From assembly GCA_946549475.1 (NCBI GenBank), contig CAMNQO010000001.1, positions 1 to 47,188 of the forward strand: DNA of 47,188 nucleotides, in the 5' to 3' direction. The position numbers and the translations under genes were made by a program. The DNA is from an uncultured Bacteroidales bacterium. GTDB taxonomy: Bacteria; Bacteroidota; Bacteroidia; Bacteroidales; UBA932. Below, piece after piece: positions 1-47,188 of this stretch; the first letter of the stretch is position 1, and every line of letters begins with the position of its first letter. The notes under the pieces were generated by a model, which saw only the letters and a list, made by a program, of their open reading frames with translations, was not told the origin of the DNA and made no database searches.

Positions 1-478
1 CATTGTTGCGGATGGCGATGTTGCCGCCCGCGATATTGGCTATCATCTTGGTGATGAAAGTAGGGGCCACCATCTGGGCTCCGACCGTGTACATCTTGAC
101 CGATTCGGTATATTGCTGGAAAAATCCACCGACGCCGCTGCCCATATAGACACCCAGGCGGAAGGGGTCGATGTTGCCGCCGCTCTCCCCTTCACGGGCG
201 GCTTTCAGGCCGCTCATGCGCAGCGCCTGCTCGGCAGCCAGGGTGGCAAGGATGGTGAAACGGTCCTGCTTGCGGACGAAAGGGAGGTCCAGGCCGAGGG
301 CGACAGGGTCGAAATCTTTCAACTCGGCCGCCACTTTGGACGGCAGGTCATCCGTCGGAAAACTCTTGATGACATCAATCCCGCAGACACCCGCCTGCAG
401 GTTTTTCCAAAATGTCTTCACATCATTTCCGATCGGTGTGACCGCGCCAAGGCCGGTAACGACGACTCTATTTTCCAT
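1..478 (-). CDS. fabF: Beta-ketoacyl-ACP synthase II, 5' part (runs off the window start)
   Basis: Not in the ORF track. Manual translation from ATG at 478: MENRVVVTGLGAVTPIGNDVKTFWKNLQAGVCGI...GVYMGSGVGG...FITKMIANIAGGNIAI, a typical FabF N-terminal domain. Confidence 0.92.
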   Translation of the reverse strand, partial: MENRVVVTGLGAVTPIGNDVKTFWKNLQAGVCGIDVIKSFPTDDLPSKVAAELKDFDPVALGLDLPFVRKQDRFTILATLAAEQALRMSGLKAAREGESGGNIDPFRLGVYMGSGVGGFFQQYTESVKMYTVGAQMVAPTFITKMIANIAGGNIAIRNN

Positions 479-509
479 AATATAGCGTTTAAGTGTTTCA
501 AAATCCGTC

Positions 510-974
510 TCAGCGCTTGCGCTGCTCCTTCCGTCGCTCATTGCGCCGGCGCCGGGCTCCCTGACGCAGCCGGTAACTCGACCGCACCATCGCCTCGTCC
601 AAAAAGATATTGCGGACGGCCAGCGCATCCAGTATCGCGCACACCAGGGGGAAGACGGCCGGAAGGAGGAAGACCATCTGCTGCGGGCGGTTGAAGAAGA
701 AATCATAGGCCACCACCCCTTGCAGGCCCAGGTACAACAAGGCGGACACCACGGCCAGGCGCAACTGCAAGATGCGCAGCCGGTAGGTGGAAAAAGCCGC
801 CAGATTGGCCGCAAGACAAGCGATGACCAGATACAAATAAAGAGACTTGTCACAAAAGCCGACCAACTCCACTTCACCCTCCGGCCCCAGGATGCGTGCG
901 ACATTGACCCAAAAGAGGGACAAAGTCAGGACGGCGGCCAGGCCCAGGTACAAAGTCTGTATTCTCTGCCACAT
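510..974 (-). CDS. DUF4293-family membrane protein
   Basis: Begins MWQRIQTLYL and ends with LAVRNIFLDEAMVRSSYRLR, both family hallmarks; about 4 TM segments. Start moved to ATG 974, downstream of a TACTTTTG promoter box at 997-1004. Confidence 0.8.
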   Translation of the reverse strand: MWQRIQTLYLGLAAVLTLSLFWVNVARILGPEGEVELVGFCDKSLYLYLVIACLAANLAAFSTYRLRILQLRLAVVSALLYLGLQGVVAYDFFFNRPQQMVFLLPAVFPLVCAILDALAVRNIFLDEAMVRSSYRLRQGARRRRNERRKEQRKR

Positions 975-1104
975 AATTGATCCATGTTTAGAATTACAAA
1001 AGTAAGATTTTTTCTCCAATGAAGATGGATATTTCAGGAAATATTGCGAACTTTGGTCCCGGCATGCGCAGAACGCGCATGCCCCGTTACCAAACTGAAC
1101 CCTT

Positions 1105-1971
1105 ATGCGCATCGCAGAATCCGAACTCATCCTCAATCCCGACGGCAGCGTGTTTCACCTGCACCTGCGTCCCGAAGAACTGGCCCCGCAGGTCATCCTC
1201 GTAGGAGATCCCAGCCGCGTGGGCATGGTTTCTTCCCTGTTCGACTCCATCGAGTGTCACAAAGAAAACCGGGAGTTTTTCTCCACGACAGGTAGTTACA
1301 AAGGCAAACGCATCTCCGTCCTGTCCACCGGCATCGGTACGGACAATGTCGATATCGTGATGACCGAGTTGGATGCGCTGGTCAATATCGACTTCAACAC
1401 GCGGGAGGAAAAGGCCGGGAAGACCCGCCTGAACATCCTGCGTATCGGCACCTGCGGCGCCGTTCAGCCGGATATCCCGCTAGGCGCTTTCATTTTCTCT
1501 GAAATATCCATTGGTTGTGACGGTCTGCTGGGCTGGTACGAAGAACGCGACAAGGTGGCGCTGAAAGACTACGAAGAGGCTTTCATGGCCCACTGCGGCT
1601 GGAAAGACGGTCTCACCTGGCCTTATTTCGTCAAGGCGGGAGAAGAGATGACCGCCCGCTTCCGCGGCAGCGAAACATTTTTCGGAATGACGCTCTCCGC
1701 CCCGGGTTTCTACGGTCCCCAGGGACGCCAGGTCCGCCTGCATCCGGCCATCCCGTCCATGCTGGAAAAATTCGAGTCTTTCTCCTGCGAGGGACATCGC
1801 ATCACCAATATCGAGATGGAAAGTTCGGCCATTGCCGGCCTGGGAGCGCTGCTCGGGCACAATGCGGGCACCCTCTGCTGCGCCATCGCCAACCGGCATC
1901 ACAAGAATGCCAACCCCGACTACAAAGCCCGGGTCAGGGAAATGGCCGTTTTTGCGCTGGAGCGCCTGTAG
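1105..1971 (+). CDS. Nucleoside phosphorylase (uridine/PNP_UDP_1 family)
   Basis: Motifs VGDPSRV, REF, STGIGTDN, RIGTCGA, GFYGPQGR, NIEMES. Confidence 0.9.
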   Translation: MRIAESELILNPDGSVFHLHLRPEELAPQVILVGDPSRVGMVSSLFDSIECHKENREFFSTTGSYKGKRISVLSTGIGTDNVDIVMTELDALVNIDFNTREEKAGKTRLNILRIGTCGAVQPDIPLGAFIFSEISIGCDGLLGWYEERDKVALKDYEEAFMAHCGWKDGLTWPYFVKAGEEMTARFRGSETFFGMTLSAPGFYGPQGRQVRLHPAIPSMLEKFESFSCEGHRITNIEMESSAIAGLGALLGHNAGTLCCAIANRHHKNANPDYKARVREMAVFALERL

Positions 1972-1981
1972 GGCGCGGCCG

Positions 1982-3424
1982 CTACTCCGCCCCGCCGGAG
2001 GATCCGGCCACCAGTACCTGCACTTTTGCCACCTCCAGACGGACGGCCAGCCAGCGGCTGATGCGGTCGAGGTCTCCTTCGGCCAGCGGGGCGTTCAGGC
2101 CGACCAGCGCGACTATGGCATCCGCATCGGACAGGACCGGCCGGGAAACGGCCCCGGAAGCCTCTTGCCGCACCATGACGGTATCGACAGGAGTTATCTT
2201 ATAGGCGGCACCCCGCACGAGCGTCAGGTCCGTGACCATCGGATACTGGGCCGACAACTCACCCGCAATGCTTTCCACGGGCATGTCCTTGGAGCGGTAC
2301 GCATCCAGGCGTCCCCGCAGGCTGACAATCGTATCGCCCAAAGCACGCTGCTGTTTCTCGCTGGAGGCGGTGATGTTCTTGATGATTTCCGACTCGGACA
2401 TAAATTCGCGGCTCACGGAGGCATCGTCTTTCAGGATGATCTGCGAGCGCGTGATACCGTATCGCTCCGCACTGGCATACAGACGCTCCCGGTCGGCGGG
2501 CGTCAAGGCTTCGCCGGCGAAATACAATTCGATGGTAGCCGGCCGGGTCGTCATGTCCACCTTGTGGTCATAGATAAATCCTTTGCCCAGGGCTTTGTTC
2601 TCCCGGACCACTTTGCCCGCATTGATTTTGAAGTTGCTTTCTTTGACAATGTTGAATGCGGAGATCAGGCTCGGAACGACAATCACGATCAAGATGAGCG
2701 TCACCATGCCGGGCTTCATGCGGTATCTGCCGCCCAGCGAATCGGACACGACGGGATATTTGAGATATTTGACGCCCAGAAAGGTCGCCAGCGCGATAAA
2801 GATGCTGTTGATGACAAAAAGGTAGAAAGCACCGCTGACATAGGACCAGTTCCAGACGGCGATGCCGTAACCGACCGTACACAACGGCGGCATCAATGCC
2901 GTCGCGATGGCTACGCCCGAGAGGACCGTGCCCTTGTTTTTGCGGGAATTTTCCAGAATGCCGGCCAGTCCGCCGAAGAAAGCGATGAGGACATCGTAAA
3001 TGGTAGGATTGGTGCGGGCGAGCAACTCCGTCGGATTTTCCAGACTGAGGGGGCTCAGCAAAAAATAGAGCGTGGACGCCAGGATGCTGATTCCCACCAT
3101 GACGGCGAGATTCTTGAGCGAATCCACCACCAAATCCCGGTCAAGGGTTCCCAGACCGAATCCGAAACCCAGGATCGGCCCCATGACGGGAGAAATGAGC
3201 ATCGCGCCGATGATGACGGGAATCGAATTGACATTCAGGCCGACCGAAGCGATGACGATGGCAAAGGCGAGGATGAAGACATTGGCGCCCCGAAAGGGAA
3301 CATTGTTGCGGATGGCAGACGCGGTTTCCGCCTGTTCCAAATCATCTTTCATGCTGACCAGTTGCGTAAAAAAGCGGATGATTTTCCGCGGACTGATGAC
3401 GATATTTTTCATTTTCAAAAACAA
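1982..3424 (-). CDS. DUF389 / TIGR00341-family membrane protein
   Basis: IASVGLNVNS, IIGAMLISP.MGPI, ELLART.PTIYD, GVAIATALMPPL motifs. Start may be the ATG at 3412. Confidence 0.85.
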   Translation of the reverse strand: MFLKMKNIVISPRKIIRFFTQLVSMKDDLEQAETASAIRNNVPFRGANVFILAFAIVIASVGLNVNSIPVIIGAMLISPVMGPILGFGFGLGTLDRDLVVDSLKNLAVMVGISILASTLYFLLSPLSLENPTELLARTNPTIYDVLIAFFGGLAGILENSRKNKGTVLSGVAIATALMPPLCTVGYGIAVWNWSYVSGAFYLFVINSIFIALATFLGVKYLKYPVVSDSLGGRYRMKPGMVTLILIVIVVPSLISAFNIVKESNFKINAGKVVRENKALGKGFIYDHKVDMTTRPATIELYFAGEALTPADRERLYASAERYGITRSQIILKDDASVSREFMSESEIIKNITASSEKQQRALGDTIVSLRGRLDAYRSKDMPVESIAGELSAQYPMVTDLTLVRGAAYKITPVDTVMVRQEASGAVSRPVLSDADAIVALVGLNAPLAEGDLDRISRWLAVRLEVAKVQVLVAGSSGGAE

Positions 3425-3487
3425 TTCGACGTTAAACGCGCAAAAATAAATCTTTTTTCGCGTAAATTTGTACGATAATCCAAAAAG

Positions 3488-5077
3488 ATGAAGCGTTTGA
3501 GAAAAACCGCCGGCGGCATCCTGGCCCTGCTGACCCTGTGCGCCTCCTGCGGACAGAAGGAAAAATCCATCGTCATTTTACACGAAAATGACGCCCACTG
3601 CGCACTCGAGGGCTATGCTGTCTTCGCCGGCTTGCGGGATGCGGTGGCAGCGGCGGACACGGCCCATGTGTTCACGGTCTCTTCCGGCGATTTTTTGCAG
3701 GGCGGTGCGATGGGCACGCTCTCGATGGGCCGCTACCCCGTCGATGTCATCCGCAAAGTCCGGTATGATGTCATGGTGCCGGGCAACCACGAATTTGACT
3801 ACGGCATGCAACGCATGCAGGAACTCTGCGGGCCCGGCCGGCTCGGCTGTCCGATGGTCTGCGCCAATCTGATGCAACTGGACACGAGCGGAAAACTGCC
3901 TCCGCAACGCCTCTTTCCCGCCTGCCGGATCAGCCGGGCCGGCAACAAGCGCATCGCCTGGATCGGTGCGACCACTCCGCAGGCCATCTATTCGGAAGCC
4001 TACGCTTTTTATGGCGGAAACGGGCGTCAATTATATGACTTGAGCGAAGCCCGTCTGGCCCGGGTGCTGCAAAACAGCATTGATGAAGCGCGCGCCCAAG
4101 GAGCGGACTATGTCATCCTGCTCTCGCATCTGGGCGACCGCCCCTGCAAAGATACGGATGTGAACAGCCGCAGCATCGTGGCCGCCACGCACGGAATCGA
4201 TGTCGTGCTGGACGGACACAACCACGCGCTGATTCCCGAAGATTATATCCCTGACGCGAACGGGAATGCAGTCCTGCTGGTCCAGTGCGGCAGCAAATTC
4301 AGCCACATCGGCAAACTGGTCATCAGGCCCGACGGGAACATCTGCCACCAGACCCTGCCCACGGCGGACATCCCTTACCGCAGCCAGGCCGTCCAGGAAA
4401 GCCTGGACAGCATCTCGACCCTGACGGACGGCATCCTGAAAAAGGACATCGGCCACAGTGACTTTGACCTGCTCGCCGACGACGGATGCGGTCACCGGCT
4501 GGTCCGCAACCAGGAGACCAACCTCGGGGATCTGGTCAGCGACGCCCTCCGCCAGGCCGGTCAGGCGGAAATCGGCCTGATCAACGGCGGCAGCCTGCGG
4601 GAGAACATTCCGGCCGGCCCCCTCACCTACCGCAGCCTGTTCGATGCCCTTCCCTACCACAATGCCGTCTGTAAGATATGGGCCAGCGGCCGGCAAATCC
4701 GCCAAGTGCTGGAAAACAGTCTCCGGCTCTATCCGGAGGAGAACGGAGGCTTCATCCAGGTATCCGGACTGCGATACACCCTTTCCCGGACCCGGAAAGA
4801 CGAAGCGGGCTCCCGGATAAGCCGCATTGAAGTCCGGCAGGCCGACGGGAGTTACCATGAACTGGCGGATGAACGGCACTACAGCGTCGCCGTAAGCGAC
4901 TACATGCTGGGCGGAGGGGACGGTAACCCGGCGCTGAGCGGCTGCCGCATCCTGGAACGGCTCGCCCAGTCCGACACCGACATCGTGGCCCAATACATCC
5001 TGTACGACTGCGGCGGCGAGATTCCCGGCCGGTACGCCGCAGCCCAGGGGCGCATCCTGCCGGCCCGGCCGCAGTAG
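3488..5077 (+). CDS. Bifunctional metallophosphatase / 5'-nucleotidase lipoprotein
   Basis: Lipobox CASC; NDAH, GDF, GNHEFD, SH and DGHNH metal motifs; C-terminal ETNLGDLVSDA, NGGSLR and GGDG 5'-nucleotidase domain. Confidence 0.9.
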   Translation: MKRLRKTAGGILALLTLCASCGQKEKSIVILHENDAHCALEGYAVFAGLRDAVAAADTAHVFTVSSGDFLQGGAMGTLSMGRYPVDVIRKVRYDVMVPGNHEFDYGMQRMQELCGPGRLGCPMVCANLMQLDTSGKLPPQRLFPACRISRAGNKRIAWIGATTPQAIYSEAYAFYGGNGRQLYDLSEARLARVLQNSIDEARAQGADYVILLSHLGDRPCKDTDVNSRSIVAATHGIDVVLDGHNHALIPEDYIPDANGNAVLLVQCGSKFSHIGKLVIRPDGNICHQTLPTADIPYRSQAVQESLDSISTLTDGILKKDIGHSDFDLLADDGCGHRLVRNQETNLGDLVSDALRQAGQAEIGLINGGSLRENIPAGPLTYRSLFDALPYHNAVCKIWASGRQIRQVLENSLRLYPEENGGFIQVSGLRYTLSRTRKDEAGSRISRIEVRQADGSYHELADERHYSVAVSDYMLGGGDGNPALSGCRILERLAQSDTDIVAQYILYDCGGEIPGRYAAAQGRILPARPQ

Positions 5078-5091
5078 TTTCCAGTCCGGCG

Positions 5092-5709
5092 ATGGGCAAG
5101 CAACTCATTTCCCTGGCTTCCTGTATGGAAGAAGGACGCCTGGAGGCCGGTCTGGACGAAGCCGGACGCGGCCCGCTGGTCGGCGCGGTTTATGCCGCCG
5201 CCGTCATCCTCCCCCCGGACTTCCGTCACCCCCTGCTCAACGACTCCAAGCAGATGAGCCGCAAAGACCGCGACATACTGCGCGAAGTCATTGAAAAAGA
5301 AGCGGTCAGCTGGGCCGTGGAAGCTGTCAGCGCCGAAGAGATCGACCGCCTCAACATCCTCCATGCCTCCATCACCGGTATGCAACGGGCCGTCCGCCGC
5401 CTGAGCGTCCGACCCGATTTCCTCCTGGTGGACGGCAACCGCTTCTACCCGCTGGAAGAAAAGATACCCTATGCCTGCATCGTCAAGGGAGACGCCACCT
5501 ACGCCAGCATTGCCGCTGCCAGCGTCCTCGCCAAGACCTGGCGCGATGAATACATGATCCAGTTAGCCCGGGAATATCCGCAGTACGGCTGGGAGCGGAA
5601 CATGGGCTATCCGACCCCCGACCACATCGAAGCCATCCGGAAATTCGGGCTCACACCCTGGCACCGCAAAAGTTTCCATGTAAAACAACTTGAGCCGACG
5701 CTGTTCTAA
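5092..5709 (+). CDS. rnhB: Ribonuclease HII
   Basis: GLDEAGRGPL, LNDSK, LVDGN, KGDA...SIAAASVLAK, GYPT, HRKSF. Confidence 0.97.
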   Translation: MGKQLISLASCMEEGRLEAGLDEAGRGPLVGAVYAAAVILPPDFRHPLLNDSKQMSRKDRDILREVIEKEAVSWAVEAVSAEEIDRLNILHASITGMQRAVRRLSVRPDFLLVDGNRFYPLEEKIPYACIVKGDATYASIAAASVLAKTWRDEYMIQLAREYPQYGWERNMGYPTPDHIEAIRKFGLTPWHRKSFHVKQLEPTLF

Positions 5710-6197
5710 TCGGCCGTCTGCTCTTCTTTTTCTCCCAACTGATACTCCAGATGCATCGTCAGACGGACGATGTCTTTGCGCAGGCCTTCCAGTTCAAAGC
5801 CGCCGAAAGCCTGGGTGACGACAATCTCGTCTTCCAACATGCGGGTGAGACGGGACAGAAGGCCCCGGCGGCGGAAGACGGCACCGTCCTCCGTCTCGCG
5901 GACAAGGACATAGCCTTTTTCTTGCATCACGGCCACAAATTCATCCCGACGCTCGGCCCAACTGCCGCGAATCATGGCCGTCCGGGCCTGGAAACCGACA
6001 TAGGGGTAAATGAATGCGATGGCCGCGAGCATCGCGATGATTTTCCAGACGGACTTGATGCCGTCATCGAACAGGGCGTCCACATCCCATTCGACCATCC
6101 CGAGCAAGGAAAGGACATAGAGTACCACGACCAGAAAGAGACCGCAATAGATAAAATATTTGACGGAGCGGATGCCGTATCGTACAATCTTTTTCAT
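5706..6197 (-). CDS. Hypothetical membrane protein (2 N-terminal TM helices)
   Basis: 163-aa ORF with native codon style, co-directional with ettA and the C-GCAxxG gene; its stop overlaps the rnhB stop. Confidence 0.7.
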   Translation of the reverse strand: MKKIVRYGIRSVKYFIYCGLFLVVVLYVLSLLGMVEWDVDALFDDGIKSVWKIIAMLAAIAFIYPYVGFQARTAMIRGSWAERRDEFVAVMQEKGYVLVRETEDGAVFRRRGLLSRLTRMLEDEIVVTQAFGGFELEGLRKDIVRLTMHLEYQLGEKEEQTAD

Positions 6198-6234
6198 CTT
6201 TATCTGTTCATCAATCTTTGTTCGTTCATCACGC

Positions 6235-6723
6235 TCACTCCGCCATCAGTTCCGTGGCGAGGATTTCAGCCGCCCGGCCGATCTGCCGCTCGCAAGGACG
6301 CTTGGCATAGTATTCGGGCGTGCGCTCGGAGGGAGCCGGCGATTCGATTTTGGCATTTTTGCGCAATTCCAGCAAATCCCGGCACACGAGCGAGCCGAAA
6401 TCGTCCCGGAAAGCCCCGGCCAGTTTCTGCACCAGGGCATAATTGGCCTTCCGCTCCTCCATCACTTCGGGATGGACGGCCGGAAGCATGAAGCCGGCCA
6501 CGAAAGCCATCCCGCTCACGCAGCCACACAACTCCCGCAGGCGGGCCATCCCGCCGCCAAAGCCCGAAAGGGCCGTCTTTATCGTCTGTTCATCGACAGG
6601 CAGGACATCGGCAAATGCCAGCGCGACGCTTTGGGCGCAGTTGTAGCCCTTGCGGAAATTCTCCCGGGCCCTCCGTCCCCGCTCCTGCACATCAAAATCT
6701 GCGGGAAGTTCAAAATACCTCAT
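6235..6723 (-). CDS. C-GCAxxG-C-C family (putative redox-active) protein
   Basis: GYNCAQSV, FGGG, LCGCVSG, GSLVCRDLL, RPC. Confidence 0.9.
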   Translation of the reverse strand: MRYFELPADFDVQERGRRARENFRKGYNCAQSVALAFADVLPVDEQTIKTALSGFGGGMARLRELCGCVSGMAFVAGFMLPAVHPEVMEERKANYALVQKLAGAFRDDFGSLVCRDLLELRKNAKIESPAPSERTPEYYAKRPCERQIGRAAEILATELMAE

Positions 6724-6728
6724 GGGAC

Positions 6729-8405
6729 CTAAACGAGTTTCTTATATTTGAAACGCTTGGGCGTCGCATCGGCACCCAGCCGCATCTTCTTGTTCTGTTC
6801 ATATTCGGAATAACTGCCCTCGAAGAAATACACCTGCGAATCCCCTTCAAAAGCGAGGATATGGGTACAGATCCTGTCGAGAAACCAGCGGTCGTGAGAA
6901 ATGACCACCGCACAGCCCGCAAAGCGCTCCAGACCCTCCTCCAAAGCCCGGATGGTATTGACATCCACATCGTTGGTCGGCTCGTCCAGCAGGAGCACAT
7001 TGCCCTCGTCCTTCAAAGTCAGGGCCAGATGCAGCCGGTTGCGTTCGCCGCCGGAGAGAATACCGCAAAGTTTCTCCTGGTCGGCGCCGGAAAAATTGAA
7101 ACGCGAGACATAGGCCCGTGCATTGATTTCGCGGTTGCCCAGACGGACAAACTCGGAGTTGTCGGCAATCGTCTCATAGACCGTCTTGTCCGGATCGATG
7201 CTTTTATGCTGCTGGTCCACATAGGCCAGTTTGACGGTCGGACCGATGTCGATGGTACCGGCGTCGGGCTGTTCGATGCCCATGATCAGGCGGAAGAGCG
7301 TCGTCTTGCCCGCCCCGTTGGGGCCGATGACTCCCACGATGCCGGCAGGCGGCAAGACGAAGGAAAGATCCTCATACAGCAGTTTGTCCCCATAACTTTT
7401 GGACACTCCGCTGAAAGAGATGACCTTGTCGCCCAGACGCGGGCCGTTGGGAATATAGATTTCCAGATTCTGCTCTTTCTGCAGGGCATCCTCGCTGGCC
7501 AGTTTCTCGTACGCCCCCAGACGGGCCTTGCTCTTGGCCTGGCGGGCCTTGGGTGCCATCCTTACCCACTCCAACTCGCGCTCAAGGGTTTTGCGACGCT
7601 TGCTTTCCTGCTTTTCTTCCATCATCAGGCGCTTGGTCTTCTGATCGAGCCAGGAAGAGTAATTCCCCTTCCAGGGGATACCTTCACCGCGGTCCAGTTC
7701 CAGAATCCAGCCCGCCACATTGTCCAGGAAATAGCGGTCGTGCGTCACGGCGATGACCGTGCCTTTGTACTGCTGCAAATGGGCTTCCAGCCACTGCACG
7801 CTCTCGGTATCGAGGTGGTTGGTCGGCTCGTCGAGCAACAGCACGTCGGGCTGGCGCAGCAAGAGCCGGCACAGCGCCACGCGCCGCCGCTCGCCGCCGC
7901 TGAGGGTCGAAATCCTGGCGTCCGGCGGAGGACACTGCAAGGCATCCATCGCCCGCTCCAGTTTGGCGTCGATTTCCCAGCCGTCACAATGTTCAATCTT
8001 CTCGGTCAACTCACCCTGCCGCTCGATGAGCGCGTTCATTTCATCATCCGAAAGAGGCTCGCAGAACTTCTGGTTGACCTCCTCGTATTCCTTCAGGATA
8101 TCCATGACTTCCTGCACGCCTTCCTGTACGACTTCCAGGACGGTCTTGTCGGGATCCATCTGCGGCTCCTGTTCCAGATATCCCACACTGTAGCCCGGCG
8201 CCCAGACCACCTCGCCCTGATAAGACTTCTCTACGCCGGCGATGATTTTCATCAAGGTCGATTTGCCGGAGCCGTTCAAGCCGATGATGCCGATTTTCGC
8301 ACCATAAAAGAAAGACAGGTAAATATCCTTCAGGATAACCCTGTTGTTGTGGGGGAGGATTTTTCCCACCCCGTTCATCGAGAATATAATCTTTTCGTCT
8401 GCCAT
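6729..8405 (-). CDS. ettA: Energy-dependent translational throttle protein (ABC-F)
   Basis: LSFFYGAKIG, two Walker A/B sets, ELEWVR..PKARQAKSKARL linker, no TM segments, 558 aa. Confidence 0.96.
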   Translation of the reverse strand: MADEKIIFSMNGVGKILPHNNRVILKDIYLSFFYGAKIGIIGLNGSGKSTLMKIIAGVEKSYQGEVVWAPGYSVGYLEQEPQMDPDKTVLEVVQEGVQEVMDILKEYEEVNQKFCEPLSDDEMNALIERQGELTEKIEHCDGWEIDAKLERAMDALQCPPPDARISTLSGGERRRVALCRLLLRQPDVLLLDEPTNHLDTESVQWLEAHLQQYKGTVIAVTHDRYFLDNVAGWILELDRGEGIPWKGNYSSWLDQKTKRLMMEEKQESKRRKTLERELEWVRMAPKARQAKSKARLGAYEKLASEDALQKEQNLEIYIPNGPRLGDKVISFSGVSKSYGDKLLYEDLSFVLPPAGIVGVIGPNGAGKTTLFRLIMGIEQPDAGTIDIGPTVKLAYVDQQHKSIDPDKTVYETIADNSEFVRLGNREINARAYVSRFNFSGADQEKLCGILSGGERNRLHLALTLKDEGNVLLLDEPTNDVDVNTIRALEEGLERFAGCAVVISHDRWFLDRICTHILAFEGDSQVYFFEGSYSEYEQNKKMRLGADATPKRFKYKKLV

Positions 8406-8432
8406 GATACCATATTTTTACAAATATAACAA

Positions 8433-9506
8433 TTATTTGGCTTTTGAACGGACAAAATCACACCACTCCTTGGGATTTTCGCCGGTTTCCAAGTGGAAAG
8501 CGGTCACGAAAGTCGCCCGGGTCTTGAATCCCGACATCAAGCACAACTGCGTGATTTTGAGATTGTGGTTCTCGCGGAAGAGTTTCTGCGCATGCCGTAC
8601 CCGGTAACGGTTGACAAAGCGCGAGTAATTGACTTGGGCGTAATGCTTGATCGCCCGCCCCAGATAGACTTTGTTGGTAAACAGGGTCCGCGAAACGGCT
8701 CCGATGGTCAGATCCGGATCGAGATAGGGCTTTTCCGTTTCAAAATACCGGCACAGTCTTTGGTAAATGCCCTGTCCGCTGCTGTCCCGCTCCATCCCCA
8801 GCAGGATTTCCGTCCCGAAATTCTTGAGCAGGGCCTTGCGCAGAAGATCAAGCGGAACGGGACGGAAAAACTGCCCGGGCCGCAGGCAGCACAACCAGGC
8901 GACGAAAGCCACATACAGCACATCCATCAGCAGCAGGATCCGTCCGGTCACCGACCAGCCCAGATACCAGCCCAACAAGGACAAAGCATACAATGAGACG
9001 GCGACCAGTTTGAAACCCTGCGTCTCGGCCATCACCGACACCTGTGCCAGGCGGACATCCGAGATCCGGTGCCGGAGAAACCAGGCGGTGAAGCCATATT
9101 CGACGGCGGAGGCCAGCAGGATAAAAGCAAACGCAAGGCAGACCTGCACATCGGGACGCGGGCTCAAATGCGCCACCGGGAAAAGCGCCATCCCCATCAG
9201 ACACAGCACGGACACCGGAGGAGAATGGTGGACATAATCCGGCCGCAACACGAGCAGCATCATGGAAATCAGCAGCAATGCCGTCATGAAAGCCGGACGG
9301 GAATAACTCGCCAGGAATAAAAACAAAGACTGGAGGACGGCGGAGAACATCACCACCGATTTCAAAAGCGGAAATCCGAAACAAGAAACCAAAGAGCCAT
9401 CCGACTTGATGACCAGGCGCAGCAGAATGACAAGTATGAGGGCGGCAAACAACAAGCACAGCGAACGCTCCGTCATAAAAACAAACAATAATCCTTCCCT
9501 TTCCAT
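8433..9506 (-). CDS. Membrane-anchored AraC-family transcriptional regulator
   Basis: Multi-TM N-terminus; C-terminal EKPYLDPDLTI...TNKVYL...FVNRYRV...SGF.TRATF..AF...TG..P HTH domain. Confidence 0.85.
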   Translation of the reverse strand: MEREGLLFVFMTERSLCLLFAALILVILLRLVIKSDGSLVSCFGFPLLKSVVMFSAVLQSLFLFLASYSRPAFMTALLLISMMLLVLRPDYVHHSPPVSVLCLMGMALFPVAHLSPRPDVQVCLAFAFILLASAVEYGFTAWFLRHRISDVRLAQVSVMAETQGFKLVAVSLYALSLLGWYLGWSVTGRILLLMDVLYVAFVAWLCCLRPGQFFRPVPLDLLRKALLKNFGTEILLGMERDSSGQGIYQRLCRYFETEKPYLDPDLTIGAVSRTLFTNKVYLGRAIKHYAQVNYSRFVNRYRVRHAQKLFRENHNLKITQLCLMSGFKTRATFVTAFHLETGENPKEWCDFVRSKAK

Positions 9507-9529
9507 AGGCCGTTTTTATACAAAATTAG

Positions 9530-9567
9530 AAAGGAAAAGGGTCGCTTGAAAGATTTTGGCGACCCCT
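9530..9567 (-). terminator. Possible intrinsic terminator after leuS
   Basis: Minus strand reads GGGTCGC-13 nt loop-GCGACCC followed by TTTTCCTT, about 100 nt past the leuS stop. Confidence 0.45.
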
Positions 9568-9666
9568 TTGGAAAAGAATTTGTTTTTCTTGACCTTTTTT
9601 CTTTTTTTTTACATTTTTTCCGATTTTGTTGTGAATTTGCAACTTTTCGGAGCCGGAAAAGAACGG

Positions 9667-12429
9667 TCAACGGACGACGACATTGACGATTTTTCCGGGA
9701 ACGACAATCACTTTTACAATCTGACCGTCACCCACATACCGGGCCGTCTGGTCCAGTGAACGCACATGCTCCTCCACGGCGGCGGGAGCAAGCGACTTGG
9801 ACAGTTCGACGGTAAAACGCGTCTTGCCGTTGAAAGAGACGGCATAGGTGCAGTTGTCTTCGCGGGTGTACTCTTCCCGGTATTCGGGGAAAGCGGCATA
9901 ACTGACGCTTTCTTCATGGCCCAGCGCATGATACAGTTCTTCGGCAATGTGCGGGGCGAAGGGAGAGAGCACGATGACCAGCGGTTCGAGGATGGCGCGG
10001 CTGTGGCAGTCGCCCAACTCATTCACCGCAATCATAAAGGCGCTCACCGTGGTGTTGTAGGAAAAGTTCTCGATATCCTCGCGGGCTTTTCCGATGAGTT
10101 TGTGGAGGCTCTTGAGTTGTGCGGGCGTGGGCTGTTCGTCCGTGACGACAAAGGCATCCCGGTCGTAGAACATGCGCCAGACCTTCTTGAGGAAACGGGA
10201 GATGCCGTCGATGCCTTTGGTGTCCCAGGGCTTGCTCTGCTCCAGCGGACCGAGGAACATCTCATACAGGCGGAGGGTGTCGGCGCCGTAGGTGTCGCAA
10301 ATCATATCGGGATTGACGACATTGTACATGGATTTGCTCATCTTCTCGACGGCCCAGCCGCAGACATACTCTCCGTCTTCGAGGATAAACTCGGCATCGG
10401 CAAAGTCCGGACGCCAGGCCTTGAAGGCTTCGAGGTCCAGTTTGTCGTTGTGAACGATATTGACATCCACATGCAGTTCGGTCGTATCGTACCGGTCCTT
10501 CAGGCCGAGGGAGACGAAGGTGTTGGTGCCTTTGATGCGATAGACGAAATTGCTCCGTCCCTGGATCATTCCCTGGTTGATCAGTTTCTTGAAGGGCTCC
10601 TTTTCGCAGACATAACCCAGGTCATAGAGGAATTTGTTCCAGAAACGGGAATAAATCAGGTGACCGGTCGCGTGCTCCGTCCCGCCGATGTACAGGTCCA
10701 CATTGCGCCAGTATTCATCCGCCTCGCGGCTGACGAGCGCACTGTCGTTGTGCGGATCCATATAACGCAGGTAGTAGGCGCTGGAACCGGCAAAGCCGGG
10801 CATCGTATTTTTCTCGATGGGCCAGCCGTCCACCTCCCAGCCTTGTGCGCGGGCCAAAGGCGGCTCTCCTGCCTCCGTCGGTTTGTAGTTGTTGCCGATG
10901 GAGGGCAGTTCCAGAGGCAAGGAGGACTCATCCATCGGGGTCGCGATGCCCTCCTTGAAATAAATCGGGAAGGGCTCTCCCCAATAACGCTGGCGGGAGA
11001 AAATCGCGTCACGCAGGCGATAATTGACTTTGCGCTTGCCGATGCCGTGCGCCTCGACATAGTCGATGGCCGCCGGAATCGCCTCTTTGACCGTCAGCCC
11101 GTTGAGGAAGCCGCTGTTGCACATGACGCCTTCTTTGGCGTCGAAACTCTGCTCACTTACATCGCAGCCTTCGATGAGGGGGATGACGGGCAGGTTGAAA
11201 TGTTTGGCAAAGGCGTAGTCGCGGCTGTCGTGCGCCGGCACCGCCATGATGGCCCCCGTCCCATAGCCGGAAAGGACATATTCGGAAATCCACACGGGGA
11301 CCCTCGCACCGGTCAGCGGATTGATGGCATAAGAGCCGGAAAAGACACCGGTCACCTTGTGCGTCTGCGAGATGCGCTCCCGCTCCGTCTTTTTCTTGAC
11401 CTCGGCGAGATAGTCCGCAACGGCGGCCGCCTGCTCCGGCGTCGTGAGTTTGTCCACCCATTCGCTCTCCGGGGCCAGGACCATGAAGGTCACGCCGAAC
11501 ACCGTGTCCGCACGGGTGGTAAAGATGGTCATGTCATACTGTTTGTCGCCGTTGACGGCCTTGAAGACCATTTCGGCACCCTGGCTGCGGCCGATCCAGT
11601 TGCGCTGCATGTCCTTGAGCGAATCCGTCCAGTCGAGATCCGCGAGATCGTCGAGCAGGCGGCCCGCATAGGCGGACACACGCAACTGCCATTGGGTCAT
11701 TTTCTTCTGTTCCACCGGATAGCCGCCCCGCTCGGAAACCCCCTCCTTCACCTCGTCGTTGGCCAGCACCGTGCCGAGGGCGGGACACCAGTTGACCGTG
11801 GTCTCTCCCTGGTAGGCAATCCGGTAATTCATCAGGACTTCGGATTTTTTCTTCTCGTCGAAGGCGAGCCACTCGGAAGCGCTGAAATCCAACTCCTGCG
11901 TACAGGCGGCATCGGCGCCCCGGCTCCCCTCCCGGGCAAACAGGGCTTCCAGTTCGGCGATGGGCCGGGCCTTGCCGAGGCTGTTGTCATACCAGGAAGC
12001 AAACATTTTCAGGAACGCCCACTGGGTCCACTTGTAATAGGAGGGGTCACAGGTGCGGACTTCACGGGACCAGTCGAAACTGAAGCCGATCCGGTCCATC
12101 TGGCTCCGATAGCGGTTGATATTGTTTTCCGTCGTCACGGCCGGATGCTGCCCGGTCTGGATGGCATATTGCTCGGCGGGCAGGCCGAAGGCATCATAGC
12201 CCATCGGGTGCAGGACATTGTAGCCGCACAGGCGTTTGTAGCGAGCAAAGATGTCACTGGCGATATAGCCGAGGGGATGTCCGACATGCAGGCCCGCTCC
12301 CGAGGGGTAAGGGAACATGTCAAGGACATAATATTTCGGTTTGGAAGAATTGTTCTCCGCCCGGAAGGTGTGGTTGAGACTCCACCAATCCTGCCACTTC
12401 TTTTCAATCTCTCTGAAATTGTACTCCAT
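9667..12429 (-). CDS. leuS: Leucine--tRNA ligase
   Basis: [15 protein letters not shown] (HIGH), KMSKS, editing domain FTTR.DT...[12 protein letters not shown]. Confidence 0.98.
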
Positions 12430-12439
12430 ATCTCTGTTG

Positions 12440-13759
12440 TTATTTTCTTTTCAGTTTGAACTCGATGGGTATCGTCAATGTCGAGCGGACCTTCTTGCCG
12501 TGCATGCGTGCCGGCCGCCATTTGGGCGAGATGCTGACCACATTCACGGCCGCCTCGTCCAGACGCGAATCGACGGAGCGCACCACGCGCACTTGGCTGA
12601 CGCTGCCGTCCTTTTCAATGATGAAGTTGACCTGCACCATCCCCTGAACGCCCTCCGCAATGGCGCTTTCGGGATATTTCACATAACGGTAAACCCATTC
12701 CTGCATAAAACGGTCGATCTTGGGAGAGCCCAGAAATGCCGGGGGGACATCGCAATCATAATAGCCGTAAACGATGTCTTCCTCCTCCCGGGGCGTCTCC
12801 CGGGGCTCGAGAAAATCGATTTTCCCGGCATTGGAAGCCTGGTCGCGCACGAAATTGTAAAGATATTCCGACTGGAGTTCCATGTAGTCCCAGTCCAACT
12901 CTTGCGGTATATCCCGGGGGGTGTTGTGGCTGGAATACTGCCCGGTGGTAAAGAGCACCGCCGGTATCTCCTTGGCATAGAAGGCCCGGTGATCGGAGGG
13001 ATATGGCTCCTGCGAGGTCAGCACGGGCTTGACGGGCTGCAAGTCACGGGAAGTCGCCTCGACGGCCCGGTTCAGGTCGGCATTGGAGGCGGTATAGGCA
13101 TAAAAACCTTGGCTGCCGTAACCCAAAATGTCGAGGTTGATCATGAAATCGATGTCCTTGACATAGTCGAAACTGCGGTTCAGGAAATACCAGGCGCCCG
13201 CAAAAGAGTCACAGCCGGCTCCGAAGGCAATGAAAAGGATGCTCTTCTTGAACGCGCCCCCCGTCGCGGCAATATGGCGGGAGAGCGCCAGCAGGGTGGC
13301 CAGACCGGAGGCGTTGGCGTTCGCTCCGGGATAAATCACCTCCTCCTGCTCGCCGTCCCGCATCATCTGATAGGCTCCCAGATGGTCAATATGGGCTCCG
13401 ATGACGATGAAACGGTTGCGCAACTGGGGGTCGGACCCGCCCAGAATACCGATGACATTGCGGGAAACCAAGGTGTCCTTTCCGCCTTGAATGCCGAAGA
13501 CATCCCCTTCCGGACCGGTCAGCATCTCCAGACCGGCTTTCTCCATTTCCCGGTAGATCCAGGCGGCCACATCTTTCTCGCCGGGAGAGCCGGCCTTGCG
13601 TCCCCGGTGGACGGGGGAACAGATATACGACACATCCGCTTTCAGCGCGGCGACGCCTTCGGAGTCGTAGAACTCTTCGTAAGAGGCCCCGTCCCGATAC
13701 TGCGCCTGCAGAAGAGGGGCCGCCAGCAGAAGACACAGCAGGGAAAGCGTTATTCTCAT
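12440..13759 (-). CDS. M28 peptidase-like domain fused to a C-terminal TonB_C domain
   Basis: Signal peptide LLQA-Q; M28 fold motifs RNVIG, GAHIDH, NLD, SDH; TonB_C YPESA...GVQG.V.V.F.IEKDG...LDEAA...KWRPA...PIEF. Confidence 0.85.
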
Positions 13760-14343
13760 GGCCGTTCGTTGATTAAGAACCAGGCATCGGGAGGCAGATC
13801 GGCTTTGCGGGCGTCCAGAAATGCGAGGGCTTCGTCCGCCCGGTCCGTCGCATAGACCGCCGTGAGGCTGTATCCGTTCCCGAGGGTCAGTACCTGCGCC
13901 TGCGGGAAAGTCCCGGCCTGGAGCCGGGCACAGAAACGGACGGCATTGTCCGGGTCTTTGAAGGTGCCGGCAATCAGGTAAATCAGTTCCCGGACCTGGG
14001 GACTACCTTTATAACGGGAAACGCTCCGGACCAATGTCGCAGCGGCACCCTCCCGCAGCGCCTGCACCTGCGCGGCCCCGCCGAGGGGCGGGGTCGCAGC
14101 GGACGCTTCCGCGTCCGCAGAAGCCGCCGGCGTTGCCGCAGCCTCCGCAGGTGCAGGCGCCGCCGGACGCTTGTGCCTGAGCCGCCGGACCAGTTCGAGA
14201 CTGTCCCGCCGGTGTTCAAGCACGGTAAGTTCGGCACGGGTCGGCCGTCCGGCCGCCTTGCGCAAAAAGTCACAGGACCCCAGCACCGACGCACACACAA
14301 AGACAATGCAGACCGGTAAGAGCCGGCCTGCAATCCTTTTCAA
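13756..14343 (-). CDS. SPOR-like domain lipoprotein
   Basis: Probable TTG start at 14343; lipobox LGSC; Ala/Pro linker; YLIAGTFKDPDNA...DAWFL SPOR-like C-terminus. Confidence 0.7.
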   Translation of the reverse strand: MKRIAGRLLPVCIVFVCASVLGSCDFLRKAAGRPTRAELTVLEHRRDSLELVRRLRHKRPAAPAPAEAAATPAASADAEASAATPPLGGAAQVQALREGAAATLVRSVSRYKGSPQVRELIYLIAGTFKDPDNAVRFCARLQAGTFPQAQVLTLGNGYSLTAVYATDRADEALAFLDARKADLPPDAWFLINERP

Positions 14344-14359
14344 GAAAAAGAAACGGGAA

Positions 14360-15679
14360 CTATTGGGCGGAACCTTTGAGGAAATTGTCATATTTCTTGT
14401 ACCCGTCCACATAAGACGCCCCCTTGTCCTGGAAGCGGTAGTAGATGTTTTTCAAGTATTCGGCGATACCCTGCTGGAGTTTGGGATTGTTCGCGGCCAG
14501 ATCGAAGGCTTTCTCGAAAGGCTCGATGGCCTTGGGCATCGTCTCTTCGTAGAGCGCCAGGAACTTGCGGTAATCCGCATCCGCAATGGCTTCGTTGGCC
14601 TGCGTCGCATACTCGATGGCCCGCTCATAGTACAGCAGCCCCTCTCCGACATGGCCATAGGGGAACTGGGCATCGACTTCCGTCGCCTTGCGATAGCAGG
14701 CGATGGCGGCGTCATCCTCCTTGAGTTCCTTGTGGATATCACCTTCCGTCGAATACAGGGACGCATTCGTCGGATCGTTGACTTTGGCTTTGTCGAGCAA
14801 GACGAAAATCTCTTTCGGATCTTCGCCGCTGTTGCGGTAGGCATTGATCAGACCGATGATAATCGCCTGGCTGGAGGGGAATTTTTCAAATCCCTGTTTC
14901 AGATAAGCCAGTTGGCCGGCACTGTCGTTTTTGCGGGCGGCAATCTCGGAAAGGGCGGCGAAGACCTTGCCGTCTTCGTCATAGAAATTGTTGTCCAGAC
15001 ATTTCTGATAACAGGCCTCGGCCTTGTCCAACTCGCCCGTCTGCGAATAGAGCAGACCGGCATTGCCCAGGTTGGCTCCCTCGAAGACCACCGGCTCGCC
15101 GAAAGCGGAAGCGTCGCCGGCTTTTTCAAACAAACGGGCGGCTTCGGCTTTGTTGCCCAGCGCATACTGATTGTAAGCCTGGACGGCACAATAATCGACA
15201 ATCTGCTTGACACCTGCGGCGATGTCCTTGGTTTTTTTGCCGCCTTCGTCCAGGGAACGGGCTTTCGCGAAAGCATCGAGGGCTTTGCCGAGCGGATCTT
15301 CAACGGCCGACTTCGTCGGAACGATCATCGCAAGGATGTTGCTGCGGTAGTAGTAGTCGAAACATGCATAGGAGTCTTTCTGGTAAGCGGTCCCTTCGAT
15401 GTCAACCATCTGGGAAGAGAGGGGCTTGACCTCTCCCATCACCAGGGCGACTTGCTCCATCGGGGTGTTGAGCAGGCCATTGCCCAATGTGGCCTCATAG
15501 GCCTTGAGATATTCTTTGCCCAACTTGAGCCAAGTGTCAGGCTTGGCGGCCTTTTTGGGGTTTTCCGCGTTGGCGACCGCCTTTTCGACATTTTTGGCCA
15601 ATTTGGCGAGATCTTGAGCCATCATGGGCGTCTGCAGCATCATCAGAGCGGCGGACAATAAGATCAAAGTTTTTTTCAT
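14360..15679 (-). CDS. Exported tetratricopeptide-repeat protein
   Basis: Signal peptide cleaved before Gln; multiple TPR-like repeats (A..CY.KA.E.D); directly downstream of gyrA. Confidence 0.85.
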   Translation of the reverse strand: MKKTLILLSAALMMLQTPMMAQDLAKLAKNVEKAVANAENPKKAAKPDTWLKLGKEYLKAYEATLGNGLLNTPMEQVALVMGEVKPLSSQMVDIEGTAYQKDSYACFDYYYRSNILAMIVPTKSAVEDPLGKALDAFAKARSLDEGGKKTKDIAAGVKQIVDYCAVQAYNQYALGNKAEAARLFEKAGDASAFGEPVVFEGANLGNAGLLYSQTGELDKAEACYQKCLDNNFYDEDGKVFAALSEIAARKNDSAGQLAYLKQGFEKFPSSQAIIIGLINAYRNSGEDPKEIFVLLDKAKVNDPTNASLYSTEGDIHKELKEDDAAIACYRKATEVDAQFPYGHVGEGLLYYERAIEYATQANEAIADADYRKFLALYEETMPKAIEPFEKAFDLAANNPKLQQGIAEYLKNIYYRFQDKGASYVDGYKKYDNFLKGSAQ

Positions 15680-15703
15680 TGTGGTTGTTATTAAAAATAG
15701 GAT

Positions 15704-18274
15704 TTACTCGTTCTGTCCGGCATCGTTCTGCAAAGATTGTTCCTCGGCGTCCGCTCCTCCTTCCGCCTCTTCCTCATCCTCTTTCGGAACGACCGTGACC
15801 GAGGCGATGCTGTCTCCCTCGCGCAGATTGATCAGACGCACGCCCTGGGTGGCCCGGCCTTGCTCGCTGATGGTCGAAACCGCCATGCGGATGGCAATGC
15901 CGCTCTGGGTGATGATCATCAGGTCGTTCTCGGCCGTCACATTGACCAATGCGACCACCTTGCCTGTCTTTTCAGTGACATTCAGGGTCTTGACGCCCTG
16001 TCCGCCACGGTTGGTCAGACGGTATTCTTCGAAGTCGCTGCGCTTGCCGTAGCCGTTTTCGCTGACCACCAACGCCGAGTGCGCATCGGCATCTTCCGCG
16101 TTGGGGTCATAACAGACGATGCTGACGACCTCGTTGTCATCGCTGGCCAGGCGGATGCCGCGCACACCGGCGGCGGTACGGCCCATCGGACGCACGTCGC
16201 TCTCTTCAAAGCGCACACAGCGCCCTTCGCGGGCGGCCAGATAAATCTGGCTTTCGCCGTTGGTCAACTCGGCGGAGAGCAGTTCGTCTCCCTCGCGGAT
16301 GGTCAGGGCGATGATGCCCTTCGCCCGAACATTGGCGTAGGCGGCCAGGGTCGTCTTCTTGATGATACCGCGCTTGGAGCAGAGAACGACATAGTTGTTC
16401 TCCGCAAATTCGCGGTCTTTGAGGTCCTTGACCGACAGATAGGCGCGCACGGCCTCGTCTTCGGCAATCCCCAGCAAGTTCTGGATGGGACGGCCCTTGT
16501 AGGCGCGCCCCCCTTCCGGCAACTGATAGACCTTCACGGCATAGCACTTGCCCAGCGTGGAGAACAGCAGGAGCGTGGAGTGCATGTGCGCCACGAAAAT
16601 ATGTTCGAGGAAGTCCTCGTCGCGGGTGCCGCTTCCCTTCTTGCCCGTACCGCCCCGGTGCTGGGTACGGTATTCGGCCAGGCTGGTCCGCTTGATATAG
16701 CCCAGGTGGGAAATCGTGATGACCACATCCTCGGCGGCATAGAAGTCTTCGGGATTGAACTCACCCTCATCCGGCACAATCACGCTGCGGCGGGGGTCGG
16801 CATATTTTTCTTTGATTTCCTGCGTCTCCTCTTTGATGATGGCCATCTGACGGGTCTCGCTGCCGAGAATGTCCAGATAATCCGCGACGGCCCTGGCCAG
16901 TTCGTCATACTCGGCCTGGAGTTTCTCCCTTTCGAGTCCGGCCAGCGCGCGGAGTTTCATCTCGACGATGGCATTCGCCTGGATCTCGGTAAAATCAAAG
17001 CGCTCCATAATCCGGCTCTTCGCCAGATCGACCGTCTCGCTCCCGCGAATCAGGGCAATCACCTCGTCGATAAAGTCGATCGCCCGCAACAGCGCTTCCA
17101 GGATATGGATGCGGGCCTGGGCCTTCTTCAGCCGGAACTGCGTGCGGCGGACGATGATTTCGTGACGGTGCGAGACGAAACTCTCGATCAGGTCGCGCAA
17201 GTTCAGCGTGCGGGGACGCCCCTTGACGATGGCGACATTGTTGACGGAGAAACTGGACTGCAAGGGGCTGAGTTTGTAGAGCATATTCAGCACCACACCG
17301 CTGTTGGCGCCTTTTTTGAGGCGGATGGCGATGTTGACCCCCTTGCGGTTGGAGAAGTCGTTGATCTCGGCGATGCCCTCGATCTTCCCTTCGCGGGAAA
17401 GGTCGGCTATCTTCTTGATCATCTCCTTCCTGTTCACCATGTAGGGAACTTCGGTGACGACGATGGTCTCGATACCGTTGGGGGCCACCTCAATCTCAGC
17501 CTTGGAACGGATGACGATGCGCCCGTGGCCGGTCTCGAAGGCTTCTCTGATGCCCTGTACGCCACGGATGATGCCGCCCGTCGGAAAATCGGGACCTTTG
17601 ATGTACTGCATCAGTCCCTCCGTGTCGATGTCGGGATTGTCCACATAGGCACAGATGGCATCGCAGCACTCGCCCAGGTTGTGGGGAGCCATGTTGGTCG
17701 CCATACCGACGGCGATGCCCGAAGAGCCGTTGACGAGCAGAAGGGGGATTTTGGTCGGCAGCACGGTCGGCTCGTCGAAGCGCTCGTCAAAGTTCTTGAC
17801 CATTTCCACCGTATCTTCATACAGATCGTCGAGCACCTCGGCGGACACGCGCTCCAGTTTGGCTTCGGTATAACGCATGGCAGCGGCGGAATAACCGTCC
17901 ATCGAGCCGAAGTTGCCCTGGCCCTTCACCAGCGGATAGCGGAGGTTCCAATCCTGCGCCAGCCGCACCATAGTATCGTAAATACTGGAATCTCCGTGGG
18001 GGTGATACTTTCCCATGACCTCACCGACGATACCGGCGGATTTCATGGTCGCGGCCGAATAGTTGAGGTTCAGGCGGTCCATACCGAACAAAACACGGCG
18101 CTGGACCGGTTTGAGACCGTCACGCACATCGGGCAGGGCACGGGACACGATGACGGACATCGAATAATCGATGTACGCCGAACGCATCTGCTGGTCGATG
18201 TTTACCCTTTCAATCCTCCCCTGAGGCACCTCTTCCACCCCGGTCTGCTCCGTTAATTCTTCGTTGTTGTCCAT
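15704..18274 (-). CDS. gyrA: DNA gyrase subunit A
   Basis: [38 protein letters not shown] (catalytic Tyr), GyrA-box QHRGGTG, beta-pinwheel repeats, acidic tail. Confidence 0.98.
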
Positions 18275-18368
18275 ACTCCTTTATTTTGGGCTCCCGCAGA
18301 CCGGCGCGATTTTTCAAAAATCTCTTTTAAGGCCGTTTCCTTGCGATTTAAGCCGTTTTCACAATATG

Positions 18369-18414
18369 CAAAGATACAAAAAAGAAAGGGAATTAAAAAA
18401 TCTAAGTATCTTTG
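18369..18414. promoter_or_regulatory. Divergent Bacteroidetes -7 promoter boxes (gyrA / hydrolase)
   Basis: TATCTTTG on the minus strand (18369-18376) and TATCTTTG on the plus strand (18407-18414) match TAnnTTTG. Similar back-to-back boxes occur at 3441-3470, 27208-27283, 42677-42722 and 45894-45951. Confidence 0.75.
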
Positions 18415-18435
18415 CAGGCAAATTAAACGCACCGT

Positions 18436-19392
18436 ATGAAAAGATTATTTCTCCTGCTTTCCCTCTCCTGCCTGTGCGCCTTGGACCTTCATGCCGAAAT
18501 GGAACCCGACGGGACCTATCTTTACGCACAGAAAGACGGCCAGGACCTGTATCTGGATGTATATGCCCCGTTCCCGGACAGCGACACGACCGTGCAAATA
18601 GACAGCGTCACCCTCGTCAGCAAGCCGGCCATCCTCTTCGTGTTCGGAGGGGGTTTCAAGGAAGGCTCGCGGGACGCCGCCGCTTACAAGCCGTGGTTTG
18701 AGGCGCTGTGCAAAGACGGCTACCGCGTCATCTCCATCGACTACCGCCTGGGGCTCAAAGATGTCAAGAAAATGGGCATCGCCCAGCGCAATCTGCTCGA
18801 CAAGGCCATCCACATGGCAGTCGAAGACCTCTACAGCAGCGTACTCTTCCTGCGGGAAAATCAGGCGGAACTGGGAATAGATACCGACAATCTCGTGCTG
18901 GCCGGCTCATCGGCGGGAGCCATCACCATCCTGCAGGCCGACTATGAACGGGGCAACCGCACGGAATATGCGGCGGTCCTTCCGGAAGATTTCCGTTTCG
19001 CCGGGGTGATGTCCTTCGCCGGAGCCATCTACTCCACCCACGGGCCTGTCCAATACAGCCACTCCGCTCCGGCACCCACGCTGTTCATGCACGGGACTGC
19101 GGACAAACTGGTCAATTACGACCAGATCGTCTTTTTCAACATCGGTTGGTTCGGCTCCAGCCGCCTGGCGGAGCGTTTTGACAAACTGAACTATCCGTAC
19201 ACCTTCCTGCGATTCAAAGACCACGGACATGAGATTGCCGTCGCGATGACCTACACCCTGGAAATACAAAAAGAATTCATCCTCACCAGCGTGCTCAAGA
19301 AAGTCCCCCGCCGTCTGGACATCCTGGTTGACGACCCCCGCATCGAAGCCCCCGCCATCTGGAGGATGGGACCCGATGAACTCTACAAATAA
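18436..19392 (+). CDS. Exported alpha/beta hydrolase (esterase/lipase)
   Basis: Signal peptide; FGGGF oxyanion motif, DYRL, GSSAG nucleophile elbow, HGTAD, GHE. Confidence 0.9.
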   Translation: MKRLFLLLSLSCLCALDLHAEMEPDGTYLYAQKDGQDLYLDVYAPFPDSDTTVQIDSVTLVSKPAILFVFGGGFKEGSRDAAAYKPWFEALCKDGYRVISIDYRLGLKDVKKMGIAQRNLLDKAIHMAVEDLYSSVLFLRENQAELGIDTDNLVLAGSSAGAITILQADYERGNRTEYAAVLPEDFRFAGVMSFAGAIYSTHGPVQYSHSAPAPTLFMHGTADKLVNYDQIVFFNIGWFGSSRLAERFDKLNYPYTFLRFKDHGHEIAVAMTYTLEIQKEFILTSVLKKVPRRLDILVDDPRIEAPAIWRMGPDELYK

Positions 19393-19410
19393 TTGAACAG
19401 TATTCGCAGC

Positions 19411-19445
19411 AAAAAGGCCGGCACCTGTATTGTGCCGGCCTTTTC
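19411..19445. terminator. Bidirectional intrinsic terminator
   Basis: AAAAAGGCCGGCAC-ctgtatt-GTGCCGGCCTTTT between the convergent hydrolase and multi-barrel genes. Confidence 0.9.
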
Positions 19446-19464
19446 TGTTTGACGAATCCACGCC

Positions 19465-22400
19465 TTAGAAGATGAATACGGCGGAGACGGAAACCTCGTT
19501 CGGGGCAATGAACCACTTCTGGCTCTTGGCCGTCGGGGTCAGGAAGCGGGAATCCTCGTAGTTGGTGAAGAACTTGTGACCGGCCCAGCCGCTGACGCCG
19601 AAGTCGAGGTTGAACCACTTGGTGATCAGCACGGAATAACCGAATCCGAGACTGGCACCCAAAGCCGTACCCTCTTCGGGAGTCTTGAACCAGGGGACAC
19701 CGCCCGTACGGTAATTCTTGAACTGGGCGTCGGCACCGATCCACCAGCCGGCGAAGGAATACCAAGGCCACCAGCGGGCACCCATCGCAAAGCCGCGCTG
19801 GTTCTCCTGGAACTGGCCGGGCACACCCTTATTGAGCGTCCAGGGGTTGTATTTGACCTTGCCTTCGATAGTCCAATGACGGGCCACCTCATACTGCATC
19901 TCCAGATTGATCGTCCCGAGATTCAGCCAGGAAAGAAGGTTGGTTGACAAGGCGAAACTGCGGTAGTCCTTCTCGAAACGCTCTTTCTTGCCGTCCGGCA
20001 CATATTCGGTCGCCTTCTTCCAGTTCTTGCCGCCGAAGTTGTAGGAAACACCGGCATTGATGGTGGAAGCGAAAGCAAAACCGACATTCTTACCAAGCGT
20101 ATTGCTCTTGAGGCAATAGAGACGGCCGTCCGCAAACAGACCAAATTCCTCATCGAGATGATAATTGACGAACAGACCGGCGCCGGCCGTTAGGTTGTTG
20201 GCAAATTTGGCGCCCGTCACCTGGTTGGTGCGGATAAAGCCGCTGTGCGCATACGGGATGAGATCCCACTTTCTCTCAGGATCGGGCCGCATGAAAGTAT
20301 TGAGCGCATCCCACATCAGGTCCGCATGCAGATAGCCGAAGGACAGGACGCTCTGGTACATATCGTTACCACGGATGTTGCCGCCGACCGTACTGGCACC
20401 CGGCCTGGCCGTGTCGAGCCACTCGGAGAAAGAACCGGCCTGCAAACCGATACGGCCTCCGAAATGCGGGGAGAACCATTTTCCGAAAGTAAACTCGGCA
20501 TTGCCCGTAGGCGCCGTATTGGCTCCGGCGCTCTGACCGCCCTCGGCTGCCATGGTCACACCGCCGGAAAGGCCGATAAACCAGCCCTCGCGGAAGTTTT
20601 TGAGGACATACTGATTCTCGGTCCCTTCGGTATAGGACTGCCAGTAGTTCTTGTTGAGGTCGTAGGAAATACCGGCGAACAGGGACGTAATGACGGGCAG
20701 CACATACGGCTGACGCACAAAGCGGCTGCTCATCGTCGTGAAACGAAGGTCAGCGAAGATCTTGAGGTTGTCGAGGACGCGGATGTTGTTGATCAGACCG
20801 GCGCCATAGGCAAACTCACGCTTGAAGGACATGCCGCTCATATAGAAATTCTGCGCAAAGCCGAAATGGCCGTAAGGGACGACGCTCCAGATACGGTCGC
20901 GCTTGTAGCCGCCGAAGGTATTGGTCGCCTCCCACAGGAAGTCGGAGTGCAGGTAGTAAAATTTGGAATTGTACTTGTAGTTGCCAAACTGGTCGGGGCC
21001 GGTCGTTACGCCCTGACGGGGCTGCTTGACCGTCTCGCTCAGGCGGGAACCCAGGACACCGATGCGGTTTCCAAAGTACGGCGTGTACCATTTTCCGAAG
21101 TTGAAGTCAAAACCAAATTCAGCGCCGATTTCAGACTGGCTCTTGAGTTCACCCAGCATGTTGGTTCCGATGGCCGCCGTGATAAAGATGTTGTCGAACA
21201 GACGGTTGGCCAGGAACGGAGGGAGGCCGGTCTCTTTTTTGGCCGATTTGTCTCCGGAAAGTTTGCCGGTACGGTCCAGCGTATTGAGACGGTTGGCCGT
21301 GCGGAATCCGCTCACACCGAGATTGTAGGAAATACCGGCAGAGAGCGTTGCACCGAACGCTTTGTCGTCCGACTTGCCGACAGACTCGCCTTTGAGGGAG
21401 AAGAGACGCAGGTCGGCGAAAGCGGTCCAGCGGGAAGAGAGGTTGAAGTTGTTGAGGAGGCCCACGCCGGCTGCGAACTCACGCTGGCGCTTGCCGCCGA
21501 CATAGGTGGTGTATTGTCCGGTGTGGACATAAGGAATCAGATCATAGACGCGATACTCATCGTAGCCCATGACGGTATTGAGCAAGTTCCACAACACATC
21601 GGCGTGGACATAACCGAACTGGTAGGCGTTCGCATACATTTGCTTGCCCAGATAGGTGGCGGGTACGGAAGACATGCCGCGACGGGGAGCCGTCGTCCAG
21701 TCCTTGACGGTACCGCGCTGGTAACCGATACGGCCGGCAAACTGCGGGGAAAGCCACTTGCCGATGGTGATGTCCGCAGCCCAGCCGGCATCGCCGTTGA
21801 AACCGTCCTGTCCGCCGTCCATCAGGAGGGAAACACCTCCGGCCGCACTGAGGAACCAGTTGTCCTTGAACTCGTTGAGTGCATAAGCATAACTGTCCGG
21901 AACATCCTTATAGGAGGTCCAGTAGTTCTTGCCGATATCGTAAGAAACACCGGCCAGGACCGTCGCCATGCCACCATTGCGCTGCGAGGCAAGCATGCGC
22001 TTGCGGATGAAGTTGGCACGCATGTCGATGAAGGCATTCAAGCGGTTGGACAGACGGAAAGTGTTGATGAGACCGTAACCCATCGCATACTCCTGCTTAT
22101 AGGCACTGCCCGTATTGTAATATCCCTGGATGACACCGAACTGATAGTAAGGTATGATGTTCCAGAAGCGGTTGAAATCGTACTGGGTAAAGGTGTTGTT
22201 GAGGTTCCACAGGAAATCCGAGTGGACATAGAAATACTTGTTCTCGAAACGGTAGCGGTCCTCATTGGCCCAGCGCACCACATTTTCGGCCAGACGGGGA
22301 CGCGCGTCGCGCACATGCTCGACCATCGAGGCCCCCTGGACACCCAGACGGACACCGAACTGGGGAGAGATCCACTTGCCGATGTTCACATCGATCGCCG

Positions 22401-25155
22401 GGGAGAATCCGGACATGTTGATGTGCTGCTCGGCCAGCATGTTGACGCCGCCGCCGACACTGATAAAGAGATTTTCCCACAACTTGTTGTCCAGGAAAGG
22501 AGAAGGTCCGGTGACGATATTGACCTTGAGCGGATCGTTGTACCCGCTCTTGCGGAACTGGGCAGCGGAAGTCCAGTTGCCCACGCCGCCGATGTTGTAG
22601 GTCAGACCCGCCAACGCAGTACCCTTATAGCCGAACGCCCGGCCCCTGCCCAGCATATTGGCATTGAGGACCGTCGCACGCAGGTCGAGGAAAGCCCCGA
22701 GCTCGGAGGTGATCCGGATGGTGTTGATCAGACCGAAGCCGGCGGCGAAACCGTCGCGGTACAACTTGCCCTGCGCGGTTTTGACATTGTAGAAACCGGT
22801 ATGATAATAAGGAATCAGGGACCAGATCCTGTCATAACGATAAGGATAGAGCAGGTTCGTCAGATCCCAGAGGATATCCGCGTGGAAATAGTCGGACTTG
22901 GCATTGAGCTGATAGGCCGGAGCGCCGCGCAACTCCCCGAGGGTCGTCGCCAACTGGGGACGGGGATTGTCAAGCCACTCTTTGAGGCTGCCGCCCTGAT
23001 AGCCCAGACGCACACCGAAATCGGGAGAAAACCACTTTCCGAGCGACACCTCATAAGCGGGAGCGGCAATCAGGTTCATACCCTGGGAGAAGCCCTCTTC
23101 GAAGAGCAGATTGACACCGCCGCCCAGCTGGACGAAGATATTGTCTTTCCAACGGCCGAAGACCGGCTGGCGGACCGCCGTCGTGTCGGTGTGGCTCTTG
23201 AAGTAATTGACCTTGCCCAGATCGACGGTGGCGCCGACCATGGCATTCAGCGCGATATCGGAGCCGCCATACTCCGTACGGCGGGTAATCGTATTGTCGA
23301 TGAAGGTCGAGCGCAAATCCACATACAGGCTGGTACGCCGGCCGACGCGGAAACTGTTGATGAGACCGAAGCCCATCACATAGGAGCGCTTGTATGACTG
23401 TCCGTTACGGGGAAGATAAGAACGCATCACGCCCATGTGCGTGTAGGGAATGAGACTCCACACATTGTAACGGTCGTAATGGAAGGTGTTGGTGGCATCC
23501 CAGAGGAAATCCGCGTGGACATAGCCGTAATTGAAAGAATTGACATAGTAGGTCTTGCCATTCTTGTCTTCTACGAACTCTACATCCAGCGTCTGGTGGG
23601 GCTGCAGGGAACGGAACTTGTAACGGTAGCCCTGATAGCCCAGGCGGATGGCCGTCCAGGGGGTAAACCATTTACCCACGGAAAGGTCGAGGGAAGGCGT
23701 CACACCGGCTGCGCCGAGCGTACTCTTGGGCTCCCAAAGCAGACTGCCGCCCGCCCCGAACGAGATAAACCAGTTGTTCTTCATGGCAGAGACGACATAG
23801 GGCGCAGGGCCGGTCGGCGTCCTGTCTTCATAAAGCAACTCGAACGAGGAAGACTCGGGGAAGTCACGGCGCCCGATGTTGTAGGCGAGACCGGCGAACA
23901 TCGTCCCCTGGAAGGCGAAACTCCGGTCTTTGCCGAACATTTCACCCTTGGCGGCCATCGCACGGGCGTCGATGAGGAGATCGAGCTTGTCGATGAGCCG
24001 GAAATTGCCCAGAAGGCCGACACCGCCGCCCATGCCGTTGATATCGGTATTGGTGCCTGTCGGACGGGTGTTCATGTATCCCAAGTGAATGTACGGGGAG
24101 ATGCCAAACGGACGCTTGCCGGAGGCAATGAACGAATTGACGACATCCCACATCAACTCCGCATGGAGGTAACTGTAATCCATCTTGTTGAGATACATCG
24201 GCTGTCCCTGGAACATGCCGGCGATGTTGGACATGCCCGGACGGGGGGCGGCCAGCCACTCGGACAACATGCCGCCGGTATAACCGATGCGGCCGCCGAA
24301 GTACGGCGAGAACCATTTGCCGAGTACGATGTCGAACGAGCCGGTCGCATTGCCGTTGAAACGCACCTGCTGCCCGCCTTCGGACAAAGTGGAGACACCG
24401 CCCATGATGCCCACATACATATTGTCGAAGAAAGAATTGTGGACGAGGGAACGGTCGCCGGGACGGCCCACGTCGGAAGTCCACCAGCTCTTGCCGATGT
24501 TGTAGGCCAGACCGGCGTTGGCCGTGGTCAGCAAGGCTCCGCCCGAATAGGGCCGTTTGACATTGCGGCCGTTGACAAAAGTGGCACGCAGGTCGATGTA
24601 GAGGCTGACGGCATCGCTCAGACGGAAGTTGTTGATGATACCCAGACCGGGCGCATACTCACGCTTGACGGCAACCCTGTTCATATCCCAGGTATGGAAC
24701 ACGCCCATGTGTACATAAGGGATAAACTCATATACGCGGTCGCGGGAATAACCGGCTACGGTATTGCTGAAGTTCCACAGAAAATCGTTGTGGACATAGC
24801 CGTAACGGAGCGACAACTCGTTGGTGTCCATCCCCTTGAAAACCGCAGGAACAGTAAGCCTGTGACGGGGCTCCTTGACATATTCGGAGAGGAGACCGCC
24901 CTGATAGCCGATGCGGAAACCGAACTCGGGGGAGAACCATTTGCCTACGCTGAAATCATATCCTCCTTTCACCTTGCCGTTGAAGAAAGGCTGATTGTCT
25001 TCCGTCAACATCGAAATACCACCGCCGGCATTGATAAAGAAATTATCCCACAGGGCGTTAATCTTGTATTTTTTCTCTTGGGCTTGGGCATATGGTACAG
25101 AAAAGACCAGCACCCCTGCCAGCAAAAGCCCGGATATCTTTTCAAATAGTTTCAT
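19465..25155 (-). CDS. Giant multi-beta-barrel outer-membrane protein: 8 OmpA-type barrel repeats plus a C-terminal DUF3575-like barrel
   Basis: Signal peptide AQA-Q; eight ~204-222 aa repeats with DN.F....GG / GKW.SP.FG.R.G..G / H.D.LW / PY.H.G / G.G..N / D.R / G..Y..G; final ~165 aa FALSTNLL...GTINL...YNPW...RWWPW...EEG...GYS...NLDFG; ends in Phe. Confidence 0.88.
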   Translation of the reverse strand: MKLFEKISGLLLAGVLVFSVPYAQAQEKKYKINALWDNFFINAGGGISMLTEDNQPFFNGKVKGGYDFSVGKWFSPEFGFRIGYQGGLLSEYVKEPRHRLTVPAVFKGMDTNELSLRYGYVHNDFLWNFSNTVAGYSRDRVYEFIPYVHMGVFHTWDMNRVAVKREYAPGLGIINNFRLSDAVSLYIDLRATFVNGRNVKRPYSGGALLTTANAGLAYNIGKSWWTSDVGRPGDRSLVHNSFFDNMYVGIMGGVSTLSEGGQQVRFNGNATGSFDIVLGKWFSPYFGGRIGYTGGMLSEWLAAPRPGMSNIAGMFQGQPMYLNKMDYSYLHAELMWDVVNSFIASGKRPFGISPYIHLGYMNTRPTGTNTDINGMGGGVGLLGNFRLIDKLDLLIDARAMAAKGEMFGKDRSFAFQGTMFAGLAYNIGRRDFPESSSFELLYEDRTPTGPAPYVVSAMKNNWFISFGAGGSLLWEPKSTLGAAGVTPSLDLSVGKWFTPWTAIRLGYQGYRYKFRSLQPHQTLDVEFVEDKNGKTYYVNSFNYGYVHADFLWDATNTFHYDRYNVWSLIPYTHMGVMRSYLPRNGQSYKRSYVMGFGLINSFRVGRRTSLYVDLRSTFIDNTITRRTEYGGSDIALNAMVGATVDLGKVNYFKSHTDTTAVRQPVFGRWKDNIFVQLGGGVNLLFEEGFSQGMNLIAAPAYEVSLGKWFSPDFGVRLGYQGGSLKEWLDNPRPQLATTLGELRGAPAYQLNAKSDYFHADILWDLTNLLYPYRYDRIWSLIPYYHTGFYNVKTAQGKLYRDGFAAGFGLINTIRITSELGAFLDLRATVLNANMLGRGRAFGYKGTALAGLTYNIGGVGNWTSAAQFRKSGYNDPLKVNIVTGPSPFLDNKLWENLFISVGGGVNMLAEQHINMSGFSPAIDVNIGKWISPQFGVRLGVQGASMVEHVRDARPRLAENVVRWANEDRYRFENKYFYVHSDFLWNLNNTFTQYDFNRFWNIIPYYQFGVIQGYYNTGSAYKQEYAMGYGLINTFRLSNRLNAFIDMRANFIRKRMLASQRNGGMATVLAGVSYDIGKNYWTSYKDVPDSYAYALNEFKDNWFLSAAGGVSLLMDGGQDGFNGDAGWAADITIGKWLSPQFAGRIGYQRGTVKDWTTAPRRGMSSVPATYLGKQMYANAYQFGYVHADVLWNLLNTVMGYDEYRVYDLIPYVHTGQYTTYVGGKRQREFAAGVGLLNNFNLSSRWTAFADLRLFSLKGESVGKSDDKAFGATLSAGISYNLGVSGFRTANRLNTLDRTGKLSGDKSAKKETGLPPFLANRLFDNIFITAAIGTNMLGELKSQSEIGAEFGFDFNFGKWYTPYFGNRIGVLGSRLSETVKQPRQGVTTGPDQFGNYKYNSKFYYLHSDFLWEATNTFGGYKRDRIWSVVPYGHFGFAQNFYMSGMSFKREFAYGAGLINNIRVLDNLKIFADLRFTTMSSRFVRQPYVLPVITSLFAGISYDLNKNYWQSYTEGTENQYVLKNFREGWFIGLSGGVTMAAEGGQSAGANTAPTGNAEFTFGKWFSPHFGGRIGLQAGSFSEWLDTARPGASTVGGNIRGNDMYQSVLSFGYLHADLMWDALNTFMRPDPERKWDLIPYAHSGFIRTNQVTGAKFANNLTAGAGLFVNYHLDEEFGLFADGRLYCLKSNTLGKNVGFAFASTINAGVSYNFGGKNWKKATEYVPDGKKERFEKDYRSFALSTNLLSWLNLGTINLEMQYEVARHWTIEGKVKYNPWTLNKGVPGQFQENQRGFAMGARWWPWYSFAGWWIGADAQFKNYRTGGVPWFKTPEEGTALGASLGFGYSVLITKWFNLDFGVSGWAGHKFFTNYEDSRFLTPTAKSQKWFIAPNEVSVSAVFIF
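20030..25060 (-). repeat. Eight diverged intragenic tandem repeats (~612-666 bp period)
   Basis: The Gly codon of the GKW motif starts at 24945, 24321, 23676, 23040, 22380, 21762, 21096 and 20484. Confidence 0.9.
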
Positions 25156-25172
25156 CAATGGTTTCGTCTTTT

Positions 25173-27179
25173 TTACAGGTCAAACGCTTCGTCCATTTGG
25201 GCATTCAGGCCATAAGTTTTTATCAAAATCGAAATCTCCGGATCGAGATTTCCCCGATTCTTGTAGGTCGCATCCTGACGACAGGCGTCAAGATAGCATT
25301 GGACCGCGTTTTTGTTGTCTCCCTGACGGGAATAAACCAACGCCAGCAGATAGTTGACCTCGGCGGTCCTTTTCATCGCTTCGAGGATGCCCAGCGCACT
25401 GAGATTGCGGTCCAGCGCCACATAACAGACAGCCAGGTTGTAGTCGTCCGGATAGTTGCGCAGGATCTCGATGGCATTGTCATAGTCGCGGTCCTTGAGA
25501 TATTCCAATCCTCTCTTGTACACCGTATCCAACTCGGTCGTCACGACCGTATCCTTGACCATGCCTTTGCGATGGAGGTGGAAATTGAAATTCACCGTAC
25601 GGAGTTTGGGATAGAGATTCTCCTTTATATAATTATAGTAAGGCTGGCCTTTGAGTTTGAGTTCGCGGGCATCCGGACTGGCCACCGGAAGAACATCATC
25701 GGAATAGGCCTGCTTGTTATCATCCGTCAGGATGGAATCCTTGAGGACCAGGTCGTTGAGCAACGGCCAATTCTCGGCTTGGGCGCGGGAACGGAAACGG
25801 ATCTTCATGATGGCGCGCTCCTTGTGGATGTTGCCGAACTCGTCCACGGAGAAACCTCGGTTGGCGTTGATGGAATCCACGACATGGTTCATATAGCCGT
25901 CAAAGTACGTGGAAACCGACTGGGAACGCTTGCGCGAGAGCATGTCGTTGGCCTGGTAACTGCCTTCGGGGGAGCAGTGCGCCGTCACGACCACGCTGTC
26001 CAGGTCGAAATCCTGACTCTGGAGGATGTTGTGGATGGTCTTGCGAATCTGCTTGATCTCGTCGGCGTTCTTGTTCATCGCCGGATCCACATCATAGCGG
26101 CCGACCTTGAAGTCGATGTTGAAAGAAGTGTTGGCTTCGGCACGGCGATAGATAACCTTGTGCAGATAGCGATCCTGCTGCTTGTAAAGCTGGGCGGCGG
26201 AACTGATGTTGTACTCCAGCGAGTCGGTACGGGGCACGCGGTAGATACGCTTGCCGTTGTTGTCGTAGATGTTGCCGGCGACATAGATGAGAGCCTTTTT
26301 CAATTTGGGGCGCGTCGTAATCGTCTCCACATAGTCGCAGACGAAATTGCCGTCTTCGCTGCGGACGACCGAATCGATGCGGATGCCCGTGCGGTCGTCG
26401 GGGTCGCGCATCACGCCGGCTTTCTGTTTTTTCTTGCGCAATCCTTTCAAGGCGCAACGGTTGCTGTAGTGGTCGATGGCTTCCTGGTCGGTGACCGAGT
26501 ACCAGTTTTCCAGTTCTTCGACCACCTTGGAGGAATCCGCCTTGGTATATACATAAGAGGTATCGTACTTCAGGCTGTAAATCTCGGGCATGTTGCGCTC
26601 GACGAAAACCTCAAGCGTATGTCCGCCTTTGTACTTGCCGGAGTCGGCAATCTCCTTCATCAGGCGCTCGTAGAGCTGGTAGCCGCGCAACTGGCGGATG
26701 CGGAACACCTCGCCGGTGATCACGATCTTTTCCAGATAAGAAGTGTCGAGAACCGCCCCGTTGTCCGCGATCAGATAGAGTTCGGGGGTCAGGTGCATCT
26801 GCCACTGGTTGTCCAGCATCACGGAAGGAACGACCACTTCAAAGCCCAGATCGATCTTTCCGCGGCGCTCGGCCACCCGTTTGAAACGGACCGTAATGGT
26901 CGCGGCGTCCAACACCTCGGTCGCCACCATTTCGCCCGTCTCATCGTCCAGGATGGCGTTCATCAACACCATATCATTGCCTTCTTCATCCTTGACAATA
27001 ATCGTCTCCGGCCGTTTGACTGTATCAATCTCAGACGGTTTTACATTTTCCTCACTGGGGAGTCGCAACTCCACTTCGTCATTCCTTTCTGCAAGTTTGG
27101 CCGCTTTGTTAGATGTACTGCAACCAAATACCAACAGAAATAAGGCTACTCCAGTGCTTATACAAGCAATACGTTTCAC
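25173..27179 (-). CDS. Lipoprotein with a DUF3868-like N-terminus, OmpA_C-like domain and C-terminal TPR
   Basis: Probable GTG start at 27179 (a promoter box at 27208-27215 argues against ATG 27230); lipobox VFGC; IDFKVGRYDVDP...N..EI...SPEGSY.AN..LS..RS...ENW..L...LYPKLR; TPR tail. Confidence 0.78.
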   Translation of the reverse strand: MKRIACISTGVALFLLVFGCSTSNKAAKLAERNDEVELRLPSEENVKPSEIDTVKRPETIIVKDEEGNDMVLMNAILDDETGEMVATEVLDAATITVRFKRVAERRGKIDLGFEVVVPSVMLDNQWQMHLTPELYLIADNGAVLDTSYLEKIVITGEVFRIRQLRGYQLYERLMKEIADSGKYKGGHTLEVFVERNMPEIYSLKYDTSYVYTKADSSKVVEELENWYSVTDQEAIDHYSNRCALKGLRKKKQKAGVMRDPDDRTGIRIDSVVRSEDGNFVCDYVETITTRPKLKKALIYVAGNIYDNNGKRIYRVPRTDSLEYNISSAAQLYKQQDRYLHKVIYRRAEANTSFNIDFKVGRYDVDPAMNKNADEIKQIRKTIHNILQSQDFDLDSVVVTAHCSPEGSYQANDMLSRKRSQSVSTYFDGYMNHVVDSINANRGFSVDEFGNIHKERAIMKIRFRSRAQAENWPLLNDLVLKDSILTDDNKQAYSDDVLPVASPDARELKLKGQPYYNYIKENLYPKLRTVNFNFHLHRKGMVKDTVVTTELDTVYKRGLEYLKDRDYDNAIEILRNYPDDYNLAVCYVALDRNLSALGILEAMKRTAEVNYLLALVYSRQGDNKNAVQCYLDACRQDATYKNRGNLDPEISILIKTYGLNAQMDEAFDL

Positions 27180-27304
27180 GACAAAAGCCTTTTTTACATA
27201 TAACTTACAAAGATATGAAGAAAAATCCAAACCACAAAAATTTCCCTATTATTTCTGAATATCAGTGAAAATGATTATTTTTGTACAATCATAAAAAAAA
27301 GTCT

Positions 27305-27556
27305 ATGAACAATACGGAACTTGACAACTGGTGGGCTTCCATTCCCATTTCGCAAAAAGAGCGGATCGCCCGCAAATCATTCACCAAAGCACATCCCGGC
27401 GAGACGGTGGACGAAGCACAAATCCTGTACCCGGCCTGCACGAGATGGTGGGGAACCTTGGATGAAGCCGGAAAAAACAAGATTTACGACCACTGCGTCA
27501 ACCGGCACGGCCTGGCCGAAAAAGAGTGGAACAGCGGCGACCCTTACGGGGACTAG
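27305..27556 (+). CDS. Small hypothetical protein (83 aa)
   Basis: ATG after an A-rich leader and a TATTTTTG box (27276-27283); fills the gap between two minus-strand genes. Confidence 0.75.
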   Translation: MNNTELDNWWASIPISQKERIARKSFTKAHPGETVDEAQILYPACTRWWGTLDEAGKNKIYDHCVNRHGLAEKEWNSGDPYGD

Positions 27557-27581
27557 TGCCGGATCCTGCGCACTGCAACAA

Positions 27582-29441
27582 CTACAGCCGCTCCTTTTTC
27601 ACTTGTTCGACGCCCTCCAGACGGGCAATGGCCACGACCGTCTCATTGAGTTCGGTGACCGAATGGACGGCAAAGCAGATGTCGCATACAAAGATTTCAT
27701 CTTTCGCCTGCGTCGTCAGGCTGGTCATGGGCAGTTTGTGCTCCTCGACGATACAGTGAATGATATCCCGCAATAAATGATAGCGGTCCACGGCCGTGAT
27801 ATGGATGTTCACCGGATAGGTGACATTCGGCTGGGCCTCGAAATCGGTCACGGAAACGATGGTGTTGCCCCGGGCGGAAGCGATGCTGAGAGCTTCTTTG
27901 CAATTGCGCTTATGGATGGAAATCTCGCCGGTGGCATCCTTGAAACCGATAATCTCGGCACCGGGCATCGGACGGCACAGCGGACACAGGCGGTAGCGGG
28001 GTTGGGGAAGGGTGCGCAGATAGGCGGAAATCCGCTTGCGGGCCTTGTAGGAAACGGCGGCGTCCAGCCAATCCGGCGTCGGATGGATGTGGGGGGCCGT
28101 CCCGACCAGCACCCGGTCTCCCCGGTGAAGGACGGTCTTGACGCTCACCAGCAGGCCGTTCACGCGGGCAAATTGGGCATGGTCGCCGATGTCGGTATGT
28201 ACCTCGTAGGCGAAATCGAGGACCGTAGCATCCTTGGGCAGGGTGATCGAACGGCCTTTCGGGGTGAAGACGACGATATCTTCGTTGAACAGGGAATGCT
28301 GGATGCCCGGCATCATCTCCTCCGACTCCTTGGACAGTTCCCGCAGTACCTCCGTGAGGCGTTGCAGCCAGATTTCCTTTTGCTCGAGGACGCAACCGAA
28401 GTAAGACTGCCGGCGCATGTTTTCCGATGATACATGGAACTCTTCGATCTGACCGTAGGGATTGAGCAGACGGAAATGGAGCGAACGATAGCCGTTGGCC
28501 TTGGGCTGCGCCATATAATTGACAAAGCTGCCCGTCTGCTCACTGTATTTGTCCGCCAGGATGGAATAGATTTTCAAGACAATGTCTTCCTCGCTGATGT
28601 CCCAGCCCGTCAGCCGGCAGACCTCGTCGCGATTGAAAGATGCGCGGATGTAATGTTTGAAAGGAACGTGGTAGAAGTCGCTGTTCTTTTCCTGCATTTC
28701 ACGCCAGATGCTGTAAGGCTTGCGATAGCGTATATCCCAGGTCACGGCACCGCATAAGGCCTGTTCGACGACTCCTCGGGCCTCGTTCATAAAGGTCTCC
28801 ACCGCCCCTTTCGTCCGTTCGCGGTCCTCTGCCAGCATCCAGGAGACAAAACTGTTTTCCTCCGGATTGAGAAAGCGGAAAGCCAGGTTTTCCAGTTCGG
28901 ACTTGACCAGGAAAAGGCCCAGGCGGCCGGCCAGCGGAGCGAAAAAGAATTGCGTCTCCGAAGCGATTTTCCACTGCTTCTCCGGCCGCATGGAGTCGAG
29001 GGTCCGCATGTTGTGCAAGCGGTCCGACAATTTGAGAATCAGCACGCGGACATCATCCTGGACCGAGCCCAGAATATGCTGGTAATTGTCCACCTGGTCG
29101 TTGTTGCGCTTGGTGACCGCCGCCACCAGAAAAGCGACATCGTCGCCGAAGAGCGAGCGGATTTCTTCGATTCCATGGGGCGTATCCTCCACGACATCAT
29201 GCAAGAGAGCCGCACAGATAATATTCGCGTCGGTCTGCAACATTTCGCGAATCACCACCAGGGCGACATTGACGGGGTGAACGATATACGGCTCACCGTC
29301 CTTGCGTTTCTGCAGACGATGGGCCTGCTCTGCCAACAGATAAGCCTGCTCGATTTTTCCCCTTTCCTCCGCCGTCAGGCTTTCCGGCAGCGCACGCGTC
29401 AGTTCCTCGTGTACCCGTGCAATCATCTCTTCAGGATTCAT
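27582..29441 (-). CDS. Long RelA/SpoT homolog (HD, degenerate synthetase, TGS, ZFD, ACT)
   Basis: AH..QKRK.GEPYI.HP, ALLHDVVEDT, KLSDRLHNMRTL; PKANGYRSLH; VFTPKG...LDFAYEVHT.IG (TGS); ACT-like C-terminus. Confidence 0.9.
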   Translation of the reverse strand: MNPEEMIARVHEELTRALPESLTAEERGKIEQAYLLAEQAHRLQKRKDGEPYIVHPVNVALVVIREMLQTDANIICAALLHDVVEDTPHGIEEIRSLFGDDVAFLVAAVTKRNNDQVDNYQHILGSVQDDVRVLILKLSDRLHNMRTLDSMRPEKQWKIASETQFFFAPLAGRLGLFLVKSELENLAFRFLNPEENSFVSWMLAEDRERTKGAVETFMNEARGVVEQALCGAVTWDIRYRKPYSIWREMQEKNSDFYHVPFKHYIRASFNRDEVCRLTGWDISEEDIVLKIYSILADKYSEQTGSFVNYMAQPKANGYRSLHFRLLNPYGQIEEFHVSSENMRRQSYFGCVLEQKEIWLQRLTEVLRELSKESEEMMPGIQHSLFNEDIVVFTPKGRSITLPKDATVLDFAYEVHTDIGDHAQFARVNGLLVSVKTVLHRGDRVLVGTAPHIHPTPDWLDAAVSYKARKRISAYLRTLPQPRYRLCPLCRPMPGAEIIGFKDATGEISIHKRNCKEALSIASARGNTIVSVTDFEAQPNVTYPVNIHITAVDRYHLLRDIIHCIVEEHKLPMTSLTTQAKDEIFVCDICFAVHSVTELNETVVAIARLEGVEQVKKERL

Positions 29442-29476
29442 ACGCTTGTTCTCGAAAAGGCAAATATACGAATTTT

Positions 29477-30469
29477 TCAGGAATTGCTACGGGATTGAAA
29501 CCAGCGGACGAAGCGAGCGACCCCCTCCTCCAGACTGACCTGCGGACGGAAACCCGTTTCCCGCTCCAACAACGAGGTATCGGCCCAGGTACGGTACGCA
29601 TCCCCCTCCTGCATCGGCAGATATCGGATGACGGCCTTGCGCCCCAGGGCTTCTTCCAGCAAGGCGATGAAATCCGGCAGGGACACAGGCCGGCCGGCTC
29701 CGATATTGTAGATTTTGAAAACGCCCTCCGTCCCGGCGGCCGGCACACGGATTCCGCCCTCAGGAGCAAGCCCCTTGTCCAGCACCGCCACGGTCCCCCG
29801 GGCGATGTCGTCGATGAAGGTGAAATCGCGGAGCATCTTCCCTTCGCCGTAAAGTTGCAGAGGACACCCCTGCGCAATGGACCGGGCAAAGAGCATCGGA
29901 GCCATATCCGGACGGCCCCAGGGACCGTACACGGAAAAATAACGCAAAGCGGTGACTGTCATCCCGTAGAGACGGGCGTAGGAGGCGGCGAGCGCTTCGG
30001 CTTGCTGCTTGGTCCCGGCATATACGCTCAAAGGCTCCCCGAGCGGCATATCCTCACGAAAGGGGACCTGGCGGGCATTGCCATAGACAGAACTGGAAGA
30101 GGCAAAAACGAGATGGCGGACCGCATACCGGCGACAGCAGTCCAACACCTGGCGCAGGCCATCGACATTGGTGTGGAAATAGGCGGCCGGAGCCTCAAAA
30201 GAATGGCGGACGCCGACCTGGGCGGCCAGGGAGACGACGGCATCAAAACGCTCCCGGGCAAACAACGCATCCATCGCCGGCGCGTCGCAAATATCCATTT
30301 GCACAAAACGCATCTGGCCCCCAAAGGTGGCCAGACGGTCTTTTTTGAGTTGAATGTCGTAGTAAGCGTTCAAGTTGTCGATTCCGACAACCTCGTCTGC
30401 CCGGCCCGTCAGCAAAGAAACGACTTTCGATCCGACAAATCCGGCAGCCCCCGTTACCAGGACTTTCAC
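29477..30469 (-). CDS. NAD-dependent epimerase (UDP-glucuronate 4-epimerase-like)
   Basis: GTG start; TGAAGFVG, DNLNAYYD..LK..RL, ASSSSVYG, YAGTK, VYGPWGRPDMA, RDFTFIDDI. Confidence 0.9.
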   Translation of the reverse strand: MKVLVTGAAGFVGSKVVSLLTGRADEVVGIDNLNAYYDIQLKKDRLATFGGQMRFVQMDICDAPAMDALFARERFDAVVSLAAQVGVRHSFEAPAAYFHTNVDGLRQVLDCCRRYAVRHLVFASSSSVYGNARQVPFREDMPLGEPLSVYAGTKQQAEALAASYARLYGMTVTALRYFSVYGPWGRPDMAPMLFARSIAQGCPLQLYGEGKMLRDFTFIDDIARGTVAVLDKGLAPEGGIRVPAAGTEGVFKIYNIGAGRPVSLPDFIALLEEALGRKAVIRYLPMQEGDAYRTWADTSLLERETGFRPQVSLEEGVARFVRWFQSRSNS

Positions 30470-30475
30470 GGACGA

Positions 30476-32497
30476 TTAGAAGAAACGGGCCCGGTTGTCC
30501 GTTACCTTATCCTCGGACATCACGGGAACAATCATCTGCGAATAATACTGCGCCTTCTGGGCATCCATCGCCTTGGCATCCTCCTCGTTATAGAAGGCTC
30601 CCTCTTCGCGGGAAAGGACCTTGAACACATAGATGGAATAGGCGGAACGGGCAGGACCGCTGATGACACCGGTCTCGGCGGAAGCGACGGCTCCCAGCAA
30701 AACCGGATCCACCGACATACCGCCGGCGGCGGCAAAAGCGACACCCTCCTTGGACGCCACTTCGGCTCCGAGCGCCTCGGCGACGGCGTTCATATCATCC
30801 AGCCCGGCCATCTTGGCAGCCACTTCTTCCGCTTTTTTGGCAGAAGCCTTCTCCTGGAAGAGGGTCATCCTGATCATCGGAGAGACCTCCTTGAGCGGAG
30901 TAAATCCTTCTTTGTTCACTCCCTTGACCGCCACGACGAAGAAGGCGCTGTTGCCTACGGTGATAATGTTGCTGACCTCTCCCTTCTTGTGGTCGAACGC
31001 CCAGCGGGTCACCTCCACCGTACCGTCCACGCCGCCCAGATGGCGGGTGCTCTCCAGCATTTTGTCATAACTCTGCACATACAGACGCAGGGAGTCGGCG
31101 GCATCCTTGAAACCTTTGTATGTGCCGGCGGAACGGGCTGCAAGGGTGTTGGCCTGGGAATAATAACTGTTGTAGGTCTCCTTGCCCGGTACGATATTCC
31201 GGGACAGGATGGCAACCTGCTTCTTCTCCACAAGTTCGGACTTGCTTACCACTTTGGCCAGCAACTTGCCGTACTGCGGACTCTGGACAAACTGAGCCTG
31301 GTTGAGACGGGCGTCGAACAGGTCCTCGCAACCCGGAATCAGGCGGTCCTGGGTCATGGTCATGGCTTCGGCCGCATCCACCTTGGCCAGCAACTCGGAG
31401 GTAATCTGCTCCGCATCGTTGGCAGGCACGACTTTCACCTCGATGCTGTTGGGCAACTTCTTGGCCGCGAGTACGCGCACGGCATAAAAAGCCTCGTCCG
31501 TGGCAATGAGTTCGGAAGCCTTGCCCACGGCGGCATTGTCAACAAACTCGGCCACCTTGCGGTCAACCGTATTCAGTTCGTTTTTGCCATACCAGCGGGT
31601 ATCGAACTTACGGTCCGAATTGCGCAGCAGGAAGGCTTTGAGATTGTCCGTGGTCAGAAATTCATCATAACTTTCATTGAACTTGTCCCGGGCCGCAGCG
31701 ATGTCCTGGGCGGAGGGCTTGACTTCGAAAACGACATATTCGATGTCACGGCTGGCCTTGCTGGCGTAGTTCTTCTTGTGCGCATTGTAGTACTTCTCGA
31801 TCTCCGCGTCACTGACCTGGATGGTGCTGTCCTGCACATACCCTACGGGAACCGTCACATATTCTATGTCAGCCGTCGTATTGTTCTCCGCAATCTGACG
31901 GGCCGTCATCAGTTTGTTGTTCTGGTTGCTCTTGGTGAAAAGGGCCGCATATTTCTCATAATAGGCTTCGGTCATCACCGCCTTCTGCAGATAATCCCAG
32001 TACAATTTCATCCGGCCGCTTTCGTCGCCCTGGACCGCCTGCACAAACTCCACGAGCCGGTCAACGCTGAAACTGCCGTCCTCGCCGGCAAAATTGGGAT
32101 CACGCGCGATAATCGGCGAGATGTCGCCGCCGGTGGTCAGTTCCACCTTCTCGTCCTTGCCCACGAAAAGACCGGCTTTTTTGCAGTTTTTGACAAAGAG
32201 GTAATCGTCCACCAAAGACTGCCAGGCCGCATCGCGAACCGCTTTCTGCTGCTCGTCGGAAGAGGGCGAGCCGCCGGTGATGATTTCGTTGAGTTTGGTA
32301 TATTTGTCCAGAGTCTCCTGGAACTCCATATAACCGATGCGTTTGCCGTCGATTTTGCCGACATCGTTTTTGGAAGACATGGAATACATTACAGAACTGA
32401 GCGTGCTCGGGTCAATGATGAAAGACAAGAGGGCGATGGCAATGATGACCGTGATCGCCACACCGAACTTTACGCGAATTTTTTCAAGAACCGCCAT
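30476..32497 (-). CDS. ppiD: SurA N-terminal domain / PpiD-like periplasmic chaperone
   Basis: MAVLEKIR plus a single TM anchor (IIAIALLSFI), VSDAEI..YY..HK..Y, C-terminal VTDNRARFF. Confidence 0.8.
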   Translation of the reverse strand: MAVLEKIRVKFGVAITVIIAIALLSFIIDPSTLSSVMYSMSSKNDVGKIDGKRIGYMEFQETLDKYTKLNEIITGGSPSSDEQQKAVRDAAWQSLVDDYLFVKNCKKAGLFVGKDEKVELTTGGDISPIIARDPNFAGEDGSFSVDRLVEFVQAVQGDESGRMKLYWDYLQKAVMTEAYYEKYAALFTKSNQNNKLMTARQIAENNTTADIEYVTVPVGYVQDSTIQVSDAEIEKYYNAHKKNYASKASRDIEYVVFEVKPSAQDIAAARDKFNESYDEFLTTDNLKAFLLRNSDRKFDTRWYGKNELNTVDRKVAEFVDNAAVGKASELIATDEAFYAVRVLAAKKLPNSIEVKVVPANDAEQITSELLAKVDAAEAMTMTQDRLIPGCEDLFDARLNQAQFVQSPQYGKLLAKVVSKSELVEKKQVAILSRNIVPGKETYNSYYSQANTLAARSAGTYKGFKDAADSLRLYVQSYDKMLESTRHLGGVDGTVEVTRWAFDHKKGEVSNIITVGNSAFFVVAVKGVNKEGFTPLKEVSPMIRMTLFQEKASAKKAEEVAAKMAGLDDMNAVAEALGAEVASKEGVAFAAAGGMSVDPVLLGAVASAETGVISGPARSAYSIYVFKVLSREEGAFYNEEDAKAMDAQKAQYYSQMIVPVMSEDKVTDNRARFF

Positions 32498-32590
32498 ATT
32501 AATTACTATGTTTATATTTATCTATTTTTCCCGCTCACACAAGCAGGACTGCGAAGATAAGAAAAATACTTGAAACTGCGGTTTTTTTCT

Positions 32591-33217
32591 TTATTTTTTC
32601 AGCACCGGACCGATAAAATTGGCGGTATCTTCCGGTGCCTGCTCTCCTTCCGTAAAAGCGTAACTGTTGAAGGGCCGGTGGATGACGGAGACATGCTCGC
32701 GCTGATCCGAGCGCATGCCATACCCCTGGATAAAGCCGTCAGGGGAGTATATCCGGACATAACTGTCCGTCCAATAGACCTCGTTCGTCCGATCCCAATA
32801 GATGGTGTCGGACTCCATCACCTCCCGGTTTTTAAGATTTTTGGTGACGACATGGCCCGTCACCATCCACAATTCATCTCCGCTCTTTCCTTTGGTATGC
32901 TTCGCCTTGTCCGAAAAAATGGTGGTCTGCAGGTCGCCTTGCTCGTCATAGAGATAGACATAGAATCCTTCCGGGAACAACTCATAAGAGGAGGTGTCGG
33001 TCTCGTAACGCTCCATCAGCGCACCTTCCATCCGCATCTTCAGACGGCCGTTTTCCGTATCTACGACAAACATGTCCCGCACCTGCTGGACCGGTACGCT
33101 GGACAAGTCGATCCTGTCGGCCTGCCTGAGTTTGCTCCGGCAGGAAAAAAGGACAAAGAGACCGGCCATCAGACAGATTGCCGGTCTCAGGGATGAGATA
33201 TTGTGCCTGGGGAACAA
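32591..33217 (-). CDS. lptC: LPS export periplasmic protein LptC
   Basis: Lipoprotein-like FSC; ENG.LK...FPEG...LW...GHV...SDTIYWD...TDSYV.I...G.GM.SD pattern. Start uncertain (TTG 33217 or ATG 33169). Confidence 0.8.
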   Translation of the reverse strand: MFPRHNISSLRPAICLMAGLFVLFSCRSKLRQADRIDLSSVPVQQVRDMFVVDTENGRLKMRMEGALMERYETDTSSYELFPEGFYVYLYDEQGDLQTTIFSDKAKHTKGKSGDELWMVTGHVVTKNLKNREVMESDTIYWDRTNEVYWTDSYVRIYSPDGFIQGYGMRSDQREHVSVIHRPFNSYAFTEGEQAPEDTANFIGPVLKK

Positions 33218-33219
33218 AT

Positions 33220-34554
33220 CTATTTGCTCTGGGTGCGTACGGTCGTCACGGCCGACATGCCGCCGCAATTGACCGTGTAACGATCTCCGTCGGTGAGGTT
33301 GTACATAAAGGCTTCCGCCTTCTCCGGGAAATACTGGCGGTACTGGCCGATAAGGCGGTCGGCTTCCTCGGTCAGGCTGGGATCCGCATTCTTGGCGCGA
33401 ACCATGAAGTCCACGGCCACCCAGAACGGGGCGCGGGAGTCAATCTCAGTACCGCCCTTGCAGGAAGTGCTTCCCCAGATGGTTCCGCAGAGCATGTTGG
33501 CTTTGCCGATTACATCGCCGTCCTGATCCAGCGCAATGGATTTCTGAGCGGCATGATAGGCTTTGGCCTTGTTGCCGTTCTTGTGATTGAACACAGCGGA
33601 CTCATAGTAATACTGCGCATCGGTCTCGTCGTCGGACTCATCGAAAGCAATGGCCTCGTCGAGGTATTTGTTTGCCATATCGACATCACCTTTGGAGGAG
33701 AACATACGATACAGTCCGTACGCCGTCTTGTAGTTGGGATCCGCCTTGTAGAGCGCGGTCACGGCGGTAAAATACAACTCGTTGTCCGTGCAGTCTTCGG
33801 TACTGCGCATCATGTTGGCAATCTTGCCCAGGAGTTCCAGGTTGCCGGGGTCGGCCTGCTGTTTCGGGGTAAAGATCGCAATCAGATTCTCGCAGGAGGC
33901 GACACGGGAACTGACAAACAGATTTTCGACCGCCGCACGGATGTTGGCCGTATTCTCATCTCCCGGATTCTTGGCCAGCGCGGCATCCAGGAAGCCCATG
34001 CAATACTCGTAGTCGGAGATGACCGTATCGATGTCGAGGCGTCCAGCCTGGTAGAGTTCCACCGAACAGTTCATGTAATTGACGAAAATGCTGGCCTTGG
34101 TCTTCTCCTTGTTGTTCTCGATGGCTTCCTTGCAGATGTCATACAGGGCCTGCTTGTCCCCGTTGCGGAACTGGATCATGTCCAGCGTCTTGTTCTCGAC
34201 GGCTTTGCTTTTCATCTTGGGGAAGTTCTGCATGCGGAGGTCGTGCAGCATCATCAGGGTATCGATGATCGACTCACGCAACTGGGCGTTTTTCTTGTTT
34301 TTGTTGATTTCCTGACGCATCAGCGAGGTGCCGTCGATGAGCATCGTCTGGTTGGCGGTCGGAGGACACAACTTGAACGCTTTTCTCCAGTTGGGCAAAG
34401 CATCCTTGTAGTTCTTCACTTTGTAGTGATCCTTGTAGAAGGATAAATACTTCAAACATTCCGCACTGTCTTTTCCGTACTTGCCGTAAGCGGAAGCGAC
34501 GCCGCCCGAACAAACAAGGGCGAACAAACTGAAAATAACTGCTAATTTCTTCAT
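33220..34554 (-). CDS. Exported TPR-like helical protein
   Basis: MKKLAVIF signal; YG.DS.EC..YLSFY; FW.AVD...RAK..DP; TTVR end, as seen upstream of lptC in Bacteroidales. Confidence 0.8.
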   Translation of the reverse strand: MKKLAVIFSLFALVCSGGVASAYGKYGKDSAECLKYLSFYKDHYKVKNYKDALPNWRKAFKLCPPTANQTMLIDGTSLMRQEINKNKKNAQLRESIIDTLMMLHDLRMQNFPKMKSKAVENKTLDMIQFRNGDKQALYDICKEAIENNKEKTKASIFVNYMNCSVELYQAGRLDIDTVISDYEYCMGFLDAALAKNPGDENTANIRAAVENLFVSSRVASCENLIAIFTPKQQADPGNLELLGKIANMMRSTEDCTDNELYFTAVTALYKADPNYKTAYGLYRMFSSKGDVDMANKYLDEAIAFDESDDETDAQYYYESAVFNHKNGNKAKAYHAAQKSIALDQDGDVIGKANMLCGTIWGSTSCKGGTEIDSRAPFWVAVDFMVRAKNADPSLTEEADRLIGQYRQYFPEKAEAFMYNLTDGDRYTVNCGGMSAVTTVRTQSK

Positions 34555-34567
34555 ATGCTTTGGGTTA

Positions 34568-35884
34568 TTATTCATATTTCGGTTTTTGGAACCAGATATC
34601 ATGTATATTCATGCTCGCATGGACTTGGAAACAGGTCTCCCGGATCATGTTGTTTTGTACCGACCCCCTCCTTCCAATTTCCATGCCGATGGTAAATCCG
34701 TTGAACCAGCGGAAGACCGGGAGAGTCACGCCAAGCGTCAGACCATAACTGGTTACGGCATACGGACCATAGCGAAAATTGCCCGTGTCATAGTAAAGTC
34801 CTGCCCGGTAGGCCATCCTGCGATAGTAGTAACGGATGTCGTTGCGGTTGGGTACGAACTCCACGCCGGCACGCACCGTATGGGACATCACGGATTCAAA
34901 ATGAAGGTTCTCTTCCGTATTCACGGCAAATCCCCTCGCGGAAGAAAAGCCGCTTGAGCGCCAGTCGGCCAGCAGGTAGTCCACCTCGATGCTCCATTTC
35001 CCATCCAGTTTGAGCGCCAGGCCCACGCCGATTTCATCTCCGAGACGGACGGCCTGACTGCCGACATCACGCCTGTAGATGGTATCTTGCACACTGGAAA
35101 GGGTCGCATTGTAGTACTCTTCGTTGGTCCCCCGGATGGGCGTCTTGAGACGGTAAGTCGCACCGGCGGTCAACGAACTGAGGTTATTGAAACGATGTTC
35201 GTACTGAATGCCGAACTTGCCGCCGATGCCCCAGAGTTTCATGTCATAACCTCCATAGGTGGAACGGAATGAACTCTGCTCGAAAATCTTGTTGGAGACC
35301 TTTCCGATATGGCCGAAATAATAATCCAACTCCGCTCCGACGGAAAAGCGCTTCCAGAAAGTGGCGGCGGCAGAAAGGAAAACTTTGGTCATCGCACCCT
35401 CTCCATACGACTGATAATCGATGTTGCCCGTATTGCCGATGATGCCGGACCGCGTTTCACTGTAGGAAAAGTCATATCCGACACCGCTGTAGGGAGTGAT
35501 GCCGATGGCAAGGGCGGAACTGCGGTAAATGGGAACGGAAAAGATGAAGTTGCAGATGTTGAACTGGTTGTTGACCGAGGTGACATCCCCTTGGCGGAAA
35601 TATTTGTTGTTGTTGCTGACTCCGAAGTCCAACATGAAGGCCAGGGTATCGCGAGCCGTAATGGCGGCAGGATTCAAATAGTTGATATACCGATTGTTGC
35701 GAGCCGCTATGCCGACACCGCCCATGGTCTTGTTAAAGGCCGTCCCCTCGGTCATCACTTCACCGACACCGAATACGGAATACGGAGAATAGGTCGAAAA
35801 TGCTCCCGTCTGCGCCTGCAACGAAAGCAATCCCAATGAAAGCAAAACGGGAATCAAAATCCCAACTTTTCTACAACGCTTCAT
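34568..35884 (-). CDS. Outer-membrane beta-barrel protein (FadL/OmpP1-like)
   Basis: Signal peptide LQA-Q; SPYS.FG.G, MGG.GIA, N.LNPAA, GITPYS.VGY; amphipathic strands; C-terminal WF.K.K. Confidence 0.8.
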   Translation of the reverse strand: MKRCRKVGILIPVLLSLGLLSLQAQTGAFSTYSPYSVFGVGEVMTEGTAFNKTMGGVGIAARNNRYINYLNPAAITARDTLAFMLDFGVSNNNKYFRQGDVTSVNNQFNICNFIFSVPIYRSSALAIGITPYSGVGYDFSYSETRSGIIGNTGNIDYQSYGEGAMTKVFLSAAATFWKRFSVGAELDYYFGHIGKVSNKIFEQSSFRSTYGGYDMKLWGIGGKFGIQYEHRFNNLSSLTAGATYRLKTPIRGTNEEYYNATLSSVQDTIYRRDVGSQAVRLGDEIGVGLALKLDGKWSIEVDYLLADWRSSGFSSARGFAVNTEENLHFESVMSHTVRAGVEFVPNRNDIRYYYRRMAYRAGLYYDTGNFRYGPYAVTSYGLTLGVTLPVFRWFNGFTIGMEIGRRGSVQNNMIRETCFQVHASMNIHDIWFQKPKYE

Positions 35885-35952
35885 CGACACTTTATCTCCA
35901 GTAATCGGATAACAACCTACAAAGGTGCAATTTTTAATCCATTTTTCAAAAT

Positions 35953-38900
35953 TTATGCTTCCAATTTCTTCAGGCACGCCCATGCATCGTACAAAGACGG
36001 GATGTTTCTGGAGATGATTTTCAGTTTGCCGTTCTCTCCCTGCTTCATCTCGAATTGTTTGCCCAGGCCGGAAATATGGTCGAGTATTTTTGAAAAAGTG
36101 TCCGATTTATAATAAGGTGAAAGGGGATTGGAAACAAAGAAGGCAATCAGGATGCCGTTTTTGACGATAATCTTTTCAAATCCCAGTTTTTTGCCCAGCA
36201 AACGGATTTGTACGACGGAAAACAGGTTTTCCACCTCGACAGGCAGGTGGCCGAAACGGTCGGTCAGCCGGTCCTTCGCCTTTTCCAGGCCATGCTCGTC
36301 CGTGATGCTGTCCAAGTCTTTGTATATCCGTATTTTCTCCACCGTAATATCGACGAAAGAATCCGGCAGCAAGGCGGTCTGGTCGGTCTCCACGGTACAT
36401 TCCGCAATGTAGTTTTCCTGGTATGAAGCGGTCTTGTAGCCCGTTTCCACACCCAATTCCTCCATAGCCTCGGTCAGGACTTTGTGGAAGGTTTCGAGGC
36501 CCATGTCACTGATAAAACCGCTTTGCTGGGCACCCAGCAGATTGCCGGCTCCGCGAATATCCAGATCCTGCATGGCAATGCTGAATCCGCTGCCCAGGTC
36601 GCTGAAGGTCTCGATGGCTTTCAGACGACGGCGTGAATCTTCGGAAATGGAGGTGAGCGGAGGTACGATCAGATAGCAGAAAGCCTGCTTGTTGGAGCGT
36701 CCCACCCGGCCCCGCAACTGATGCAAGTCACTCAGGCCGATGTTTTGGGCCTGGTTGATGATCATGGTATTGGCCGCCGGAATATCCAGCCCGTTCTCAA
36801 TAATCGTGGTACACAGAAGCAGGTCGTAGTCTCCTCTGATGAAGTCCATGATTTTATTTTCCAGCACTTTTGACTCCATCTGACCGTGGGCGGTACAGAT
36901 TTTCATATCCGGTACCAGACGATGCAGCATCTCCTCAATCGCCGGCAATTCTTCCACTTTGTTGTGGATAAAAAAGATCTGTCCGCCCCGTTTGAGTTCG
37001 TAATGGATAATCCGCTTGATCTCCTCCTTTTCAAAATTCATGATTTCGGTCTGGATGGGAATACGGTTGGGAGGCGGCGTCTGGATGATGGACAAATCCC
37101 TAGCGCCCAGCAAAGAGAACTGGAGGGTACGGGGGATGGGCGTAGCGGTCAGGGCCAGGGTATCGACCCCGGCTTTCATCTGCCGGAGTTTTTCCTTGGC
37201 GCTGACGCCGAATTTCTGTTCTTCGTCGATAATCAGCAGACCCAGGTCCTTGAACTGGAACTGGTCTCCCAGAAGTTTGTGCGTGCCGATGATGATATCG
37301 ATCCGGCCTTCTTTCAAATCTTTGGTGATGGCCGTGATTTCTTTGGCGGTACGCAGGCGTGAGACATACTCGATGCGGCAAGGAAAATTTTCCAGCCGGG
37401 CGGAAAAGGTGTTGAAATGTTGCAGGCAAAGGATGGTCGTGGGCACCAGCACCGCCACCTGCTTGCTGTCACAGACCGCTTTGAACGCCGCACGGATGGC
37501 CACCTCCGTCTTTCCGAATCCCACATCCCCGCAGACCAGGCGGTCCATCGGACAATCACCTTCCATATCGCGTTTGACGGCCTTGACGGCTTTGTCCTGG
37601 TCGGGGGTGTCTTCGTACATGAAAGAAGACTCCAACTCTTCCTGCAGATAGGTGTCGGGGGAGAAAGGGAATCCCGGCGTAGCCTTTCGCCTGGCATACA
37701 GACGGATCAAGTCTTTGGCTATATCCTTGACTTTGTTCTTGGCCGCCGTCTTGGTAGCCATCCAGGTCTTGCTGCCCAGTTTGTGGATGCGCGGCGCCTC
37801 GCTTTCCTTGGATTTATAACGCGAGATTTTGTGCAAAGAGTGGATGGATATGAAAATCACATCGTGATCTTTGTATTCCAGTTTCACCACATCGTGCATG
37901 CGTCCTTTGTCGTCCGCGATTTTGACCAAACCACCGAAAATCCCGACGCCGTAGTCGATATGTACAATGTAATCTCCGATTGAAAAACTCGTCAGATCGT
38001 TGATGGTCAACTGCTCGCTCTTGTCCACCGTCCGCCGCAGCGTCACGCGGTGAAAACGGTCGAACAACTCATGGTCACTATAACAGCAAATCTTGGCGTC
38101 ATGGTCGATAAAGCCCTCATGGAGGACTTTGCCGGCGACAAATTCCGGCTGTACGCCATTGTTCTGTAAAATAATGGAAGAAAGCCGGTCGAGTTGTTGC
38201 TTTTTCTCTCCGAAGACCATCACCCGATAGCCGGACTCCCGTTTGGTACGGATATCCTCTATCATCCACTCGAAATTCTTATGGAAAACGGGTTGGGCGG
38301 CAATATGGAAAGCAACTGTCGGAAGCGATTTTTTATGTGCCGCAGGGGAATCGATAAAAATACGCTTGTGGTTTTCTATGAAAGGATAGAAGTCTTTTTC
38401 TTGATACAAATCCGCCGAGTCAAGCCAGAAAAGCGTATCTTTCGGCAGTTGCTCCGTAATCCACGCCTTCCCTTCTTCCTGCCGCTCAAAAAAAGAAGGA
38501 TAAATATCCGCCTGGTCCACCTGCTCTACAGAGAGTTGGGTATTGCTGTTGAAAATACTGATTTTATCGATTTCATTTCCGAAAAAAGACAGGCGATAGG
38601 GATGGTTCATCGAATAGGAAAAAATATCCACGATACCGCCCCGGATGGCATACTGACCCGGATCACTGACAAAATCGACCCGTTCAAAACCATTTTCAAA
38701 CAGAATCTTCGCCATCTCATCATGCGAGATTTCCTGCCCGCTTTTCCAACTTGCCAAGGGTTGGAAACGGCTCAGGGAGAGGATGGGCTCTTCCAAAGCG
38801 GAAGGATAGGAGATGATAAACAAACTTTCGCCTGATTGATGTTCCTTGATTTTCCCCAGTGCGGCGGTCCTTTGCACCCTCAAAGTAGATTGATAATTGC

Positions 38901-39147
38901 TCTTTTCTACATTTTTTCCGGAATGAGGCAGAAAAAAAACTTTGTCGCCGTCTATGATATGATAAAGGTCCGCCGTGCAGTATTCCGCGCTTTCCTGATC
39001 GGGCAGAATGATAAAGTTCAGGCCGTCAAAGCGGGTTTGACCGGCCACGAACCAACGGGCGGACAGAGAAAGATTGGAACAGGACAGCGCATCTCCCTCC
39101 GCAAGTTCTTTCCGGATCTGTCTTATTTTTTCTTCATCGACCAGCAT
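35953..39147 (-). CDS. mfd: Transcription-repair coupling factor
   Basis: PMDRLVCGDVGFGKTEVA, DEEQKFGV, TATPIPRT, QLRGRVGRS, DLDIRGAGNLLG, TRCF C-terminus. Confidence 0.98.
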   Translation of the reverse strand: MLVDEEKIRQIRKELAEGDALSCSNLSLSARWFVAGQTRFDGLNFIILPDQESAEYCTADLYHIIDGDKVFFLPHSGKNVEKSNYQSTLRVQRTAALGKIKEHQSGESLFIISYPSALEEPILSLSRFQPLASWKSGQEISHDEMAKILFENGFERVDFVSDPGQYAIRGGIVDIFSYSMNHPYRLSFFGNEIDKISIFNSNTQLSVEQVDQADIYPSFFERQEEGKAWITEQLPKDTLFWLDSADLYQEKDFYPFIENHKRIFIDSPAAHKKSLPTVAFHIAAQPVFHKNFEWMIEDIRTKRESGYRVMVFGEKKQQLDRLSSIILQNNGVQPEFVAGKVLHEGFIDHDAKICCYSDHELFDRFHRVTLRRTVDKSEQLTINDLTSFSIGDYIVHIDYGVGIFGGLVKIADDKGRMHDVVKLEYKDHDVIFISIHSLHKISRYKSKESEAPRIHKLGSKTWMATKTAAKNKVKDIAKDLIRLYARRKATPGFPFSPDTYLQEELESSFMYEDTPDQDKAVKAVKRDMEGDCPMDRLVCGDVGFGKTEVAIRAAFKAVCDSKQVAVLVPTTILCLQHFNTFSARLENFPCRIEYVSRLRTAKEITAITKDLKEGRIDIIIGTHKLLGDQFQFKDLGLLIIDEEQKFGVSAKEKLRQMKAGVDTLALTATPIPRTLQFSLLGARDLSIIQTPPPNRIPIQTEIMNFEKEEIKRIIHYELKRGGQIFFIHNKVEELPAIEEMLHRLVPDMKICTAHGQMESKVLENKIMDFIRGDYDLLLCTTIIENGLDIPAANTMIINQAQNIGLSDLHQLRGRVGRSNKQAFCYLIVPPLTSISEDSRRRLKAIETFSDLGSGFSIAMQDLDIRGAGNLLGAQQSGFISDMGLETFHKVLTEAMEELGVETGYKTASYQENYIAECTVETDQTALLPDSFVDITVEKIRIYKDLDSITDEHGLEKAKDRLTDRFGHLPVEVENLFSVVQIRLLGKKLGFEKIIVKNGILIAFFVSNPLSPYYKSDTFSKILDHISGLGKQFEMKQGENGKLKIISRNIPSLYDAWACLKKLEA

Positions 39148-39407
39148 TGTTCAGAATCTGTTGATAAGTTGTTGAAGAAAAGTTCAATTCTTTTGACAAC
39201 TAAATTTTTTCTTTCCCAAGATTTTTCTATATCGTCATCTTTTGATGAAATGCAAATTTACTTTCCTTTTTTTCCTGACAAGTTTTCCATGCTATATTTC
39301 ATTGTCAATTACTTATTAATAAATCAATTACAAAGTTATCAACAAATGAACGGCAATAATAACAACATCAAAGATTTTAAAAAAATCAATATATTTGTAT
39401 TTATTAA
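39148..39407. other. Putative chromosomal replication origin (oriC)
   Basis: AT-rich divergent intergenic region with TGTTGATAA (39159-39167), degenerate TGTTGAAGA (39170-39178), TTATCAACA (39336-39344) and an AATAATAACAACA run. Close to mnmG and parS-like sites. Confidence 0.65.
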
Positions 39408-39416
39408 ATGTCGGTT

Positions 39417-40445
39417 ATGCAAGAGTCTTTCGATCCGCACATCCAAGGAGAGTGCAAAGATAGTGATTTAGACGGAATAACGCGTCCGCAAGATCTGGAA
39501 GAATTTACAGGCCAGGATAAAATCGTTGAAAATCTGCGTATTTTCATCCAGGCGGCCAAGATGCGCGATGAATCGTTGGACCATGTCCTCTTTCACGGTC
39601 CTCCGGGACTGGGCAAGACGACCCTGGCCCATATCATCGCCAACGAGTTGGGCGTGAATATGAAAGTTACTTCCGGCCCCGTCCTGGACAAGCCCGGGGA
39701 TCTGGCCGGTCTTCTGACCTCCCTGGAGAAGGGAGATGTCCTCTTTATCGATGAGATTCACCGTCTTTCTCCTGTAGTGGAAGAGTATTTGTATTCCGCG
39801 ATGGAAGACTTTGTCATCGATATCATGATAGATAAAGGACCGGGGGCCCGTTCCGTCCGGATCAATCTCTTTCCGTTCACCCTGGTCGGAGCTACTACCC
39901 GCAGCGGCTTGCTGACTTCGCCCCTGCGTGCCCGATTCGGCATCAAATGTGCGCTTGAGTATTATGATACGGATACATTATTGCACATTATCAAGCGCAG
40001 CGCCCGTATCCTGAAGGTTGAAATCCATGACGATGCGGCCCACGAGATAGCGCTGCGAAGCCGAGGAACTCCCCGTATCGCCAATGCCCTGCTCCGTCGT
40101 GTCAGGGATTTCGCCCAGGTGAAAGGAAATGGAACGATAGACATTGCCATCGCGCAGTTTGCCCTCGATGCCTTGAATATTGACAAACGCGGGCTCGATA
40201 CCATCGACAATAAGATTCTCAAGACCATCATAACCAAGTTCAAGGGGGGGCCTGTCGGTATCGGAACCATCGCCACTGCGGTAGAGGAGGATCCGGGTAC
40301 CATTGAAGAAGTCTATGAGCCATTCTTGATTAAAGAAGGTTTCATCGTGCGTACCCCTCGGGGACGAGAGGCTACCGAATTATCTTATAAACACCTGGGC
40401 CTTAATAAAATGCACGATTACAGCGACGAGCCCGGCTTGTTCTGA
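39417..40445 (+). CDS. ruvB: Holliday junction branch-migration helicase RuvB
   Basis: [55 protein letters not shown]. Alternative ATG at 39408. Confidence 0.98.
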
Positions 40446-40451
40446 GCCTTT

Positions 40452-42512
40452 TCATTCATGAAAAACCGGCCCGGGCAGCATCGGCATGAGTTTCGGCGGT
40501 ATGTTCTCTGTCGCGCTTCGCATCGTATAGGCGGATACGACATCCCGCAGGGGATCGGACGGATCATCTTTGCTGAAGAAGGTCCCTGTGTCGAAGGTTT
40601 CTCCGGCGATGGAAAGAATCCGTCGGACGATGATCATTCTTTGCCATGTGGAGAAGTAGCGCCGGTTGTCTATCATGCAACTTATTTTCTCACTGCGCCA
40701 GCGGTTGAATACCGACACCATCCCACCTTGCCAGACTCCGATACGATCATACAGAGGATTCAGACTTGTCAGTGTCGGGAGGTTGTCCAGCAGTTCTTCC
40801 TTCCAAGGAGGATCGCTGTAACTCGCCGATATATTCAATCCATAGGGCACAGACCAGAAGTGGCTGGCTATTTCCGTTACGACGCTCAGGTAACTGTTGT
40901 ACCAGTATTCATCCAGCAATCTCGAGAAGCCGTGGCCGCCAAATTCATGGATCAGCACATTTTTCCAATCTCCTGTCGATATTCCCAGCGCTTGTTTTTC
41001 CGTGCTGGTGACCGTGCGCGTTCCTCCTGCAGCCGATTCGTCGCTGGCTGCCTCTATGCCGGGATAGGCCCATGTCAGTCCATTTCCTTCGTTGATATAA
41101 GGTACCATTCCCACGCATCTTCCGTTGGAATAGGTGTGGCAGATTCCGCCATAGCGCGTATCGTTGATAATCATTAAAACGGGAACATCGATGGCACTAT
41201 GGACGCCGTTGACGATATCGGGACAGTGGTCTTCCACAAAAGCCAGCACTTTATCCAAATCCGCCGTCATATCATTGTAGGAGTCTGTACCCCATGACGA
41301 TTGAAAATATGTGTCCCGTGCTGTCGTGACCGTACCGTTTCCATCCGTGATGCTCGCCCCGGACTCATTTGAGGCTACTTTCAGAATCCAGACATTGAAA
41401 TATTCTTTGTAAGTTTTGAATGGTTCTGTTGAGAACATGGCATCGATTCCGCTTTTGGCCAGCAGTTCATAGTCATCCAGTTCTTCTTCCTGGAATCCTT
41501 CCGGTATTACTGCGACAGATACAGGTGTTTTTCCGGAGGTTGCTTCGATATAAAGTATTGCGTCATTTCTTTCTTCTTCTTCCAGTGTGTCTCCAATATC
41601 AATCGTTCCCAAGTCTGAAATAACGGAACGGACTAATGGCAGGTGATTGCTCGAAATCAATGTCTTTGTCTGTGTCCCGTCTGAAAACAGCATGGAGAAA
41701 CCGGATTGTTCCCCGGGGAACACGGCGAAATAGTAATCTTTTCCGGTCTCAAAATTACCCGTCAGCGTCACTGTTCGGGAAGTAATGTCCCCATCAAAAT
41801 AAATTTCCCTGGTCAGTGTCGGTGTACCGTCTTCCTCCGTCATCAGGACCGAGTCTCCCGCTAAAGCGGAAATCCCTTTCAGGCTGACGGATGTCACGCT
41901 GCTTACAGCCGATCCAAGCAAACGGAATTTAACAAAAGAAACTGCGTTAAAAAAATGAAAATCAGATACTTGTGTATTTATTTTACATAGTGAGACCGCT
42001 GCTCCCTGACTGACGGAGCCCGGTGTGGCCGTTTGCGTAACAGGCACATTTACGCCAAAGATGGGCTCATTATTGTACAATGACAGTTTTGTTGCTTCCG
42101 GGTAGATGCTGAAGCAGGGCCCGGTGCTGACCGTATAGTTGTAGTTGAATTGGGCGCTTGCACCGCCGCCCGGGGTCGTATAAACGGAATAATTGAATCT
42201 GTCGCTCAATGCGTTGTAAGCGTACATCGTGAATTTGTCTCCCGCATCCCATACGACCGTTGCATAAGATGTGTCATCGCTGAGTTCCGTGTGCGTTTTT
42301 ACGCTTTTTTCTTTTGCGCAATGTTCAGCATTCGCCGTTCCTGGTGAAAAAACACCGGGCGTCATTGCGTCTTTCATGTCCTCCATCAGCCAGATATCCG
42401 TTTTTTCCGTTTCATTTTTCAGGTTGCTGCTCTGATTGGCTGATTCTAATCGGGAGCAAGAGAAGCATACCGATACCCAGGCTGCCAGTATGATCGTACT
42501 GTATTTATTCAT
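40452..42512 (-). CDS. Lipoprotein: fimbrillin-like N-terminal domain plus M64-family metallopeptidase
   Basis: Lipobox CFSC; VVWDAGDK...YP...VPVTQ...YYFAVFPG pilin-like block; M64-like EGF...F.TEPFK.YK.YFNV...SNESG, HEFGGHGF..L.DEY, WRSE..SCM. Confidence 0.8.
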   Translation of the reverse strand: MNKYSTIILAAWVSVCFSCSRLESANQSSNLKNETEKTDIWLMEDMKDAMTPGVFSPGTANAEHCAKEKSVKTHTELSDDTSYATVVWDAGDKFTMYAYNALSDRFNYSVYTTPGGGASAQFNYNYTVSTGPCFSIYPEATKLSLYNNEPIFGVNVPVTQTATPGSVSQGAAVSLCKINTQVSDFHFFNAVSFVKFRLLGSAVSSVTSVSLKGISALAGDSVLMTEEDGTPTLTREIYFDGDITSRTVTLTGNFETGKDYYFAVFPGEQSGFSMLFSDGTQTKTLISSNHLPLVRSVISDLGTIDIGDTLEEEERNDAILYIEATSGKTPVSVAVIPEGFQEEELDDYELLAKSGIDAMFSTEPFKTYKEYFNVWILKVASNESGASITDGNGTVTTARDTYFQSSWGTDSYNDMTADLDKVLAFVEDHCPDIVNGVHSAIDVPVLMIINDTRYGGICHTYSNGRCVGMVPYINEGNGLTWAYPGIEAASDESAAGGTRTVTSTEKQALGISTGDWKNVLIHEFGGHGFSRLLDEYWYNSYLSVVTEIASHFWSVPYGLNISASYSDPPWKEELLDNLPTLTSLNPLYDRIGVWQGGMVSVFNRWRSEKISCMIDNRRYFSTWQRMIIVRRILSIAGETFDTGTFFSKDDPSDPLRDVVSAYTMRSATENIPPKLMPMLPGPVFHE

Positions 42513-42514
42513 CT

Positions 42515-42655
42515 TTATTCCCCCGCTTCTTCGTAATAATAAGTAAAACCCGTCTCGACAGGTATCACCGTAATGATCTCATGGCTGGCGTTGAGAATGT
42601 TGTTTTCCTCACTGATGCGAACTGTTTTCAGTGTCGGGCTCCGATAGTTGCTCAT
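42515..42655 (-). CDS. 46-aa small peptide (YxxP...ExxILxAS type), not in the ORF track
   Basis: MSNYRSPTLKTVRISEENNILNASHEIITVIPVETGFTYYYEEAGE*; promoter box TACCTTTG at 42677-42684; stop is 2 nt before the M64 gene ATG. Confidence 0.75.
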   Translation of the reverse strand: MSNYRSPTLKTVRISEENNILNASHEIITVIPVETGFTYYYEEAGE

Positions 42656-42741
42656 GCTGTCTTTCGCTTAATCTCTCAAAGGTATGACTTTTTTTGATTT
42701 TCAAAAATTGTCCTTACCTTCGCGGAAGATATGGTTGGATT

Positions 42742-43332
42742 ATGATAGATTTTATCAAAGGAAGTATTGTAGAATTGCTCCCGACCGATGTCGTCATCGA
42801 ATGTGGCGGCATCGGTTATCATGCTTTTATTTCTCTCCAGACTTATTCGCAACTCGAAGGCAAGCCTGCCGTGACCCTCTATATTCATCACATTTTGCGC
42901 GAGGATGAGGAAATGTTTTACGGTTTCGCTACCAAGGATGAGCGCCAATTTTTCCGTCTCTTGATAGGTGTTAGTGGTGTCGGGGCCAATACCGCCCGTA
43001 TGATGCTTTCTTCCCTGAATGCTGATGAAATCCGCGAGGCCATCCTGGGAGAGAATGTTGCGCGTATCAAATCCATCAAGGGTATTGGCCTTAAAACTGC
43101 CCAGCGCATCATTCTGGAGTTGAAGGATAAGGTCGTCAAAGGCGATGGCGCTGATTCTTCCGTTCTCTTTTCCGGTCAAGCTGTCAGTGCAGCGGCTGAA
43201 GAGGCGACAACGGCTTTGGTATTGCTTGGTTTTGCAAAGCCTGCTGCAAGTAAGGTTGTCAGTGCGCTCTTGAAAGATGAGCCGACTGCCAGTGTAGAGC
43301 AACTTATTAAACTTGCTTTGCAACGCCTGTAG
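42742..43332 (+). CDS. ruvA: Holliday junction branch-migration protein RuvA
   Basis: MIDFIKG, GIGY, RED...YGF, LIGVSGVG..TA, IKGIG.KTAQRIILELKDK, ALVLLGF. Confidence 0.97.
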   Translation: MIDFIKGSIVELLPTDVVIECGGIGYHAFISLQTYSQLEGKPAVTLYIHHILREDEEMFYGFATKDERQFFRLLIGVSGVGANTARMMLSSLNADEIREAILGENVARIKSIKGIGLKTAQRIILELKDKVVKGDGADSSVLFSGQAVSAAAEEATTALVLLGFAKPAASKVVSALLKDEPTASVEQLIKLALQRL

Positions 43333-43337
43333 GTTAC

Positions 43338-43353
43338 TGTTCCACGTAGAACT
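43338..43353. promoter_or_regulatory. parS-like centromere site
   Basis: TGTTCCACGTAGAACT, 2 mismatches to the palindrome TGTTCCACGTGGAACA; lies between the ruvA and mnmG stops. Confidence 0.7.
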
Positions 43354-43367
43354 TTTTCTTATTCTTA

Positions 43368-45455
43368 TTACCGACCAAAGTATATCAGCAAAACTGATAT
43401 GTCTGCCGGTGATACGCCCGATATCCTTGAGGCTTGTGCGATGGTCGTCGGAGCATATCGTTTGAGTTTTTGCCGACATTCAATGGACAGGCTTTCGATA
43501 CGGTCAAAATCAAATCCGTCCGGAATCTTCAAATTTTCCAATCTCTGAATTTTTTCAGCAAGCCGACGCTCCCTTTCGATGTATCCTTCATATTTGATTT
43601 CGATTTCTACTGACTCCAGCATTGTCCTTCGCTCATTTCTTCTCAATGTTTCCTGCATGGCGTCTTCGTCTAGATTTTCCAATGGTATGCCCGCATTCCC
43701 GGTCAATAGGGCTGTGGCTTTTTGATAGACATAGTCCTTGCTTCCTTTGTTAATCTTCGGATAAGGATCAATCTCCTTCAGTATTTTTTTGTAGTCCGTT
43801 TCCGGTAGCCATTCCTCTATATTTACCCAGTCTTCCTCAAATATTTTCTTTTTTCTGAGTGTTCCACATAGAACATTTCGATAAAAAGAATGAATATCGA
43901 CTTGAGGACGGACAATCAAGTCGGCGATTCTTTTGCGATTGGGAATGGGAGCGGAACCGACCGTTTCCAAGTAGGGATTTGCAACAGCAGGGGAGACAGA
44001 TTCGTTACGGACAAACTCGGAGAGTCGGGCGATTGTGTCGTATTTTCGCATGGTATAGTCGTAGCGATAGGAGTCAGCCAGCCCCAAAGCATATCCCTTG
44101 GGGGTCAGACGCAAATCGGCATTATCCTGACGCAGCAGAATACGGTATTCTGCCCGGGAGGTAAACATCCGGTAGGGCTCGTCCACGCCTTTCGTAATCA
44201 GGTCATCAATCAAAACGCCGATGTAAGCCTCGTCCCTGTGCAGGATAAAGTCGTCTTTCCCGCTTACTTTCCGATGCGCATTGATGCCTGCCATCAGCCC
44301 TTGTGCCGCCGCTTCTTCATATCCCGTCGTTCCGTTGACCTGTCCTGCGAGGAAGAGATTTTCTATACAGCGGGATTCCAAAGTCGGCTTCAACTGGGTC
44401 GGGTCGAAGAAATCATACTCGACGGCGTAGGCGGGTCGATAGATGATAGCCTCTTCCAGTCCTTCGATGTTGTGGAGCGCTTCCACCTGGATCTCCAGCG
44501 GAAGCGAGGAAGAGAAACCTTGCAGGTAATATTCATTGGTATTGCGGCCTTGGGGCTCCAAGAAAAGTTGGTGTGCGTCCTTATCGGCAAAAGTGCGCAG
44601 TTTATCCTCAATGCTGGGGCAGTAGCGGGGACCGATTCCCGATATTTTTCCGGAGAAGAGGGGAGAGTCTTCAAAGCCCGAGCGTAGAACATCGTGTGCT
44701 TTCGAGTTGGTGTGAACGATGTAGCAAGGCATCTGGGGATTCCCATTTTGAACGGTGGACAGGTAGGGGAGGAAAGAAAATTTTTCCGGCTCGGAATCTC
44801 CCTCCTGCCTTTGCAACCGTGCGGTGTCGATGGAGGAAATATCTATCCGGGGCGGAGTACCCGTCTTCATCCTGGCCTGACGGATGCCATATCCGGCGAG
44901 TTGTTCGCTCAACCCGTATGAAGAAAGTTCACCGATGCGGCCACCTTCAAAGTCCTGCCGTCCGATGAACAAGCGGCCGGACAAGAAGGTTCCGGCCGTC
45001 AAAACAACGCAGCGAGAATTGAATTTTGCGCCGGTTTTCGTGCAGCAGCCCGTAATTTTTCCTCCATCGAAGATAAATTTTGTGACAACATCTTCGTAAA
45101 GGTCTAAATTACAAGTAGTTTCAAGCGTTCTTCGCCAATTGGCCGAAAAGCGGTTTTTGTCGCATTGCGCACGGGGACTCCACATGGCCGGTCCCTTGGA
45201 TTTGTTGAGCATGCGGAACTGGAGCGTGGACGCGTCCGTGATGATGCCCATGTATCCTCCAAGAGCATCTATTTCTCTGACAATCTGCCCTTTAGCGATT
45301 CCTCCAACAGCCGGATTGCAGGACATTTGTCCCAGTTTGTTCAAATCCATCGAAATCAGCAGGACGGAGGAGCCTGAACTTGAAGCCGCCATGGCTGCCT
45401 CGCAACCCGCATGTCCGCCCCCGATGACAATGACATCGTATTCTTTCTTCATCAT
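43368..45455 (-). CDS. mnmG: tRNA uridine 5-carboxymethylaminomethyl modification enzyme MnmG (GidA), with a C-terminal insertion
   Basis: [73 protein letters not shown]. True start is ATG 45455 or 45452. Confidence 0.98.
43860..43875. promoter_or_regulatory. Second parS-like site, inside the mnmG coding sequence
   Basis: TGTTCCACATAGAACA; falls within the codons for NVLCGT on the minus strand. Confidence 0.55.
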
Positions 45456-45459
45456 TTTT

Positions 45460-45876
45460 CTAAGCCCTGATGGATAAATAGTCGTTTTCCTTTTGCCGCA
45501 TCGTTTTCTGTTCTTCCGGAGTGTGGTCGTCATATCCGATGAGATGCAGGATGCCGTGGACCATGACCCGGGCAAGTTCCTCGTCAAAACGCCCGTCGGC
45601 ATATTCTTTCGCATTCTCGCGCACGCAGTCGATGCTGATGAACAAGTCTCCGTTGAGCGTCGTCCCTTCACAATTGTCGAACGTGATGATATCCGTGTAG
45701 TAATCGTGTCCTAAAAAGCGGCGGTTGATATCCAGCAGGCAGGGGTCGCTGCAGAATATAATATTGATGTCGCCGATCCGGCGGCTTTCACGCACGGCAA
45801 CCTCTTTCAGCCATCGTTTGACGGAGGCCTTGCCTTTGAGTGAAAAACCGGTGTCTTCCTTGAAAAATCGAATCAT
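45460..45876 (-). CDS. ybeY: rRNA maturation endoribonuclease YbeY
   Basis: [32 protein letters not shown]. Confidence 0.96.
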
Positions 45877-45982
45877 TTTGAAAAATTTTACTGCAAATCT
45901 ACAACTATTCCCAGAAAAAATTTGAAATAAATTGAATTATTTATAACTTTGGGGGCTGGTTATGAACTAATATACAGTAAAA

Positions 45983-46678
45983 ATGAAGATAAAAAAGTCA
46001 CCTGAAGCCAACCTTGAGAAAAAGCGACTGCTCTTTACCGAACTCGGTCTGGTCTGCTCGCTGGGCATCTGTCTCATTGCCTTTGAATGGGGCTCTCGCG
46101 AAAAACAAACAGTGAGCCAATTTGAGGATATTCAACAAGTCGTTGAAGAAGAAGAGATTATCAACACGATGGTGGAGACTCCTCCTCCCCCGCCCGAAGT
46201 ACCCAAGATTCCCATTCTGTCCGATCAGATTGATATCGTGGATGACGATGCGGAAGTGGATGACGATATGTTCGTCAATCTCGAAGATGATGCCAATACC
46301 GGTGTCGAAATCATGGACTATGTGGAGGCCGTCGAGGAAGAGCAGATTGAAGAAGAGGCCATTCCTTTCCAGTTGGTGGAAGAAAAGCCTTCCTTCATGG
46401 GCGGTGATGCCAACGCATTTTCCAAGTGGGTCGGTCAGCATCTGGTCTATCCTGAGATTGCCAAGGAAAACGGCGTCCAGGGCCGTGTGACCCTCCAGTT
46501 CACGGTGGAGACCGACGGGCGTGTGACCAATGTCAAAGTGCTTCGCGGTATCGACCCTTCTTTGGATAAAGAGGCTGTCCGTGTGGTGTCCAGTTCTCCG
46601 AAGTGGAAGCCGGGTAAGCAGCGTGACCGTTCCGTGCGTGTGACCTACACCTTCCCGGTGATTTTCCAACTCCGTTAA
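45983..46678 (+). CDS. tonB: Energy transducer TonB
   Basis: N-terminal TM (AFEW), PPPPP and acidic linker, TonB_C YPEIA.ENGVQGRV...LDKEA.RVV...KWKPGKQ. Confidence 0.93.
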   Translation: MKIKKSPEANLEKKRLLFTELGLVCSLGICLIAFEWGSREKQTVSQFEDIQQVVEEEEIINTMVETPPPPPEVPKIPILSDQIDIVDDDAEVDDDMFVNLEDDANTGVEIMDYVEAVEEEQIEEEAIPFQLVEEKPSFMGGDANAFSKWVGQHLVYPEIAKENGVQGRVTLQFTVETDGRVTNVKVLRGIDPSLDKEAVRVVSSSPKWKPGKQRDRSVRVTYTFPVIFQLR

Positions 46679-46706
46679 ATCCGCGAAGAGAACATTGCAA
46701 GAGATC

Positions 46707-46748
46707 CAAGGTTGGCCGGAAGGAAACGCTTCGGTCAACCTTGTTTTT
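46707..46748 (+). terminator. Intrinsic terminator after tonB
   Basis: CAAGGTTGGCCGGA...TTCGGTCAACCTTG 14-bp stem (two G-U pairs) followed by TTTTT. Confidence 0.8.
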
Positions 46749-46758
46749 ACTGATATTT

Positions 46759-47188
46759 ATGGGTGAAAAATCTCAGATAGAAGAGAAAAAGGCCTTCAAG
46801 GCCGTGTTTGTCGGCATCATCAGGCAGAACGACGATGAAGCCCGGGTAAAGGAATACCTGGACGAGTTGCGTTTTCTGGCGGAGACAGCCGGGGCCATCC
46901 CGGACAGGCAATTTGTCCAGAAGGTGGACAAGGCAGACAAGGCAACCTATATCCGTAGCGGGAAAGTGCAGGAAATCGGGGAGTATTGCGAGGCTAACGG
47001 GATTGAATATGTGATTTTTGATGATGAACTGACCGGTGTGCAGCAGCGCAACATCGAGAAGATGCTCAAGACGGTCACCGTCATCGACCGGACCAGCCTG
47101 ATTTTGGAGATATTCTTACAGCGGGCGCGTACGGCCTATGCGCGGATGCAGGTGGACCTGGCCCGCTACAACTATATGCTGCCGCGTC
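46759..47188 (+). CDS. hflX: GTPase HflX, 5' part (runs off the window end)
   Basis: Manual translation: EYLDELRFLAETAGA...GKVQEI...VIFDDELT..QQRNIEK...VIDRTSLILEIFLQRART..ARMQVDLA.YNYMLPR. Confidence 0.95.
   Translation, partial: MGEKSQIEEKKAFKAVFVGIIRQNDDEARVKEYLDELRFLAETAGAIPDRQFVQKVDKADKATYIRSGKVQEIGEYCEANGIEYVIFDDELTGVQQRNIEKMLKTVTVIDRTSLILEIFLQRARTAYARMQVDLARYNYMLPR

Follow-up and report, generated by a model that had tools for sequence, protein, structure and literature searches.

A stretch of 47,188 nt from an uncultured rumen Bacteroidales bacterium (the window) was found to encode a polyprotein, P0001, in which one signal peptide is followed by eight OmpA-type repeats and a C-terminal DUF3575 domain. 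The fusion of a barrel array to DUF3575 and its gene context are new, and the class of poly-barrel proteins is known. From homology and structure modeling, P0001 is predicted to form nine small outer-membrane barrels on one chain. We consider it slightly more probable than improbable that P0001 is a split and amplified OmpA, a barrel chain anchored to peptidoglycan in trans through docking between DUF3575 and a lipoprotein encoded by the neighboring gene.

Polyprotein ORF and its integrity

The P0001 ORF (Table 1), for which the earlier note had named no strand, extends on the minus strand from an ATG at 25155 to a stop codon at 19465–19467, encodes 1,896 aa and has zero internal stops; the mature protein has a mass of 210 kDa. 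An in-frame TTG one codon 5′ of the ATG would give 1,897 aa. In a hydropathy scan, 19-residue windows above 1.5 occurred only at the N-terminal signal peptide. Sequence and scan agree with this note on the DNA, which had described an uninterrupted ORF of about 1,896 aa with a single signal peptide. A processed polyprotein with internal signal peptides was rejected, as no hydrophobic segment was present beyond the N-terminus.

The region 19465–27700 was unbroken in 33-kb contigs of two other studies (runs X3 and X4), and the sole listed indel between these contigs and the window lay outside the polyprotein ORF. All 8 + 1 domains were kept in 4 full-length homologues of P0001 (62–84% identity). 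In addition, the repeats are too divergent for collapse or expansion during assembly to be expected. A chimeric assembly, named in the earlier note as grounds for refutation, was ruled out by the independent contigs and the full-length homologues with intact ORFs.

Table 1. Features of the P0001/P0011 locus in the window
Feature	Position	Strand	Basis or remark
P0001 polyprotein	19465..25155	-	signal peptide + 8 OmpA-type barrel repeats + DUF3575
Predicted Sec signal peptide, residues 1–25 (…AQA|Q)	25081..25155	-	sequence + hydropathy scan
Repeat R1, odd type	24493..25080	-	sequence comparison, tree
Repeat R2, even type	23872..24492	-	sequence comparison, tree
Repeat R3, odd type; equals first barrel of six-barrel relative P0006	23215..23871	-	
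Repeat R4, even type	22588..23214	-	sequence comparison, tree
Repeat R5, odd type	21931..22587	-	sequence comparison, tree
Repeat R6, even type	21316..21930	-	sequence comparison, tree
Repeat R7, odd type	20653..21315	-	modeled 8-stranded barrel, NspA/OmpW/OmpA fold
Repeat R8, even type	20032..20652	-	8 strands in model
DUF3575 domain, C-terminal Phe	19468..20031	-	Pfam match; modeled 8-stranded barrel
P0011 predicted lipoprotein, OmpA_C-like + TPR	25173..27230	-	LVFG-C37; likely start GTG at 27179
P0011 OmpA_C-like (peptidoglycan-binding fold) domain, helical insert	25575..26144	-	invariant S-P-E-G…N..L…R
P0011 C-terminal TPR domain	25209..25535	-	
TTTG-N19-TAnnTTTG promoter consensus match	27208..27238	-	just 5′ of likely P0011 start

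The eight repeats and the DUF3575 domain

The repeats are 196–221 aa long and 23–43% identical, and 28 of 28 pairs aligned in BLASTP (E ≤ 4e-14). All 8 end motifs quoted in the earlier note were present, with last residues as follows: GLAYNIG (221), GLAYNIG (428), GATVDLG (647), GLTYNIG (856), GVSYDIG (1075), GISYNLG (1280), GISYDLN (1501), and GVSYNFG (1708). The repeat profile matched proteins of approximately 400 aa consisting of a barrel and OmpA_C, with E values down to 1e-55; these are the single-barrel relatives of the repeats, in line with the earlier match of the repeats to the N-terminal barrel of Bacteroidales OmpA-like proteins. None of the single repeats had a match in Pfam or NCBIfam, and a sequence search of the PDB returned nothing below E 0.5. 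P0001 had no PF00691 match and ends instead in DUF3575. Without OmpA_C on the chain and with eight barrels plus DUF3575, it was rejected as an ordinary OmpA.

Division into odd and even repeats was the best of the 35 possible 4 + 4 splits, with modest support for the odd and even clades (87/63 and 82/54, respectively). In two-barrel relatives the barrels grouped with R7 and R8; those of P0006, a relative with six, corresponded to R3–R8. One fused relative has three barrels, which counts against a pure two-barrel unit.

The C-terminal domain matched DUF3575 (PF12099) with 93.7 bits against a cut-off of 21.1, and with 100.8 bits when searched alone. It ends in Phe and was unrelated to the repeats in profile comparison (HHalign probability 2.6%), as had been claimed; the claim that DUF3575 normally stands alone also held. 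The CxxC loop motif found in stand-alone relatives is missing from the fused domain. Among the papers searched, DUF3575 appears in only a few, as a table entry where checked, and a description of the DUF3575/OmpA pair may already exist in subscription journals.

Predicted structure

A model covering R7, R8, and DUF3575 (pLDDT 82.7, pTM 0.73) displayed three separate 8-stranded barrels, which for these three domains answers the question, raised earlier, of separate barrels or one ring; R1–R6 were assigned through homology. R7 matched NspA, OmpW, OmpA, and OprF, with Z 17.7, rmsd 2.4, and 152 aligned residues for NspA. Foldseek matches of the three-domain model were to large barrels and poor (TMq ≤ 0.21; rmsd >14 Å over the whole model), and were therefore not used for fold assignment. 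One giant barrel was rejected on the basis of the three separate barrels and inter-barrel linkers of 25–44 aa.

The upstream lipoprotein

P0011 is separated from the start of the polyprotein by 17 nt and lies on the same strand. The earlier note had missed this OmpA_C-like/TPR lipoprotein, the regular partner of DUF3575 and key to the proposed mechanism. The Bacteroidetes promoter consensus is TTTG-N19-TAnnTTTG, and 3 matches to it were found in the window versus 0.51 expected by chance. Sigma-70 promoter and terminator scans gave matches at chance level. RNA contigs from four runs were short pieces scattered over both genes and show neither an expression level nor a shared transcript.

The P0011 model resembled OmpA_C domains (Foldseek E 8e-5; VIA Z 11.6, rmsd 2.7, 102 aligned), and the N..L…R pocket motif was invariant in 33 of 33 sequences. 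In the usual GHTD motif, which is present in another protein of the same genome, Asp is replaced by Ser in P0011; peptidoglycan binding is therefore not assured.

Complex prediction for P0011 and DUF3575 gave a score of 0.40 versus 0.01 for the best control, with at least 38% of contacts agreeing between runs and a partner pLDDT of at least 76. Of 157 solved complexes, 116 reached the mark applied to such predictions, as did 2 of 215 mismatches; 18 of the 157 reached it with scores of 0.60 or under, as did both mismatches, and passes at such scores are oftener wrong than right unless the guess is already likely. The prediction thus lends weak support to binding of P0011 to the DUF3575 barrel.

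Relatives and gene neighborhoods

The survey of homologues for repeat-number variation, proposed in the earlier note, detected (barrel)n-DUF3575 fusions with n = 2, 3, 4, 6, and 8. Record titles of relatives were Bacteroidia/Bacteroidales; when metagenomes were scanned with P0009, a relative with four barrels, nothing matched. Among fusion loci with upstream DNA, the OmpA_C-like/TPR lipoprotein was directly 5′ of the fusion in all cases (4/4 genome and 8/8 metagenome loci), the metagenome loci representing several different chromosomal sites. Unfused DUF3575 was directly 5′ of a P0011-type lipoprotein in 26 of 29 other loci, and of 56 metagenome loci with space for a downstream gene, 34 showed the same order. 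Unfused poly-barrel ORFs of four other families were all (9/9) located in operons with the order DUF3575, partner of approximately 670 aa, poly-barrel; this partner is homologous to P0011 over 444 columns (HHalign 98.7%). L119 carries a direct fusion of DUF3575 with an OmpA domain, and L120 has the same layout. Natural fusions therefore exist at both links, barrels to DUF3575 in P0001 and DUF3575 to OmpA_C in L119/L120, and these were counted for the docking model, as was the fixed DUF3575–lipoprotein gene pairing.

A single-barrel OmpA of the repeat type was found in 20 of 28 other genomes of the same genus and in none of five fusion genomes, which are draft and closely kin (the window's own genome is 64% complete). 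The fusion genomes also carry genes for further OmpA_C proteins, whose N-terminal regions are unrelated. For these reasons, replacement of OmpA by the fusion is suggested only.

Origin of the fused family

A first barrel tree contained single-barrel proteins from one family only, so that origin could not be addressed with it. In the later tree, the fused repeats grouped in a single clade (100/100) that fell within the single OmpAs of their own family, apart from unfused poly-barrels; the row singleF1_L006 of the barrel tree is a Muribaculaceae sequence, from outside the window's family. With singles from several families, a single clade of all poly-barrels was not rejected (AU p = 0.104). In the DUF3575 tree, one clade for fused and cassette DUF3575 was rejected (AU p = 0.00016, P0021 left out), in a test run after the tree was seen and under LG+G4 only. 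The fused P0021 was placed on a long branch apart from the clade of the other fused DUF3575 domains, with an AU p of 0.40 for its inclusion there. The trees suggest a separate origin for the fused family, by union of a resident OmpA barrel with a DUF3575 of the pilus type.

Proposed mechanism and alternatives

According to the split-OmpA explanation, the eight OmpA-type barrels, predicted to be separate in the outer membrane, would be chained to a DUF3575 barrel that docks onto the OmpA_C-like/TPR lipoprotein, and the lipoprotein would fasten the whole barrel patch to peptidoglycan in trans. The chain may descend from a resident OmpA barrel that lost its wall-binding domain on fusing with the DUF3575 gene of a pilus head pair, after which a two-barrel unit may have been duplicated up to eight barrels. 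Its main job would be to tether and order the envelope across a large area of membrane, leaving 32 variable outer loops presumably free for multivalent surface contact. A more tentative extension, which we hold to be less likely than not, is that DUF3575 serves as a universal dock that joins any surface cargo to a wall-binding OmpA_C/TPR partner, and that Bacteroidales plugged barrel arrays into it at least 2 times independently; in the rumen lineage, the ordinary OmpA would have been captured, stripped of its wall-binding domain, amplified as a two-barrel unit to eight copies, and lost as a single protein.

Of 20 wider regions with the unfused pair, 15 had type V pilin families beside it. No pilin family (FimA/Mfa1/Mfa2) was present among the scanned ORFs of the window or 9 downstream ORFs of fused loci, and the fusion locus was accordingly rejected as a type V pilus locus. 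This distribution would fit a multivalent adhesin or receptor that replaces pilins, its loops binding glycans, plant fiber, or cells with avidity and anchoring being secondary, an alternative we regard as unlikely. The outer segments are the most variable part, with 22% identity between repeats versus 50% for strands and 41% invariant positions between orthologues versus 56%, and the outer part of every repeat is net basic. Cell binding by P. gingivalis OmpA2 takes place through its loops, and avidity was proposed for multi-barrel proteins by Solan et al. (PMC8346858). However, loop variability is usual in any barrel, and hypervariability is not seen in the P0001 loops, which still share 55% identity with the most distant orthologue. 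No binding domain was recognizable, the locus has a stable setting among housekeeping genes (relA, gyrA), and the RNA pieces carried no sign of high expression, although contigs cannot rank expression.

Since the pair accompanies two very different and difficult cargoes, pilins and poly-barrels, it may instead be an aid to assembly or export, or an envelope sensor, for its cargo, the ninth barrel acting as a cis folding or targeting module that hands the chain to BAM rather than as a lasting anchor. The TPR domain of the partner would suit this role, and DUF3575 is the most conserved domain of P0001 (63% invariant) and bears its only true C-terminus. We consider this quite improbable. OmpA-type 8-stranded barrels have a lumen too narrow for protein passage, each repeat keeps its own terminal-strand motif, and the OmpA_C fold of the partner points to wall binding. 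In the literature, an usher role has been suggested for PgmA and an effect of fimX/pgmA on fimA transcription was reported, but fimA suffices to build fimbriae when fimX and pgmA are absent.

Structural similarity to OmpW (Z 15.3) and to a porin associated with Dot/Icm (Z 18.2), together with the mutual divergence of the repeats, would be compatible with a bank of small diffusion pores or OmpW-like small-molecule receptors fused to fix stoichiometry. This is very improbable, as charged residues (K58, R67, H109, D173, and R175) are invariant across all eight repeats, as would be expected of a closed OmpA-like lumen, and the locus has no linked genes for transport or catabolism. An assembly artefact or one giant barrel, with no point found in favor, can be dismissed in view of the ORF intact in independent contigs and homologues and the separate barrels of the model.

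The fusion joins three components of the Bacteroidales envelope that are still little understood, namely poly-barrels, DUF3575, and the OmpA_C/TPR partner, a type that also heads type V pilus loci, and yields a specific model in which anchoring takes place in trans. Should the fused family indeed have a separate origin, the three-part device will have evolved twice, which would argue for a real selective function. If the universal-dock extension is true, one 210-kDa nine-barrel chain and a lipoprotein would do the job of OmpA in a rumen lineage, and the series of 2, 3, 4, 6, and 8 barrels would be a natural test set for multi-barrel insertion by BAM and for the function of FimX/PgmA-like pairs.

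Comparison with known systems

Poly-8 multi-barrel outer-membrane proteins of Bacteroidetes were published in PNAS in 2021 (Solan, Pereira, Lupas, Kolodny, Ben-Tal; PMC8346858). Their first poly-8 superfamily comprises 289 proteins in 28 families from Prevotella/Bacteroides, with 2–11 barrels, and a nine-barrel form is among the published chains; nine barrels per chain are therefore not in themselves new. The earlier note had not recognized the architecture, which holds for the DUF3575 fusion and its context and not for the barrel chain. Function and insertion route were left open in that paper, where a multivalent receptor and serial insertion by BAM already stand as open ideas; no follow-up to the 2021 prediction was found in the literature searched. 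P0001 resembles the poly-8 proteins in its tandem 8-stranded OmpA-like barrels, single signal peptide, occurrence in Bacteroidetes, and variable barrel number, and its linkers agree with the class median of >20 aa. It shares its repeat family with the unfused poly-barrels found here. It differs in its ninth barrel, an unrelated DUF3575 ("DUF" is absent from the main text of PMC8346858, and gene context for poly-8 proteins did not come up where checked), and in the trees its repeats and its DUF3575 cluster away from their counterparts in the unfused poly-barrel cassettes.

At the level of architecture class, the repeats match the barrel of Bacteroidales OmpA-like proteins of the P. gingivalis OmpA1/OmpA2 (Pgm6/Pgm7) type. 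Unlike these, P0001 has no OmpA_C in cis and carries eight barrels per chain. Genes for the approximately 400-aa barrel + OmpA_C proteins often occur in tandem pairs or triples, and the P. gingivalis proteins are predicted to form heterotrimers, which fits a repeat unit of two types.

The type V pilus head pair has the same DUF3575 family and a homologous OmpA_C-like/TPR (DUF3868-type) partner; P0011 matched the DUF3868 protein of its own genome's pilus locus with an HHalign probability of 98.4%. Unlike the head pair, the fusion locus has a reversed gene order, eight extra barrels, no CxxC, and no pilins. The DUF3575 and OmpA/TPR pair probably corresponds to FimX/PgmA in the fim cluster of P. 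gingivalis, as judged from accession adjacency; a DUF3575 protein of that species, found in vesicles, has a UniProt number two away from that of FimB. Reduced fimA transcription was reported for P. gingivalis when fimX or pgmA was lost, which would indicate signaling besides anchoring if fimX/pgmA are the same pair.

Integrity of the polyprotein gene

The polyprotein is encoded in the window by a single minus-strand ORF of 1,896 aa, uninterrupted as the earlier note had claimed, and all eight repeat-end motifs listed there were found at the positions claimed. Repeats R1–R8 are 196–221 aa long with 23–43% identity, every pair being homologous, and linkers of 25–44 aa join the domains. Apart from the N-terminal signal peptide no hydrophobic segment is present, in agreement with the single signal peptide reported earlier, and the last 188 aa, the ninth domain said to be unlike the repeats, are indeed DUF3575, with no relation to R1–R8.

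Searching with the whole polyprotein returned 10 proteins out of 5,916 candidates, including 4 full-length orthologues with eight barrels plus DUF3575 (8+1; identity 62–84%). Within the genome collection, the gene was intact at loci L001 and L003 and split across two contig ends at L002/L004; L005 had a 6+1 form at the site of the 8+1 gene. Independent contigs from four sequencing runs were compared: those of X3 and X4, from two other studies, covered the gene and its upstream neighbour whole, without an indel in the ORF, and the remaining two runs covered the gene in pieces. The gene being unbroken in X3, X4 and the 4 orthologues, a chimeric assembly, considered earlier, was not borne out, and the polyprotein is a real feature. 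The relatives and runs point to ruminant gut Bacteroidales. The slot directly downstream is variable.

Coordinates of the features and accompanying observations
Feature	Location	Strand	Observation
Polyprotein gene	window 19465-25155	-
Partner lipoprotein gene	window 25173-27230	-	eight D-S/T-x motifs vs two in polyprotein
Downstream slot	window 19363-19465		3,533 other bases there in X3, X4
Same slot, L003	L003:10771-14145		~1,125-aa lipoprotein with FN3/Ig-like domains
RelA/SpoT homologue	window 27582-29441	-	strong HD hydrolase domain; weak synthetase-region match (33 bits)
Peptidase M28–TonB_C fusion	window 12440-13759	-	kept in relatives
Partner paralogue, own genome	G000:C213:822-2804	+	2.9-kb contig; 43% identity; no adjacent DUF3575 gene seen
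Unfused cassette L124, own genome	G000:C12:209-15146	-	long ORF (partial DUF3575 match), seven lipoprotein-like ORFs (five match Mfa_like_1), DUF3575, ~870-aa partner, three-barrel protein
Type V pilus locus L097, own genome	G000:C26:2431-10209	-	ordinary; DUF3575, DUF3868/OmpA-like protein, Fimbrillin_C and Mfa2 pilins
DUF3575–OmpA_C fusion	L119:6164-7810	-	~550 aa; heads lipoprotein-like gene cluster; close relative
DUF3575–OmpA_C fusion	L120:6636-8288	+	as L119
OmpA_C protein, fusion-carrying genome	L210:285-2090		long beta-rich N-terminal part unrelated to repeats; linker with repeated V/R/K-D-T-V motifs
OmpA_C protein, fusion-carrying genome	L211:1338-2717		as L210

Repeat identity and predicted fold

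No single repeat was recognised by any Pfam or NCBIfam model. The repeat profile matched 115 of 301 genomes of the window's family; among the matches listed, all outside the own genome sit in open frames of 220–529 aa, and the three proteins scanned from these frames all had the barrel plus OmpA (PF00691), supporting the earlier assignment to the OmpA-type N-terminal barrel of Bacteroidales. The AlphaFold2 model of R7-R8-DUF3575 (22 sequences; pLDDT 82.7, pTM 0.73) has eight long strands in each domain, and R1–R6 were assigned as barrels by homology. Modelled R7 aligned to NspA (Z 17.7, rmsd 2.4, 152 aligned) and also to OmpW, OmpA and OprF, and the DUF3575 region to CarO (Z 13.4) and Opa60 (Z 10.1). 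Whole-model matches to large barrels were poor; the modelled fragment thus suggests separate barrels, as proposed before, rather than one ring.

Partner lipoprotein and the fused family

The partner lipoprotein ORF (685 codons) ends 17 bases upstream of the polyprotein and carries a lipoprotein signal (Cys37). Directly ahead of its likely GTG start is a match to the Bacteroidetes-type promoter consensus. Structural matches of its model (pLDDT 75.2, pTM 0.51) were to OmpA_C domains and TPR repeats. All 33 aligned sequences share the pocket motif S-P-E-G…N..L…R without change, with Ser at the position of Asp in the usual OmpA_C motif. Of 151 genomes in the window's family, 62 carry the gene. The D-S/T-x motif matches the Bacteroidota O-glycosylation sequon. 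Like the paralogue in the table, partner-type loci L041, L045 and L047 have no adjacent DUF3575.

Barrel number varies among homologues, a point raised in the earlier note: (barrel)n-DUF3575 proteins had n = 2, 3, 4, 6 or 8. Of 461 confirmed metagenome loci, the best 80 included 13 of them. The lipoprotein lay directly upstream, preceded by dnaK, clpX or other genes, in all 8 of these with upstream DNA, the other 5 starting inside the fused gene, and likewise in 4/4 genome loci (12/12 overall, but the loci are kin).

In trees, 17 of 18 fused DUF3575 domains formed one clade (100/97) within the pilus-head type. Odd and even repeats of the polyprotein are two types (best of 35 splits; clade support 87/63 and 82/54), and in a quick tree the two-barrel relatives fell beside R7 and R8, and R3–R8 corresponded to the six-barrel relative; this branch therefore probably duplicated a two-barrel unit. 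In P0009 (four repeats) and P0008 (six), the repeats instead clustered protein by protein. A 230–300-aa exported, coiled-coil-like helical protein directly follows the fused gene at L129, L131, L172, L174, L177 and L191, which form one fused sub-lineage with dnaK ahead where upstream DNA is present; the window's lineage lacks it.

Stand-alone DUF3575 and unfused cassettes

DUF3575 is normally stand-alone, as stated earlier: 67 of the best 80 of the 461 metagenome loci were of this kind, and among those 67 the lipoprotein came next in 34 of 56 with downstream room. A stand-alone DUF3575 gene lay directly upstream of the lipoprotein in 26/29 other best loci. The pair was present in 19/20 wider regions, and in 15/20 it had neighbouring type V pilin genes with Pfam support (49 chosen ORFs scanned). 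The CxxC loop motif occurred in 67/67 and 18/26 stand-alone copies vs 0/13 and 0/17 fused copies, the two count sets overlapping in kinship. At L067–L069, a DUF3575-lipoprotein-pilin operon is immediately preceded by a single-barrel OmpA-like gene, which a DcaP/Porin_2-like porin follows in two cases; fusion with DUF3575 could arise from such a gene order.

An order-wide repeat search matched 78 of 401 genomes; among the matches listed, nine genomes from four other families contained long multi-match frames. These unfused poly-barrels have 5, 6 or 8 barrels, and in 9/9 a DUF3575 gene comes first, then a ~670-aa partner and last the poly-barrel. Over most of its length, the partner is homologous to the window lipoprotein (HHalign 98.7%), and 3 of 4 scanned had a CarboxypepD-like N-terminal domain. 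A three-barrel cassette of this kind also follows a pilin cluster in the own genome (L124); L121 matches its layout. Fused repeats (100/100) nest among single OmpAs of the window's family, separate from unfused poly-barrels (100/99). One clade of both was not rejected in the barrel tree (AU p = 0.104) and was rejected for DUF3575 (p = 0.00016; outlier P0021 excluded, test set after viewing the tree). Given this DUF3575 rejection and the barrel separation without rejection, two separate origins are likely, not proven.

Proposed arrangement

Barrels-DUF3575 (the polyprotein) and DUF3575-OmpA_C (L119/L120) both occur as natural fusions. The predicted complex of lipoprotein and DUF3575 scored 0.40 vs 0.01 for the best control, with contact agreement of at least 38% and partner pLDDT of at least 76. 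Of solved complexes 116/157, and of mismatches 2/215, reached that mark; only 18/157 and both passing mismatches did so at or below 0.60. This prediction weakly supports binding of the lipoprotein by DUF3575. With two queries, a single-barrel OmpA of the repeat type was found in none of the five fusion-carrying genomes and in 20 of 28 others of the genus; caution is needed because the five are drafts, closely related, and encode other OmpA_C proteins.

From the fusions at both links, the complex prediction and the lack of a single-OmpA match in the five genomes, weighed against these caveats, we consider it somewhat probable that the polyprotein is a split, amplified OmpA, whose barrels would be chained to DUF3575 and tethered in trans through the lipoprotein. 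Pilin families were absent from the 9 ORFs scanned downstream of fused genes, and a multivalent adhesin replacing pilins is a tentative second explanation. An assembly or sensing role of the DUF3575-lipoprotein pair, not exclusive of the adhesin, seems doubtful. According to PMC3436787, fimX and pgmA are dispensable for FimA polymerisation but reported to influence transcription of fimA, with PgmA located in the outer membrane; PMC7482747 calls their functions incompletely characterised. That the barrels act as pores is very improbable.

Relation to known multibarrel proteins

Solan et al. 2021 (PMC8346858) describe poly-8 multibarrel proteins with 2–11 barrels, mention a nine-barrel form, and leave function and BAM insertion open; the nine-barrel count is thus not new, and their figures and member lists may include DUF3575-ended members. 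Related literature includes PMC5300881, PMC12937337, PMC10470040, PMC10434189 and PMC13055991. For the (barrel)n-DUF3575 fusion and the three-gene cassette, no description was found in open-access literature on DUF3575, DUF3868 and poly-8/multibarrel proteins. The DUF3575 fusion, fixed partner, graded natural series and probable second origin offer a concrete, testable mechanism for an unstudied poly-barrel class.
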